Shown here in pieces: positions 1 through 64,000 of a stretch of 64,000 nt of DNA. Origin of the DNA: an uncultured Chloroflexia bacterium (GTDB lineage Bacteria; Chloroflexota; Limnocylindria; Limnocylindrales; CSP1-4). The notes beneath the pieces are model-generated. The model worked only from the letters and a program-made list of their open reading frames with translations. It was not told the DNA's origin and searched no databases. Location of the stretch: assembly GCA_963833225.1 (NCBI GenBank), contig CAWHXD010000008.1, positions 960,001 through 1,024,000 on the forward strand, given 5' to 3'. Numbering within the stretch: position 1 is the first letter of the stretch; every line of letters starts with the position of its first letter. The position numbers and the translations under genes were made by a program.

Positions 1-556
1 CCGACGCCTCCAGGATCCGGTTTGCCTCGTCCTGGATCTGTCGCGTGACGTCGGTGTCGGCCGGGCCACCGTTGGGCGGGTTGTACTTGAAGCCGCCGTC
101 GTCGGGCGGGTTGTGCGACGGCGTGACCACGATCCCGTCCGCCAGGCCGCCGGACCGGCCACGATTGGCGACAAGGATCGCGTGCGACACGGCTGGGGTG
201 GGGGTGAACCCGTCCTCCGAGTCGACCCGCACGTCCACGCCGCTGGCTGCAAGGACCTCGAGCGCCGTCTGCCACGCGGGTTCGGACAGCGCATGCGTGT
301 CGCGACCGATGAACAGCGGACCCGTGTACCCCTGCCGGGCGCGGTACCGGCAGATCGCCTCGGTGGTGGCCAGGATGTGCGCCTCGTTGAACGCGGCCCG
401 GAAGGCCGATCCGCGGTGCCCGGACGTCCCGAATGCCACCCGCTGGGCGGCGACGGTCGGATCGGGCTGGATCTCGAAGTACGCGCGCAGGAGCGCGGGG
501 ATGTCCACGAGATCGGCGGGGAGCGCGGGCTGGCCGGCGCGCGGGTGCTGGCTCAT
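1..556 (-). CDS. pgm: Phosphoglucomutase (alpha-D-glucose-1,6-bisphosphate dependent), 5' part; runs off the window edge
   Basis: Not in the ORF track. Manual reverse translation from ATG at 556 gives [11 protein letters not shown]...FGTSGHRG...GRDTH...TPTP...[18 protein letters not shown], the PGM signature motifs including the phosphoserine loop TPSHNP. Confidence 0.95.
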
Positions 557-625
557 CGGGAACCTCGAGATGTGGCGGTGCGGGGGTCAAACCCACGATA
601 CCCGCCCGCGCGACAGGCACGACCT

Positions 626-679
626 GGCATTCCCGCGCCGGGACAGGGCATTCCCGCGACCGCCCGATTCGGTTACCAT
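626..679 (+). promoter_or_regulatory. Direct repeat GGCATTCCCGCG x2 (21-bp period) followed by a -10-like TACCAT
   Basis: Copies at 626-637 and 647-658; TACCAT at 674-679; lies in the divergent pgm / ABC-ATPase intergenic region. Confidence 0.45.
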
Positions 680-783
680 GCCCGTAGCCCGAGCCAGCAC
701 CTCGTACGGGGCTCGTCCGAGTCCGTCAACCCTGACGGCCGGATACAGGAGCCCGCGATGACCTGGACGGGATGGAGGTCAGC

Positions 784-1890
<1,107 letters not shown>

Positions 1891-1966
1891 CCGAATCGTT
1901 CCAACCCAGCATGTCGGCCGGCTCGACCCCTCGGGTGAGCCGGCCGTTCCGCGTCCCCGAGCCGGC

Positions 1967-2641
1967 ATGAGCCGGACCGAGTCAGCGCCGTCGGACCCGC
2001 CGGGCGATGGCCAGGCCCCGCTGGCCCATGGAGACGCCCCGCCGGCCTATGGCGACGACCCGCTCGAGGAGCACGTCGTGGGGCGGCAGCTGATCCACCA
2101 GGGGCGGTATCTCGAGTTTCGCGTGGACACGATCCGTCGCGCCGACGGGTCGGGCGGCACCCGTGACGTCGTGGGTCACCCAGGGGCGGTCGCCGTCCTC
2201 GCGGTCGACGACGACGGGCGCGTCCTTCTCGTCCGCCAGTGGCGGATCCCGGCCGAACGGGCCATGCTCGAGATCCCGGCCGGGACGCTCGACCTGCACG
2301 ACGGTGTGATCGAGGACCCAGACCTCGCGGCACGGCGCGAGCTGGAGGAGGAGACCGGGCATCGAGCCGCCAGCTGGCGCAAGCTCACCGAGTTCTGGAC
2401 CGCCCCGGGGTTCGCGTCGGAGCTGATGCACCTGTACCTCGCCACGGGCATCGTCGGAGCCACCGGGGACGACCGGCTCGTGCCCGACGAGGACGAGCGG
2501 CTGGAGCTCAGGCATGTCTCCATCGACGAGGCGGTCGCCATGGTCGAGCGTGGTGAGATCGCCGACGCGAAGTCAATCCTGGGCGTTCTCTGGCTGGACC
2601 GGCTGGTCCGGGCGGGCGAGATCCCGGTGCCGCCCCGATGA
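1967..2641 (+). CDS. NUDIX hydrolase, ADP-ribose pyrophosphatase-like
   Basis: HPGAVAV, LVRQWR, EIPAG...AARRELEEETG Nudix box, DEDE, IADAKS. Confidence 0.9.
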   Translation: MSRTESAPSDPPGDGQAPLAHGDAPPAYGDDPLEEHVVGRQLIHQGRYLEFRVDTIRRADGSGGTRDVVGHPGAVAVLAVDDDGRVLLVRQWRIPAERAMLEIPAGTLDLHDGVIEDPDLAARRELEEETGHRAASWRKLTEFWTAPGFASELMHLYLATGIVGATGDDRLVPDEDERLELRHVSIDEAVAMVERGEIADAKSILGVLWLDRLVRAGEIPVPPR

Positions 2642-3582
2642 CGACATCGACGCCCGCTCAGGCCGCCACCCGGCAGGCGATCGAGCTGCCAGCGGGCACG
2701 CGCCTGCTCCGGGCTGCTGATGAGGCGGCGATCCGCGCGGCAGCCCGTGCGGCGCACGCACGCGGCGAGCTCGAGGGCGTGAGCCACCACCTGCTCGAGG
2801 AATCGCTGGATCGCCTGATCGACGAACCGCGGCTGGTGGCGGTGGTCGAGGACCAGGGACGCGTCGCCGGCTGGGTGGCTCCCCTGCAGGACGAGCTCAC
2901 GGTGGACCTGCCGTTCCGCCGGCGTGGCCACGGCCGGCAGTTGGTCGAGGCGGGGCGGGTCCTCGCCGGACAGCTTGGGCTCCCGAGCCTGCGACTCTGG
3001 GTCCCGCGATGGCCGGGGCCCGAAGCGTTCGCCCGTGCCTGCGGCCTCCGGGAGCGCCCCCCCATCTGGCAGCTGGTCCAGGAGCGTGACACGCCGTGGA
3101 CGCCACCCGCCTTCCCGGACGATGTCATCACTCGCCGCATCCGGCCCGAAGCTGATGAGCCCGCGTTCGTGGCGCTCGTGAACGAGATCTTCCTCGACCA
3201 CCCCTGGCCATTGGTCCTCGATGCGGGAGACGTCCACCAGGTCAACGCGCAACCCGGCTTCGACCCATCGATGATCCTGCTCGTGGCGCTCGCCGGTGAT
3301 CCGAACCTCCTGGTCGGGTTCTGCCGGGTGGGGCGCTTCACGGATGACGACGGGGTCAGCGCCGGCGAGGTCAAGCTCCTTGGCGTCCGGCGCGAGGGGC
3401 GAGGTCGTGGTCTCGGCCGGGAGCTGACGCGCTGGGGCGTGGACGATCTGCGGCGGCGCGGGGTGGACCGCATCTACATCGTCGTGGAGGACCTGAACGC
3501 CGGCGCCCTCGCGATGTATGAGGACGAGGGGTTCCGCCGCCACGTCGAGTGGCCCCACTGGACGGTGCCGCTCCCGGGCTGA
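2638..3582 (+). CDS. Tandem GNAT acetyltransferase (MshD-like architecture)
   Basis: Two acetyl-CoA binding motifs (FRRRGHGRQL; GRGRGLGREL), N..A..MY...GF; ATGA overlap with the NUDIX gene. Confidence 0.8.
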   Translation: MTTSTPAQAATRQAIELPAGTRLLRAADEAAIRAAARAAHARGELEGVSHHLLEESLDRLIDEPRLVAVVEDQGRVAGWVAPLQDELTVDLPFRRRGHGRQLVEAGRVLAGQLGLPSLRLWVPRWPGPEAFARACGLRERPPIWQLVQERDTPWTPPAFPDDVITRRIRPEADEPAFVALVNEIFLDHPWPLVLDAGDVHQVNAQPGFDPSMILLVALAGDPNLLVGFCRVGRFTDDDGVSAGEVKLLGVRREGRGRGLGRELTRWGVDDLRRRGVDRIYIVVEDLNAGALAMYEDEGFRRHVEWPHWTVPLPG

Positions 3583-3599
3583 ACCCGCCGCGCCTGCAT

Positions 3600-4034
3600 T
3601 CAGTTGCCGGACGAGGACCCCGCGCCGGGAAGGCGCGCCAGCGCGCTCCGGTAGAGGTCCGAACCGGGGGCAAGCGCAACCGCGAGCCGCAGGTGCGTCC
3701 GGGCTTCATCGTTCCGGCCAAGCCGCTTGAGGCACTGCCCGAGCGCGAAGTGCCCGTATGGCGATGACGGATCGACATCCAGCAGCGCCTCGAACGTCTC
3801 GCGCGCCGAGTCGTGCTGCGCGGAGTTGAAGTACGCGCGCCCGAGCGCCTCGAGGATGGATCCTTTGCCCGGCTCCAGGCGCGCGGCCCGCGCCAGGACC
3901 ACGGCCGCCTGCGCGTGATGGTGGCGGGCCAGCAGGCCTGAGCCGCGCTGGAGCAGCTCGTAGGCAGTCTCCGGGCTGCCGGCGGTGGGATCGGGTCGTC
4001 CCGGATCGGAGGGCGGGCTGTCGTCGGGCTCCAT
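3600..4034 (-). CDS. Tetratricopeptide repeat protein
   Basis: TPR-like helices (ILEALGRAYFNS, YGHFALGQCLKRLGR). Confidence 0.8.
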   Translation of the reverse strand: MEPDDSPPSDPGRPDPTAGSPETAYELLQRGSGLLARHHHAQAAVVLARAARLEPGKGSILEALGRAYFNSAQHDSARETFEALLDVDPSSPYGHFALGQCLKRLGRNDEARTHLRLAVALAPGSDLYRSALARLPGAGSSSGN

Positions 4035-4128
4035 GCCTCGATGCTGCCACGGATGCCCCGACCACGCCGGTACGATGGCCGGACGTCCGGCGCGACCCGG
4101 ACCGCCGACCATCTCCACCGGAGCCCGC

Positions 4129-5307
4129 GTGTCAATCCTCCGCCTGTCCGTCGCGCTCCTGTTCGTCCAGGCTGGCTTCCACGCCTATACGGCGACGATG
4201 CCGCTCGCGCTGGCGCGTGCCGGGACGCCCGACGCCACGGTCGGGCTGATCATGGGCGTGGCCGCGATCGTCCAGATCCCGGTGGCCATCGGGGGTGGGC
4301 GCCTGCTCGACCGGTTCGGCGGCGCCCGCCTGTTCACGGCCGGTGGCATCGCCTACCTCCTCGCAACCGGCGTCATCCTCCTGCCGGGTGTCGACATCTC
4401 GGCGTCGCTGGCCCCGTTCGTCCTGGTCCGCGTGCTCCAGGGGGCGGGGATCGCGCTCGCCTCGCCCGCGGCCCTGTCGATGGTGCCACGGCTGGTGCCG
4501 GGGGCACGCGTGGCCGCCTCGCTGTCCTATGTCGCCGCCGCCCAGAACCTCACGCTCGTCCTCGCCCCGCCGCTCTCGCTCGCGATCCTCGATGCTGCGG
4601 CGCTCGACGGCGTCGCCGCGGCGGTCGTGGGGGTCCTCATCGCCGGCATCGTCCTGGGGCAGCGCCTGCCCCTCCGCACGCCCGAGCCGTCGGCGACCGA
4701 GCTCGCCGCGGCCGGCCGCCGCTACGGGATCACGTTCCGTCGCGAATGGGCGATCCCGCTGCTGATCATCGTCACCTACGTGGCCCACTGGGGCGCCGTG
4801 ACGGCCTACCTGCCGATCCGGGCGGAGCAGGCGGGCGCGGACATCGGGCTGTACTTCGCCGCGGACGGCATCGCGATCTTCGCGATGCGGTTCCCCACGG
4901 GCTGGCTGGTGGACCGGGTCTCGTCGCGGGTCCTCATCCTGGCCGGCGCCGGGATGACGTTGGCCGCGCTCGGGCTGCTGCTGCTGCCCCTCTCCACGCC
5001 ACTCCTGGTGGTCGCGGGGCTGCTGGGTGGCGGGGGCGGGGGAATCGTCATGACGCCGGTCACCGTCGAGCTGTCGCGACGCTCCGCGGATGGGGACCGG
5101 GGCTCAGCCTTCTCCCTGTTCTCCGGCGGGATCGCGACCGCGATGACGCTGGGCAGCGTTGGCGGGGCGCCGATCGTGGCCGTGTTCGGGCTATCGGCCG
5201 CGCTCGTCGCCGGCATGGGATTGATCGCGGTCTCGATGGCACTGGCGGTCTCGGACCCCTCCCTCGCGGGCACCGGTCGTGGTCCTCGCGTCGCAGCCGC
5301 GGCTTGA
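4129..5307 (+). CDS. MFS transporter
   Basis: About 12 hydrophobic segments, motif A-like GRLLDRFG and GWLVDRVSSR; GTG start inferred. Confidence 0.88.
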   Translation: MSILRLSVALLFVQAGFHAYTATMPLALARAGTPDATVGLIMGVAAIVQIPVAIGGGRLLDRFGGARLFTAGGIAYLLATGVILLPGVDISASLAPFVLVRVLQGAGIALASPAALSMVPRLVPGARVAASLSYVAAAQNLTLVLAPPLSLAILDAAALDGVAAAVVGVLIAGIVLGQRLPLRTPEPSATELAAAGRRYGITFRREWAIPLLIIVTYVAHWGAVTAYLPIRAEQAGADIGLYFAADGIAIFAMRFPTGWLVDRVSSRVLILAGAGMTLAALGLLLLPLSTPLLVVAGLLGGGGGGIVMTPVTVELSRRSADGDRGSAFSLFSGGIATAMTLGSVGGAPIVAVFGLSAALVAGMGLIAVSMALAVSDPSLAGTGRGPRVAAAA

Positions 5308-5318
5308 CGGAACGACGG

Positions 5319-6341
5319 TCAGGCGTCCCGCCAGCCCGCGAGATCGATGGGCTTGAGCCGCGGGCTCTCGGTCCGCCCGGGAATCCGGCCCCGCTTGGCG
5401 ATCGGCGTGCCGTCGATCTCCTTGATGTCCCCCGTGAAGTCGATCGGGCTCGCGCCGGAGATATGCGTGCCCACGGCGAACGAGTCGACGGGCGCCCCCT
5501 GCTCCTTGAAGTGGCGGATGCGCTCGGGGTTCAGGCCGCCGGAGACAGTGATCGTGACGTGCTGGAACCCGGCCTGGTCAAGGCGCGCCCGGACCTCGGT
5601 GACCAGCGCCGCGGTCACGCGCCCGCGCTCCGACGGCGTGTCAAGGCGGATCCCGTACAGCCTGTCGCCCAGGGCGCGGGCAACCCGGAGGGCCTCCTCG
5701 GCCTCGTCCTTGAACGTGTCCACGAGGACGATCCGGGGCACGTCGGGGGGCATGTCGCGGTCGAACGCCTCGGCCGCCCGGACCGTGTCACCGAAGATCA
5801 GCACCAGCGAGTGCGGCATGGTCCCGGTGGGGTTGAGCCCGGCGAGCCTTGCGCCCGCGGGCGTCGATGCCCCGACGCAGCCGCCCACGATCGCCGCGTA
5901 GTCGAGCACATCGGTGATGTCCGGGTGCACGTGCCGCGCCCCGAACGAGATGACCGGCTGCGGTGCGGCGGCCTCCACGCACTGGCGCGCCGCGGTCGCC
6001 CAGCCCGTCGACTGGGCGAGCATGCCCAGCATGGCCGTCTCGTACAGGGCGAAGGCGCGATAGCGAGCACGAATCCGGAGGACGACCTCCTTGGGCGTGA
6101 TGAGGTCACCGTCCGCGAGCGCCTCCACGACCGCCCCGGGCTCGTCGGCCAGGACGTGGCCGATGAGGTTGGTCGCCTCGCCCATGCCGCACAGCACGGC
6201 GTCCTCGCGGCCGAAGACCTCCATCGTGACCACGGGATCGATGCCCTCGCGGTCGAGGATGCTGCTGGCCCGGGCGAAGTAGACGTCGGCGGTCGCGCCG
6301 GACAGGATCTCGTGCGACGGGCGGGTGCGGGCCAGGCCCAT
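5319..6341 (-). CDS. pncB: Nicotinate phosphoribosyltransferase (Thermoplasma-type)
   Basis: TADVYF, SFGARH, GTMPH (phospho-His), LVDTF, IRLDT, VSGG, KRG. Confidence 0.9.
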   Translation of the reverse strand: MGLARTRPSHEILSGATADVYFARASSILDREGIDPVVTMEVFGREDAVLCGMGEATNLIGHVLADEPGAVVEALADGDLITPKEVVLRIRARYRAFALYETAMLGMLAQSTGWATAARQCVEAAAPQPVISFGARHVHPDITDVLDYAAIVGGCVGASTPAGARLAGLNPTGTMPHSLVLIFGDTVRAAEAFDRDMPPDVPRIVLVDTFKDEAEEALRVARALGDRLYGIRLDTPSERGRVTAALVTEVRARLDQAGFQHVTITVSGGLNPERIRHFKEQGAPVDSFAVGTHISGASPIDFTGDIKEIDGTPIAKRGRIPGRTESPRLKPIDLAGWRDA

Positions 6342-6375
6342 CAGGCGACCCCCGCGGTCGAGGCGACGTTGAAGC

Positions 6376-8556
6376 TCACGTTCCGTCCGCTCCCTCGTCC
6401 CCCGGCGCCGGCCCGCCGGCAGGCTCAGCCGGGGGTCCGTCAGCCGGGAGTGTAGCGTACGGCCCGCCGGGCTCCGGGGCACGAGCGGCGGGGTGACCGA
6501 TGGCCGGTGCCGGCCGCCGGCGGCTCCGCCGGACCAGGGCAACCGCGACGAGCAGCAGGACCAGGACCACCAGGGCCGCCAGGAGGGCCGCGACGATCGC
6601 CTTCGAGCGTCCGGCGTCCGGGGCGGCGGCGATGAGCGCGACCACGCCGGCGGCGGCCGTCCGGGCGGCATCCAGGTCGCCGGCCTCCCAAGCGGCACCC
6701 GCAGTCACCACGCCGGCCGCCGGATCGGTGCCATCGAGACCCCAGCTCGTGAGCCAGTCGCGAGGCGCGTCGACAGCATCACCCGCGGAGGCGATGGCCT
6801 CGAGAGCATCTAGGGTCCTGGCGGCCTCATCGACGACCGCGTTGACCTCCGCCTCGCTGCCGGCGTCCTGGTAGTCGGCCTCGAGGACCGGCCCCGGGAC
6901 GAGCCCCTCGTCGGCGGCAAGCGCGGCGATCGTGTCCCGCGTCGCGAGCACCCGCTCGGCCCCGTCGATGATGTCAACCGCGTCGCCGAAGTCCCACTCG
7001 TCCAGGGCGCTCCGCACCGCCGCGGGCGGAGCCCAGCTCGAGCCCTCCTCCACGAGGACCGAGTAGCGAGCGAGCGCCGCCTTCCGCGCCGGCAGCAGCG
7101 CCGCGTCGCCGGCGCCCAGCGCCCATTGCTCCATGAGGTCGGCGATCGACCGCCCGGAGGTGGCCCCGGTTGGCGGCGGCGCGGCCTGCTCAGCGAGGTC
7201 GAGGAACCGGCGCCAGTCGTTGGGCAGCCGGGAGGGCTCCGGGGCACCCTCGCCCGGGTACGCCGTCGTCCCGGCGGCCGCGGCGGCGAACACCTCGCGC
7301 ATCCCCGGCTCGCCCACCCGCGCCACGATGCGGCGCACCAGCGTCCACGACGCCGCGTACCCATATGTCTCCCGGTCGCCGGCTTCCTGGTCCCGGATCG
7401 CCGCCGGCGGCGGCCAGTCGTTGAGGGCGAATGCCGCCGCGTCCGTCCGGGCCACCTTGGCCGGCCCGGGATGGCCACGATCGTCCGCCTGGAGCGCCAG
7501 GGAGGCGTACTCGTCGGCCAGGCCTTCGGTGATCCAGCGCTCGGTGAACAGCGAGCCGTTGAACCAGGCGTGCGACGCCTCGTGGATGATCGTGAGGTCG
7601 TCCAGGTCCTCGCTGATGGTGATCTGGTCCGTCTCCGGGTCGTAGAAGCCCGCATACCCCTCGAGCAGCGGCGTGTGCACCTCGGTGACGACGAGCGACC
7701 CCTCGACGGGCCAGGGCAATCCAATCTGGGTCACGAGCTCGGGCAGGCCGTCGCGAAGGAGGCTGCTGACGCGGCGACGCCACTTGGTGTCCTCGGGCCA
7801 GGCCCGGATCACGACGTTCTCGCCGTCCTCGATCGCGAGGCGGTCTGAGGTCAGGGCCGCGTCGTTGGTGGCATTGACCTGGACGTACCAGGTGAGCGGG
7901 TCGATCGTCGTCGCAGACCAGACCTGGAGGCCATCGGTGCCGTGCTCCGTGTCCAGCTCGCTGCCCGCGGTCTCCACGCGGAAGTCGCTGGGGACCTCGA
8001 TCCGTACCTGGCCTAAATCGCCGAACGCCCAGGCGATGAAGGTCGCGAACGCCGGTCCCACGCGCACGTCGCTCTGGGAGCGAGGACGGCCGGCGGGCAG
8101 CTCGAACGACAGCCGCAGCCGCTCGGTCTCGCCAAAGTAGAGCTTCTCGCCGAACAGGACGGTGACCAGCCGATAGCCCTCTCGATCCGCGGCGCGGACG
8201 CGGAGCTCCGATCCGGCGCTGGTGGCGCTGAACCGACGCGCCTCGGGCTGCACGCCAAGGTTGAGGCCGTCGTAGAAGTAGCGGGTCACCCCGCCGGCGG
8301 TGGTCTGGTTGGGCTTGCGATTGACGGCGGTGAGGTTCACGACGACCTTCACCTTGCGCGCCTCGGGATCCACGATGTACCGGGTGTCAGCCGTGATCTC
8401 GAGGTCATCCGCGGCGCGAGCCACGGCAGGGCCGAGGAACCCGGGCAGTGGCAGACCCGGCGCGGCCGCGGGCAGGAGCGCGCCGGCCAGGCCGACGAGC
8501 AGGGCGAGCAGCGTGGCCGCGGTGGCGCGGCGCCCGGTCCGACGCACGGCCGTCAC
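6376..8556 (-). CDS. Secreted, C-terminally membrane-anchored gluzincin (M1/MA-clan) metallopeptidase-like protein
   Basis: N-terminal signal peptide, HEASHAWF...WITEGLA (HEXXH plus downstream E), C-terminal TM helix followed by an Arg cluster. Confidence 0.75.
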   Translation of the reverse strand: MTAVRRTGRRATAATLLALLVGLAGALLPAAAPGLPLPGFLGPAVARAADDLEITADTRYIVDPEARKVKVVVNLTAVNRKPNQTTAGGVTRYFYDGLNLGVQPEARRFSATSAGSELRVRAADREGYRLVTVLFGEKLYFGETERLRLSFELPAGRPRSQSDVRVGPAFATFIAWAFGDLGQVRIEVPSDFRVETAGSELDTEHGTDGLQVWSATTIDPLTWYVQVNATNDAALTSDRLAIEDGENVVIRAWPEDTKWRRRVSSLLRDGLPELVTQIGLPWPVEGSLVVTEVHTPLLEGYAGFYDPETDQITISEDLDDLTIIHEASHAWFNGSLFTERWITEGLADEYASLALQADDRGHPGPAKVARTDAAAFALNDWPPPAAIRDQEAGDRETYGYAASWTLVRRIVARVGEPGMREVFAAAAAGTTAYPGEGAPEPSRLPNDWRRFLDLAEQAAPPPTGATSGRSIADLMEQWALGAGDAALLPARKAALARYSVLVEEGSSWAPPAAVRSALDEWDFGDAVDIIDGAERVLATRDTIAALAADEGLVPGPVLEADYQDAGSEAEVNAVVDEAARTLDALEAIASAGDAVDAPRDWLTSWGLDGTDPAAGVVTAGAAWEAGDLDAARTAAAGVVALIAAAPDAGRSKAIVAALLAALVVLVLLLVAVALVRRSRRRPAPAIGHPAARAPEPGGPYATLPADGPPAEPAGGPAPGDEGADGT

Positions 8557-10607
8557 CGGGCCGGGCCGGCGTCGGGCGACAACGGCTTAGCCGGACGCCG
8601 GGCCGGCGGCCGGCGGCCGCGCCGCCGGTTCGAGACCACCGCGGAGCTCAGGACCAGCACGGTGGCCAGCGCGGCGAGGGCGAGGAGCGCCCGTCGGCGA
8701 CCCTCCTCCCAGGCCACCGTCCACGAGCGGTGGGCACGATCAGCCGCGGCGAGCGCGACGTCCAGGTCGCCAGCCTCCAGCGCCTCGCGCGCTCGAGCCA
8801 CGTCCTGGTCGGGATCCTCGCCCAGCATCCCGATCCGGCTCAGGAGGTCATCGTCGGGTGAGCGGGCCTCCTCCGCTCGGCGGAGGGCGAGGATCGCGGT
8901 GCGCTCGGATTCGGCCCGGGCGCTGGCCTCGGTCATCAGGCCGCTCTCGAACAGCCCCTGCATGACCGGGGGCAACCGCAGCCCCTCGCTGGCCGCGAGC
9001 TCGTCTCCGGCGTTCCGCTGGGCCAGCACCGTCCGGACATCCGCCATGAGCGTCTCGGCGGTGGTGAAGTCCCAGGCCCGGAGCGCATCGCGGATCGCCC
9101 GTGGCAGGCGCCAGTCACCGGCGACGGCAAGGGTCCGCTCGTACGAGACGCGTGCCGCTGCCCGCGCATCAAGCTGTGGGGCCTCCGCCGGCGTGACGAC
9201 CAGCTCACGCCACAGTGGCGCGAGGTCAAGGCCGGACCGCTCCTCGAACAGGTCCAGGAGGTTGCGCCAGTCCGCGGCCCCGGCCACCGTCTCTGGAGAC
9301 GACGACGTCGCGGCGGCCCCGGGTGGCGGCTGGTAGGCCCCCACCCGGGCTGACGCGTCCGCCCAGACGGCCGTCAGCACGTCTGCGCCGACCAGGCTCG
9401 CCAGCTGGGTCGCGAGCTGGTAGGACGCGGCACGGGCATAGGCGTCGGCCGGGGTCCGTGCTCCGGTGCCCCCGGTCCAGGTGTCGAGCGCCAGGGCGGC
9501 CGCCTCGGCCTCCGGGGTCATCACCGGCGGATCGGCGGGCTCACCAATCTGCCGGGAGGCCCGCAGCGCGTAGTAGGTGGCAAAGCCCTCGTTGGCCCAG
9601 CGATCGGCCAGGAGCGCGCCGTTGAACCACACGTGCGCCATCTGGTGGACGGCGACGCCGTGATCGGCCCAGTAGGCGACCTCGATCCGTCGATCCGTCG
9701 GATCGAACATGGCGGCATAGGTGTCCGCATCCCGGCTCACGGACTCGGCGACCGTGACCGGCTCGCCGGCGGGCCACGGCAACCCGATCTCCGCGCGCAG
9801 GGCCGGCAGGGCCTTCCGGAGCAGGGCCTCCATCCGCTTCGACCACGCCCGGTCGTCCGCCCACCCCTGGAGATCCAGGTCCGCCTGCCGGTCCCCAACC
9901 GGGATCGTGATCGACTGGCCGCTGAACACGGCCGGCCGCTCGGCCGTGACGTAGGCGAAGTACGTCAGCGGACTGGCGATCGGCCCGCTCTCGAGCACCA
10001 CGCCGCCCGTCCCCGCGATCTCCCGTCGCGCAAGGTCACCCGACTCCACCGCGACGTCCCAGCCGCCGGGGAACTTGACGGTGACGGTGCTGCCCTCGGC
10101 GCCCGTGGACGCGAACGCCCAGACCGGCAGCGTCACGAGGCTGGCGCCCACCCGGACCTGCGGGCTTGCCGTCTTCCCGGTCCCGGGCAGGTCGAAGGAC
10201 AGCCGGAGCGACACGCTCTTGCCGCTGTAGAGGCGCGCCCCGAAGTCCAGCCGCAGAAGCGTCGACTTGCCGGTCCGCGTTGAGACCCGGGCGTGGGCGC
10301 CGGGGGCGCCGGTCAGCCGGGGATTGACCGCGCCCGGCTGCACCGCCAGGAACGCATGGTCGAAGTAGAACCTGCGGGTGCGGGTCTCCGTCGTGCGGTT
10401 GCGTGCCTCGATCGCGACCGCCACGCCAACGCGGCCATCGTCGGGCCGGATGGTGTAGACGGCGTTGGTGACCATCGTCAGGTCGCCGGACGCGGCCCGT
10501 ACCACGCCGCGGCCGCCCAGGCCCGACGGCAGGGACGGGGCAACGATCACGAGCAGCAGGAGCGCCAGCATCGTGGCGGCCGGCACCTGCCGCCGTCGGC
10601 TCGTCAC
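8553..10607 (-). CDS. Paralog of the adjacent gluzincin with a degenerate active site (HQMAH)
   Basis: Collinear similarity to the 6376-8556 product (YFYD/FYFD, VRVG, IGLPWP, WFNG.L...RW..EG.A, DWR..LDL, W..P.A.R.AL..WDF); GTG at 10607 overlaps the upstream stop. Confidence 0.75.
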   Translation of the reverse strand: MTSRRRQVPAATMLALLLLVIVAPSLPSGLGGRGVVRAASGDLTMVTNAVYTIRPDDGRVGVAVAIEARNRTTETRTRRFYFDHAFLAVQPGAVNPRLTGAPGAHARVSTRTGKSTLLRLDFGARLYSGKSVSLRLSFDLPGTGKTASPQVRVGASLVTLPVWAFASTGAEGSTVTVKFPGGWDVAVESGDLARREIAGTGGVVLESGPIASPLTYFAYVTAERPAVFSGQSITIPVGDRQADLDLQGWADDRAWSKRMEALLRKALPALRAEIGLPWPAGEPVTVAESVSRDADTYAAMFDPTDRRIEVAYWADHGVAVHQMAHVWFNGALLADRWANEGFATYYALRASRQIGEPADPPVMTPEAEAAALALDTWTGGTGARTPADAYARAASYQLATQLASLVGADVLTAVWADASARVGAYQPPPGAAATSSSPETVAGAADWRNLLDLFEERSGLDLAPLWRELVVTPAEAPQLDARAAARVSYERTLAVAGDWRLPRAIRDALRAWDFTTAETLMADVRTVLAQRNAGDELAASEGLRLPPVMQGLFESGLMTEASARAESERTAILALRRAEEARSPDDDLLSRIGMLGEDPDQDVARAREALEAGDLDVALAAADRAHRSWTVAWEEGRRRALLALAALATVLVLSSAVVSNRRRGRRPPARRPAKPLSPDAGPAR

Positions 10608-11155
10608 CCGTCGCCGCCCGGCGCGGGCTCCAGGATCTCGGCGAGGTCGGCCGCGAAGCGGGCGATCAGGCGCACCCCGGGACCACCACCGTCCATCGGC
10701 GCGGGGGCGTCCGTGGACCAGCCTCCGGCCTTCAGCCACTCGCAGGCCTCGGCATGGCACCGGTCGGCCACGGCCAGCTCACGGGCGAGCGCAAGCCCCA
10801 GGGCCTCGGCGCTTGCCTGGGCGATCGGGATCTCGGCCATGAGCAGCGGCCGCTCATCCTCCCCGGTCGAGAACTTCACGAACGGCAGCTCGTCGTTCCA
10901 GCGCAGCAGCTTGCGGTAGGACTTGCGGAACGAGTCGTTGATCGGCGGCGCGAAGTGCGCCAGGCAGATCAGCGCGAGCGAGGGATCGAGGATCAGCGTG
11001 ACCCGCAGCCGGGCCCGGCGGCGTCCATCGAGGGCGAGGTCCCACGACGTCACGCGCTCGCGATCGGCGCGCTCGAGGGGCGCCAGGCCCAGCTCGGTGA
11101 GCCAGGCTTCGACATCCGCCGGGGCACAGGCGGACGCCCGGGGGGCGGTTGACAT
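10604..11155 (-). CDS. YbjN-like / type III chaperone-fold protein
   Basis: Pattern WDL.LDG...VTLI...YRKLLRWNDELPFVKF typical of YbjN domains; leaderless TAGACT-N7-ATG. Confidence 0.65.
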   Translation of the reverse strand: MSTAPRASACAPADVEAWLTELGLAPLERADRERVTSWDLALDGRRRARLRVTLILDPSLALICLAHFAPPINDSFRKSYRKLLRWNDELPFVKFSTGEDERPLLMAEIPIAQASAEALGLALARELAVADRCHAEACEWLKAGGWSTDAPAPMDGGGPGVRLIARFAADLAEILEPAPGGDG

Positions 11156-11232
11156 GGCGGGCAGTCTATCCCGAGCGGCTGCCACGGACCCGCGGTGCCA
11201 AGGGGAGCAGGAGCACGCCGCGGAGGGCCGGG

Positions 11233-12561
11233 CTATTCGCCTCCAGCCGCGGTCGCGCGCTCCGGTGGCTCGTCGGCGTCATCGCGGAGTGCCGCCTTGG
11301 CCGCCCGGGCCTTGCGCTCGACGGTTCCACCCGAGCGCACGACGCGAGCCCCGAAGTCCGAGGACCGGACCTTGTCGCCGACCTTCACGTTGCGGCCGAG
11401 GCGCGTCCCGCGAGGGATGACGGACTGCTTGCCGACCACCGTGATCCCTGTGTTGAGGCGGCCCGGCTCCTGCTTGTTGGGCGTGTCCAGGTCCGGCCCG
11501 TCGCCCACGATGGCCCCCTGGCCGACCACGACCTCCTTGTCCAGGATCGCCCGGTCCACGACGGCGCCGGCCCGGATCACGGTGTCGAACATCACGATGG
11601 AGTCGCGGACCACGGCCCCCACGTCCACGCGCACCCCCGGCGAAAGCACGCTGTTGACCACCGTCCCATCGATGACGCAGCCGTGCGAGATCATCGACCG
11701 GTGGACCTGGGCGGTCGCCCCGATCTTGGCCGGAGCCCGCTCCTCCGACCGCGTGTGGATGAGCCACTCCCGGTCGTACAGGTCCAGCTCCGGGTGATCG
11801 ACGAGGAGCGCCATGTTGGCCTCCCAGAACGACTGGATCGTGCCCACGTCCTGCCAGTAGCCGGCAAAGCGGTGTCCGTACACCCGGGCGCCGCCCTCGA
11901 GCATCGCGGGGATGACGTCCTTGCCAAAGTCGCGGAGCCCCTCGTCCAGCCATCGCTGGAGCGCACGCTTGGAGAACACGTACACGCCCATGGACGCCAG
12001 GTCGCTCTTGGGCTGCCTGGGCTTCTCCTGCCACTCGGTGACCCGGTCCTGGTCGTCGAGCGCAAGCACGCCCATGCGTGTTGCCTCTGCCAGCGGGACC
12101 CGGCGCACGGCGATCGTGACGTCCGCACGCCGCCGGCGATGCGCCGCCACGAATGGCTGGTAGTCCATCTTGTAGATGTGGTCGCCCGCGAGCACCAGCA
12201 CGATGTCGCCGCCACGCTCCACGACGTTGAAGTTCTGGAGCACCGCGTCCGCGGTGCCGCTGTACCACTCGGCCACCCGGCCGCGCTTGATGTACGGCTG
12301 GAGCATCCGCACGCCGCCCGTGGTGCGATCGAGGTCCCACGGCCGACCCTGCCCGATGTGGTCGTTCAGCGACCGGGGGTTGTACTGGGTGAGCACGACG
12401 ACGTTGTCGTAGCCGGAGTTGACGCAGTTCGACAGCGTGAAGTCGATGATCCGGTACTTGCCACCGAACGGGACGGCGGGCTTGGCCCGCACGGACGACA
12501 GGATCGACAATCGCTCGCCCTCGCCGCCCGCGAGGATGACCGCGATCACGGGCCTTACCAA
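11233..12561 (-). CDS. glgC: Glucose-1-phosphate adenylyltransferase
   Basis: [73 protein letters not shown]; TTG start with GGAGGG RBS. Confidence 0.97.
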
Positions 12562-12654
12562 GCGTCGTCCCTCCGAAGTGTCCGGTGGTGGCCTCGCATC
12601 GATCCTAGCACCGGGCGGTGACCGATCGGTTGGTGCCCCTGCGAGGCGGACGCA

Positions 12655-14013
12655 CTAGGTGAACAGCCGCGGGTTCACGAAGCTGCCGTTGAACTGGACC
12701 ATCCAGTGGAGGTGCGCTCCCGTGGAATGCCCGGTGTTGCCCTCGTGGCCGATCACCTGCCCCTGCTTGACCACAGACCCGGTGTGGGCAGGGCAGCCGG
12801 GGGTCATGTGCGCGTACCAGGTCGTCAGGTTCGAGCTGTGCGCAATGATCACGATCCACGCCGGGTCGGCGCCGTCCGCGTAGTTCCAGCCGCAGTACAG
12901 GACCCGCCCCGCACCCGAGGCCCGGACCGGGGTCCCGTAGCGCGCAACGATGTCGATCCCGTTGTGGAAGTGGGCACAGCTGCCATACGGCGGTTCCCAG
13001 GAAAAGCCCGTGCAGCCAAAGTCCTGGCTGATCGTCCCGGCCATCGGCCAGACAAGGGTGCCGTTGTACTGCGACGGGATGTTGCCCGCGTGGTACTGCT
13101 CGGCGATGAGCCGGTCGATCTTGCGCTGGAGCGCCTTGCGCGCCGCCGTCGCCTTCGCGATCGCGCGGTGGGCCGCCTGCTTGGTGGCATCGAGCGCGGC
13201 GTACTGGGATCGCTGCTCACGCAGGACCGCCTCGACCGACTTCTCGAGCTCCTTGAGCCTGGCCTTCTCCTTGCGCAGCTCAGCGATCCGCTGGTCGAGC
13301 TTCTGCTTCTGGACGCGCGTCTGCTGCCGCAGGAGGTCCGTCTCGGACCGGGCGGACGCGACCGTCTGGTGGACCTGGAGCAGCGTCGCGCGGTCCAGGG
13401 CGATCTGCTGCGCCAGCGCGCGATCCTGCTCGGCCGCGTCGAGCTGCGAGCTCATCGCGGTCAGCATGTCGGAGAACGAGGCGCCAGACAGGAACACCTC
13501 GAGGAGGGACGTCCGCTCAGCCTCGTAGGCGTCGCGGATGCGGTCCGCGAGCGCGGCCTTGCGCGCGCCCAGCTCGTCGCGCTTGGCGGCTTCCTGCGCC
13601 TCGATGCCGGTCAGCTGGACGGTCAGGTCCGCGAGGGACGCGACGAGATCGTCGTAGGACGCCTTGACCTCGGCGATGTCGCTCTGCATGGCGGAAACCC
13701 GCTGGCGGGTGGACGCGAGGTCCTCGGTGATGCCCTGCAGCTCGTCCTGGGTGCTCGCGATCCGGCCCTCGAGCCGGTCCTGCGACGCGTTGAGCGACGC
13801 GACCAGGTCGCGCTGCTGCTGGATCTTCCGCTGGAGGTCCTTCTGCTGGGCGCGGGCGTCAGCAAGCTCGTCGCCGTACGCCGGCCCCGGGGCCACGACG
13901 GGCGCGGCAAGCACGGGCAGGAGCAGCGGGACCACGAGCAGCGCGGCGAGGAGCCGGGTACCGATCGTCCGGCGGGACCTCGGGAACCTGTGCGCGATCG
14001 AAGGGCGGGTCAA
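12655..14013 (-). CDS. Coiled-coil plus M23 family peptidoglycan endopeptidase (EnvC/NlpD-like)
   Basis: Signal peptide, long coiled coil, [20 protein letters not shown] (intact Zn ligands); TTG start at 14013 inferred from GAGGA RBS. Confidence 0.88.
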
Positions 14014-14190
14014 GAAGCTGGCGTCCTCATCTGCGGCGGGGCCCGGTCCGCCGCGCCGTTCGAGACGGGGCAGGCGGCTCGCACTCCACCAGACTGGCGC
14101 CGCCGCGGAGGGCACTCCCGAGACGACCTGAACCGACGTTCACACGGAGTGTACCAAGCGGTCGCAATCGACCGACCGGATGACCCCGAG

Positions 14191-14830
14191 CTACCGGATG
14201 ACCAGGACCGCCCAGATGGCGCCCAGGATCAGGAATGGCCCGTAGGGCACGAACGTCTTGAGCGTGATCCGCCGGGCGGCGAGCAGCACCGCCAGCACCA
14301 CGCCGGCCACGAGCGCCCCGTAGATGGCCCCGTAGACCAGCTTGCAGGGGACCGACCATCAGCCCCACGGAGACGAGCAGCTTGAGATCACCCTGGCCGA
14401 TCGCACCGGCCCCGAACGGGATCGACAGGGCATACAGCCCCAGGGGCACCACGATCGCCACGACCAGCGCGACCGGCAGCACGCCGGGCGGCAGCAGCGG
14501 GTTGGCGCCCGAGAGCGAGTACAGGAAGGCAAGCGGGATCGCCGGCAGGGTGACGACGTCGGGCAGCAGCCGCTGGTCGAGGTCGGTGCCGAGCAGGAGC
14601 ACGAGCGCGACCAGGTACGCGCCGAACACCGCGGTCGGAACCGGATCCGTGAAGCGCAGCGCGGCCCCACCCAGCGCGAACGCCCCGACGACCACCACCA
14701 CCGGCGTCCGCCAGTCGATCGACCGGACCGACCCGTCGTCGTGCGCGGGCCAGCGCGCCGCGATCCGGTCGGCGACAAGACCCCAGGCGCCCCCGAGGAG
14801 CGCGGTGACGATGGCCAGCGGCGTCAGCAC
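14191..14830 (-). CDS. Prepilin peptidase A24 family protein (one apparent frameshift near 14340)
   Basis: TDLDQRLLPD and IGQGDLKL catalytic Asp motifs; C-terminus VPYGPFLILGA..VLVIR* lies in a different frame. Confidence 0.85.
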
Positions 14831-14855
14831 GCGCGCAGTCTACGGGACCGGGGTC

Positions 14856-16374
14856 TCAGTCCTTCGCGGCGCCGGCCAGCGCCAGCTCGACGAGGGTGGC
14901 GTGGGTCACCCCGGTGGCGCCGCGCGTCGCATACGGGGTCGCCTTGCGGAAGTACGCGCTGCCGCCGATGTCGAGGTGGGCCCAGGGCACCGTCCGGAAC
15001 TGCTCCAGGAACAGGCCGCTCTTGACCAGCGATCCGTCCGGCGTGCCGGTGTTCTGGAGGTCCCCGTACCAGCTCTCCATCTCGGCCATGTAGTCGGAGA
15101 CCAGCGGCAGGCGCCAGTAGCGCTCGCCCGCGCGCTCGGCCGCGGCCTCCACGTCGCCCCACCACGGGATCCGGCGTCGCGAACACCCCGCGTCGACGAG
15201 GTTGCCGAGCGCCCGGCCAACGGCGCCCGTGAGGGTCGCCACGTCGACGATGTGGGTGGCGCCCAGGTGCTCCGCGTAGGTCATCGCGTCACCGAGGATC
15301 AGCCGGCCCTCGGCATCGGTGTTGATGATGTCGACCCACTTGCCGTTGATCGCCGCACGATGTCGCCGGGCCGCGACGCGTGCCCGCCGGGCATGTTCTC
15401 GACCGCCGGGCGCGACCGCGAGCAGCGGCAGCCCGGGCGCCAGGCGGGAGGCGGTGGCGATGGCCGCGATCACGGTGCAGGCACCGGTCTTGTCCATCTT
15501 CATCTCTTCCATCCGGTCGGACGGCTTGATGCTGATCCCGCCGGAGTCGAAGCAGACGCCCTTGCCGACCAGCGCCAGGTGCCGGCCGAGCGCGTCCTTC
15601 GCCGCCCTCGCCGCCGGAACGGATCACGATCATCCGCGGCGGGTTGGCGCTCCCCTGCCCGACGGCGAGGAACATGCCCATCCCAAGCTCGGCAGCTCGC
15701 TGCTCGTCCAGGACATCGATCCACAGGCCGTGAGCCTCGGCGATGGCGCGGGCCTCGTCGGCGAGGACCTGCGGCGAGACGTCGTTGGCCGAGCGGTTTG
15801 CCAGGCGGCGGGCGATGTTGGCGCCCTCGCCGATGATCCGGCCGCGCTCCGCGGCGGCTCGCCAGGTCCGCGGCCGGCGTCGGCGCCCGACCACGAGGAC
15901 CAGCTCGCCCACGGCCGGCGGGGCAGCGTCGGTGTCCTCGCGGTAGATCGCCTTGGGCTCGAAGCCCCCCTCGACGATCCCCCGGACCACGAGCTCCGCG
16001 GCGAGGGCCGCGTCGCCGCCCAGGCCCGCCGCGATGGGATCCAGCCACACGGCCACCACGTGGACATCGCGGTCGATCATGCGGCGGATCGCGGTCGACG
16101 CCAGGCGGCGGGCGGTCTCGCGGTCGAAGGCATCCGCGGTGCCACCGGACACGGCAAGCACCCGCTTGACCCCGACCTCGCCCGGCGCCGCCATGGCCGT
16201 GGCATAGCGGGTTGGCCTGAGCTCGCCGAACGCGGCCAGGGCCCGCAGCTCGCCGCCGGTCCGGCGGTCAAGCTCGTCGAGCAGGCCGGTGAAGGCGGGC
16301 TCGCCCACGACGGGAACGACGAGCAGGTCGGCGGCGACCGCCCACGGCTGCGCAGTGACAACGCGGATCTGCAC
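14856..16374 (-). CDS. pepA: Leucyl aminopeptidase M17 (several apparent frameshifts)
   Basis: VGKGVCFDSGGISIKP, MKMDKTGA, NTDAEGRLILGD, DVATLTGA, WAHLDIGG spread over three frames; GTG start with GGAGG RBS. Confidence 0.92.
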
Positions 16375-16505
16375 GAAGGACCTCCGGTGCGGCTGGCCGC
16401 GAGTGGCGCGCTCGAGCGCGCCTGCGCGGCGGCGGATCTCAGGCGGAACGTTGCGATCGAGTGTAGCGCTGACGGGCCCCCGGACCGGCCGCGCCTGGGC
16501 GCGGA

Positions 16506-17491
16506 TCAGCCCGGCGGCAGCGGTGCCGTGCCGTCGCGGAGCTGCTCCTGCACCTCGAGCGCGTTCGCGAGCGAGCCCCGGCGCCTCCTCGATCGAGATC
16601 ACGGCCTGGTTCAGTCCGCCCTGGGCGACATCGGACATGATCACGATCAGGCCCCGCGTGTCTCCCGGAAGCTGGGCGCGAGCCTGCTGCTCGCGCTCGA
16701 ACGCCTTGCGAACGGGGTCGGTGACCCGGGCGCCCGACTTGATGAGCGCCCGGTACAGGTTCCGCAGCGCGGCGTCGTAGGCGGCATTGCGCTCGAGCCA
16801 CGCGGACAGCGTCGACACGTCCGTGGTCCCGGCAAGGTCGTCGCGAAGCCGCAGCGATTCGGTGATGGTGGCGTCGCTCCGGTCGAGCTGGGCGAGCGCG
16901 TCCTCGTACTGGCCGTCGGATCCCCATCCGGGCGGCCGCGGCGGTCTCCTCGTCATGGCGGGTCAGCAGCGTGGTCAGCCGGGTGGCGGCCAGCGCCCGA
17001 CCCGTGAACGACCCCCAGTCGTCCTCGAGCCCCGTGGCCAGGCCCGAGGTCCCGGCCAGCTGCTCGTACCGGCGGTGCAGACCAGCCGAGACGAACAGCG
17101 CCCAGTCGGCACCGGTCGTAGGGCACGTCGGCAAGCGACGTCTCGAGCGCGTCGGTCAGCGCCTGCACCCTGGCCAGACGGAGGGTGCCATCGGCAATCG
17201 TCTGCCCCAGCGGGTCAGCGTCGCCCGCCACGACCTGGCTGAGTGCCTGACGGGCCGTGGCGCCCAGCGCATCGACCTGGTCCGAGAGCGCCTGGAGATC
17301 CCCGGTCGCGACGTCCAGGGCGGGCTCCATGGCCGCATCGCCGTCCCACGTCAGCTCGGGACGGCCCGGCCGAGCCCGGGGGCTGGCTCATGGTTGCCAC
17401 GACGCCGGCCGTCCCGAACGAGATCAGCACGACAACCAGCGATCCAGGCGAGCCGGATGGCCAGGACGCGCAGGGTTTCGATGACGCCCAC
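16506..17491 (-). CDS. Hypothetical N-terminally membrane-anchored helical protein (frameshifted)
   Basis: Stitched from ORF pieces (LISFGTAGVVATM...RPELTW.GD...YEDALAQLD...GGLNQAVISIEEA); leaderless TACCCT-N7-GTG. Confidence 0.6.
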
Positions 17492-17546
17492 GTCGCGGAG
17501 GGTAGCGGGTCCTCACGCGGCGCGCGGCTCAGGCGCGGCATCCGGC

Positions 17547-18498
17547 TCAGGCGGCGTCCGGCTCCTGGTCCCTGAGCCGGTGCCGGAGATGGGTGAGGCC
17601 GCCCTCCATGGGCTGCGGGGCGAAGCCGAAGCCGGCCGTCACGCTGTCGAGGGGGCCGACGTTGTCGTGCTTGAGCTGGCGCAGCTGGTCGGTGGCAACG
17701 GGAAACGGGAGGTGAAGCTTCTCCGCAGACGCCGGCCACCAGCCGGATCAGCGCGACCGGCATGGGGACCATCAGCCGGCGCTTGCCCATGCCGCGCAGG
17801 ACCTCCGCCATGATCTCGCGATAGGTCCAGACGCGCGGCCCGCCCAGCGGGCAGCTCGCGACCGATGGTGCCCGGATCGGCGAACGCGATGACGGTCGCA
17901 CCGGCGCGAGGTCGGTGATCGCGAGCGGCTGGAAGCGCGCGTCGCCCTTGCCCGTGATCGGCACGATGCCCGGCGACATCCGGACAAGGTCGGCGAGGAT
18001 GTTGAAGAAGCCGTCGCGCGGCCCGAACAGGAGCGACGGCGAGAGGATCGTCCAGTCGAGGCCGGACTCGCGGACGAGCGCCATCGCCCTTCGCCTTCGA
18101 GCTCGCGAAGTGCAGGTCCGGGTCATCGGCGATGCCGAGCGCGCCCAGGTGGACGAACCGCCGGACACCGCGTCGGAGGCGGCACGCAGGACGTTCCGGG
18201 TGCCCTCGGTGTTGACGAGCCGGAGCGAGGCGCCGCCATCCCAATCGCGCGGGATGGCCGCCAGGTGGAGGATGCCGTCGACCCCGGCGATCGCCGGCGG
18301 CAGGGTGTCGGGCTCGGTCACGTCGCCGTGGCGGGTCTCGACCTGCTCGCGCTGCGCCGGGGTCAGCCGCCGCAGCACCTGCGCGGCGCCGTCATCGTCG
18401 CGGACCAGGGCGACGACCCGATGGCCGGCGTCGACGAGGGCGGGGATCATGTGACTGCCGACAAATCCGTTGGCGCCGGTGACCAGGGTGGTGGACAT
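17547..18498 (-). CDS. NAD(P)-dependent epimerase/SDR, NDUFA9-like (frameshifted)
   Basis: TLVTGANGFVG, HLAAI, VNTEGT, WTILSPSLLFGPRD, FQP. Confidence 0.85.
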
Positions 18499-18631
18499 GG
18501 GTCGTGTGCTCCGGGTGGTCGCCGCGATCTGTGGCGCGATCACCCATTGTTCGCTCCCCGCGCAAGGTGGATGCGCCGGCCCGTGCGACCTGGTTCGCGT
18601 CGCGGCCGTCACTCGACCTACCATCGGGTCC

Positions 18632-19697
18632 ATGAGCCAGCTCGATCCCCGGACCCTTCGCGCCCTGACCGCGGCGATGCCCAAGGCGGAGCTTCACCTC
18701 CACCTCGACGGCTCGCTGCGCGTGGACACCGCCCTTGACATCGCCCATTCCCGGCACGTCGGACGCTCCGATGTCATGTTCGCGGCATGCGTGGCGTCCT
18801 GGTCGCACCCGACCGGTGCGACGACCAGGCGGCGCTCCTGGAGGCGTTCGACCTGCCGATCGCGCTGATGCAGGACGCGGAGGCGATCGAACGGATCGCG
18901 GGCGACCTCGTCGATGACAAGGCCGCCGACAACGTCCGATACATGGAGATCCGCTGGGCGCCGCTGCTCCACGTGGGGAAGGGGATGTCCGGGCGCCAGG
19001 TGGTCGACGCGGTCTGGCGCGGCGCGCACGCCGCGGCGAAGCGCAACGACGTCCAGGTCCGGCTGATCGCCACCCTGATGCGGTCCCACGCCCCCCAGGC
19101 CAACCTGGACTTCGTGCTCGACCTGGTCCAGGAGGGGGTCCCCGACGGCCTGGTGGCCGTGGATCTCGCCGGGCCCGAGGCGAAGTTCCCGGACCCGGAG
19201 CGCCACCGAGGGTCGATCGACATGGCCCGTGACCTCGGGCTCCACGTCACGATGCACGCGGGCGAATGGGGTGGCGCGGCACAGGTGAAGCGCGCGCTGG
19301 CGCTCGATCCGGAGCGCATCGCGCACGGACCCCTCGCGATCGATGATCCCGGCGCTGGTTGCGGAGCTGGTCGCCTCGGGGGTCTGGCTTGACCTGTGCC
19401 TGACCTCCAACTATCCAGGCGCGGATCGTCGAGTCGTTCGAGGCCCACCCCTTCCGGCGGCTCCTGCACGCCGGCGTCAACGTCACCCTCAACACCGACG
19501 ACCTGACCGTGTCCGACGTCAGCCTGTCCGAGGAGTACGCCCGGGCCGTGGAGCGGCTGGGGGTCACGGTGCCCGAGCTGTGGGCCGTCAACACGGCCGC
19601 CATCGAAGCCGCGTTCTGCGGCGAGCCCACGAAGGAAGACCTGCGAGAGGCGTTCCTCGCGTGGGGGTCCGGGATCCCCGAGCTCATCCACCGCTAG
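18632..19697 (+). CDS. add: Adenosine deaminase (frameshifts near 18770, 19360 and 19420)
   Basis: PKAELHLHLDGS, DLAGPE, TMHAGE, RIAHG, TLNTDD; leaderless TACCAT-N7-ATG. Confidence 0.92.
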
Positions 19698-19712
19698 GGC
19701 CGGCAGGCGGGC

Positions 19713-20216
19713 TCAGCCTCCGAGTGTGAACCCCTGGACGAGGATATCGAGCTCGTCGTCGATGGCTTCTGGGACCGGGTCCAGCAGCAGCTGGGCCGGG
19801 ACGCCATCGTCGCGCCACGTCACCGCCGCCGTGCCGCCGCCATCCATGGTGCTCAGGGCGCGCTCGTAGATCGCATCGACCGTCAGCGGGTACCAGCGGA
19901 CGCTCGGGTCGGCCGGCTGCACATCCACCACCTGCCCGTCGAGCACGGTCACGGTTAGCGGGTCGGTCGACGGGCAGAAGCACACGAACTGCACCTCGAG
20001 CACGTAGTTGTCGATCCCCGATGCCGTCCAGGCTGCGTACCGGGCCTCGAGCTCGGCCCGCTGCTCGGCGTCCGGTCTCGGCGACGCGTCGACCCCCGGC
20101 AGCTCCCACGGGAGCAGGGAGCAGCCCGCCACCGCGAGCAGCAGCGGCAGGAGCAGGAACGGGATCGCGCGACGGAGCTCGGTCACATGGCTGGGGACGC
20201 GCGAGGCGGTGCGCAT
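19713..20216 (-). CDS. Putative lipoprotein, DUF6174-like
   Basis: Lipobox LAVAGC; W...GI.NY......CFCP, and D...D.E pattern near the C-terminus. Confidence 0.7.
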   Translation of the reverse strand: MRTASRVPSHVTELRRAIPFLLLPLLLAVAGCSLLPWELPGVDASPRPDAEQRAELEARYAAWTASGIDNYVLEVQFVCFCPSTDPLTVTVLDGQVVDVQPADPSVRWYPLTVDAIYERALSTMDGGGTAAVTWRDDGVPAQLLLDPVPEAIDDELDILVQGFTLGG

Positions 20217-20311
20217 GTTCCACGGCCCCCGTCGGGGCACGTGTTCCGCGGTCCCGAGTCGCTCACCGGCCCCGCGGCGAGCCGCTGACCGGCCCAAGCC
20301 GGTGCGGCGGC

Positions 20312-21160
20312 TCAGCCCTCGTCGGCGGCGAGATCCGCGAGCGCCGCGCTGAGCTCGCTCGAATCCGCGACGATGTGGGTAGGCCGCTCGGCATCAACGA
20401 GAGCATCGGCCGCCTCCCGGCTGGTGACCCCCGTGAGCATCAGGACCGTTCGCGCACCTACGGCCCGCCCCGCCGCCATGTCGGTCGGTGAGTCGCCGAT
20501 CATCACCGCGTCCCCCGCGGCCATCCCGACCGTCTTCGCCGCGATCTCCAGCAGGTGGGGCTCGGGCTTGCCCATCGTGACCCTCGCGGTCGCCCGGGCG
20601 GCCGTCTCGATGGCCGCGACGACCGCGCCGGCACCGGGACGGAAGCCGTTCTCGATCGGGTAGACGGGATCGCGGTTGGTCGCCACCAGCACGGCGCCCG
20701 CCCGAATGCAGTCAGCCGCCGCGGCGATCCGCAGGTAGGTGACCTGGGGGTCCAGCCCCGCGACCACGACATCAGGGTGCCCGGCGGCCGCCCAGCCGTC
20801 GATGCCCTCCTGGCTCATCCGGGTCGCGGCATGCGATGCCGTCACCACCTCGAAGCCGATCTCGCGCAGCTCGCGCTCGAGACCGGCGGCGCCGACCGCG
20901 AGCACCCGCCGGGCCCCGGGGATCTCGTCGCGCACGTAACGGGCGGCCGCGCTGGCGCTGGTGACCACGCGATCCGGACCCACGGGCGCACCGTGCCCGG
21001 CGAGCCTGGCCAGGTAGTCGCCGCGATAGAACATCGCGTTGTTGGTGACATAGACCACCGTATCGCCCAGGGCATCGCGGGCGGCGAGCGCAGGCCCGAC
21101 GCCAGGCACGCTCTCCGATCCGCGGTAGACGACACCGTCGAGGTCGACGAGGAGCAGCAC
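20312..21160 (-). CDS. HAD-IIA family hydrolase (NagD-like)
   Basis: DLDGVVY, VTNN, ATNRD, GKP, MIGDSPTD. Confidence 0.93.
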   Translation of the reverse strand: MLLLVDLDGVVYRGSESVPGVGPALAARDALGDTVVYVTNNAMFYRGDYLARLAGHGAPVGPDRVVTSASAAARYVRDEIPGARRVLAVGAAGLERELREIGFEVVTASHAATRMSQEGIDGWAAAGHPDVVVAGLDPQVTYLRIAAAADCIRAGAVLVATNRDPVYPIENGFRPGAGAVVAAIETAARATARVTMGKPEPHLLEIAAKTVGMAAGDAVMIGDSPTDMAAGRAVGARTVLMLTGVTSREAADALVDAERPTHIVADSSELSAALADLAADEG

Positions 21161-21166
21161 CCCCCG

Positions 21167-21176
21167 ATGCTACCGT
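21167..21176. promoter_or_regulatory. Overlapping divergent -10 hexamers driving two leaderless genes
   Basis: TAGCAT on minus (21172-21167), 6 nt before GTG 21160; TACCGT on plus (21171-21176), 6 nt before ATG 21183. Confidence 0.65.
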
Positions 21177-21182
21177 CTGTCC

Positions 21183-21803
21183 ATGCCCGCCAACGCCCGC
21201 CAGACCCCGTTCGACGGCACCGATCGCCTGATCATCGACGGGACCAACCTCCTGTACCGCCTCGGCGCGGGTGCCGGCGGTGCCGCCCCGGCGTCGGCCA
21301 TCGTCGGCCGGATTCGGGCCGCTGTGCCGATGCCGATCACCATCGACCTCGTGTTCGACGGCATGGGCCACGGGGTCTACGGCCGCCTGGCGCAGAAGAT
21401 GGCGGTCCGGTACTCGGGACGGCGAACCGGCGACGACACGATCCTGGACCTGGTGTCGGAGGCAGCGCTCCGGGGTGGGGGTCCCGCGGCGACGGACCGC
21501 GTCCTGGTCGTCACCAACGACCGCGGGCTGCGAGACCTGCTGGCCGCGAAGGGCGCCAGGACCGCCCCGCTCCAGTGGCTCATCGGCAAGCTCGACGTCC
21601 CGGCGCCCGCCCGCCGCCCGTCGGCGTCGGGCGCCGGATCCGCACGTGGCACCTCGATCGGCCAGGGACGGCCACCCGGCGGCCGCGAGACTCGGGGCGA
21701 GAACGAGCGCCCGGGCTGGAAGCCGGGCCGGGGCGCGACGGCCAAGACAGGGACGCCAAGGAAGGTCGCCCGCCACAAGCGCCACCCGCGCGCTCCCGGC
21801 TGA
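21183..21803 (+). CDS. NYN/PIN-fold (YacP-like) putative RNase with a basic tail
   Basis: LIIDGTN, LVFDG, GDDTI, VVTNDRGL acidic motifs. Confidence 0.8.
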   Translation: MPANARQTPFDGTDRLIIDGTNLLYRLGAGAGGAAPASAIVGRIRAAVPMPITIDLVFDGMGHGVYGRLAQKMAVRYSGRRTGDDTILDLVSEAALRGGGPAATDRVLVVTNDRGLRDLLAAKGARTAPLQWLIGKLDVPAPARRPSASGAGSARGTSIGQGRPPGGRETRGENERPGWKPGRGATAKTGTPRKVARHKRHPRAPG

Positions 21804-21853
21804 GCCGGGACGCGCCCGCGACCGAGCTGTCCTTCGGCTGCTAGCATGCGCGG

Positions 21854-22327
21854 GTGATCATCGAGACCCTGCAGCGGCTCTGGAACGACCTCGTGACGTT
21901 CTCGGGCACCTTCGTGACGCCGGACTGGGGCGCCCTCATCGGCCTGCTGCCGGTCTTCCTGCTGGTCGGCGTGGTCGGTCCCCTGCTGACCCTGATCGTC
22001 CTGTACTGGCTGCGCTACGGACTCGTGCGGCCGCGGCTGCGCGTGGCCTACGCGGACACCCGCCGTCCCGCCCCGCTCGATGCGGCGGGCAACCCGGTGT
22101 TCCCGGTCGGTGAGCCGTACAGCCCGCGCGAGGGCGTCATCTACGAGCCTGGCAGCACGCGCTCGTCTTCCGGCGAGCGCCTCCTCGTCGCCTGCCCCAA
22201 GTGCTCGCTCGTCCGCTCGGCGGCCGACGACACGTGTGGCAACTGCGGCCTCACCTTCACCCTCAAGCCAACGACCCGCTCGCTGCGACCCGCAGGGCCG
22301 CCGCCGGGAGGGCGTGCCGCCGTCTGA
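21854..22327 (+). CDS. Hypothetical membrane protein with a C-terminal zinc ribbon
   Basis: N-terminal TM segments; CPKC...CGNC; leaderless TAGCAT-N6-GTG. Confidence 0.75.
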   Translation: MIIETLQRLWNDLVTFSGTFVTPDWGALIGLLPVFLLVGVVGPLLTLIVLYWLRYGLVRPRLRVAYADTRRPAPLDAAGNPVFPVGEPYSPREGVIYEPGSTRSSSGERLLVACPKCSLVRSAADDTCGNCGLTFTLKPTTRSLRPAGPPPGGRAAV

Positions 22328-22423
22328 TCGACCGGCGAGCCGGCCGCCAGGTCCGTTCGCCGACCTCCACGAGGCCGAGACGGGATCGTCCGCCCGGCCG
22401 CCAGCGTCCCGGGAAACAGCTCC

Positions 22424-23362
22424 ATGGCACAGGCATCCTCGCTCCTGTTCGTGCTCGGCGTGATCGCAATGGCGATCGGGTTTGCCGCCCACATCGGCCA
22501 CGCGGTGCTGCTCGCAAACGGCCGCCGCTCGGTGGTCTTCGTCCCCATGACCCAGCCGGCGTACGCGACGGGTGGCGTCACCGGCTCCTTCGTGACCGCC
22601 CGGGCCGCCCGCGCGCGGGCGCCGATCGACCTCGCCGCCTCCCCCACCCCGCTGTCGCGGGCGGCCACCGCGATCGCTGTCACGGCCTTCGCGCTCCTGC
22701 TTGGGTCCCTCGTCGCGCGCGGGATCGCGGTGGGTCGTGGGCCGTACGGGAACCTGTTCGAGTTCAGCGCCGCGTTCGGCACTAGTATCGTCGGCGGCTA
22801 CCTGTTCCTGGCCCGCCGCTATCCGATCCGCCAGATCGGGTTCATCCCCATGGGCGTCGCCCTGGCCATGCTGCTCTACGCGTCATCGCTCCCGTCCGAG
22901 ATCGAGCCCCTGGTGCCCGCCCTCCAGAATGCGCCCCTGCTCACCATCCACGTCGGCATGGCCGTGATCGCCTACGGGATCTTCGCGATGGCGTTCGCCG
23001 CGGGGATCGGGTATCTCGCGCAGGGCACCGGCGACCGGTTCTCGTGGCTGCCATCGCACAAGACGCTCGACGAGGTGGCCTACCGGGCGGTGATCATCGG
23101 CTTTCCGATCTTCGCCACGATGATCATCCTCGGGTCCTGGTGGGCCTCGATCGCCTGGTCCCGCTACTGGGGCTGGGACCCCAAGGAGACGGCCGCCCTG
23201 GTCACCTGGCTCGTGTACGCGATCTATCTCCACGCGCGCAACCAGCGGCGCTGGGCGGGCCGGCCGGCGGCGCTGCTGCTGGTCATCGGGTTCGGGATGG
23301 TCCTGGTCACCTACTCGGGCAGCCTGTGGTTCACGGGGCTGCACGCGTACTCGGGCCTGTAG
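22424..23362 (+). CDS. ccsB: Cytochrome c biogenesis protein CcsB/ResC (system II; CcsA in plastid nomenclature)
   Basis: P..NLFE, LVPALQ...L.IHV, WWD domain WASIAWSRYWGWDPKET, GLHAY. Confidence 0.93.
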   Translation: MAQASSLLFVLGVIAMAIGFAAHIGHAVLLANGRRSVVFVPMTQPAYATGGVTGSFVTARAARARAPIDLAASPTPLSRAATAIAVTAFALLLGSLVARGIAVGRGPYGNLFEFSAAFGTSIVGGYLFLARRYPIRQIGFIPMGVALAMLLYASSLPSEIEPLVPALQNAPLLTIHVGMAVIAYGIFAMAFAAGIGYLAQGTGDRFSWLPSHKTLDEVAYRAVIIGFPIFATMIILGSWWASIAWSRYWGWDPKETAALVTWLVYAIYLHARNQRRWAGRPAALLLVIGFGMVLVTYSGSLWFTGLHAYSGL

Positions 23363-23448
23363 GGGCCCACGGGGGTCCGTAGGGCCTCACGGGCCTGACC
23401 CCGCCGGCGCATTGCGCCGTTCCCCGATCTGACCGATCCTCTCTCGCG

Positions 23449-24066
23449 ATGCTCGACTTCATCGATCCGGATCCCATGGGAGCCCTGCTCAAGATCGGCC
23501 TGGCCATCGGGGTGGTGGTCTTGGTCGTCGTGCTGTGGTTCCAGCTCCTCCACCGGTCGCGGCGGTTTGGCGGCGGCACCCTGGCCGCCGTCACGATGCT
23601 GGCCGCGGTCGTGGCCCTGCTCGTCGCGATCACGCCCAACCTGCTGCCGTTCGAGATCGGCCTCATGGTGCTGCTGCTCGGGCTGCTGGCGATCTACCGG
23701 CCGGAGCAGGTTGTCAAGATCACCGGCGGGCCGTCGCTCCGGTACCGCGCCCTCCGGGAGGGGCGGGAGCTGCGGCTCCTCGTGCGCGAGCGGGGCGGCT
23801 GGTCGGTTGCGGGGCGCAACGAGGAGGTCCAGGAGCGGGTCGCGGAGCTCACCGCGTTCGAGGGGCCGGGGACCAAGCGGTACATCGAGCTGGTGCGGGA
23901 AACGCTGTTCGCGGATCCGGCGGCGCCGGGCGTCGCTGACCGGCTCGAGGAGCTCGCGGAGGCCGACGCGGAGCTGCGCGAATTGCTGCGGGCGCGGCCG
24001 ATGTTCGAGCGTGAGCTCGCGAAGCGGGCCGCCGCGCTCGACGGGCCGGCTACCGGCGAGGACTGA
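23449..24066 (+). CDS. Hypothetical membrane protein (3 TM plus cytoplasmic helical domain)
   Basis: Three hydrophobic segments and coding-like codon pattern. Confidence 0.7.
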   Translation: MLDFIDPDPMGALLKIGLAIGVVVLVVVLWFQLLHRSRRFGGGTLAAVTMLAAVVALLVAITPNLLPFEIGLMVLLLGLLAIYRPEQVVKITGGPSLRYRALREGRELRLLVRERGGWSVAGRNEEVQERVAELTAFEGPGTKRYIELVRETLFADPAAPGVADRLEELAEADAELRELLRARPMFERELAKRAAALDGPATGED

Positions 24067-24976
24067 AGCTCCAGCGGACCGGGACGCCGCCCCAGGCATC
24101 GAGGGCAAGATCCGCCGCCCCCTCCACGGGATCCTTGTCCAGGGCCAGCAGCCGGGCCCCGGGAGCCGCCTCGCGGACCGCGGCACGGACACGCTCCGCG
24201 AGCCACGGACAGGCATCACCGAGGCCGCCGTAGATGACCACCGCGGGTGCCGGCCCGAGATTGAGCCGTTCCACCTCCTCGCGAACCGCCTGCGTCACGC
24301 GGGAGCACCACCGGTCCACCATGCGCGCCGGGAGCGGGTCGCCACGCTCGGCGGCCCGCGCTACCGCCGCACCGAGGTGCGCGACGTCGGGTTCCGGCCT
24401 TCGAGGACGGTCGACGCGCCAGCGCACGTCCGCCTCGGCGATCGCCCGGGCCAGCGCATCGCCGACCTCGCCGCGCCGGGCCAGCGCATCGCCGATCTCG
24501 CCGCGCCGGGCGGCACGCGCGGCAAGCGCACCCAGCACGTAGCCACCGCCGAAGATCCCGTGTCCCCGGTCCGTGACCCGGCCGTCCAGCCCGCGACCGA
24601 TGACGTTGCCGCCGGTCGAGACCGGGATCGCCAGGCCCACGCCGTCCGGGGTGCCGGCGCGCAGCACGGCAAGCGTGTCGTTGACCGCGACGACGCGGGT
24701 CCCGGACAGACGAGCTTCGAGCGCCACTTCCAGCGCCCTGGCGTGCTCGGGACGATCGATCCCGGCGCCCGCGACGAACAGCAGGTCGGGTTCCGGGGTG
24801 AGCTGGTGGGCCAGCGCGGCGATCCGGTCCGCGGCGGCGGCGAGACCGTGGCGCTTGGGGTTGGCGCCCGGTCCCTCGGCTCGCCCGAGCCGGGTCCCGT
24901 CCGGCGCCACCGCGAGGGCCGCGGACCTGGTCGCGCCGGCATCGACGCCGACCAGGATGGGCGAGGAGGTGGTCAC
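24050..24976 (-). CDS. BadF/BadG/BcrA/BcrD-type sugar (GlcNAc) kinase
   Basis: VGVDAGAT, GPGAN, AG.D, VNDT, STGG; carries an in-frame 10-aa duplication. Confidence 0.82.
   Translation of the reverse strand: MTTSSPILVGVDAGATRSAALAVAPDGTRLGRAEGPGANPKRHGLAAAADRIAALAHQLTPEPDLLFVAGAGIDRPEHARALEVALEARLSGTRVVAVNDTLAVLRAGTPDGVGLAIPVSTGGNVIGRGLDGRVTDRGHGIFGGGYVLGALAARAARRGEIGDALARRGEVGDALARAIAEADVRWRVDRPRRPEPDVAHLGAAVARAAERGDPLPARMVDRWCSRVTQAVREEVERLNLGPAPAVVIYGGLGDACPWLAERVRAAVREAAPGARLLALDKDPVEGAADLALDAWGGVPVRWSFSPRR
24446..24510. repeat. 30-bp tandem duplication inside the kinase gene
   Basis: CCAGCGCATCGCCGAYCTCGCCGCGCCGGG at 24451-24480 and 24481-24510 (1 mismatch). Confidence 0.9.
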
Positions 24977-25028
24977 CCGCTGATGATCGCGGATCCGCGG
25001 CGGGCGTGGCAGTGGCCGTTCGTCGGAC

Positions 25029-25076
25029 GCGCCATCGCCCGCGCCATCGCCCACGCCATCGGCCGCGCCATCGCCC
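25029..25076. repeat. 12-bp tandem repeat x4
   Basis: GCGCCATCGCCC / GCGCCATCGCCC / ACGCCATCGGCC / GCGCCATCGCCC. Confidence 0.9.
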
Positions 25077-25138
25077 GGGCGCGCGTTGCCGCGCCTCCGC
25101 ATAAGCGCGAGGTGAGCGCCGGTCGCGATGATCCGGCC

Positions 25139-25894
25139 ATGAACAACACGCAGGTGGGCCGCGCCTTCCGGGCCGTCCGGATCCGCAAGGGCCTGCGCCA
25201 GGCAGACGTGGCGGCCGAGGCCGGTGTCTCACGCGACGCGGTCTCGCGAGTGGAGCGAGGCTCCCTCGACGGCATGACCCTCCGCCGCATCCGGGCCATC
25301 GGCGAGGCCATCGGCGTGACCCTGGATGTGACCGCGCGGTGGCGGGGCGGCGAGCTGGACCGGCTGCTGGGCCGGCGTCACTCCGCGCTCCACGACCAGG
25401 TCGCGGCACGGTTCGCGGACCTGGGCGGGTGGACGATCGCGCCCGAGGTGACGTTCTCGGTCTATGGCGAGCGAGGGGCCATCGACATCCTCGCCTGGCA
25501 CGCCGCCACCCGGACGCTGCTCGTCATCGAGCTCAAGACGGAGCTCGTGGACGTCCAGGAGATGCTCTCGACCCTGGACCGGAAGCGGCGCCTGGCGCCG
25601 AAGATCGCACGCGAGCGAGGATGGTCGCCTGCCACCGTCGCGACCTGGGTGATCCTCGCCGACAGTCGCACCAACCGCCGGCGTGTGGCTGCGCACCGGA
25701 ACGTCCTTCGGGCGGCCCTTCCCGCCGACGGCCGGACGGTGCTCCATTGGCTCCAGCATCCCTCCGGCACCGTCGCCGCCCTGTCCGTGTGGCCAGATTC
25801 CGATGGGGTGCGCACGACAGACGCAGTTGCCCCCACCCGTCGGGTCACCACCCACACCCGTCGGGTCAGCACCCAGGTGCCTCGCGAGGACTGA
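25139..25894 (+). CDS. XRE-family HTH fused to a PD-(D/E)XK nuclease-like domain
   Basis: RIRKGLRQADVAAEAGVSRDAVSRVERG HTH; EV.F...GAIDILAW...LVIELKT nuclease motif. Confidence 0.85.
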   Translation: MNNTQVGRAFRAVRIRKGLRQADVAAEAGVSRDAVSRVERGSLDGMTLRRIRAIGEAIGVTLDVTARWRGGELDRLLGRRHSALHDQVAARFADLGGWTIAPEVTFSVYGERGAIDILAWHAATRTLLVIELKTELVDVQEMLSTLDRKRRLAPKIARERGWSPATVATWVILADSRTNRRRVAAHRNVLRAALPADGRTVLHWLQHPSGTVAALSVWPDSDGVRTTDAVAPTRRVTTHTRRVSTQVPRED

Positions 25895-26091
25895 ACGGGG
25901 ATCCGGCGGGTGACCTGGCCACGTTCCGATGGTGTGCGCGTTGGGCCGCAAACACCTGGCCCAGTGCGCACACCACCTGCATATGGCCGGCCGGAAGGCG
26001 GTTCCGGCGCGATCGTGCGCATCCCACGCGAATCTGGCCGGGTCGTGGGCCGATCCCCCGCGCAACGCGCACTCCACGTGAATGTGGCCGG
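25789..26091. repeat. Five copies of a degenerate 27-bp motif (two inverted, three direct)
   Basis: Consensus RYGCGCAYnCCAynnGaAtnTGGCCRG; minus copies at 25789-25815 and 25915-25941, plus copies at 25964-25990, 26015-26041 and 26065-26091. Confidence 0.8.
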
Positions 26092-26250
26092 GTATGGAGG
26101 CCGAGTGGTGGCCGGCCGGCTTGCGGGCCGGGGATGGAGGGCAAGCGGTGGCCGGCGGGTACGCAAGCCGAGCGGTGGCCGGCCGTCTGCGGGCCGGGTG
26201 CGCAAGCCGAGCGGTGGCCGGCCGGGTACGCAAGCCGAGTGGTGGCCGGG
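26092..26250. repeat. Irregular tandem array with core CGCAAGCCGAGYGGTGGCCGG
   Basis: Three near-exact cores (about 26162, 26201, 26229) plus two degenerate upstream copies. Confidence 0.85.
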
Positions 26251-26434
26251 GATGTCGCCGACAACCCGGCGCCGGAGCGCTCCACAATAGAACGCCCGTT
26301 CTGTGGACAACCCGCCACCGGGACGTTGACAAGCCGCTCACCCACGGTGGACGGCCGGCCCGGGACCGTGGATGAGTCACCGCGGAACGTGGATCCCCGG
26401 CCCTCGGTCGGGGATGCCAGCGCAAACCGGCTAA

Positions 26435-26483
26435 CAACAACATGTTGCGATACGAACCACCATCGCACCACTACATCTTGTGG
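26435..26483. promoter_or_regulatory. Tandem NrdR boxes
   Basis: CAACAACATGTTGCGA (26435-26450) and CCACTACATCTTGTGG (26468-26483) fit the NrdR consensus acaCwAtATaTwGtgt, 33 bp apart, upstream of nrdJ. Confidence 0.85.
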
Positions 26484-26491
26484 TTTTGGGC

Positions 26492-26520
26492 TTGACCACG
26501 ACCCCACCAAGTCGTACAGT
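26492..26520 (+). promoter_or_regulatory. Sigma70-type promoter of nrdJ
   Basis: TTGACC (26492-26497), 17 bp, TACAGT (26515-26520). Confidence 0.8.
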
Positions 26521-26525
26521 CTGAC

Positions 26526-26809
26526 GGTCGCTCCGCTGCCGGACGACGCCCGGGACGCCCAACGGTACGGCCACCAGAACCGTACGCCAGACCCCCGGGC
26601 AGAGACGGCACACGAGCGGCCCGGTGGAAGGCCCGTAGCTGACGTCACCCCATCCTCGTGACGCGGGACAACCACCCGGACGGAGCTCCTGAACGCTCCG
26701 GCGACCCGCCTGGCATCCGGGTCCCGTGCGCGCCCGGAGTCCCCATCCGGGCCATCGAGCAAGAACGGCGAGGTCCCGCGGTCCGCGGGAGCGGAGGAGA
26801 CAAGAAGAA
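26526..26809 (+). ncRNA. Candidate structured 5' leader RNA of nrdJ
   Basis: Two multi-stem domains and four hairpins fill the leader, starting at the predicted +1. Confidence 0.4.
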
Positions 26810-29974
<3,165 letters not shown>

Positions 29975-29996
29975 GCCTCAACCGCCCGTAACTCAC

Positions 29997-30020
29997 AGGC
30001 CCGGGCAATTGCCCGGGCCT
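29997..30020. terminator. Perfect 24-bp palindrome after nrdJ (terminator-like)
   Basis: AGGCCCGGGCAATTGCCCGGGCCT, 22 nt after the nrdJ stop. Confidence 0.65.
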
Positions 30021-30258
30021 CTCGATTTACGTCACGAAGCCCGGCAGACGCGTCCCCGTTGTGGGCATGCACACTGCGCAGCGGGCTGCGGCGAGCCCGC
30101 ACAGCGCGGATGCCGGGCTATTCCCGTCGGTGGACGGTGACGCCGGCAGCGCGATCCGCTTCGACGCGTGCGCGGGACGACTCGGTTTCCGGGTCCGATG
30201 GGACGCCCCCGAGTGCGGAGCGCCAGTCATCCCGGATGGGGTCATACATGATCCCCTC

Positions 30259-31653
30259 CTAGCCATCCGGCAAAGAGGCGTCTCCGAACGTCCGCTCGGC
30301 GGACGACGAGAAGGGCGGCGGTTCGGGCGTGGCCTCGTCGGTCGCGTCGCCCGGCGCCGGCAACCGCGGGGCCGAAGCCGACCAGGCCCGAAGGTGCTGG
30401 ACAGTGCTCCGGTAGAAGTCGGACGCCTGGTTCTTGGACTCCAGGACGAACGAGCCCGCGCCGCGTCCGCGCTTCGCACCGACCTCCTTGGCCTGGCTGA
30501 CCCGGAACAACTTCGGTTCGCGCTTGGCATCAGCCGGCAGCAGCAGCTTGTCCGGCTTCTCGCGAACGTCCTTGAGGAGATGTGCCACGGACTCTCGCGC
30601 GTTCGGGTAGCGGACCCCGACGCGCGTGGTGTCGGGAGCTTCCTTGAGCTGGCGCAGTAGCCACGCGATGCGGGTCTTCGCCCTGCCCTCGCGAGGCGCC
30701 GGGACCTCAACCGCCGTCGTGAACAGCCGCGCCCGAAGGTCGGCCTCGAGGTCAATCGACGCCACAGCACCGGGCACGCGGATCGCCGCGATCAGCTTGC
30801 CGTCATCGACCAGGGCGCGAATGCCGGCATCGAGTCGAGCCGCCGGATCCAGCTTCTTCGGCCACACCGGCTCAACTTCCTGGCCGAGATCCTGGGTCAG
30901 GCCGAGGGCCAGGTATTGGACGAACTGCTCCCACCGCGCCGCGACCTGCCTCACCCCCGGATCCGATGCCCGGAGCGTCTTGGTTCGGGCCCCATCGCGC
31001 ACGGCAACCCACTTGTCGCCCATGTCCTCGAAACCCCCCGCCCCCGCCTTCTCGTGGTCGAGGTAGGCGATCAACTCACCGAGAATCCACGCCTGGTCCG
31101 GATCGGAGATCCCACGATGCTTGTGCTGGACCCGGGCAACCGTCATGACCTGCCACCAGGACAGATGCCGGAGGGCCACCTTCTTCAGACGACGCGGATC
31201 GACCGCGACCGGAACTTCGGCCGGTGAGGCGGTGATCTGGTTGGAGATCGTCAGGACCGCGTCGAACCCGTTGGCTCGCGCGAGATCGACGTAGCGAGTC
31301 ACCTGCTCGGCGCGCAGTTCGGCCCCGCCCGTCTTGACTTCCAGCAGGCAGACCCAGCGCTTCTTGCCCCACTCGACAACGACCGCCCCGTCGGGGATCG
31401 AGAGCTTGCCGTCCCCTTCCGGGAACCGGATCTCCGTGAACGTCGAGATTCGACCGGCCGGAGCGCCGGCGTGGATGAGCAGTGCCCGGCCAAACTGCGG
31501 CACCGCCTTCATCACGGCGAGCAGTGAGGACGTCGCGCGCTGCTCCTGTTCGCCCTGGCCCCCGATCCCGGTCGTCGGGATCAGCCGGGCCGTGCGCCAG
31601 GCCTCTTCCGGCCTCGACATCCCCTTCGGCGCGGTGGGCTTTCCTGCGACCAT
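30259..31653 (-). CDS. PD-(D/E)XK nuclease-domain protein (family often labelled stress-response / TerD-associated)
   Basis: ARLIPT.GI....EQE.RATS.LLAV N-terminus; TEIRF...IPDG...LLEVKTG...Q..RY nuclease motif. Confidence 0.75.
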   Translation of the reverse strand: MVAGKPTAPKGMSRPEEAWRTARLIPTTGIGGQGEQEQRATSSLLAVMKAVPQFGRALLIHAGAPAGRISTFTEIRFPEGDGKLSIPDGAVVVEWGKKRWVCLLEVKTGGAELRAEQVTRYVDLARANGFDAVLTISNQITASPAEVPVAVDPRRLKKVALRHLSWWQVMTVARVQHKHRGISDPDQAWILGELIAYLDHEKAGAGGFEDMGDKWVAVRDGARTKTLRASDPGVRQVAARWEQFVQYLALGLTQDLGQEVEPVWPKKLDPAARLDAGIRALVDDGKLIAAIRVPGAVASIDLEADLRARLFTTAVEVPAPREGRAKTRIAWLLRQLKEAPDTTRVGVRYPNARESVAHLLKDVREKPDKLLLPADAKREPKLFRVSQAKEVGAKRGRGAGSFVLESKNQASDFYRSTVQHLRAWSASAPRLPAPGDATDEATPEPPPFSSSAERTFGDASLPDG

Positions 31654-31746
31654 CTCCGGTCCCCCAGTCGACTGCGGTTTGACTGATCATAGACACCGAC
31701 CGGCAGGGCGAACGTGGCTCACGACAGCCATGGGGGCGTCAGCGGC

Positions 31747-32649
31747 ATGAATGACGAGGTCAACTCAACGCTCACTTGCTCCAGGTGCGGGTCCCCGATG
31801 GTCAGGGCAACCGCGAAGAGCGGCCCGCGGATCGGACAGCCGTTGTGGCGTTGCAGCGACTTCTCGTGTCCGATGCTCATCAATATCGACGAGAGCGAAG
31901 CGACTCCACGGGCACCGGTCGCGGGGGAGTCCGCACAGGCACGGTTCGAACGCGAGCGGCTCGCCAGAACCGAGCGCGCCCGCCGGCTGGCTCCCCTCCT
32001 CGCGGCAGTGGCGGTGCTGCTCGCGGCCGGTGCCTTCTTCGTCGGGGTGGAAATCGCCGGCGATCTTCGGATCGCCGCCATCGCCCCGCTGGCGGTCATC
32101 GGCGCCTTCCTCTGGCTCGTCAATCGGCTCCCACCCGAGGTCATCTACTGGGGCCACGGCGCGGAGGGCGAGCGGCGGGTCGGTGCCAGGCTGGACAGCT
32201 TGGAGCCTGCCGGCTTCGTCACGCTCTACGACCGCCGGATCATCGGGCGTGGCGGCAACATCGACGCCGTCACGGTCGGGCCGACCGGCGTCTACGTCGT
32301 GGAGACCAAGTGGCGAAGCCGGAGCGTGGAGGTGATCAACGGTCGCCTCGATGTCGGCGGCCGGCCGCAGCCCGACTCGATCCACCAGGTGACCGATCTG
32401 GCGCTGCACGTCCAGGTGAGCGTTGCCCAGGTGATGAACCGGCATCGCCTGACCGTTGTGCCCGTGCTGTGCATCGCGAACCGGAACGTCGAAGGCGGTG
32501 AACGGGTCGGCGGCGTCCTCATCGCGAGCGAAGGGACGATCGCCAAGCGGCTGGCATCCGAGCCGCTCGTGCTGACGGCGAAAGAGGTCCAGGAGCTGGT
32601 CCGGCTGCTCGATCAGGCGCTGCCGCCGTTCGAGCGGCGCGCTGGGTGA
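31747..32649 (+). CDS. Zn ribbon plus 2 TM plus NERD nuclease-domain protein
   Basis: CSRCG.PMV.....G....W.CSDFSC (topoisomerase C4-type), two TM helices, GAEGE.RV...L, NIDAVTVGPTGVYVVETK. Confidence 0.85.
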   Translation: MNDEVNSTLTCSRCGSPMVRATAKSGPRIGQPLWRCSDFSCPMLINIDESEATPRAPVAGESAQARFERERLARTERARRLAPLLAAVAVLLAAGAFFVGVEIAGDLRIAAIAPLAVIGAFLWLVNRLPPEVIYWGHGAEGERRVGARLDSLEPAGFVTLYDRRIIGRGGNIDAVTVGPTGVYVVETKWRSRSVEVINGRLDVGGRPQPDSIHQVTDLALHVQVSVAQVMNRHRLTVVPVLCIANRNVEGGERVGGVLIASEGTIAKRLASEPLVLTAKEVQELVRLLDQALPPFERRAG

Positions 32650-32832
32650 CGGTGGATCGCGTCAGGGGTCGGACGAGCGGGACGACTCGCCCGGCGGTGG
32701 TGTCTCAGTTTGGGGATGCGCCACCGAAGGTCACAGAGCGGCAACGAAGTACGGATGTTTGCCCGTCAGTCCAGCAGCCCCCGTGGGGTCGCGCCCGCCC
32801 CGTGTCGCAAGCCCGCGGCGACCAGCACTGCG

Positions 32833-32867
32833 GGTAGACATCTACCTTGATCTGATACCTTTCTACC
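32833..32867 (+). promoter_or_regulatory. vapBC operator/promoter
   Basis: Inverted repeat GGTAGA-CA-TCTACC (32833-32846), -10 TACCTT (32856-32861), a third TCTACC half-site abutting ATG 32868. Confidence 0.65.
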
Positions 32868-33125
32868 ATGGGTCTGAACATCAAGAACGCGGACACCCAC
32901 CGGCTGATCCACGAGCTCGCGGAGCTCACCGGCGAGTCGATGACGACAGCGGTCACCGTGGCCGTGCAGGACCGGCTCGCGCGCATCCGCCAGTCGGATC
33001 CTGGGGTCGGAATGGCGGACCGCCTGCACGAGATCGCGACCGACATGCGGGCGCGGCTGCCCGAGGACTTCCTCGCGGCCGATCCCGCCAGCGACCTCTA
33101 TGACCGCGACGGACTGCCCACGTGA
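32868..33125 (+). CDS. vapB: VapB antitoxin (Rv0623-like RHH)
   Basis: LNIKN......ELA..TGES.T.AV...LYD.DGLP. Confidence 0.9.
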
Positions 33126-33574
33126 TCGTCGACACGTCGGCGCTGATCGCGATCGTCCGACAGGAGGCCGACGCGCGACTGTACGAGCTCGCGCTCGAGT
33201 CGTCGCCGGTCAACCGGATCTCGGCGGCGACCTGGCTCGAGACGGCCATCGTGATCGATCGCCTCGGGGATCCACTGCTCAGCCGCCGGCTCGACGAGCT
33301 GCTGGCAACGGCCGCCCTGGTCGTGGAGCCCGTGACGGCAGCACAGGCTCGGCTCGCCCGCGAGGCGTTTCGCGACTTCGGCCGGGGTTCCGGCCACGCG
33401 GCGAGCCTCAACTTCGGCGACTGCTTCGCGTATGCCCTGTGCCGCGAGACGGGTGAGCCGCTGCTGTTCAAGGGTGATGACTTCGGGCACACCGACGTCC
33501 CGTACGTCGGCCAACCGTCCGAGCGCGGCCGCCTGGGCGAGCTCCGAGAGGCGTACTCGGCGGTCACGCGCTAA
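33122..33574 (+). CDS. vapC: VapC PIN-domain toxin (VapC30-like)
   Basis: [31 protein letters not shown]. Confidence 0.93.
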
Positions 33575-33813
33575 GGGGCACAACCCCCGCCTCTCGATGG
33601 CTGAGATCGTGCATCAGCTGCGCGCGTGCCGCGACGCCGGGATGGCGGCGAGGGCCCTGCGCCCCCTGGGCCTGGAGCGCCAGCGACGCCGAGCCTGCCC
33701 GCGTGGTGCGGGTCCGGCGGGCTCGTCGAGATCGGGATCTGGGGTAGCACGGAGACCCGCGAGCTGTCCGACCCGACTCGGAACGCGTCAGAAGACGGCC
33801 AGCGACCCACGCG

Positions 33814-33891
33814 CCTCGGAGTCCTGCCGGCCGCCGGGAATCGCGATGCCCCGTCCGGTGGACGAGGCATCGTCGTGCCGGGACTCCGAGG
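33814..33891. terminator. Long hairpin just downstream of the minus-strand 31-aa ORF
   Basis: CCTCGGAGTCC (33814-33824) pairs with GGACTCCGAGG (33881-33891); inner CGATGCC/GGCATCG and CGTCC/GGACG. Confidence 0.45.
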
Positions 33892-33898
33892 AGTCCGA

Positions 33899-33994
33899 TC
33901 AGATGGGACGGACCGAAGCGATGCCCGCGAGGGCGAGCGCCGCGACGGCGAGGACGCGCACGAGCGCGTCAAGGCGCGGGCGGGCCGTGGCCAC
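33899..33994 (-). CDS. 31-aa hydrophobic small protein or truncated signal peptide downstream of the c-di-GMP riboswitch (MATARPRLDALVRVLAVAALALAGIASVRPI)
   Basis: AGGAGG RBS (34005-34000), GTG at 33994, TGA at 33901-33899; below the ORF-track size cutoff. Confidence 0.55.
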   Translation of the reverse strand: MATARPRLDALVRVLAVAALALAGIASVRPI

Positions 33995-34007
33995 ACCAAC
34001 CTCCTGT

Positions 34008-34086
34008 CCGGCAACCCGGCTGACTCGGGCGAGCCCGAGTCCCGTGGTTTTGCGTCCCCGGGTCACCCCGGGTTTGCCCTTATCGG
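34008..34086 (-). ncRNA. Cyclic di-GMP-I (GEMM-I) riboswitch
   Basis: Minus strand reads CCGAUAAGGGCAAACCCGGG-GUGA-CCCGGGGACGCAAAACCACGGGACUCGGGC-UC-GCCCGAGUCAGCCGGGUUGCCG: GGCAAAC, GNRA-capped P2, GACGCAAA junction, P3, and AGCCGGGUUGCCG 3' end, as in class I aptamers. Confidence 0.9.
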
Positions 34087-34211
34087 CCAGCCGCTGGGGC
34101 TGGGACGGCTCTCGCCGCCTGCCGTAACCCTACTCCGCTGGCGCCGCCGCGCACCACGCATTCCGTCCCATTCGGGGCCCGTACCATGGGCGGCTGTGCC
34201 ACCATCCCGCC

Positions 34212-34898
34212 ATGCACATCGGCCTCATCGGCGGCATCGGCCCCGCCGCGAGCATCGTCTACTGCGACCGGCTCTCGCGCGCCGTACGCGCCGCCAGCGG
34301 GCGCCTCGAGCTGACCATCGTCCAGGCGGACGTCGACGAGCTGATCGCGAACGTCCTAGGGGACCGGCGCGACGCGCAGGCGCGGGTCTACGTTGGGCTC
34401 ATCGAGCGCCTGCGGGCGGCGGGTGCCGAGTGCGCGGCGATCACCTCGATCGGCGGCAACTTCTGCTTCCCCGAGACCGAGGCCATCTCCCCGCTGCCCC
34501 TGGTGAGCGCGGTCGCGCCGCTCGACGACCACTTCGCGTCCCGCGGCCTCCGACGCGTCGGCCTGCTGGGCACCGAGGTCGTGATGCGGACCCGTCTCTA
34601 CGGCCAGCTGGTCCGGACCGAGGCGGTCGCACCCGAGGGGGACCTCGCCGCGCTCGGGAAGCTGTACCAGGACATCGCGGTGGCGGGTGCCTGTACGGAC
34701 GCGCAGCGCGCGACGCTGCTGGAGGCCGGCCGGCGGATGGTCAAGGTCCGGGGCGCCGAGGCGATCGTGCTCGCGGGCACGGACCTGGGCCTCGCGTTCG
34801 ACGGCAGCGTGGACCCGGGCTACCGGGTGATCGACGCGCTCGACGTCCATGTCGCGGTGCTGGCGGATCTCGCGCTGGGGCGCGCGCCGCGCTCGTAG
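34212..34898 (+). CDS. Aspartate/glutamate racemase family protein (catalytic Cys pair replaced)
   Basis: HIGLIGGIGP, RVGLLGT..VM, EAIVLAGTDL. Confidence 0.85.
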   Translation: MHIGLIGGIGPAASIVYCDRLSRAVRAASGRLELTIVQADVDELIANVLGDRRDAQARVYVGLIERLRAAGAECAAITSIGGNFCFPETEAISPLPLVSAVAPLDDHFASRGLRRVGLLGTEVVMRTRLYGQLVRTEAVAPEGDLAALGKLYQDIAVAGACTDAQRATLLEAGRRMVKVRGAEAIVLAGTDLGLAFDGSVDPGYRVIDALDVHVAVLADLALGRAPRS

Positions 34899-35097
34899 GG
34901 CCGTGGTCCGGCCGTCGTCGATGTTGACGGCTTCATCTCGCCCAAGTCGCGGACGGCGATGGCCGGCGGCACTGGGCACGATGGCGGTGCCTGGTGGCAC
35001 CGGAGGCCAACGACGGGCCATCCGTCACTGGCGCCGCCCGACACCCTGCGGCAAGTTCTCCCTCGCCAGGCCCGCGGCGGCCGATCACCAAGGGGGG

Positions 35098-37122
35098 ATG
35101 GAATTGCGCACCACACTGCGGCGGCTGGTCGTGGCCGGTGGCTTCGCGCTCCTCGGGCTGGCCGGGATCGCCGGCGTTGCCGCTGGCACGGTGCCCGGCG
35201 ATGGACCTCCGTCACCGTTGCTCAAGATCCTGCCGGGCGTGGTGACGTCAAACCCCGACGTGACGCTGGATCTGCTCCCGCCGCCAACCGACGGTGGAAC
35301 CGTCCGGATCAGCAACGACGGGTTCAGCTGGGTGGAGCGCCCGTGGACCGACGAGGTCGCGTGGTCGTTGATCGACCCCGCCGCCGGAGGCATGGACGCC
35401 GACGGCTGGAAGGACGTCAACGTCGAGTACCGCGAGGCAGGCGAGTCCCTGTTCGAGCAAGGCAACCACGTGATCCTCGACCGCGAGGTGCCGATCTTCG
35501 ATGGGCTGGCGGTGGTGATCCGGGCCCAGCGATGGAATGGCTGGATCAACCACAACGTCATGCTGGGCGGAACCGCTGCGCGCGTCTCCCTTGACGGTGA
35601 TCACTGGACGCCTTGGCGCGACGACTTCTCGATCGACCTGTTCTCGGACCCGACGGCCGCCGGCTGGATCCACGGCGATCACACGCTGTGGGTCCAGCTC
35701 CGCGACGGGGCAGGCAGCCCGAGTGAACCGCTGCCCACGCCGGCAACGATCCTCGCGATGGACCGGGAGGCCCCAGCAGGGGGCTCAGGCCCCGTCTCGG
35801 TCGGGTTCGAGCTTCCGCAGCCGGCGGTCACCGGCGAGCTGTTCACGATCCGGCCGGTCTGGCCGGAGGGCTACGTGCTGCCCGACGATGCCTGGTGCGA
35901 GTGGGTCCTCCACTGGGGCGACGACGCCTCGATCATGTCGCAACCCAACGCGACCTGGGGCGAGCTCTACTTCAATCGCCCGGCGACAACGGGCATCTGC
36001 TCTGAGTGGACGTTCACCCTCCCCTATCGAGAGGCCCGCCAGTTCCACTGGACGTTCCAGGCCTGGCGAATGCGCGATGGCTCCTCCCCAGATGACCCCT
36101 ACGGTGCCCCCATCTACGGCTCGAGCAACACGGAGGATCAGATCTTCCGTGCCCTGCTGGGCTCCACCGATCCCCACATGACGACCAGCTCGGTGCCGAT
36201 CGCCTATCTCCTCCCGGACAGCACGATCACGCGGGCGGGCGAGCCGGTCACGTATCGGCTCCTCACGACGAACGGTGCGGGGGTTCCGCAGAACGGCGAC
36301 TTCTGGACCTACTCGACCTCCTGCTTCCACAACCCCAACTGGAGCCAGACGGGCGGAAACAGCTACACCTACACCCCCGACTGTGACGGTGAATGGGTGA
36401 CCGGGTGGACCGGCATGATGCGCGGCGGGTACATGCGCAGCCAGTACGACCCCCTGGCGGATGGCAGGGCGCCGAAGGTGACCGGGCCGACCGTCAGGCC
36501 ACGCTCCACGTCGTTCGGCAAGGCCGTCCCGGTGACCATCGCATGGAGCGCCCGCGACAAGGGGAGCGGCGTCGCCCGATACCAGCTCCAGGTCAGCCGG
36601 AATGGCCGGCGCTGGCACGACGTGGACCTGTCGGGGCGCCTCACCCGCAGCCTCACGAGGTCCCTGTCGGCCGACGGCACATACCGCTTCCGCGTCAGGG
36701 CACGCGACGGCGTCGGCAATTGGAGCGCCTGGACGCCCGGCCCGACCATTCGTGCGCGGTTGCTCCAGGAGACATCGGGTGCGGTGCACTGGTCGGCTGG
36801 GTGGGCAAGGACGATTTCGTCGTCACTGAGCGGCGGCCACGGCCGTGCCACGTCGACGGCCGGCGCGAAGGCCAGGCTGACCTCCGACATGCGAGGCGTC
36901 TCGCTCGTCGCGCGACGCGGACCTGACTGCGGCGTCGCCGAGATCTGGGTCGACGGGACCCTGCGGGCGACGGTGGACCTCTGGTCGGCGACAACCACGG
37001 GCCCGCAGGTGGTGTTCACCCGTTCCTGGGGCTCCACCAAGGGGCACACCGTGGTGGTACGCAACCTCGCGACCGACGGACGCCCGACCATCGAGCTCGA
37101 CGCGTTCCTCGTGCTGCGCTGA
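35098..37122 (+). CDS. Large secreted protein with FN3 and a C-terminal beta-sandwich module
   Basis: Signal peptide; Trp-rich beta domains; WSARD.GSGV..Y.L...YRFRVRA.D.VGNWSAW FN3; ends GRPTIELDAFLVLR. Confidence 0.8.
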   Translation: MELRTTLRRLVVAGGFALLGLAGIAGVAAGTVPGDGPPSPLLKILPGVVTSNPDVTLDLLPPPTDGGTVRISNDGFSWVERPWTDEVAWSLIDPAAGGMDADGWKDVNVEYREAGESLFEQGNHVILDREVPIFDGLAVVIRAQRWNGWINHNVMLGGTAARVSLDGDHWTPWRDDFSIDLFSDPTAAGWIHGDHTLWVQLRDGAGSPSEPLPTPATILAMDREAPAGGSGPVSVGFELPQPAVTGELFTIRPVWPEGYVLPDDAWCEWVLHWGDDASIMSQPNATWGELYFNRPATTGICSEWTFTLPYREARQFHWTFQAWRMRDGSSPDDPYGAPIYGSSNTEDQIFRALLGSTDPHMTTSSVPIAYLLPDSTITRAGEPVTYRLLTTNGAGVPQNGDFWTYSTSCFHNPNWSQTGGNSYTYTPDCDGEWVTGWTGMMRGGYMRSQYDPLADGRAPKVTGPTVRPRSTSFGKAVPVTIAWSARDKGSGVARYQLQVSRNGRRWHDVDLSGRLTRSLTRSLSADGTYRFRVRARDGVGNWSAWTPGPTIRARLLQETSGAVHWSAGWARTISSSLSGGHGRATSTAGAKARLTSDMRGVSLVARRGPDCGVAEIWVDGTLRATVDLWSATTTGPQVVFTRSWGSTKGHTVVVRNLATDGRPTIELDAFLVLR

Positions 37123-37149
37123 TCCTGGTTGCGCTGGGGCGGCGCCGGG

Positions 37150-38469
37150 TCAGCCGCGAGTTGCCTCGGTGGTGCCAACGGCGCGAGCCAGCCGCGGCCA
37201 GAACGCCGCGAGCCCAACCGCCCGATACACGTACATACACAGGAACGCGACCCAGACCCCAGCATTCCCGAACCGCGGGGCGAGGACGACGTCGGTCGCC
37301 ACGTAGAGGACGACCGCGGCCACGCCGGCGGTCCGGAGCGCGCGACCCTGGGTCGTGCCGAGGAAGACCCCGTCGAGCTGCCAGGCGGCGACGCCGAGCA
37401 GCGGGACGACGGCACACAGCGGCAGAGCGGCGAGCGCCGCGTCCCGGGCGGCCGGGTCGGCGACGATGGCCCTGATGACGGGGGTCCCGCCCACGAAGTA
37501 CAGGAGCGTGAACGCCGCGGCGAACCCGACGGCGATCTCGCTCGTCAGGCGCACCGCCCGCCGGAGCCGGGCTGGGTCGCGGGAGCCGAACGCCTCCCCG
37601 GCCTCCTTCTCAGTGACGAAGGCGAACGCATCCAGCACGAACGCGGACACGGTGATGAACTGGAGCAGGACCTGGTTGCCGGCCAGCGCCGCGGTCCCCA
37701 CCTTCGCGCCAGAGTTGGCGAACCAGGCAAAGGCGAAGACCAGGGCGACGGTCCGGATCAGAATGTCCCGGTTGGTCGCGAGGAGCGCCCGCAGCCGCGC
37801 GCCATCGGCGATCCGGGCCCGATCGACAACCCGGAGCTCGCCACGCACGAGGAGGAGCCCGAACCCGAGGGCGACCCACTCCGCGATCGCGGTGCCGGCG
37901 CCGATCCCGGCCGGCCCGAGGTGGAGACCGGCGACGAACCAGGCGTCGAGGACGGCGTTGACCCCGTTGAGGACGACCTGGAGCGCCAGCAGCGAACGCG
38001 TGCGTCCGGCGCCGATGAGCCAGCCGCTGATCCCAAAGTTGACGAGGATGGCCGGCGCGCCCCAGATCCGGGCCCCGAAGTAGGACGCGGCTCCCGCCTC
38101 GACGTCCGGCGCGGCGCCGAACAGGGCCAGCGCACCGGCCAGGATCGCGGGCGCCAGCACCAGGATGGCCAGTCCGATGCCGCCTCCGAGCAGCGCGGCC
38201 CGGGCCAGGACGGCCCGGCTCTCCTGCCGGTCGCCGGCACCGAGCGCCTGCGCCGTCAGCCCGGTGGTCGACATCCGCAGGAACCCGAAGCTCCAGTAGA
38301 TGAAGTTGAAGGTGACGGCGGCGAGCGCCACCGCGGCGAGGTCCACCGCCCTCCCGACGCTGCCCATCACCGCCGTGTCGACGATGCCGGTCGTGGCCGT
38401 CGCCACCTGGGCGAGGACGACCGGCCAGGCAAGCGCCAGGACCCGGGCGCGCGTCAGAGGCTGGGACAT
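37150..38469 (-). CDS. MATE family efflux transporter (DinF-like)
   Basis: LAWP, VDTAVMG, FGFLRMSTTGLTAQA.G, QLDGVF.G. Confidence 0.93.
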   Translation of the reverse strand: MSQPLTRARVLALAWPVVLAQVATATTGIVDTAVMGSVGRAVDLAAVALAAVTFNFIYWSFGFLRMSTTGLTAQALGAGDRQESRAVLARAALLGGGIGLAILVLAPAILAGALALFGAAPDVEAGAASYFGARIWGAPAILVNFGISGWLIGAGRTRSLLALQVVLNGVNAVLDAWFVAGLHLGPAGIGAGTAIAEWVALGFGLLLVRGELRVVDRARIADGARLRALLATNRDILIRTVALVFAFAWFANSGAKVGTAALAGNQVLLQFITVSAFVLDAFAFVTEKEAGEAFGSRDPARLRRAVRLTSEIAVGFAAAFTLLYFVGGTPVIRAIVADPAARDAALAALPLCAVVPLLGVAAWQLDGVFLGTTQGRALRTAGVAAVVLYVATDVVLAPRFGNAGVWVAFLCMYVYRAVGLAAFWPRLARAVGTTEATRG

Positions 38470-38537
38470 CGAGACCGATCCACGCGAGCAGGGTATCGAT
38501 TCGGTGACCGTCGTCGCGACCGCGGTACCCTCGAACC

Positions 38538-39533
38538 ATGCGCGCGCTCGTCCTCGAGCAACCCGGTCCGGCGGCGTCGTCGCCCCTGCGCCTCCTCGAG
38601 GTGACCGACCCTTCGCCCGCCCCAGGTGATCTCGTGCTCCGCCTGCATGCCTGTGCCGTGTGCCGCACGGACCTCCAACTCGCGACCGGCGACCTTGCCG
38701 CGCGCCGGCTGCCGATCATTCCCGGGCACCAGGCCGTGGGCGTCGTCGAGCACGTTGGCGAGGGGGCCGAGGGCTGGGCGATCGGCGACCGCGCCGGCGT
38801 CACCTGGCTGGCGGGGTTTGACGGGACGTGCCGGTTCTGCCGGTCGGGGCGCGAGAACCTGTGCCGCGACGCGACGCTCACCGGCTGGGATCGAGACGGC
38901 GGCTTCGCCGACCGCCTCGCGGTCCGGGCCGACGTGGCGGTGCGGCTGCCCGCGGCAATGGACGACCTGGCGGCCGCTCCCCTGCTCTGCGGCGGCGTCA
39001 TCGGCTACCGCGCGCTCCGCCTGTCCGGGATCGAGCCGGGTGGGCGCCTGGGGCTGTACGGCTTCGGGGCGTCGGCGCTCCAGGCGATCCAGGTGGCGCG
39101 GCACTGGGGCTGCGAGGTCCACGTGGCGTCGCGATCGCGGGCCGACCTCGACCGGGCGCTTGGCTTCGGGGCTGCCTCGGTGGGTGGCTACGACAACCCG
39201 CCGCCGGCCCCGCTCGACGCCGCGATCACGTTCGCCCCGGTGGGCTCGGTCGTCGTCGCGGCGTTGCGGGCCCTCGACCGTGGCGGGATCGTCGTCGTGA
39301 ACGCGATCCACCTCGACGGCATCCCGGCGTTCGGCTACGACGACCTGTGGTGGGAGCGCTCGATCCGGAGCGTTGCCAACGTCACCCGCCGCGACGCCAC
39401 CGAGTACCTGGAGCTCGCCGCGCAGATCCCGGTCCGCACTGAGATCGAGGTCCACCCGCTCGCCGATGGCAACCTGGCCCTCAAGCGGATCGAGCGGGGC
39501 GAGGTGACGGGGGCGGCGGTCCTGGTGCCGTAG
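38538..39533 (+). CDS. Zinc-dependent alcohol dehydrogenase family protein
   Basis: CAVCRTDL, PGHQ, C.FC..GRENLC, APLLCGG.IGYR, GLYGFGASA; leaderless TACCCT-N6-ATG. Confidence 0.93.
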   Translation: MRALVLEQPGPAASSPLRLLEVTDPSPAPGDLVLRLHACAVCRTDLQLATGDLAARRLPIIPGHQAVGVVEHVGEGAEGWAIGDRAGVTWLAGFDGTCRFCRSGRENLCRDATLTGWDRDGGFADRLAVRADVAVRLPAAMDDLAAAPLLCGGVIGYRALRLSGIEPGGRLGLYGFGASALQAIQVARHWGCEVHVASRSRADLDRALGFGAASVGGYDNPPPAPLDAAITFAPVGSVVVAALRALDRGGIVVVNAIHLDGIPAFGYDDLWWERSIRSVANVTRRDATEYLELAAQIPVRTEIEVHPLADGNLALKRIERGEVTGAAVLVP

Positions 39534-39550
39534 GTCGCGCCGGCGGACGC

Positions 39551-40065
39551 TCAGCCCGTCGTCGCCGCCGCTCGCCGGAGCTCCGCGAGGTACCGGCCGT
39601 GGCGTGCCCAGTCGGGCAGGGGTTGGTCGGTCCCGTACCGAGCCGGTGCCTCGCGCGCGGTCGGCCGCCGGTGGATGGCGGCGCGCGCCCCGGCAGCCCG
39701 GGCAAGCCGCGCGTCGAGGGTCAGCAACAGCGCGTCGGCAGCCTCCGCGAGCGCGAGGTGCGCCGCGTCGTAGGCGCTGAGTCCGTGGGTCACCGCCAAA
39801 TCCAGCGCGGCGAGGACCAATGGCCGGTCCGTGGTCACGGTCTCGATCCCCAGTTCGTCGAGGTCCCGGATCGCCGCCACTACGGCGCCCGCCTCCAGCC
39901 GTGCCGGCGTGCCAGGACGTTCACGACCTCGAGCCAGAACAGCTCGAGCACCAGGATCGGGCCGTCGACCGCCGCCAGGAGTTGCTCCCGCACGACCGGC
40001 GCCTCGGACTCGGCGAGGACGATCGCGAGCGCGGCCGAGGTGTCGAGGACGAGCCCTTCAGCCAT
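39551..40065 (-). CDS. vapC: VapC/PIN toxin (apparent frameshift near 39895)
   Basis: LVLDTSAA, LEVVNVL, then in a second frame LSAYDAAHLALA...LLTLDARL. Confidence 0.82.
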
Positions 40066-40345
40066 CGTCGCGACCACGGTCCAGGCGCACCGCATCGACG
40101 GCCGACGGCCCGTCGGGATGCCGCGCCCGCTGGCCCCGGCCCAACGCCTCGAGCCGGTCGAGCGTCGCCACCGCGCGCCGCCGGCGCTCCTCGGGGTCGC
40201 CGTCGAGCCGCCGACCGTCCTCCACGGAGACGACCATCGCCACGGGCCGGTGGTCGCGCTCGACGAGGAAGCGCTGCCCCGCCGAGGCCTCGTCCAGGAT
40301 GGCCCCGAGCGAGCGGCGGAGGTCGAGGGGGCTGATCGTTCTCAT
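40058..40345 (-). CDS. Phd/YefM family antitoxin
   Basis: MRTIS..DLR..LG.ILD....G..F.VER..RPVA.VV; overlaps the toxin start. Confidence 0.85.
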   Translation of the reverse strand: MRTISPLDLRRSLGAILDEASAGQRFLVERDHRPVAMVVSVEDGRRLDGDPEERRRRAVATLDRLEALGRGQRARHPDGPSAVDAVRLDRGRDDG

Positions 40346-40350
40346 GGACC

Positions 40351-40374
40351 ACCATGATATCTGACCATGAGATC
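40351..40374 (-). promoter_or_regulatory. Repeated ACCATGAKATC at the Phd/VapC promoter (putative autorepression site, contains -10 TATCAT)
   Basis: Copies at 40351-40361 and 40364-40374, immediately upstream of the antitoxin ATG. Confidence 0.45.
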
Positions 40375-40399
40375 CAACGGGTCGAACGCCCGGGCGTCG

Positions 40400-41476
40400 T
40401 CAGGGGCGTCGTCGACGGAGCAGCGCGGCCCGCGACTGCCGGTTTCGAATGCGGGTGACGGTTGCCGTGGGCGGCACCGCGATGGCGGCGCTCATCTGGC
40501 GAGCCTTTTGTGTCAGGCGGCGCGGATCCATGGCAAGGGCCGCGTGGTCCTCAAGCAGGGCCTCGCGCATGGTCGTATCGACGGTGGCGGGCTCCACGGC
40601 GACCAGGCGGCCCAATTCAGCGTCATTGACGACGTTGTCCAGCTCGTTATTGAGCTCGTCGGCGGCGGCGTCGGAGCTCGCGAGGTCTGCCTGCACCGCG
40701 TTGGTGACCTGGCGTTGAACCGCGGTCCCGAACAGCGCTCCGGCCGCGGCAAACGCGAGGGACTCAAGGCCACCACGGAGGTCCGAGTAGCGGACCCATG
40801 TCGTGTCCGTTGAGCCCGGGACTGCCCTGAACAAGCCGGCCACGAGGATCAGGTATCCGGCAATCAGGACAACGGCCACGACCGTGGTGACCAACGGCAC
40901 GTTGGAGAACCGAAAGCCGCTGAACAGCCCTTCCCCGCCCGCCGGTCCCCCAGCCATGGCGAGAAGGGCTCCACCGAGGATCACGAGCAGCCCAACCCCA
41001 AGCGCCTGCATTCGATAGGGCCAATCCGCCGGCACGAGCAGCACCATGACGACCTGGAGCGCAGCCAGCGCGATGACCACCCGCGCGCTCCACGCCGCGA
41101 TCAGCGTGCTTTCCTTGCGCAGCGAGCCTCCACCAACCCAGGCGATGCTGGCCATGGCAACCGCGAGCACGGTCGCCAGCAGCGCGGCCACCGCGATCAC
41201 CCGCTGGGCATCGTCGCCGCTCGAGATCGGGAGCGACCCCGGGATGGCGATCAGCGCCACCCAGCCGACGATCAGGCCGAAGACGATCTTGCCGAGCGCC
41301 TCGTAGTCACGAACCTTGGTCGGCGAGCCATCACCGTCCGTCCCAGGCTGCGCAGAACTGCCGATCTCGCCGTTGCCCCCAGGAACATCCCCTTGCGCCA
41401 CGGACTCACCCTCCTGAAGCCGCTCCCAACTCAGGGGAAGCCACGCACGATCACTGGTGGCACCACGGTCGGACAA
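40400..41476 (-). CDS. Hypothetical multi-pass membrane protein with C-terminal coiled coil
   Basis: About six hydrophobic segments, W.RY..L..GLE.LAFAAAGALFG..VQR; start codon uncertain. Confidence 0.65.
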   Translation of the reverse strand: MSDRGATSDRAWLPLSWERLQEGESVAQGDVPGGNGEIGSSAQPGTDGDGSPTKVRDYEALGKIVFGLIVGWVALIAIPGSLPISSGDDAQRVIAVAALLATVLAVAMASIAWVGGGSLRKESTLIAAWSARVVIALAALQVVMVLLVPADWPYRMQALGVGLLVILGGALLAMAGGPAGGEGLFSGFRFSNVPLVTTVVAVVLIAGYLILVAGLFRAVPGSTDTTWVRYSDLRGGLESLAFAAAGALFGTAVQRQVTNAVQADLASSDAAADELNNELDNVVNDAELGRLVAVEPATVDTTMREALLEDHAALAMDPRRLTQKARQMSAAIAVPPTATVTRIRNRQSRAALLRRRRP

Positions 41477-41870
41477 CGATCAGCGTGCCGCCATCGGGTG
41501 AGGCTGGGCGTCCGGGACTCGGGAGGCGAGGATGCGCCCATCGGACCGACGCCCGATGGCCTCTGCGGCTGACGCGCATCCAAGCGTTGGGAGGGGACGC
41601 CCACGGTGCGGACTACTCCCTGCACGGGTTCGGCCATTATGACCACCGGGTCAATGTGGGCAGCGGGCCCCACCGGGCAGACGCCGTGACACGGGGTCGG
41701 TGCTGGGCGGCACCACCGGCTTGCCCGACGCTGCGGCACCGGCCCAAATGTCGCTCCGCACCATGCCGCATGGCCGTATCGCGCCGGCATCGCGAGCCGC
41801 AGCATCCGGGCGCCGATCGGCGTGGGGGACCCTCGCGACGGCAGGAGTCACGAGGGAGGCCGGTGGGCCC

Positions 41871-43862
41871 ATGTTTCGCAGCCGTCATTCCGTCGTCGTC
41901 GGTGCGCTTGCGTGCCTGATCGCGGTCGCCGGAGCCGTTCCGCCCGGCGTCGCCGCTCACCCACCGCGAGTCACCGGGTTTCCCCCGCGACTCACGGGGT
42001 TCCCGATCGGGGTCGACAGGCTGCCGACGCGGCCCGACGTCACGACCTCGTCGATCGTGGTGACGACCCTCGTGGACGCCGTCGCGGACGACGGCGCCTG
42101 CTCGCTCCGTGAGGCCATCACGGCTGCGGAGACCAACACCGCGGGCCCGGATACCACCGGTCGCTGCCGCAGGGGGAGCGCCATCGACACCGACCTCATC
42201 GAGTTCGCGACGGGCGGCGTGATCACCCTCACGGCCGACCTTCCGACAGTCGCGGAATGGCTCGCGATCGACGGCTCGACGGCCCCGACCCCCGTCACGA
42301 TCGATGGCGCAGACACCTACCGCCCGTTCGCCGTGGACGCCGCTGGGGCCCTCGACCTCTACGATCTCACCGTCACCAACGGTGCGACCGCCAACGCCGG
42401 CGGCGCGATCACCAACGGCGGCTGGCTGTCGCTCATGGCCGTGACTGTCTCCTCGAGCTCGGCAACGCTGGCCGGCGGGGGCATCAACGCCGGCACGGAC
42501 TCCTTCACCTGGGTGGAGGAGTCGACCATCACGGGAAACTCGACGGACGGCCTCGGGGGCGGGATCCGCAGCTCCGGGATGACCATCATGTTCAACGCGA
42601 TCGTCTCGGACAATGTCGCCCAGGGAGGCGGTGGCGGCCTGATGTCCATCGGCATTGATGGCGCCGTCGTCTACTACACCACCTTCAGCGACAACTCGGC
42701 CACCGGTCCCGGGGCGGCCGGCGGCGCGATCCGTAGCGACGGGTACCTGGGCCTGCTGAACACGACGCTGGCCGGCAACACGGCGGCCGAGGGCGGCGCA
42801 ATCCAGGACAACGGAGACCTCGAGCTGTACAACTCGACCCTCACGGCCAACGACGCGGCGACCGGCTCCGGTCTCGAGTCCGCGGGCAGCCCGATCCTGA
42901 TCAACAACATCGTGCTCGGCAACACCGGCTCTGATCCGGAGCTCGACGCCACGCCCGATGTCACCTCCTCGCACAACCTCACCGCCCTCCCGGGCGGCGT
43001 CAGCCTTGACCAGATCCTTGACCCCACCGGCCTCGCGGACAACGGTGGCCTGACCCCGACGATCGCCCTCGTCCGCGACGCGGCGAACCCGGCCTGGAGT
43101 GGTGGTGACGACGCCTTCTGCGCGGACTTCCCCGTGATGTGGGACCAGCGCCTGTACGAGCGTTCGAGCCCGTGCGATGTGGGGGCCTTCGAGATCGACG
43201 ACCTCGCGCCCACGGTGACGTCGCCCGCGATCACCCTGTCGCAGGGCGGCCGGCTGAGCGGCTCCGCGCTGGCCGGCCGGGTTGCCTGGTCCGGGAGCGA
43301 CTACGGTTCCGGGCTGGCTGCCTACGAGCTCGAGGTCAACGTGAACGGGGCCGGATACACGCCGGTCGTGGCCGATCCGGCCGCGACCCAGATCCTGCCG
43401 CCGCTCACCAACGGCTCCACGTACCAGTACCGCGTCCGCGCGGTGGACGGTGACGGCAACTGGTCGGCCTGGAAGACCGGCGCGACGATCACGGCCAAGC
43501 TGCTCCAGCAGACCGCGACCGGCATCTCGTACTCGAGCGGCTGGAAGAAGGATGCCCGGGCCGGGTACTCGGGCGGCAAGGTCAAGTACGCCAAGGCGAA
43601 AGGTGCCTGGGTGAAGCTCACCGCGACCGGCCGTGCCTTCTCGTTCATCACCACGAAGGCCCCCAACCGCGGCAAGGCCAAGGTCTACGTGGACGGCAAG
43701 TACGTCGCCACGATCAGCCTCAAGGCCGCGTCGACGACCTACCGCGTCCAGGCCTGGACCAAGACGTTCTCAAGCTCCAAGAAGCACACGATCAAGATCG
43801 TGCTGCTCGGGACGAATGGCCGGCCCCGCGTCGACGTGGACGCGTTCGCCATCCTGAAGTAG
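41871..43862 (+). CDS. Secreted CSLREA / right-handed beta-helix (choice-of-anchor Q-like) protein with FN3 and C-terminal module
   Basis: CSLREAI, repeated GGAI/GGG and N motifs, LADNGG.TPT, DQR...CDVGAFE, FN3; ends GRPRVDVDAFAILK. Confidence 0.88.
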   Translation: MFRSRHSVVVGALACLIAVAGAVPPGVAAHPPRVTGFPPRLTGFPIGVDRLPTRPDVTTSSIVVTTLVDAVADDGACSLREAITAAETNTAGPDTTGRCRRGSAIDTDLIEFATGGVITLTADLPTVAEWLAIDGSTAPTPVTIDGADTYRPFAVDAAGALDLYDLTVTNGATANAGGAITNGGWLSLMAVTVSSSSATLAGGGINAGTDSFTWVEESTITGNSTDGLGGGIRSSGMTIMFNAIVSDNVAQGGGGGLMSIGIDGAVVYYTTFSDNSATGPGAAGGAIRSDGYLGLLNTTLAGNTAAEGGAIQDNGDLELYNSTLTANDAATGSGLESAGSPILINNIVLGNTGSDPELDATPDVTSSHNLTALPGGVSLDQILDPTGLADNGGLTPTIALVRDAANPAWSGGDDAFCADFPVMWDQRLYERSSPCDVGAFEIDDLAPTVTSPAITLSQGGRLSGSALAGRVAWSGSDYGSGLAAYELEVNVNGAGYTPVVADPAATQILPPLTNGSTYQYRVRAVDGDGNWSAWKTGATITAKLLQQTATGISYSSGWKKDARAGYSGGKVKYAKAKGAWVKLTATGRAFSFITTKAPNRGKAKVYVDGKYVATISLKAASTTYRVQAWTKTFSSSKKHTIKIVLLGTNGRPRVDVDAFAILK

Positions 43863-43873
43863 GCGTCAGGCCG

Positions 43874-43915
43874 AACGACCGGGTCTCCGGCATGGGAGCC
43901 GACGGCCCGGTCGTT
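43874..43915 (+). terminator. Hairpin after the CSLREA gene
   Basis: AACGACCGGG ... CCCGGTCGTT followed by TCC. Confidence 0.45.
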
Positions 43916-44007
43916 TCCGTGCGCTGCGTCAGCGTCGCACGATGTTCGGTCCCTGATCGGCGATCCCGGGTACATTTCGACGGGGCACGACGAGCACAGG
44001 GAGCAAC

Positions 44008-44472
44008 GTGGCGAGGAATCGATGGGCGGGCCTCTCGGACCGCCGGCTGACCAGGCGCCTCGGCAAGATGCTGGGGGTCAAGTTCGACGCGAAGCCGGTC
44101 GGCCGGTTGGGCGGTTCCCTGGGCGCGCTGGCCGAGGTCGGCGACCACGCGTGGGTCGCCGTGCAGGTCGAGCACAAGCACACGCACCCCGCCGAGAACG
44201 TCCTCCAGTACTGGCCGTGGCTGGAGCGGAGCCGCCGGCGCCTGGTGCTGGTCCACGTGATCGTCCCCGACGCCCGCAAGCGCAGGGGGTCTCGCACGGA
44301 CCTCACGATCTGGATCGGCGCGATGATGGAGCGCGTGCTCCCCGGCCGGTTCACCTACTGCCGGCTCGAGCTCGGCACCTCGCAGGAGATCACGCAACTG
44401 TGCGCCGCCATCGGGGCGATCGCCGTCGCCCGCTCCCCGATGGAAGGCCGGATGCTCGTCCAGGTCTCCTGA
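44008..44472 (+). CDS. Hypothetical protein
   Basis: GGGAG RBS, coding-like composition; weak restriction-endonuclease-like pattern. Confidence 0.7.
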   Translation: MARNRWAGLSDRRLTRRLGKMLGVKFDAKPVGRLGGSLGALAEVGDHAWVAVQVEHKHTHPAENVLQYWPWLERSRRRLVLVHVIVPDARKRRGSRTDLTIWIGAMMERVLPGRFTYCRLELGTSQEITQLCAAIGAIAVARSPMEGRMLVQVS

Positions 44473-44582
44473 GGCTCGCCGCCGGTCGGTCGCATCGGCC
44501 GTAGCCAGTTGCTGCCAAGGACCCTATCCACCTGCGGGGTGGATGCCGACCATCGGTCTCACCACGACTGGAGGTGGTGATC

Positions 44583-44786
44583 ATGAAGGCCCGGATCGGG
44601 AACCGGATCGTGCTGGAGTCGGAGCGCGTCGGGCAACAGGATCGAATGGGCGAGATCCTCGAGGTCCACGAGTCGCCGTACGGCCCGGAGTACCGGGTCC
44701 GTTGGGACGATGGGCGGATCACGGAGTTTCGACCCAAGGCGGGCAGTGCGCGGATCCTTGCGGCGGAGCGGGCGGCGAAGCGTTGA
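44583..44786 (+). CDS. DUF1918 domain protein
   Basis: MKA..G.RIV.ES..VG...R.GEILEV......P.Y.VRWDDG....F.P; GGAGGT RBS. Confidence 0.88.
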   Translation: MKARIGNRIVLESERVGQQDRMGEILEVHESPYGPEYRVRWDDGRITEFRPKAGSARILAAERAAKR

Positions 44787-44870
44787 CGGTCGAGGTCACC
44801 GCCAGCAGCCCGCCACTCCGGGGATCGCCTTCTCGGGCGCACGCGAAACCGGTGTCATGGAGGTGGTGGG

Positions 44871-46311
44871 ATGACTATCGAGACGCGTCCCCAGGCGCCA
44901 GATCTGCAGGTCGACACCGCAGTGACGCCCCTGCCTGCCCTCGAGGAGCCGGCCGAGCCAGCTCGGGGCGTTGAGCCGGCCACGGCGCCGGGCACGACCC
45001 GACGAACCGCGCTGGCGCGAGCCGTGGTCGAGATCCTCGCCAGGCTGGTCCCTGATGATGCCGGGCTCACCGTGACACTCGATGGGGATCCGGTGTCCGA
45101 TCAGCGATCTCCGGGCGAAGCTCGTCGCGCCCACGTGCGGGTGCACGGCCCGGACGCCGTCAGCCGGGTTGCCCTCGTGCCCTCGGAGACGTCGCTCGCC
45201 GACGGGTACCTCCGCGGCGACCTGGACATCGACGGCGACGTCGCGCTGGCCGTCGAGGCGGCCAGACGGCTCGACCCACGCCGCCTCACGCCCGCCGATG
45301 CCCGGCGCCTGCTTCGATACGGCCTCGAGCTGCGCCGCGGCCGAGGCCCGGCCCCCGAGATCCGCCGCCTGGCCAACCTGCAGGGTCAGCCACACTCGCG
45401 TGCCCGCGACATGGCGGCGATCCGGTTCCACTACGACGTAGGTGAGCCGTTCTACCGGCTGTGGCTCGACCGCCGCCTCACCTACTCCTGCGGCTACTTC
45501 GACCGGGACACGGACCCGGTTGGCGATCTGGATGCCGCCCAGGAAGCCAAGCTCGACCTCGTCTGCCGCAAGCTGGGCCTGCGACCCGGGCAGCGCCTGC
45601 TGGACATCGGCTGCGGCTGGGGCTCGCTGATCCTGCACGCCGCGGAGCGGTACAAGGTCGAGGCCTTTGGCGTGACCCTCTCGGAGCGCCAAGCCACCGA
45701 GGCGAACCGCCGCGCCGCGGTAATGGGGCTCGAGCATCGCGTCCGCGCGGATCTCAGGGACGACCGGGACCTAGCCGGACTCGGGGCCTTCGACGCCGTC
45801 GCGTCAATCGGCATGTTCGAACACGTAGGCGCTGCCAACCTGCTCTCCTACTTCGAGGCGGCACGCGAAGCGCTGGTGCCCGGCGGGCGGTTCCTCAACC
45901 ACGGCATCGCCACCAACCGGCCCGCGCCCCGAACCGCCGGCCTCCGCGCGAACGAGCGGATTCGCGGACCGCTACGTGTTCCCGGATGGCGAGCTCTGCG
46001 CCGGTGGAGCGTGCGATCGAGATCGCCCGCGACCGGGCGGGGTTCGAGCTGCTCGACGTCGGCCTGCTGCGCCCGCACTACGCCCTCACGCTGCAGGCGT
46101 GGGTCTCGCGGCTCGAGGCGCACTGGCCGGAGGCCGTCGAGGCCGCGGGCGAGGAGGTCGCCCGAACCTGGCGCCTCTACATGTCGGCGGCGCGGGTCGG
46201 ATTCGAGCAGGGTGACCTCGATGTTGCCCAGCTTCTGCTGGCAAAGCCAACGCGTGTCGGTGTTCCGGCACCGAGGCGCTCCGGCCCTGGTGGTCGTCGC
46301 TCGGGACGTGA
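44871..46311 (+). CDS. cfa: Cyclopropane-fatty-acyl-phospholipid synthase family methyltransferase (frameshifts near 45950-46010; 3' end approximate)
   Basis: IRFHYDV, YSCGYF, AQEAKLD, LLDIGCGWG, GVTLS..Q, SIGMFEHVG, YVFPDGEL, HYA.TL, RTWRLYM. Confidence 0.9.
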
Positions 46312-46317
46312 TCGGGG

Positions 46318-46593
46318 TCAGGCCGGGCTCGGACCGCCCGGCATCGGGACGTGCCAGCCGATCAGCTGGCAGCCGAGGACATGCGGCGCGCGCTGGCCCG
46401 GCGTGCAGTCCGGGCAGCCCCACGGCGCCAGGCCGCCGTCATCGGCGAGGTAGGCGACGTCGCATGCCGCCTCGGTCGGGTCGCAGCTGGCGCGGTGACA
46501 ATCGCAGTTGCAGTGGGGCCAGTGCTCGCAGGTGCATCTGGCGTCGGGCGACGGCTCCCGCAGGACCGACGCCGGGAACGGGCTGACATGCAC
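46318..46593 (-). CDS. Small Cys/His-rich putative metal-binding protein
   Basis: GAGG RBS then GTG; 91 aa with 10 Cys (CTCEHWPHCNCDCH...GCPDC...HVLGC). Confidence 0.55.
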   Translation of the reverse strand: MHVSPFPASVLREPSPDARCTCEHWPHCNCDCHRASCDPTEAACDVAYLADDGGLAPWGCPDCTPGQRAPHVLGCQLIGWHVPMPGGPSPA

Positions 46594-46696
46594 GGGCTGC
46601 CTCGGAGCGCGACCACCGCCTGCCCGGTCTGACCTTCCGGCGCCCGGTGGGTTCGATTGTCCGCCCCGGGTCAAGTCATCGGCCGGCGCATGTTGT

Positions 46697-46742
46697 TGCT
46701 CAATGAATTTGTCAGTGCCAACTGCTCAGTGACTTTGTCAGT
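46697..46742. promoter_or_regulatory. AT-rich 20-bp direct repeat (putative operator)
   Basis: TGCTCAATGAATTTGTCAGT and TGCTCAGTGACTTTGTCAGT, 26 bp apart. Confidence 0.55.
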
Positions 46743-46832
46743 CTCCGCAGATGCAGGAGACGATCACGATGACGAGCAGGGAGCAGCAGCGGGCGGGTGT
46801 TGGCCGGCAGGGTGTTGGCCGACCAGGCTCTT

Positions 46833-46865
46833 TACTTGCGCAAGTACGCAAGTTGTCCCTATAGT
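46833..46865 (+). promoter_or_regulatory. Palindromic operator overlapping the promoter of the OsmC-family gene
   Basis: TACTTGCGCAAGTA (46833-46846) plus an extra CGCAAGT half-site; TTGCGC-18-TATAGT. Confidence 0.6.
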
Positions 46866-46931
46866 GGGGGCCGGCAAGCACCGCGACCAGGATGGCCGGC
46901 TGGGCACAGGACAGGACGAGGTTCAACAACC

Positions 46932-47331
46932 GTGGAGATGATCGTCGACTTTCCCGGGGGCGCGCGCGTGGACGCGCACTTCGGCGAGTTCGTGGTACCA
47001 ACCGACCAGCCGCCCTCCGGGGGCGGCGAGGGCTCGGCCCCAACCCCGTTCGCGACATTCCTCTCGACGATCGGCACCTGCGCGGGCATCTACGTCCTGG
47101 GCTTCTGCCGTCAGCGCGGGATCTCGACAGGACGGCATCCGCCTCGTCCAGCGGATGTCCGTGGACCCGATGACCCGGCTCGTCAACGATGTCCAGGTCA
47201 CGATCGAGCTGCCCGCCGGGTTCCCTGAGAAGTACGCGGAGGCCGTTGTCCGATCCGCGGAGCAATGCGCGGTGAAGAAGCACTTCGAGCACCCGCCGGT
47301 CATCCGGGTGAGCTCGGTCCTCGCCGCGTGA
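46932..47331 (+). CDS. OsmC/Ohr family protein (frameshift near 47130)
   Basis: TDQP...GG.GSAPTPF..FL...GTCAG, then CAVKKH in the next frame. Confidence 0.88.
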
Positions 47332-47349
47332 GCCTGGGGCACCCGGGCG

Positions 47350-48367
47350 CTAGCTGCCGAGGAGCTCGTCCAGCTCGGCGTCGGCCTCCTGGTCCCACGC
47401 CGGTCGGCGCGACCCGCCGGCCCGCCACTCCCGCGCCCTGGCTCGCACGCCCTCGACGATCTCGGGTCCGGCCTGGTCCGCGAGCGCCAGCGCGGCGCGC
47501 AACGGCACGATCATGGTCACGGCGCTGGCGCCGTCCGCCGGCGACAACCTGTGCACGACCTCGAGCATCGCCGGCAGGTCGGTGATGTCGCCCTGTCGGG
47601 CGAGGCCGGTCGCGGCCTGGGTAGCCTCGAACACGTCCTCCGACGCGAGCAGCGGACGCAGGGCGGACGCGACCGCCGGGTCCGGATCCCACCCGGCGAG
47701 CTGGGCGATGGCCAGGTGGCGGTCCGGCGCGCTCGTTCCCCCGAGGTTCGTCGATCAGCTCGTCCCGGCGCTCATCCGTCTGCAGCGCACTGGGGACCCG
47801 GGACGGGTCCGCGGCAACCTCGTCGGCGATATCGGGCGTGATGTCGAAGCCGAGCGGGCTGCGCTGGACGAACCCCGATTCGTGCAGCTCCTCGGCGACG
47901 TTGCGCAGGGCCGTCCCCGGGTCGTCCATCGGCGATGCCATCAGCCCCCGGCCGACGGCTGCGAATGCCTCCTCCGCCCGGCGAACGTGGGCGTCCGTGC
48001 CCTCCGTGGTCAGCGGGGCCTCGGCGAACGCCGATGGCAGCCCGATCATCTCGCGCTGGGGGTCGATCACCGCCACGCCGCTCTCGAAGGCCGCCTCCGC
48101 CACCGCGGCCACGACCTCCTCCACCCGGCTCCACGGAATGCCCACGAAGATGTGGGAACGGGCTACGTCGAACTCGAACGGGGGCGCGATGGGCGTCCTG
48201 GCGCGCACCTGCCAATACCGGCGGCCAAGCGCGGCGATGAACGGATCGAGCGTCGCGTCGTGCCCGCGGCGGAACCCGAGCCCACGCTGGAGACGCTCGA
48301 CCTCCGCCGATGCCTCGTCAAAGGTCATGGCGCGGTCAACGGGCAGGATGAACAGGTCGTAGGTCAC
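47350..48367 (-). CDS. Hypothetical protein with C-terminal HEAT-like repeats (frameshift near 47745)
   Basis: MTYDLF..P...A...G..V.DPQ N-terminal domain; helical repeats in a second frame. Confidence 0.6.
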
Positions 48368-48504
48368 CGGGCCAGTATCGTGCAGGTGGTGCGCCAGCGT
48401 CGAGAAGCGCCGGGTGAGCTCCTCCCGGATACCGCGATCGGGCACGCCGTACCATGTCGGGAGCCGGGGCGCCCGTGGCTCCCGGCGACCAAGGAGAGAC
48501 GCTG

Positions 48505-49134
48505 ATGGCGCGTGGGCGACGCACCACCACCCCGCGACTGGTCGCGCTCCTGGTCGGCGCTGCCCTCCTGGGGGCGTGTTCCGAGCAGCCCATCTCCCAG
48601 GCGATCGACGCGCCCCTGCCCGCGACGGCGGAGCCGGAAACCGTTCCCTCCAGCGTCCCGCCCTCCGACGGCCCTGCCACCTCGCCCGACGCGGGATCTC
48701 CGGACGGAACCTTCATCCCCACGACCCCACCGTCCCGCAGCGCGCCGGACAAGCCCGCGAAGGTGACCTTCAAGGAGATCGACCGCCAGGATCTCGGTGG
48801 TGGGACCACGCAGGTCACCAGCCGCCTCACGTGGACCGCTCCAGACGGCGTGGCTGACCAGTTCCTCGTCTACGGGATCACCCGCTGCCTCCGTGAGCAG
48901 AAGGCGTTCGACGGCAAACCCTGCCTGGTCAAGGGCATGCGGATCCCGAAGAAGGTCCAGGAGCTGATCGCCACCGTCCCGGGTTCGGACCGTTCGGTGG
49001 ACATCTCCTGGCAGGAGGGCGAGACCGGGCCGGGTCCTTATGCCGCCGTGCTCATCCGCGCAACCAACGATCTCGGTGACAGCATCTTTGCCATCGCGTG
49101 GAGTGCTGACGTCTGCTGGCAGTGCACCTACTGA
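48505..49134 (+). CDS. Putative lipoprotein with Pro-rich linker and FN3-like domain
   Basis: Lipobox LLGAC, P/T linker, LTW, paired Cys; AAGGAG RBS. Confidence 0.75.
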   Translation: MARGRRTTTPRLVALLVGAALLGACSEQPISQAIDAPLPATAEPETVPSSVPPSDGPATSPDAGSPDGTFIPTTPPSRSAPDKPAKVTFKEIDRQDLGGGTTQVTSRLTWTAPDGVADQFLVYGITRCLREQKAFDGKPCLVKGMRIPKKVQELIATVPGSDRSVDISWQEGETGPGPYAAVLIRATNDLGDSIFAIAWSADVCWQCTY

Positions 49135-49153
49135 CCGAGCCCCGGAGGTTCCC

Positions 49154-50011
49154 ATGAACGTCGCCATCCTGACCGACTCGACGGCGGACCTTTCGCCCGA
49201 CCAGGCGGCCGGCGCCGGCATCACCGTCGTCCCGTTGTATGTCCGGTTCGGCGCGGACGAGTACCGCGCCGGCATCGATCTCACGACCGAGCGCTTCTGG
49301 GAGACGATGCTCGCCCCCGGGGCGGCGCACCCCACCACCGCGGCACCCTCGCCGGGTGACTTCCGGGCCGCCTTCGAGGCCGCGTTCACGGCGGGGGCGG
49401 ACGCGATCGTGTGCCCCACCATCGGCCACAAGCTCTCCGCGACCTACCAGTCCGCAGCCCTCGCGGCCGAAGACCTGCCCGAGCGCGAGATCCACGTCAT
49501 CGACACCGGGTCCACCTCGATGGCCACCGGGATCCCGGCGCTCCTGGCGGCCGACCTCGCCCGGACGGGCCTGCCGGCGGCCCAGATCGCCGAGGAGATT
49601 CGGCGCCGTTTGCCCGACGTGGACCTGCTCGTCGCGGTGGACACGCTCGACTATCTGCGCAAGGGCGGTCGGCTGTCCGCCGCCCAGGCCGTCGTGGGCT
49701 CGATGCTCTCGGTCAAGCCGATCATCACCGTGCGCGACGGGCTCGTCGTCAACCTCGACCGGCAGCGGAGCCGGGCGAAGGCCAGGGCCGCGGTCGTCGC
49801 CACCATCGCGTCGGGACCCGTGGAACGCCTCGCGGTGCTGCATACCCCCACCAGCTCGCCCGACGAGGTCGATGCCTTCCGGTCGACGCTCCTCGCGGCG
49901 ATCCCCGGCGGGGTGGAGCCGGACCGGGTGACGACCGGGCTGATCGGCGCGTCGACCGGGCCGCACCTGGGGCCGGACCTGATGGGCGCCGCATACCTGC
50001 GCCGCGACTGA
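49154..50011 (+). CDS. DegV family fatty-acid-binding protein
   Basis: ILTDSTADL, VVPL, TTAAPSPG, LSATYQSA, YLRKGGR, HLGP. Confidence 0.93.
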   Translation: MNVAILTDSTADLSPDQAAGAGITVVPLYVRFGADEYRAGIDLTTERFWETMLAPGAAHPTTAAPSPGDFRAAFEAAFTAGADAIVCPTIGHKLSATYQSAALAAEDLPEREIHVIDTGSTSMATGIPALLAADLARTGLPAAQIAEEIRRRLPDVDLLVAVDTLDYLRKGGRLSAAQAVVGSMLSVKPIITVRDGLVVNLDRQRSRAKARAAVVATIASGPVERLAVLHTPTSSPDEVDAFRSTLLAAIPGGVEPDRVTTGLIGASTGPHLGPDLMGAAYLRRD

Positions 50012-50055
50012 CACACGGCCCCTCGGATCGGGACCTCCGACCCGTCTCCACCGGT

Positions 50056-50077
50056 ATCAGAGTGATATCATTCTGAT
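50056..50077. promoter_or_regulatory. Palindromic operator upstream of the SPFH-RHH operon
   Basis: ATCAGAGTGATATCATTCTGAT, one mismatched pair, TGATATCA core. Confidence 0.7.
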
Positions 50078-50118
50078 CGCGTCCACGGAATCGCCGGACG
50101 TGAAGGAGTACGAGGTCG

Positions 50119-51021
50119 ATGAACAAGGAACGTGTTGCGGGGACGATCCCCGGGATCCCCATGCTGCTGGGCCTGCTGGCCGCGACGATCGCGATCGGGA
50201 TCGGGCTCCTCGCCTACATCGGACTCGTGCTGGTCCCCGCCGGCGACAATGCCGGCGCGCTCGAAGTGCTGGGCATGTTCGCGATCATCATCCTGCTGGC
50301 CGTCGTCCTCGCGGCCTTCAGCGGGCTGACGCCGGTGAACCCCAACGAGTCGCGGGCGCTGGTGCTGTTCGGCCGCTACCGCGGCACGATCGTCGCGCAG
50401 GGTCTCCACTGGGTCAATCCGTTCATGCAGCGGCGCCGGATCTCCGTCCGCGTCCGGAACTTCGAGACCGGCAAGCTCAAGGTCAATGACCACGACGGCA
50501 ATCCCATCGAGATCGCCGCGGTCGTGGTCTGGAAGGTCACCGACAGCGCGGAGGCGTTGTTCGAGGTCGACGACTTCGAGAACTTCGTCCATGTCCAGGC
50601 CGAGTCGGCCCTGCGAAACCTGGCCACATCTCACCCCTATGACACCCACCGCGACGACGAGATCGCACTGCGCGCCAACCAGGCCGAGATCGCCGATCAG
50701 CTCCGAGCCCACATCCAGGACCGCCTGGAGAAGGCCGGCGTCAACGTGATCGAAGCCCGGATCAGCCACCTCGCCTACGCGCCGGAGATCGCGAACGCGA
50801 TGCTCCGCCGTCAGCAGGCGAAGGCCGTCATCGCGGCCCGCACCCTGATCGTCGAGGGGGCGGTGGGCATGGTCGAGATGGCCCTCGGCCAGCTGTCGGC
50901 CAAGAACGTCGTGGAGCTCGACGAGGAGCGCAAGGCGCAGATGGTGAGCAACCTGCTCGTCGTCCTGTGCTCGGAGAGCGAGGCGCAGCCGGTGGTCAAC
51001 GCGGGGACCCTGTACGCGTAG
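50119..51021 (+). CDS. SPFH/band 7 domain protein
   Basis: Two [55 protein letters not shown]. Confidence 0.93.
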
Positions 51022-51067
51022 GGACGGAGCCACGAGGCTGGAGCAGGACGGCGGAGGGCGGCCCCCT

Positions 51068-51256
51068 ATGGCCCAGCGGAAGCCATTCCTGCTCCGCCTC
51101 GACCCGGACACGCACGCCGCCCTGCAGCGCTGGGCCGCGGATGACCTCCGCTCGCTGAACGCCCAGGTGGAGTTCCTGCTCCGGCGAGCCCTCGCCGACG
51201 CGGGGCGGCTGGGCGGCCCCAAGGGTGGCGGCCGGAACCCGCGGAAGCCGGGCTAG
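51068..51256 (+). CDS. Arc/HicB-like ribbon-helix-helix DNA-binding protein
   Basis: RK.FLLRLDP....ALQRWA.DDLRS.NAQ.EFLLR. Confidence 0.88.
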   Translation: MAQRKPFLLRLDPDTHAALQRWAADDLRSLNAQVEFLLRRALADAGRLGGPKGGGRNPRKPG

Positions 51257-51624
51257 CCGATCGCCGCGCGGAGCTTCACGAGGTCCTCGGAGCCGAGCAC
51301 GACCCGGCCGTCGAGCGTGGTGTAGACGAGGTCGAGGTCCGCGCCGGCGTCCGTGACCCGTTGCAGCAGCTTCGCGGCCGCTCCCGGCGTGTTGTCGATC
51401 GGGAGGGCCAGGACCTGGCGCCGGGCGAGGATGTCGAAGCCGGCGTCGATCAGGGCGCGGCATGCCCGCTCGGCGTCCGCGACCAGGATGTGGAGCTGGG
51501 GCCGGTCGTCCAGGACGAAGCCGCTGGCGGCCTCGATGTTGATGCCCGCGGTGCCGAGCGCCTCGCACGCCTTCGCGAGCGTTCCGGGCCGGTTCGCCAG
51601 CCCGATCGTCAGGTCCGTGGTCAT
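51253..51624 (-). CDS. Tandem ACT domain protein
   Basis: NRPGTLA....LG.AGINI and NTPG.......V..AG..L...Y. Confidence 0.85.
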   Translation of the reverse strand: MTTDLTIGLANRPGTLAKACEALGTAGINIEAASGFVLDDRPQLHILVADAERACRALIDAGFDILARRQVLALPIDNTPGAAAKLLQRVTDAGADLDLVYTTLDGRVVLGSEDLVKLRAAIG

Positions 51625-51733
51625 TGGCGGCCTCCCCGCGGCTTCCCGGTCCCTGCCCGGGCTGCCGTCAGCATGAACCGATCCTGCCGCTCCGTACAGG
51701 GCCGCAGGATCCCAGGCCAGCCCCGCTGCGGCC

Positions 51734-52306
51734 TCAGGGCAGCGGCGTCGCGGGTCCCCAGAGGCCAAGCCCGGCGTCGCGCGCGACGCGCTCCGCCGCA
51801 CGGAGATCCTCCTGGAGCCGGATGTCCGGCGGAAAGCTCACCGCGCTCGCGTAGCCCTGGCGAACCAGCTCCAGGTTGACCAGCAGCCAGCCCTCGCCTT
51901 CGCGCAGCCAGACGTATCGCAGCAGGCGGTCGAACCGGTCCCGGTCCGAGACATCTCGCTCCAGGACGACCTCGCGGCCCCCGACGAGGGCGTCGTTCGC
52001 GGCCGATGCCTCGTGCCCCATGAACGCGACGGGCGTGCCGGGCTTCACGCTCTCAGGGGCGTCGATGCCCACGTACCGCAGCCGCTCGTCACCACGCCCG
52101 CGGTCCACGATGATCGTGTCGCCATCCACCACGCGGACCACGACCGCGATCTCGGTGGGGCCGATCGGGGCGAGCGCGGTGCTCGCGGTCGGCACGGGGC
52201 CTCGCGGGGACGCCGTGACCGGTGCCCTGCTGCCACTCGCCGTCCCGCAGCCCGCCAGCCACGCGGCCGCGGAGACCAGGAGCAGGAGCCGCGTCACCGT
52301 CCGCAT
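51734..52306 (-). CDS. Thermonuclease (SNase) family lipoprotein
   Basis: Lipobox WLAGC, VVDGDT, RYVGIDAPES, DRFDRLLRYV, N.ELV..GYA, GLW; leaderless TACGGT-N6-ATG. Confidence 0.88.
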   Translation of the reverse strand: MRTVTRLLLLVSAAAWLAGCGTASGSRAPVTASPRGPVPTASTALAPIGPTEIAVVVRVVDGDTIIVDRGRGDERLRYVGIDAPESVKPGTPVAFMGHEASAANDALVGGREVVLERDVSDRDRFDRLLRYVWLREGEGWLLVNLELVRQGYASAVSFPPDIRLQEDLRAAERVARDAGLGLWGPATPLP

Positions 52307-52338
52307 CGGCCCACCGTACCGTGGCCGGCGGCCTCGCC

Positions 52339-53833
52339 CTAGTTGACGACGATGTCCAGCGGCCTGCGGGAGCGCCGCGAAGACCTCGAACAGGCCGACG
52401 GCCGGCCTGCTGCCAAGGGCCGCGAAGGACCCGTCCACGTCGTCGACGACGTCGATCACGAGCGCCCAGCGCCCGGGGGCGTCGGGAGCGGAGATGGTGG
52501 CATCCACGCGGGTGGTCTCGCCCGGCCCGAGCGGCACGCGGCGCAGCTTGACCGTGGTGGTGGCATGGAGGGCGCGTTCACCGACACCGGGCCTCTCGGG
52601 GGCGTCGGCCAGGACGGATGCCGAGTCTCCCAGCCGGATCCATGTCGCCACCAGGTGGGTCTGGCGGGCAACGAACATTCCCTCGACGTTGGCCCGCCTC
52701 GGATCCCGCCAGGTTGCCTCGCCGGTGTTGGTGACGATCACCGTGAACGGGACGGTTGAGCCCGGTGCCGGAGCGCGGTCGTCGGCACGCAGATGGAGCG
52801 CTGCGCTTCGCGCGCCCGGCACGAACGCCGCCACTGGCCCGGAGGCGGCCACTCGCTTGCCGAACCGGCGATCCGCAAGGGTGAGCGTCACCATCCAGGC
52901 GCCGGGCGCGGTGGGCACCGCCGCCGACGCGGTGAGCGTTCCGGTCGCCACCCGGGCGACGGGTCGAGCCGGAGCGGGTTCGGATGTGACCTGGGTTCCG
53001 GAATCGACGGCAAGCGCGGCGGCGATCAGCGGATCGTCCGCACGAGTGGCGGTGGCGCGGACGTCGGCGCCACCGAACCGCCAGCCGCGTGGCGTGCGCA
53101 GGGGCCAGGCGACGGTGACGGCCAGGGCGGATGCGCCGAGGGTCGGGGTGCTGAGCACGACGCCCTTGAATGGCGCCGGCCTGGCGGTCGGGGTGGCAAT
53201 CGCCTGGACCTTGCCCCCCCTGAACCAGGCGAAGCGGTACAGGCTCCCGATGCTGATCCACTCGCCGGCGTACGGGCCACGCCCGAGGGGATCCATGAGC
53301 CACACGCGGCCACGCTTCGCGTCGTACCGCTCCACGTACACGGCGTGGTCGTCGGTCTTCCCCTTGCCATTCCAGAAGCGGTGATCCCAGCGTCCGAACC
53401 AAGCCGGCAGCTTGCCGTAGTCGCCGAGCACCACGGCGCCGGCGCCGGCCTTGAGACGCGCGAGCAGCCCCGCCCAGGTCAACGTGCTGTCGCCGCCGGC
53501 ACTGAGCGGGAAGTCGAAGCCGAGGCTCCGGAGCGCCACCTGCATGTCGGAGAACGACGAGCCGCCCGCCAGGTCTCCCGACAGGCGGCGAAGCCGTTCA
53601 TGAGACACGCGGACATCGCCGTTGGTCCACTTGTCGAGGAGCATCGCGGCCGATGCCCAGAGGCAGTCACGCCACGGCCGCACATCGGTCTCGGTCACGA
53701 ACGCCGCCCGATGCCCGGGCAGCGGTCGCGGCGGTTCCAGCGCGCTGGCCGGCGCAGGGGCGACGCTGAGCAGGGTGGCGGCGGCCAGGAAGGTGGCGGC
53801 GAAGAAGGTGGCGCGTGAGCTTCGGTTCGGCAT
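52339..53833 (-). CDS. Secreted C39-like (papain-fold) peptidase with Ig-like C-terminal domain; probable frameshift near 52365 makes it read into the nuclease gene
   Basis: DCLWASAAMLL (Cys), DHAV (His), LMDP (Asp); V.N.G..TW NBR1-Ig-like motif; an alternative frame ends LDIVVN* at 52339. Confidence 0.7.
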
Positions 53834-53981
53834 TCCGGCGTGACTGCGGCGGTGGCAACGCCGGCGAAGCACCGGGGCGTGGATGACCGCGGGGGGATGC
53901 CCTCAGCGTGCCGGGGCCTGGGTCACGCGGCCATGGATCGGCAGTCCGGTGGACCGGTGGCCGATGGTCCCGACGCCGGGG

Positions 53982-54872
53982 TCAGGGCCAGGAGATCGTG
54001 GCGTCCAGCCCGGTGACCCCGAAGCCGTCGTTGATGTTCTGGAGCAGGAGCTTCCACGGGTTGCCGGGCGTGACCGGGATCGATGCCCGGGCCCCGATGG
54101 ATGGCCCCTGGTCCGCCAGCACGATCGAGGTGTTGCTGCCACCCTGCTCCAGCAGGTCGATCTCGTAGCTGAACGGATGGCCGCCCCACGTCGCGTCGAG
54201 CGTGACCTCACCCGCCTCCCGGGGCGCGACGAACACCTGGAGGCCATTGGTGTCCGGGAACTGCGTGCCGTCGAAGCGGGCGTTGGCGATCGTGAGGGAG
54301 GGGTTCCGGGCCGGGAAGGTGATCGTGACCTCCACGACCGGGGCGAAAATCCCGTCACCCCGGAGCGTCACCGTGAAGTCCGCGTTGCGAGTGGTGGTCG
54401 TCGCCGTGATCGTGCCGACCGCGGTCGTCTTGCACCCTACGCGCTTGCCGTCCTTCGACAGGCAGAGGACCGTGGTGCCCTGGGGTGAGATGTTGCGGAT
54501 CGCGACGGTCACCGTGCCCGTTCCCTGGCTGCGGAAGCTCAGCTTGCGGTTGAGCCCATCGGGGTCGTCCTTGGCGTCGAGCTTGAGCGCGGTCAGGACC
54601 ACGACCGTGTTCCGCCCCGGGGCGACGGTGGGCGACGGGGCGGGGGTCTCCGTCGGCGCGATCGTGGGCGACGGCAGGCTTGTGGCAGATGGCGCCTCGG
54701 ACGGGGTCCCGGTCGGGCCGGGGGGCTCCGTGACGACCGCCGCCGGGCTCGGGCTGGGCGAGGCCCCAGTCCCGCCGCCGCTTCCGTCGAGCAGCACGAA
54801 GGCCAGCACCCCGCCTCCCACCACGGCGATCACGAACACCAGCGCGACGACGAGACGCTGCGGAGTGGTCAT
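53982..54872 (-). CDS. Hypothetical membrane-anchored protein with Pro/Thr linker and beta-sandwich domains
   Basis: N-terminal TM, SPSPS/PT linker; leaderless TACCAT-N6-ATG. Confidence 0.75.
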   Translation of the reverse strand: MTTPQRLVVALVFVIAVVGGGVLAFVLLDGSGGGTGASPSPSPAAVVTEPPGPTGTPSEAPSATSLPSPTIAPTETPAPSPTVAPGRNTVVVLTALKLDAKDDPDGLNRKLSFRSQGTGTVTVAIRNISPQGTTVLCLSKDGKRVGCKTTAVGTITATTTTRNADFTVTLRGDGIFAPVVEVTITFPARNPSLTIANARFDGTQFPDTNGLQVFVAPREAGEVTLDATWGGHPFSYEIDLLEQGGSNTSIVLADQGPSIGARASIPVTPGNPWKLLLQNINDGFGVTGLDATISWP

Positions 54873-54890
54873 GGCCGCATGGTAGGCACG

Positions 54891-55400
54891 TCAGGCCTCG
54901 CGCGCGGCCGCGGGCTTCGCCAGCCCTTCGACCACCTCCACGTTGGGCAGCGCCAGCAGGATTGACGCCGGCGCGATGACCTTCCAGCTGCGTGACCCAC
55001 CGCCGAGCACGATCCGCTCGCGGGTCATGACCGCCGCATCCACCCAGACAGGCAGCGTCGCGGGCAGCCCGAACACCGTCACGCCGCCGATCGCGTGACC
55101 CGTGATGGCCATCGTCTCCTCGAGCGAGGCGAACGACGACTTGCGTCCGAAGCGGGTCTTGATCGCCCAATTCACGTCCAGCCGATGGGTCGCCAGGACG
55201 ACGCAGGCCGCGTAGACGGGCACGGCGCCCTTGCCGACGACGATGATCGTGTTGGCGGAATCCTCCATCGCAAAGCCGTAGGCGGCACAGAACGCCGCCG
55301 TGTCGGCGAGCGCCGGGTCACAGGCGAACAGCTCATGCTCGCCGCGGCCGGCCAGGGCCGCCTCGAGGGCGGCGCGATCGGGATCCGTGTCGGCGGCCAT
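54891..55400 (-). CDS. YbaK/EbsC (aminoacyl-tRNA deacylase-like) protein
   Basis: ADTAAFC..YG....SAN.I.V, SFA......TG..IGGVT.FGLP, GGGSRS.K. Confidence 0.88.
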   Translation of the reverse strand: MAADTDPDRAALEAALAGRGEHELFACDPALADTAAFCAAYGFAMEDSANTIIVVGKGAVPVYAACVVLATHRLDVNWAIKTRFGRKSSFASLEETMAITGHAIGGVTVFGLPATLPVWVDAAVMTRERIVLGGGSRSWKVIAPASILLALPNVEVVEGLAKPAAAREA

Positions 55401-55514
55401 GGCGCGCAACGGTAGCCAAGAACGGGGCTCGCTGTCCATGTCGCCGGCGCGCGGTCCGCCCGGGCAGAGGCGAATCTGGGCAACTCTCGGTAGACCCGAT
55501 CGCTACAGTAGAGA

Positions 55515-55570
55515 GGTCTCAAAGAGACCCGGAGACGCCCGACCTTCCCCCCAGGTCGGGCGTCTCTCCG
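55515..55570 (+). ncRNA. Candidate small RNA with a UCCCCCC-loop hairpin
   Basis: TACAGT (55504-55509), then GGTCTC-AAA-GAGACC and a perfect 14-bp stem with loop TCCCCCC; no ORF follows. Confidence 0.45.
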
Positions 55571-55688
55571 TCAGGGGCCGGGGGCCGGGGCCGGACCTGA
55601 CGGTGCCCTCGACGGCGGCGTTCGCAGTCCCTGCCCTCGGCTGATCAGCGCGGCCCGGATGTCGGCCTCCGGGCGCCTGCGCCCCGCG

Positions 55689-56486
55689 TCACCCGCGAGC
55701 GGCGTCCTGCTCGGCAAGGACGCGCACCACCTCGCAGGCGAGGTCCGCCAGTCGCTCGATGTGGTCCACGCCGTGCTCGATCTGGCCGGCGGGGTCGAAC
55801 TCGCCACCAGTCTGGGCGCTGACGTGGCGGACATGGTCGAGCATGACGGCGATGCCGCCGGCGCGCAGGCCCCAGAGCCGGGCCAGGACGAAGATCAGGC
55901 TCGCTTCCATCTCGGCCGCAAGCACGTTCTGGCGGGCGAGATCGTCAAAGTGGTCCCGCCACCACGACTGCCAGTAGCCACCGAACGATGACCCGGGCGT
56001 GGCGTGACCCGCGTAGAACGTGTCCGCACTCCGGGTGAGGCCGACGTGGTACGGCATGCCCATCCCCTTGGCCGCAGCGATGGCCGCCGCCACGACCTCG
56101 TGGCTGGCGACCGCCGGGTACTCGATCGGGGCGTAGAGACGCGACGCCCCCTCGAGCCGGACGGCACCGTCCATGATGGCCATGTCCCCGATCTTGACGT
56201 GGTCGAGGAAGGTGCCGGCCGTGCCGACCCGGATGAACGTCGTGGCGCCGCAGCGGGCGAGCTCCTCCATGGCGATAGACGTCGAGGGGGCCCCGATCCC
56301 GGTGGACGTGCAGCTCACCGGCGCACCGCGGTAGACGCCCGTCCAGGTCACGTACTCGCGGTTGGTGGCGACGTGATGCGCCTCGTCCCAGCGGGACGCG
56401 ATCACGGCCACGCGGCCCGGGTCCCCGGGCAGGAGCACGACCGGGGCGATGTCGCCGGGCTCGATGTCGAGGTGGTACTGGGGCAT
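55689..56486 (-). CDS. udp: Uridine (nucleoside) phosphorylase
   Basis: QYHL, LLPGDPGR, NREY, STGIGAPS..IA.EEL, IRVGT, EME. Confidence 0.9.
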   Translation of the reverse strand: MPQYHLDIEPGDIAPVVLLPGDPGRVAVIASRWDEAHHVATNREYVTWTGVYRGAPVSCTSTGIGAPSTSIAMEELARCGATTFIRVGTAGTFLDHVKIGDMAIMDGAVRLEGASRLYAPIEYPAVASHEVVAAAIAAAKGMGMPYHVGLTRSADTFYAGHATPGSSFGGYWQSWWRDHFDDLARQNVLAAEMEASLIFVLARLWGLRAGGIAVMLDHVRHVSAQTGGEFDPAGQIEHGVDHIERLADLACEVVRVLAEQDAARG

Positions 56487-56501
56487 GAGCCTGCCTCCGG
56501 A

Positions 56502-56771
56502 TCAGGCGCCGGCGAGGAGATCCACCACGCGCGGCTTGGCGGCTTCGAGGAGATGGTCGTCGAGCATGCGCGACGCGGCCTCCACGTGCGGACAGACCCC
56601 GTGCGCCTGGCTGAACTCGCAGTCACACGACCATCCAGCCTCACCGAGGCGGATCACGTGGCTCCCGCCTCCGGACTCGAACGTCCCCTCGATCGCGCGG
56701 ATCTGGAGACGGTCGCGCTCCTGGGCGTAGCGGTGCGCCTTCTCGGCCTTGGTGACGATGGTGCTCTGCAT
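56502..56771 (-). CDS. Small SWIM-type zinc finger protein
   Basis: K.EKA.RYA.E, W.CDCEF....GVCPH (CxC...CxH). Confidence 0.78.
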   Translation of the reverse strand: MQSTIVTKAEKAHRYAQERDRLQIRAIEGTFESGGGSHVIRLGEAGWSCDCEFSQAHGVCPHVEAASRMLDDHLLEAAKPRVVDLLAGA

Positions 56772-57112
56772 GACGGGCTGGAACCTCTGCTCGATGGTGG
56801 GCGCGCGAGTGGCGATCGCGAGTGCTGGTCCGGGTCGGGTCCTCGTCATGAGATGGTCGAGCGGATGGAGCCAGCGGTCAAGGCCGCGTGGACTCGGCCT
56901 GACCCCTGCGGTCGCCGTCTTCGCAGCGGCGGAGGGCCGCCCGCGGCGACGGACCATCTGGCGGACCGGAATGGTCCGGTTGGCCCGTCACCGCGCGGGG
57001 CCATTCCCTCGATCCTCCGCGGTATCAGGTCGCCTCTCTCCCAGGCGGCCCGATGCGGAGGCTGGCCACGGGCAGGGTCACGCTTCCACAGCGACACCCG
57101 TGTCGCGCGAAC

Positions 57113-57170
57113 GAGCTGTGATCCCCCGGGGGCTCTCCCCGAGCCGGGGGATCACAGTTCTTCTCGTCTC
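57113..57170 (+). terminator. Strong hairpin with UCCCC loop and pyrimidine-rich tail
   Basis: CTGTGATCCCCCGG (57116-57129) pairs with CCGGGGGATCACAG (57144-57157), followed by TTCTTCTCGTCT. Confidence 0.55.
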
Positions 57171-57258
57171 CGGGACCCCACGGAGCGGCCAATCGGCCCT
57201 GTCCCGCGGGCGCGCCACTCCGTAGCCTGCCTCCACGACCCGAATGGAGGCATGTCGA

Positions 57259-57735
57259 ATGGTCACCGTGGCTGAGGCAGCAGCGGACTTCCTCGCCCAG
57301 AAGCGGATCGCGGTTGCCGGCGTGTCCCGCAACGCCGGGACACACAGCGGCAACGGGATCTACAAGCGGCTCCAGGAGCGCGGGTACGAGGTCTTCGCGG
57401 TCAATCCGAACGCCGACTCGATCGATGGCGAACCCTGCTTCCGAAGCCTCGATGCCATCCCGGGCGGCGTGGATGGCGTGATCATCGCCACCGCTCCCAC
57501 GGCGGCGGCCAGCGTCATCGCGGACTGCGAGCGGCTGGGCATCCGCCGGGCATGGATGCATCGGTCATTCGGCGGCGGCAGCGTCGACCCCGAGGCGAGC
57601 CGGATGGGCCGTGCGGCCGGCGTCACGGTCATCGAAGGCGGTTGCCCGCTGATGTTCGATCCCGCCGCCGATGGCTTCCACAAGTTCATGAAGTTCTGCA
57701 TCGGGTTCACGGGCGGGAGGCCGAACGCCGGCTGA
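57259..57735 (+). CDS. CoA-binding protein (YccU-like)
   Basis: RIAVAGVSR, VFAVNP, G..C...L..IP..VD, WM, GCP. Confidence 0.88.
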   Translation: MVTVAEAAADFLAQKRIAVAGVSRNAGTHSGNGIYKRLQERGYEVFAVNPNADSIDGEPCFRSLDAIPGGVDGVIIATAPTAAASVIADCERLGIRRAWMHRSFGGGSVDPEASRMGRAAGVTVIEGGCPLMFDPAADGFHKFMKFCIGFTGGRPNAG

Positions 57736-57825
57736 CGAGCGCGGCCGAGCCGCTGGCGCCCGCGGTCGCCAACCGATTGTGACCGTGCCGTTGCAGATAC
57801 TCCCCACCGGTATTGGTTTGGGGGG

Positions 57826-57854
57826 TTGTCAAGCGTGGTTCAATGGCCTAGACT
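57826..57854 (+). promoter_or_regulatory. Sigma70-type promoter of the sigma factor gene
   Basis: TTGTCA, 17 bp, TAGACT; hairpin TGGCGTGTC-GCTT-GACACGCCA just downstream. Confidence 0.7.
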
Positions 57855-58000
57855 TCTAATCCAATGGCGTGTCGCTTGACACGCCACTACGTGTGTCGGG
57901 AAGGCGTGGTCCTGGCATCGCTGTCCGGCCGCGGGCCGGGGTTGTGGTCAGATATCCCTTGGGTCGCACGGTCGGGTGCGACTCGCTCACCTGGAGCACC

Positions 58001-59575
<1,575 letters not shown>

Positions 59576-59591
59576 TCCTGGGTCCCCACTG

Positions 59592-59620
59592 CCGCCCGCG
59601 TCGCACGCCGACGCGGGCGG
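59592..59620 (+). terminator. Hairpin after the sigma factor gene
   Basis: CCGCCCGCGTCG-CACGC-CGACGCGGGCGG followed by TTGCTCGTT. Confidence 0.6.
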
Positions 59621-59717
59621 TTGCTCGTTGCCGGCCACCGGGCCTCACCGCCGTGCGATGACGGCCGCCATGCCGCATCCGGCAAACGGACTTGCGCCGG
59701 GGCCGTACAGTCCGCGG

Positions 59718-60167
59718 ATGAGCAGTCCCACCTCCGTTGAGCCCCAGCCCCGGGTCGACACCCTCGCCACCGATGCCGTGACCGGCGCGGCCGTTCGCCG
59801 GACCGAGTACCGGGGAACGGCCTGGTATGGATCGCGACCGAACGTCGGGTCGGTGATGGTCGCCACGTCGATGGGGAGCGCACGCATCGAGACGCCGTTC
59901 TTCCTGCCGGACAGCCTTCCTTACCGGGCGGACGTGGCAGGCTCGGCCCTGATCGCGGTCTCGGTCGCCGTCCAGTCAGCCGCCGACGAGGCACACCAGC
60001 TGATCGACTATCGCGCGACGCTTGAGCCTGATCCCCGAAACCCGCAGGTTGCCTGGGTCCAGCTCCAGCTGCGGGCATTCACGCGGACGCCGACGGCGGT
60101 GAGCTACGAGGTGCACGTGCTGGTGCCCCCGCAGGACATCCTGACGAGCGACTCGCCGGCCGGGTAG
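59718..60167 (+). CDS. Hypothetical protein
   Basis: Leaderless TACAGT-N6-ATG; coding-like beta-rich sequence. Confidence 0.65.
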
Positions 60168-60184
60168 GCGCGCCGCGCTGCCGG

Positions 60185-61453
60185 CTACCCGCCCAGGGTG
60201 GCGTGGGGCCAGCTGACCGCGAACCGGGCGCCGCCCAGCGGCGAGACCGACACCGCCCACCGGCCGCCCGTCGCGCGGACGATCGCGTCGCCGATCGCGA
60301 GACCGAGGCCCGCTCCGTCTGCGACGGACGAGGTCACGACGGACCGGTGGAAGCGGTCGAAGATTCGCTCCCTGTCCTCGTCGCCGATCCCCGGACCGGA
60401 GTCGTCGACCGCCAGCGTGGCCCGCCCCGCGGCGTCGGCTCCGACGGTCACCTCGACCCGTCCCGACTCCTCCGCGTACTTGCAGGCGTTGTCGACGAGC
60501 ACGCCGACCAGGCGGTCGAGGAGCTCGGGCGGGGCGGCGACGATCACCGGGTGCGACGGACCGTTGACGACCAGGCCGAGGTGCCGGGTCTCGGCGATCG
60601 CGGCAAACCGGTCCACCGACTGGCGCGCGAGCGTGACCAGGTCCACCGAGTCCGCGGCCCGCGGTGTCGCGGCGGCATCGAACCTGGCCAGCCACAGCAT
60701 GTCCTCGAGCAGCCGGCGCATCCGCTTGGACTCGCGGTCGATCTTCCCGAACGCGCTCCGGTACCAGGCGGCGTCCCGTTCCGCGGCGAGCGCCAGGGAG
60801 GTGTGCGCCTCGATCACGGACAGCGGCGTGCGCAGCTCATGGGAGGCGTCAGCCGTGAACTCCAGCTGCCGCCGACGGGCCGCCTCGATGGGCGCGGCGA
60901 CACGGCGGCCGATGAGCACGGCGCCCACGAACACGCCGGCGAGGAGCAGTGGTGCGATCAGCAGCGAGCCGACGACGATCGTGCGCTGCGCATCGCCAAC
61001 GAAGGCCAGCGACTGGGCCACGACCACCTTGCTGGTGCCCACGGACGTCCCCGCGATCCGGACGCTGGTGTCGCCGATGGCGGCCGTGACCGGGTCCGTC
61101 ACCCCCCGGAGCTCCTCGGGCAGGTCGGGCATCCCGCTCTGCGCGAGGATCGTGCCGTCCTCCTGGATCGTCCATACGAGGACGCGGAACGCGAGCGGCC
61201 GCCCGGGGTCCTCACCGGGGTTGAAGCCGCCCGCGGGCGGCCGGAAGTCACCGCCGCCGGGGGCGCCAGCCTTGCCCGGCAACCGGTTGAAGGCCTGGGT
61301 GATGCGCTGGTCGATCTGGCCGGTCAGGTCGACGGTCGCATAGCCAATGACAGCTGCGGTGACGATCGCGTAGATGACACCCACGATGAGCGTCGCCGAG
61401 ATCGCGACCCGGATGGACTGGCGGCGGACGGCCGGGACGTGGCTCATGGTCAC
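60185..61453 (-). CDS. Two-component sensor histidine kinase
   Basis: Two TM, F.ADASHELRTPL H-box, LVDNACKY, DDSGPGI, IFDRF, GAGLGLAI. Confidence 0.95.
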   Translation of the reverse strand: MTMSHVPAVRRQSIRVAISATLIVGVIYAIVTAAVIGYATVDLTGQIDQRITQAFNRLPGKAGAPGGGDFRPPAGGFNPGEDPGRPLAFRVLVWTIQEDGTILAQSGMPDLPEELRGVTDPVTAAIGDTSVRIAGTSVGTSKVVVAQSLAFVGDAQRTIVVGSLLIAPLLLAGVFVGAVLIGRRVAAPIEAARRRQLEFTADASHELRTPLSVIEAHTSLALAAERDAAWYRSAFGKIDRESKRMRRLLEDMLWLARFDAAATPRAADSVDLVTLARQSVDRFAAIAETRHLGLVVNGPSHPVIVAAPPELLDRLVGVLVDNACKYAEESGRVEVTVGADAAGRATLAVDDSGPGIGDEDRERIFDRFHRSVVTSSVADGAGLGLAIGDAIVRATGGRWAVSVSPLGGARFAVSWPHATLGG

Positions 61454-62118
61454 TCTGGCTCAATCCGGTAGCCGGCGCCCCGGACGGTCACGATGCGCAG
61501 GCCGGCGTCCGGGAGCTTGCCCCGCAGCCGGGACAGCTGGACGTCGATGGCGTTGGACCCCAGCGGTTCGGTCTCGTCGGCCCACGCGTGCTCCGCGATG
61601 GCCTTGCGATCCACCACGGCGGGCATCCGCCGCAGCAGCAGCTCCAGGATCCGGTACTCGGTGGCGGTGAGGGACCGTTCCGCGTCGCCCACCATGACCA
61701 GGCGGGTGACGGGGTCCAGCGAGAGCCGGCCGCAGCGCAGGACGGGCTGGTCCACGCCACGCGGCCGTCGCTGGAGGGCGCGCACGCGCGCCAGCAGCTC
61801 GCCGAAGTCGAATGGCTTGACCAGGTAGTCATCTGCGCCGGTGTCCAGGCCGCGGATGCGGTCCTCGGGCGTGTCGCGAGCCGTGAGCATCAGCAGCGCC
61901 GTGGGCCGGTCGTGCCTGCGGACCCACGAGACCACGTCAATGCCCTCGGCGCCGGGCATTCGCCAATCGATCACGGCCACGTCGTACTCGTACCACCGGA
62001 GCTGGTCGATGGCGTCGTCGCCCCGGTCCACCGCATCGACGTGGTAGCCGGCATCGGCGAGGCCAAGGACCAGCACCTCCCGCAGGCCCTCGTCGTCCTC
62101 GGCCACCAGGATCCTCAT
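61450..62118 (-). CDS. OmpR-family response regulator
   Basis: ILVAEDD, D..MP, LTARD, GADDYLVKPF, winged helix TVRGAGY. Confidence 0.95.
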   Translation of the reverse strand: MRILVAEDDEGLREVLVLGLADAGYHVDAVDRGDDAIDQLRWYEYDVAVIDWRMPGAEGIDVVSWVRRHDRPTALLMLTARDTPEDRIRGLDTGADDYLVKPFDFGELLARVRALQRRPRGVDQPVLRCGRLSLDPVTRLVMVGDAERSLTATEYRILELLLRRMPAVVDRKAIAEHAWADETEPLGSNAIDVQLSRLRGKLPDAGLRIVTVRGAGYRIEPE

Positions 62119-62214
62119 GCCGTCCGTCTCCCTGCCCATGGTGATGCCTGCGAATGGTGCGGTGGCGTTTCTTGCGGACAGATGACGAAGAACGCCCGCG
62201 CCGCGCCGGGCACG

Positions 62215-62760
62215 TCAGCGGCCGGCGAGGATCGTCTCCAACTGCGCGTGGTGCCCCTCGAGGTGCGCCAGGATCATGCGCTCCAGCACGCGTTCCGCGG
62301 TCATCTCGCCCAGCCGCGGGTGGAGCCCCGTGGCGCTCCCCTCCCCTGGTTCGGCTTCGGCAAGCCGCTGCTCCCACCGGCCGATGCGGGCATCGATCCG
62401 CGCGAACAGCTCCCGGAGCGGGACGGTGCGGTCGCGGTCGATGATCGCCTGGCGCACGATGTCACCGGTGTTGCGGCCAAATGGCACCCCGTCGCCCGGG
62501 CTGCGGCCGGCTTCGACGATCCGCTCGTACTCCCCGAGCCAGAACGGCAGCATCTCCCCGAGATGGGCGAGGACCTCGAGCGGGCCCCACGCGGATTCGG
62601 GCCCACTGCCGCTGTCGATGGCGAGATCCCAGGGGCCACGGGCGGTGATGGGCTCCCGCAGGGCGGCAACGGCGGCGCGGAGGTCGCGGAGGCGTTCGAT
62701 GGCCGAGACGTAGGGTCGGGAAGGCTGGCTATGCCACGAGTGTGGCCCGACCGCCACCAC
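62215..62760 (-). CDS. DinB family protein (start uncertain)
   Basis: WGPLEVLAHL.E...FW, HP..GE, H.EGH..Q. Confidence 0.8.
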   Translation of the reverse strand: MVAVGPHSWHSQPSRPYVSAIERLRDLRAAVAALREPITARGPWDLAIDSGSGPESAWGPLEVLAHLGEMLPFWLGEYERIVEAGRSPGDGVPFGRNTGDIVRQAIIDRDRTVPLRELFARIDARIGRWEQRLAEAEPGEGSATGLHPRLGEMTAERVLERMILAHLEGHHAQLETILAGR

Positions 62761-62838
62761 CTGTCACCTCCAAAACCGCCGGTCGCTGCGGAGCGTACGG
62801 GTCCCTGTCCACTCCCCGACGAACCAGGAGAGTCATCG

Positions 62839-63355
62839 ATGCACACCCGCCACGCGGCCGCCTCCCTGCTTGGGCTCACCGTGCTGCTCGCCGCCTGCGG
62901 CGCCGGCGGGTCGCCGACCGCGGCACCGGCCACCTTGGCTCCGCCAACCCCCGCCCCGGCGACCCAGGCACCGACGTCGGCCCCGACCGAGGCACCGCCC
63001 GCCGCAATGGCCTCCGTCACGATCGCCGAGAACGCGCTGGGCAGCATCCTCGCGGACGACACGGGCATGACGCTGTACGTCTTCCTGCCCGACAACGCGG
63101 GTGACCCGACCTGCTACGAGGCGTGCGCGAAGACCTGGCCGCCGCTCCTGTCCGACACCGCGCCTGCCGTGGGCGCCGGCCTGGACGCTGCCGCTTTCGG
63201 CACCGCCGATCGCACCGACGGGGGCAAGCAGGTCACCTTCAACGGCTGGCCCTTGTACGTCTTCGGCGGCGACAACGCCCCCGGCGACGTCAATGGCCAG
63301 GGACTCGGCGGCAACTGGTTCGTCATCAGGCGCGGATGGAACGATCGTGAAGTAG
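62839..63355 (+). CDS. COG4315 / Lipoprotein_15-repeat lipoprotein (frameshift near 63330)
   Basis: Lipobox LAAC, GMTLY.F..D....C...CA..WPP, Q.T.NGWPLY.F.GD..PGD.NGQG....W; AGGAG RBS. Confidence 0.88.
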
Positions 63356-63475
63356 GTCTCGATCCTCCGCCGAACCCGCGTCCCAAGAGCGCGGTGGTTC
63401 GCCGATGCGGATCGCCGCGCTCCCCGCGTCCCGGGACAACGCAACCTGGCAACCGCTCAACGGGTTCCCCATCAT

Positions 63476-64000
63476 GTGTCGATGCCAGCGCCCGCCCTCG
63501 ACGAACGCACGCTGCGGCACGCCGCCCATCTCCTCGGCGCACGGGACCCAGGGCTCGCGGCCATCGCGGCGCGGTTCGGCACGCCGCCGCTGTGGGCTCG
63601 CGAGCCCGGGTTCCCGACGCTCGTCCACCTGGTCCTGGAGCAACAGGTGTCGCTGGCATCGGCGCAGGCGGCCTTCGACCGCCTGCTGGCGCGACAGGCC
63701 AACTGACCCCGGCGCCCGCTCCTGGGACTCGATGACGGCGAGCTGCTCGCGGTCGGGTTCAGCCGCCAGAAGGCCCGCTACGCACGGGCGCTTGCCGAGG
63801 CGGTCGCGGCCGGTGGCCTCGACCTCGCGGGCTGGCCGAGCTGCGGGACGAGGAGGTTGATCGCCAGCTCATCGCGCTGCCCGGGATCGGGCCGTGGACC
63901 GCGACCATCTACCGGCTCATGGTCCTGCCCGCCCGGACGCGTGGCCGGTCCACGACATCGCCCTCGCCCAGGCCATCGCGGAGACGCGCGGCCTGGCAGG
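63476..64000 (+). CDS. alkA: DNA-3-methyladenine glycosylase II (AlkA/HhH-GPD), partial and frameshifted
   Basis: RDP.L, R.PGF.TL....LEQQVSLASA, GFSRQK..Y, LPGIGPWTA, WP..D. Confidence 0.85.

Follow-up and report, generated by a model that had tools for sequence, protein, structure and literature searches.

On the minus strand of the window (the whole stretch of 64,000 nucleotides that was analysed), an uncultured soil bacterium carries a gene of the YbjN family followed by two further genes, B and A, and all three reading frames are free of stops. The interpretation that we favour, with somewhat better than even confidence, is that of a leaderless-type YbjN-B-A operon in which A is an active exported peptidase and B is a pseudo-peptidase acting beside A as a substrate trap. 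Sequences and structure models together point to a lineage-restricted pair of M1-like proteins, one active and one pseudo-enzymatic, which belong to a protein family without a name in any profile library. The pair resembles the active/inactive pairs of family M16 in that a catalytic protein stands beside a paralog devoid of the catalytic residues; M16, however, has another clan and fold, and any dimer of A and B is putative. The features of the locus are collected in Table 1.

Table 1. Position of the genes, motifs and signals of the YbjN-B-A locus in the window, and the basis of each assignment.
Feature	Position	Strand	Basis
Small TPR protein, downstream block member, start codon uncertain	3600..4118	-	Pfam TPR_2, E 1.2e-14
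pncB (nicotinate phosphoribosyltransferase)	5319..6341	-	NCBIfam NF006415, E 8e-128
A: M1-like zinc peptidase with a membrane anchor, 726 aa, HEASH, activity predicted	6376..8556	-	translation, AF2 model
TM helix at the C-terminus of A (about residues 648-680), with an Arg-rich, Pro-rich tail behind it	6517..6615	-	hydropathy
Third ligand of A, Glu344	7527..7525	-	column invariant in alignment A2
HEASH codons of A, residues 325-329	7570..7584	-	columns invariant in alignment A2
B: membrane-anchored M1-like pseudo-peptidase (predicted), 684 aa, HQMAH	8553..10607	-	translation, AF2 model, motif changes
TM helix at the C-terminus of B (about residues 638-660), with an Arg-rich tail behind it	8628..8696	-	hydropathy
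Third zinc ligand of B, Glu340	9590..9588	-	sequence
HQMAH codons of B, with the Gln codon CAG at 9644..9642	9633..9647	-	sequence
YbjN-family (TY-chaperone-like) cytoplasmic protein, 183 aa	10604..11155	-	Pfam PF10722
TAGACT, -10-like hexamer, candidate promoter of a leaderless transcript	11163..11168	-	exactly 7 nt before the YbjN ATG
glgC, upstream neighbour of YbjN in the conserved block	11233..12561	-	NCBIfam and Pfam

The three genes are joined by GTGA overlaps, as the earlier note had read, the start and stop codons being shared at 10604-10607 and 8553-8556, and the trio is syntenic elsewhere, the same gene order being found in many genomes. Locus mapping placed it in a conserved block with the order M23/PcsB-like hydrolase-glgC-YbjN-peptidase(s)-pncB-TPR; in almost every mapped locus pncB comes after the peptidase(s), and 35 TPR open reading frames were found 3' of pncB in 60 loci. 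This block is old and belongs to Limnocylindria (Chloroflexota), an abundant, uncultured class of soil and freshwater. Many of the compared loci come from metagenome bins, their frames having been read from stop to stop, and some of the B genes are interrupted, for which sequencing errors may be responsible.

The operon is probably leaderless, judging from the hexamer that precedes YbjN. The sequence TA(G/A)ACT occurs 6-9 nt upstream of the start codon in 74 of the 81 related loci with a YbjN at least 45% identical, the distance being exactly 7 nt in 56 of the 81, and in none of the 19 more distant loci. Scanning of positions 5000-14500 for the two-hexamer sigma-70 consensus gave no site. Among the sequencing runs listed for the stretch there was no RNA run, and the highest share in a DNA run was 0.19. 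A terminator scan of the same interval also gave none, so that none was detected between A and pncB; the stop codon of A is separated from the start of pncB by 34 nt, and the two genes probably share a transcript.

The proposal that A and B are paralogs was confirmed by an alignment of 613 residues with 33% identity (E 7e-68), and hydropathy analysis reproduced their common topology, with a hydrophobic segment at the N-terminus, a second one at the C-terminus and an Arg-rich tail. Cleavage of the putative signal peptides was judged by eye from small-x-small sites. The tail of A contains a conserved PYATLP motif in the consensus of alignment A2. AF2 models were obtained with a pLDDT of 88.3 for B and 87.0 for A, and in the model of B a single helix (residues 615-663) continues into the C-terminal TM helix. 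From these data both proteins are predicted to be exported and held by the C-terminal TM helix, which would leave the short basic tail in the cytoplasm. The ectodomain would have a beta domain of the M1 aminopeptidase type, a catalytic domain like that of thermolysin and a helical domain, the last helix of which enters the membrane.

Searches of Pfam and NCBIfam gave no family name for A or for B, but the models of both match domains I and II of the M1 aminopeptidases. Residues 39-473 of B matched E. coli PepN (2dq6) with Z 16.8 over 356 aligned residues, and residues 49-481 of A matched ERAP2 (7nup_B) with Z 17.5 over 367. Foldseek returned LTA4 hydrolase, IRAP, ERAP2, the Deinococcus two-domain M1 peptidase and EryP with E about 1e-13. 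TAF2, a non-enzyme with the M1 fold, was also among the fold matches (7edx_B, Z 15.9). The rmsd values were high (16-19 Å) and the domain arrangement differs; therefore the M1 match rests on Z and aligned length. The two-domain architecture of M1, in which a beta-saddle domain at the N-terminus precedes the thermolysin-like catalytic domain, is present in both models and is shared, at Z 15-17.5 over about 350-370 residues, with PepN, ERAP1/2, IRAP, LTA4 hydrolase and the D. radiodurans two-domain peptidase.

At the profile level, Pfam Peptidase_M1 (PF01433, gathering cut-off 27.7 bits) scored 14.5 bits in B and gave no match in A. It was the only recurrent Pfam family among the relatives, with weak matches in 48 B and 21 A proteins out of 62 each and a best E of 7e-4 among 124 relatives; one relative from genus g4 (L058) passed the cut-off with 29.3 bits. 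A PDB sequence search with the profile of A returned nothing meaningful, the best match being CbbX at E 0.86. The ESM Atlas feature search gave 0.88 for M1 and 0.85 for Peptidase_M61_N as the second-nearest named group, both below 0.9 and usable as a lead only. The latter profile stands for the M61 glycyl aminopeptidases; Pfam M61 matched neither A nor B nor their relatives.

In family M1 the zinc motif has the spacing HEXXH-X18-E, and the mammalian M1 aminopeptidases are membrane-anchored ecto-enzymes. Features of the M1 aminopeptidases that recur in the present family are HExxH, a third-ligand Glu set within W-x-N/T-E-G and, judging from its position in the sequence, a probable counterpart of the conserved downstream Tyr. 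Unlike M1, both A and B have a spacing of X14, B being also without the Glu; A carries LLEGYAG and not GXMEN, whose place this motif may take; and the C-terminal helical domain is a different one, ending in the C-terminal TM anchor.

The active-site motifs had been described correctly: A has HEASH-X14-E and B has HQMAH-X14-E, the catalytic Glu being gone from B with the three zinc ligands kept. Among the 111 aligned homologs of A, HExxH, Tyr400 and the LLEGYAG motif, which lies about 26 residues before HEASH and includes Glu299, are invariant (111/111 each for HExxH, Tyr400 and Glu299). With this complete site, including the third-ligand Glu, A would act as a zinc ecto-peptidase, for which an aminopeptidase is the likeliest type.

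The site of B is altered in several places. The Glu of LLEGYAG is absent from B; HE-type relatives have LG(E/D)YAG at this point. The position of the conserved Tyr is occupied in HE-type B proteins by Tyr (63/73), Phe (9/73) or Asn (1/73) and in B of the window by Arg392, an equivalence read from sequence position. Relative to the conserved state, B of the window has thus changed at E322Q, Y392R and E388D. Conservation elsewhere is high: of the 76 columns with a conservation of at least 90% in A as well as in HE-type B, 72 are kept in the 36 HQ-type proteins, the four altered columns being Y297, G299, E322 and E388, and H321, H325 and E340 are retained in 36/36. Compared with genome G098, B of the window shows 58% identity and A 60%, and the end branches are 0.30 for B and 0.26 for A. 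On this sequence evidence B is maintained and not decaying. Together with the model, it qualifies B as a pseudo-peptidase in the sense that an essential residue is lost and the fold is retained and under selection. The three active-site changes (Gln322, Arg392 and Asp388), with fold and ligands kept, are the reason for regarding B as a probable binder of peptide or metal without cleavage, a natural "substrate trap" that would work beside A.

A laboratory counterpart of this substitution exists. PDB titles describe engineered Glu-to-Gln M1 enzymes with bound substrate, namely [E296Q]LTA4H with RSR (3b7s) and E297Q with Pro-Gly-Pro (6enb), in which the same general-base Glu of HExxH is replaced as in B. 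Unlike these mutants, the change in B is natural and inherited through a clade, and it is accompanied by further changes of the active site. A term search of a review on pseudo-peptidases (PMC11266112) found neither "M1 family" nor TAF2 in its text.

Reading of the motif states from the alignments showed how far the substitution extends. HQxxH is not fixed in the B lineage, and the strong form of the earlier claim fails by the test that the note itself had set, namely whether most orthologs have HExxH: among 73 species loci with both genes, B has HExxH in 53, HQxxH in 10 and other degenerate forms in 10, the states found in these 20 degenerate proteins being HQ, RQ, RE, HA, NE and EE. The weaker part stands, the Gln being neither private to this genome nor an error. 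It is carried by 36 related proteins, whose clade, a subclade of B, it defines. A base error was rejected because these 36 proteins have HQxxH and because the covering contigs from two other public runs (X3 and X4) have the identical codon; a further run (X1) gave no coverage of 9300-10000. A, for its part, has HExxH in 80/80 species loci.

At least four changes away from Glu were counted among the 117 closest B proteins, and five among the 22 B rows of family f1. Elsewhere the loss extends to a His that binds zinc (RQ, QQ, RE, RG). In family f4, of the same class, the gene adjacent to YbjN has HQxxH in 14/14 loci, its LGEYAG strand motif being gone too, and an unlinked paralog of it has HEAAH in 11/11; this HQxxH clade is old. 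Loss of the Glu, as read from the sequences, is recurrent, independent and confined to the B side. Degenerate B set against the presence of A gave 6/11 versus 0/11. The naive Fisher p is 0.012 but takes no account of relatedness, and when this is allowed for the difference is not significant; a relatedness-aware test cannot reach significance here because there are only two supported independent pairs. The family thus offers a natural series of pseudo-enzyme birth, in which the A type always keeps HExxH and the copy adjacent to YbjN loses the Glu, and sometimes a zinc His, with the rest conserved.

Of the 74 species loci with the upstream flank covered, 73 have A and B side by side, and at least eight distinct in-frame B-A fusion proteins of coherent TM topology were found, which supports a joint function; in the favoured interpretation A and B would also be in contact. 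On the other hand, B occurs without A in genus g3 and in part of g6, g11 and g12, A alone adjoins YbjN in genus g9, and an HQ-type gene is the sole family member in most g26 genomes. Many genomes therefore have one of the two alone, and the pairing is not obligatory.

These solitary genes are among the observations that would fit another explanation, in which A and B are independent ecto-peptidases that scavenge peptides, the Gln is tolerated, hypomorphic or replaced by another base, no complex is formed and YbjN is a neighbour by synteny. The predominance of HExxH in the B orthologs, the persistence of YbjN where the peptidases have been lost and the inclusion in the conserved block of genes with no obvious link to a peptidase agree with it. 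We nevertheless judge it unlikely: three conserved active-site positions are altered together in B of the window, the zinc-binding His has also gone in other lineages with 0 changes in 80 of A, and the B-A fusions and the coupling to YbjN described below are hard to reconcile with mere neighbourhood.

The YbjN-family protein matched PF10722 over residues 13-133 with E 3.1e-9 and 37.6 bits, above the gathering cut-off of 22, and an ortholog from family f2 also touches TY-Chap1 (PF22551). Of the 88 genomes of the class in which the family was matched, 87 have a single match, the exception (G114) having two partial matches on separate short contigs. Hydropathy analysis showed no hydrophobic segment of TM length except a weak core stretch, and a PDB sequence search with the protein gave no match. 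Its tight coupling to the following gene, already seen in the window, was found to be nearly universal: the stop codon of YbjN overlaps the start of the next peptidase gene as NTGA in 98/104 loci (34/34 and 64/70), across two families whose YbjN proteins share only about 35% identity. The overlap is rarer at the B-to-A junction (19/70 loci). Coupling goes with whichever gene fills the slot after YbjN, i.e., B, A in genus g9 or the HQ gene in family f4.

YbjN could be a dedicated chaperone in the export or assembly of the peptidase that is translated directly after it; a dedicated cytoplasmic chaperone had been proposed in the earlier note. The conserved overlap between such divergent YbjN proteins speaks for a dedicated role, as does the grouping of the YbjN family with the peptide-binding type III secretion chaperones in the parts of the literature consulted (PMC9503650; PMC5398634). 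The coupling has stood, but "dedicated" is doubtful because YbjN persists without a peptidase and B exists without YbjN: in genus g2 (3/3) glgC and pncB flank YbjN directly and no peptidase is found, YbjN keeps this place in the small-genome family f2, where 5/6 have no peptidase match, and it was not found in genus g4 (0/9), although B is present there. The abstract of the AmyR paper, moreover, itself sees no evidence for a secretion-linked role of YbjN proteins (PMC5398634). The dedicated chaperone is consequently held as possible but doubtful. In the favoured YbjN-B-A interpretation, YbjN may have some role in handling the nascent peptidase.

Like the known members of the YbjN/AmyR/DR1245 family (TY-chaperones), the present protein is small and cytoplasmic and passes the PF10722 cut-off; unlike them, it is predicted from the gene overlap to be translationally coupled to an exported peptidase gene, a link for which the parts of the YbjN literature searched contained no description. 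The YbjN-family protein thereby gains a defined partner gene, and since the start/stop overlap has been kept across deep divergence, it provides a testable hypothesis for YbjN, whose function is unsettled. A link of YbjN to NAD metabolism by way of pncB was also considered and dropped, the portion consulted of the paper on NAD and ADP-ribose naming YbjN merely as a chaperone superfamily.

A signalling role has to be weighed as well, in which the protein adjacent to YbjN (B, or the HQ clade in family f4) would be chiefly a transmembrane peptide receptor that binds an extracellular peptide uncut at its zinc site and signals through its basic cytoplasmic tail to YbjN and/or the TPR protein, A making or removing the ligand as an accessory enzyme. 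The HQ clade of f4, old and conserved with several catalytic motifs lost, and the HQ-type gene standing alone in most g26 genomes would suit a receptor, and so would the coupling of YbjN to the occupant of the slot and the PYATLP motif in the tail of A. In genus g4, which has no YbjN, the TPR domain and the C-terminus of B lie in one open frame in 2/3 loci (L054 and L058), but this "fusion" was read from stop-to-stop frames of a genome rich in GC, where two separate genes may be present. The tails are short, moreover, and no output domain, kinase or DNA-binding partner is visible in the block, so that we regard a receptor as distinctly improbable.

It is tempting to speculate further that the slot after YbjN is held by an M1-derived transmembrane peptide sensor, which has repeatedly shed catalysis, whose dead zinc site captures a peptide from outside and whose basic tail reports to YbjN and the TPR protein, even if we rate this as very improbable. 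Were it true, the sensor would tie the outside peptide pool to genes of carbon storage (glgC) and NAD salvage (pncB), and a new kind of bacterial receptor, composed of a pseudo-aminopeptidase and a type III chaperone-like adaptor, would have been found.

With regard to distribution, the family was present in none of about 270 genomes searched elsewhere in the phylum and in 26 of the 30 genomes of two Limnocylindria families. In a 50%-identity library it comprises 1524 representative clusters at E <= 0.001.

The three minus-strand genes lie in DNA of about 72% G+C, and the named sequences nearest to the window's proteins come from MAGs that bear the label Candidatus Limnocylindrales or Chloroflexota. 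The overlaps described in the earlier note were read at both junctions, YbjN-B and B-A, as GTGA, and an intact zinc motif in one twin and its Gln form in the other were likewise found, each spaced X14 from the following Glu. B and A, the only copies of their family in this genome, are paralogs (33% identity over 613 aligned residues, E 7e-68), and both have the N-terminal hydrophobic segment with a small-x-small site (signal peptides being called by eye), the C-terminal hydrophobic helix and the Arg-rich tail that had been noticed.

Features of the window discussed in the text
Feature	Position	Strand	Remark
YbjN-family gene, 183 aa	11155..10604	-	Pfam PF10722, 37.6 bits (cut-off 22)
B, 684 aa	10607..8553	-	HQMAH-X14-E
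A, 726 aa	8556..6376	-	HEASH-X14-E
Small TPR protein	3600-4118	-	
M23 peptidase and prepilin peptidase (A24)	12655-14830	-	upstream of glgC
M17 leucyl aminopeptidase (PepA)	14856-16956	-	appears split, two overlapping frames
PepA, first frame	15289..16956	-	N-terminal domain and catalytic-domain profile positions 1-72
PepA, second frame	14856..15512	-	profile positions 101-310

Neither protein received a name from Pfam or NCBIfam, and a PDB sequence search with the A profile gave no match. AlphaFold2 models built on 62-sequence alignments were confident (pLDDT 88.3 for B, 87.0 for A) and both matched M1 aminopeptidases across their beta and catalytic domains, with Foldseek E values of about 1e-13 to LTA4 hydrolase, IRAP, ERAP2, a two-domain Deinococcus M1 enzyme and EryP. 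By VIA, B against PepN gave Z 16.8 and A against ERAP2 Z 17.5, with some 350-370 residues aligned at a high rmsd. The C-terminal third is helical, its last helix running on into the transmembrane segment. Peptidase_M1 was the sole Pfam family touched recurrently (48/62 B and 21/62 A sequences, all below the cut-off), one relative from genus g4 of the class Limnocylindria exceeding the threshold. The M1 zinc motif is spaced HEXXH-X18-E. Because the spacing here is X14, LLEGYAG appears in A to stand in place of GXMEN, and B and A fall below the Pfam threshold, the pair was filed as M1-like, outside what would be M1 membership proper.

The state of the motif differs sharply between the twins. In the species-representative set, 80 loci with A were found and A was of the HE type in all, counting with A one site that automatic labelling had assigned to B; the B motif, readable in 73, was HE in 53, HQ in 10, RQ and RE in three each, HA in two, NE and EE in one each, so that HQxxH is not fixed among B orthologs. 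The 120 nearest B proteins listed comprised 75 HExxH, 38 HQxxH and one HGxxH, the first His also being gone in seven. A private substitution in the window or a base error, both raised earlier, are ruled out, the first by the position of window B, on a tree of the 117 nearest B sequences, inside a single 36-row clade in which Glu is lost throughout (33 HQ, with derived QQ, HG and RQ forms), the second by that clade and by the CAG codon, unchanged in contigs of two other public runs. That tree requires at least four changes away from Glu. In the HQ group only four of the 76 columns common to A and HE-type B are changed (Y297, G299, E322 and E388), the zinc ligands are intact in 36/36 proteins, and window B has Arg where A has an invariant Tyr. 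Since nearly all of these columns and the ligands are kept and the conservation of B is close to that of A (58% and 60% identity, respectively, between the window and genome G098), window B has been maintained, its active site apparently disabled.

A 64-row unrooted tree (quick IQ-TREE, LG+G4; the other trees were quick or FastTree) resolved four groups, namely an HQ and an HE clade of family f4, a B clade of family f1, and A together with a third paralog. Window B and that of G098 join with support 100 inside the B clade of genus g1, whose remaining members are HE or HA; because of this nesting, the Glu-to-Gln change is recent and separate from that in f4. In f1, degenerate B motifs occurred solely where A adjoins (6/11 vs 0/11), with just two supported independent pairs. 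At locus L050 (G074:C1:727000-740000) A is broken into three frames (4024-4962, 4880-5323 and 4969-6168) and the adjacent B carries RGIAQ, the most degenerate motif seen, on a long branch (0.98); A and B alike may be undergoing decay there. In five loci of long-contig MAGs (L094, L111, L130, L155 and L162) A is intact and B split into two or three frames, which could be real decay or homopolymer errors. The third paralog, of HELSH type, lies elsewhere in g4 and g9 genomes (L048, L055, L057 and L059); its cytoplasmic tails are long, Pro-rich or repeat-bearing, one with repeated 'PRERRRA...PDVAEAA' units, and two members are degenerate (QALSR and HSLAH).

B and A are fused in-frame in no fewer than eight distinct proteins or frames (P0243, P0053, P0162, P0170, P0172, P0173, L126 and L129); in L114, too, a single frame carries both motifs. 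The order, B ectodomain, transmembrane segment, short Arg-rich loop, A signal-like helix, AxA site and A ectodomain, makes a coherent topology. A single sequencing error is ruled out as their source because the linker sequences differ. As Rosetta-stone-type evidence, the fusions speak for joint function of B and A, short of proving contact.

The survey covered 151 Limnocylindria genomes, including the unpublished G087, G096 and G123. Peptidases were found in 37/44 f1, 50/50 f4, 1/6 f2 and 0/49 f3 genomes, and YbjN in 32/44 f1, 6/6 f2 and 49/50 f4; in a phylum-wide sample peptidases were confined to f1 and f4 (26/30 genomes), with no match in about 270 genomes outside them. Gene order, mapped in 60 loci, revealed a conserved block of M23/PcsB-like gene, glgC, YbjN, zero to two peptidases and pncB, a small TPR gene following further on. 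The trio is syntenic elsewhere too, as one of several variants: YbjN-B-A occurs in g1, g8, g13, g10 and part of g6, YbjN-B in g3, g11, g12 and part of g6, YbjN-A in g9, glgC-B without YbjN in g4, and glgC-YbjN-pncB without peptidase in g2 and in f2 (1.0-1.4 Mb genomes). In f4 the order is glgC-YbjN-X-pncB, and a further paralog lies unlinked; X reads HQxxH in 14/14 loci, with the LGEYAG strand motif gone as well, and the unlinked copy is HEAAH in 11/11. A full Limnocylindria-type YbjN-B-A-pncB locus is also present in L142, L166 and L169, whose records bear the titles Verrucomicrobiia, Candidatus Dormiibacterota and Patescibacteria; these bin labels are probably wrong.

With loci taken as stop-to-stop frames from MAGs and starts picked by proximity, the YbjN stop overlaps the next peptidase start (ATGA, GTGA or TTGA) in 34/34 loci of a first set and 64/70 of a second, the six exceptions retaining NTGA at the stop and looking like split frames; the B-to-A junction overlaps in 19/70 only. 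So strict an overlap argues for co-production of YbjN with the following peptidase. The leaderless promoter proposed earlier is supported, from sequence, in the window's family, where a TAGACT-like hexamer lies 6-9 nt 5' of the YbjN start in 74/81 f1 loci (56 of them at a distance of exactly 7 nt), the spacer being otherwise variable; none of 19 distant loci has the hexamer, and in these YbjN directly adjoins glgC and shows a Shine-Dalgarno-like run. Three papers group the YbjN family with peptide-binding type III secretion chaperones (PMC9503650, PMC5398634 and PMC3575483). Against an exclusive relationship stand the genomes in which YbjN persists with no peptidase and those in which B lacks YbjN. 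Since g2 and f2 keep glgC/M23-YbjN-pncB with no peptidase between (L060, L061, L062, L064, L090 and L092), YbjN has a role independent of these peptidases, and a dedicated chaperone of the peptidase is a doubtful reading of it.

Engineered Glu-to-Gln mutants of M1 enzymes are inactive. A would be catalytically active, as a zinc ecto-peptidase and probably as an aminopeptidase, and window B a non-catalytic twin retaining a zinc site, which would bind and not cut, working beside A in the membrane, with YbjN presumably produced in step with B. Such engineered mutants hold substrates, to judge from PDB titles (3b7s, 6enb). The finding amounts to an M1-like clade in which natural pairs combine a putatively active enzyme with a pseudo-peptidase. 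Papers on Limnocylindria and peptidases found by full-text search are, by titles and abstracts, on other subjects than this family, those listed for YbjN and chaperones draw no link from YbjN to peptidases, and the M1 family is unmentioned in the text of a pseudo-peptidase review.

Among the neighbouring genes, the split of PepA reflects a frameshift or else a fault in the assembly. The M23 peptidase, a member of the conserved block, carries a PcsB-type coiled coil (PF24568, 24.8 bits at E 2e-5, under the 27-bit cut-off). Downstream of pncB, the small TPR protein recurs throughout the class (35 matches in 60 loci); in g4, which has no YbjN, the TPR domain shares an open frame with the B cytoplasmic tail in 2/3 loci (L054:3374-6100, L058:3367-6162), as a possible fusion or as a pair of genes that happen to use one frame.
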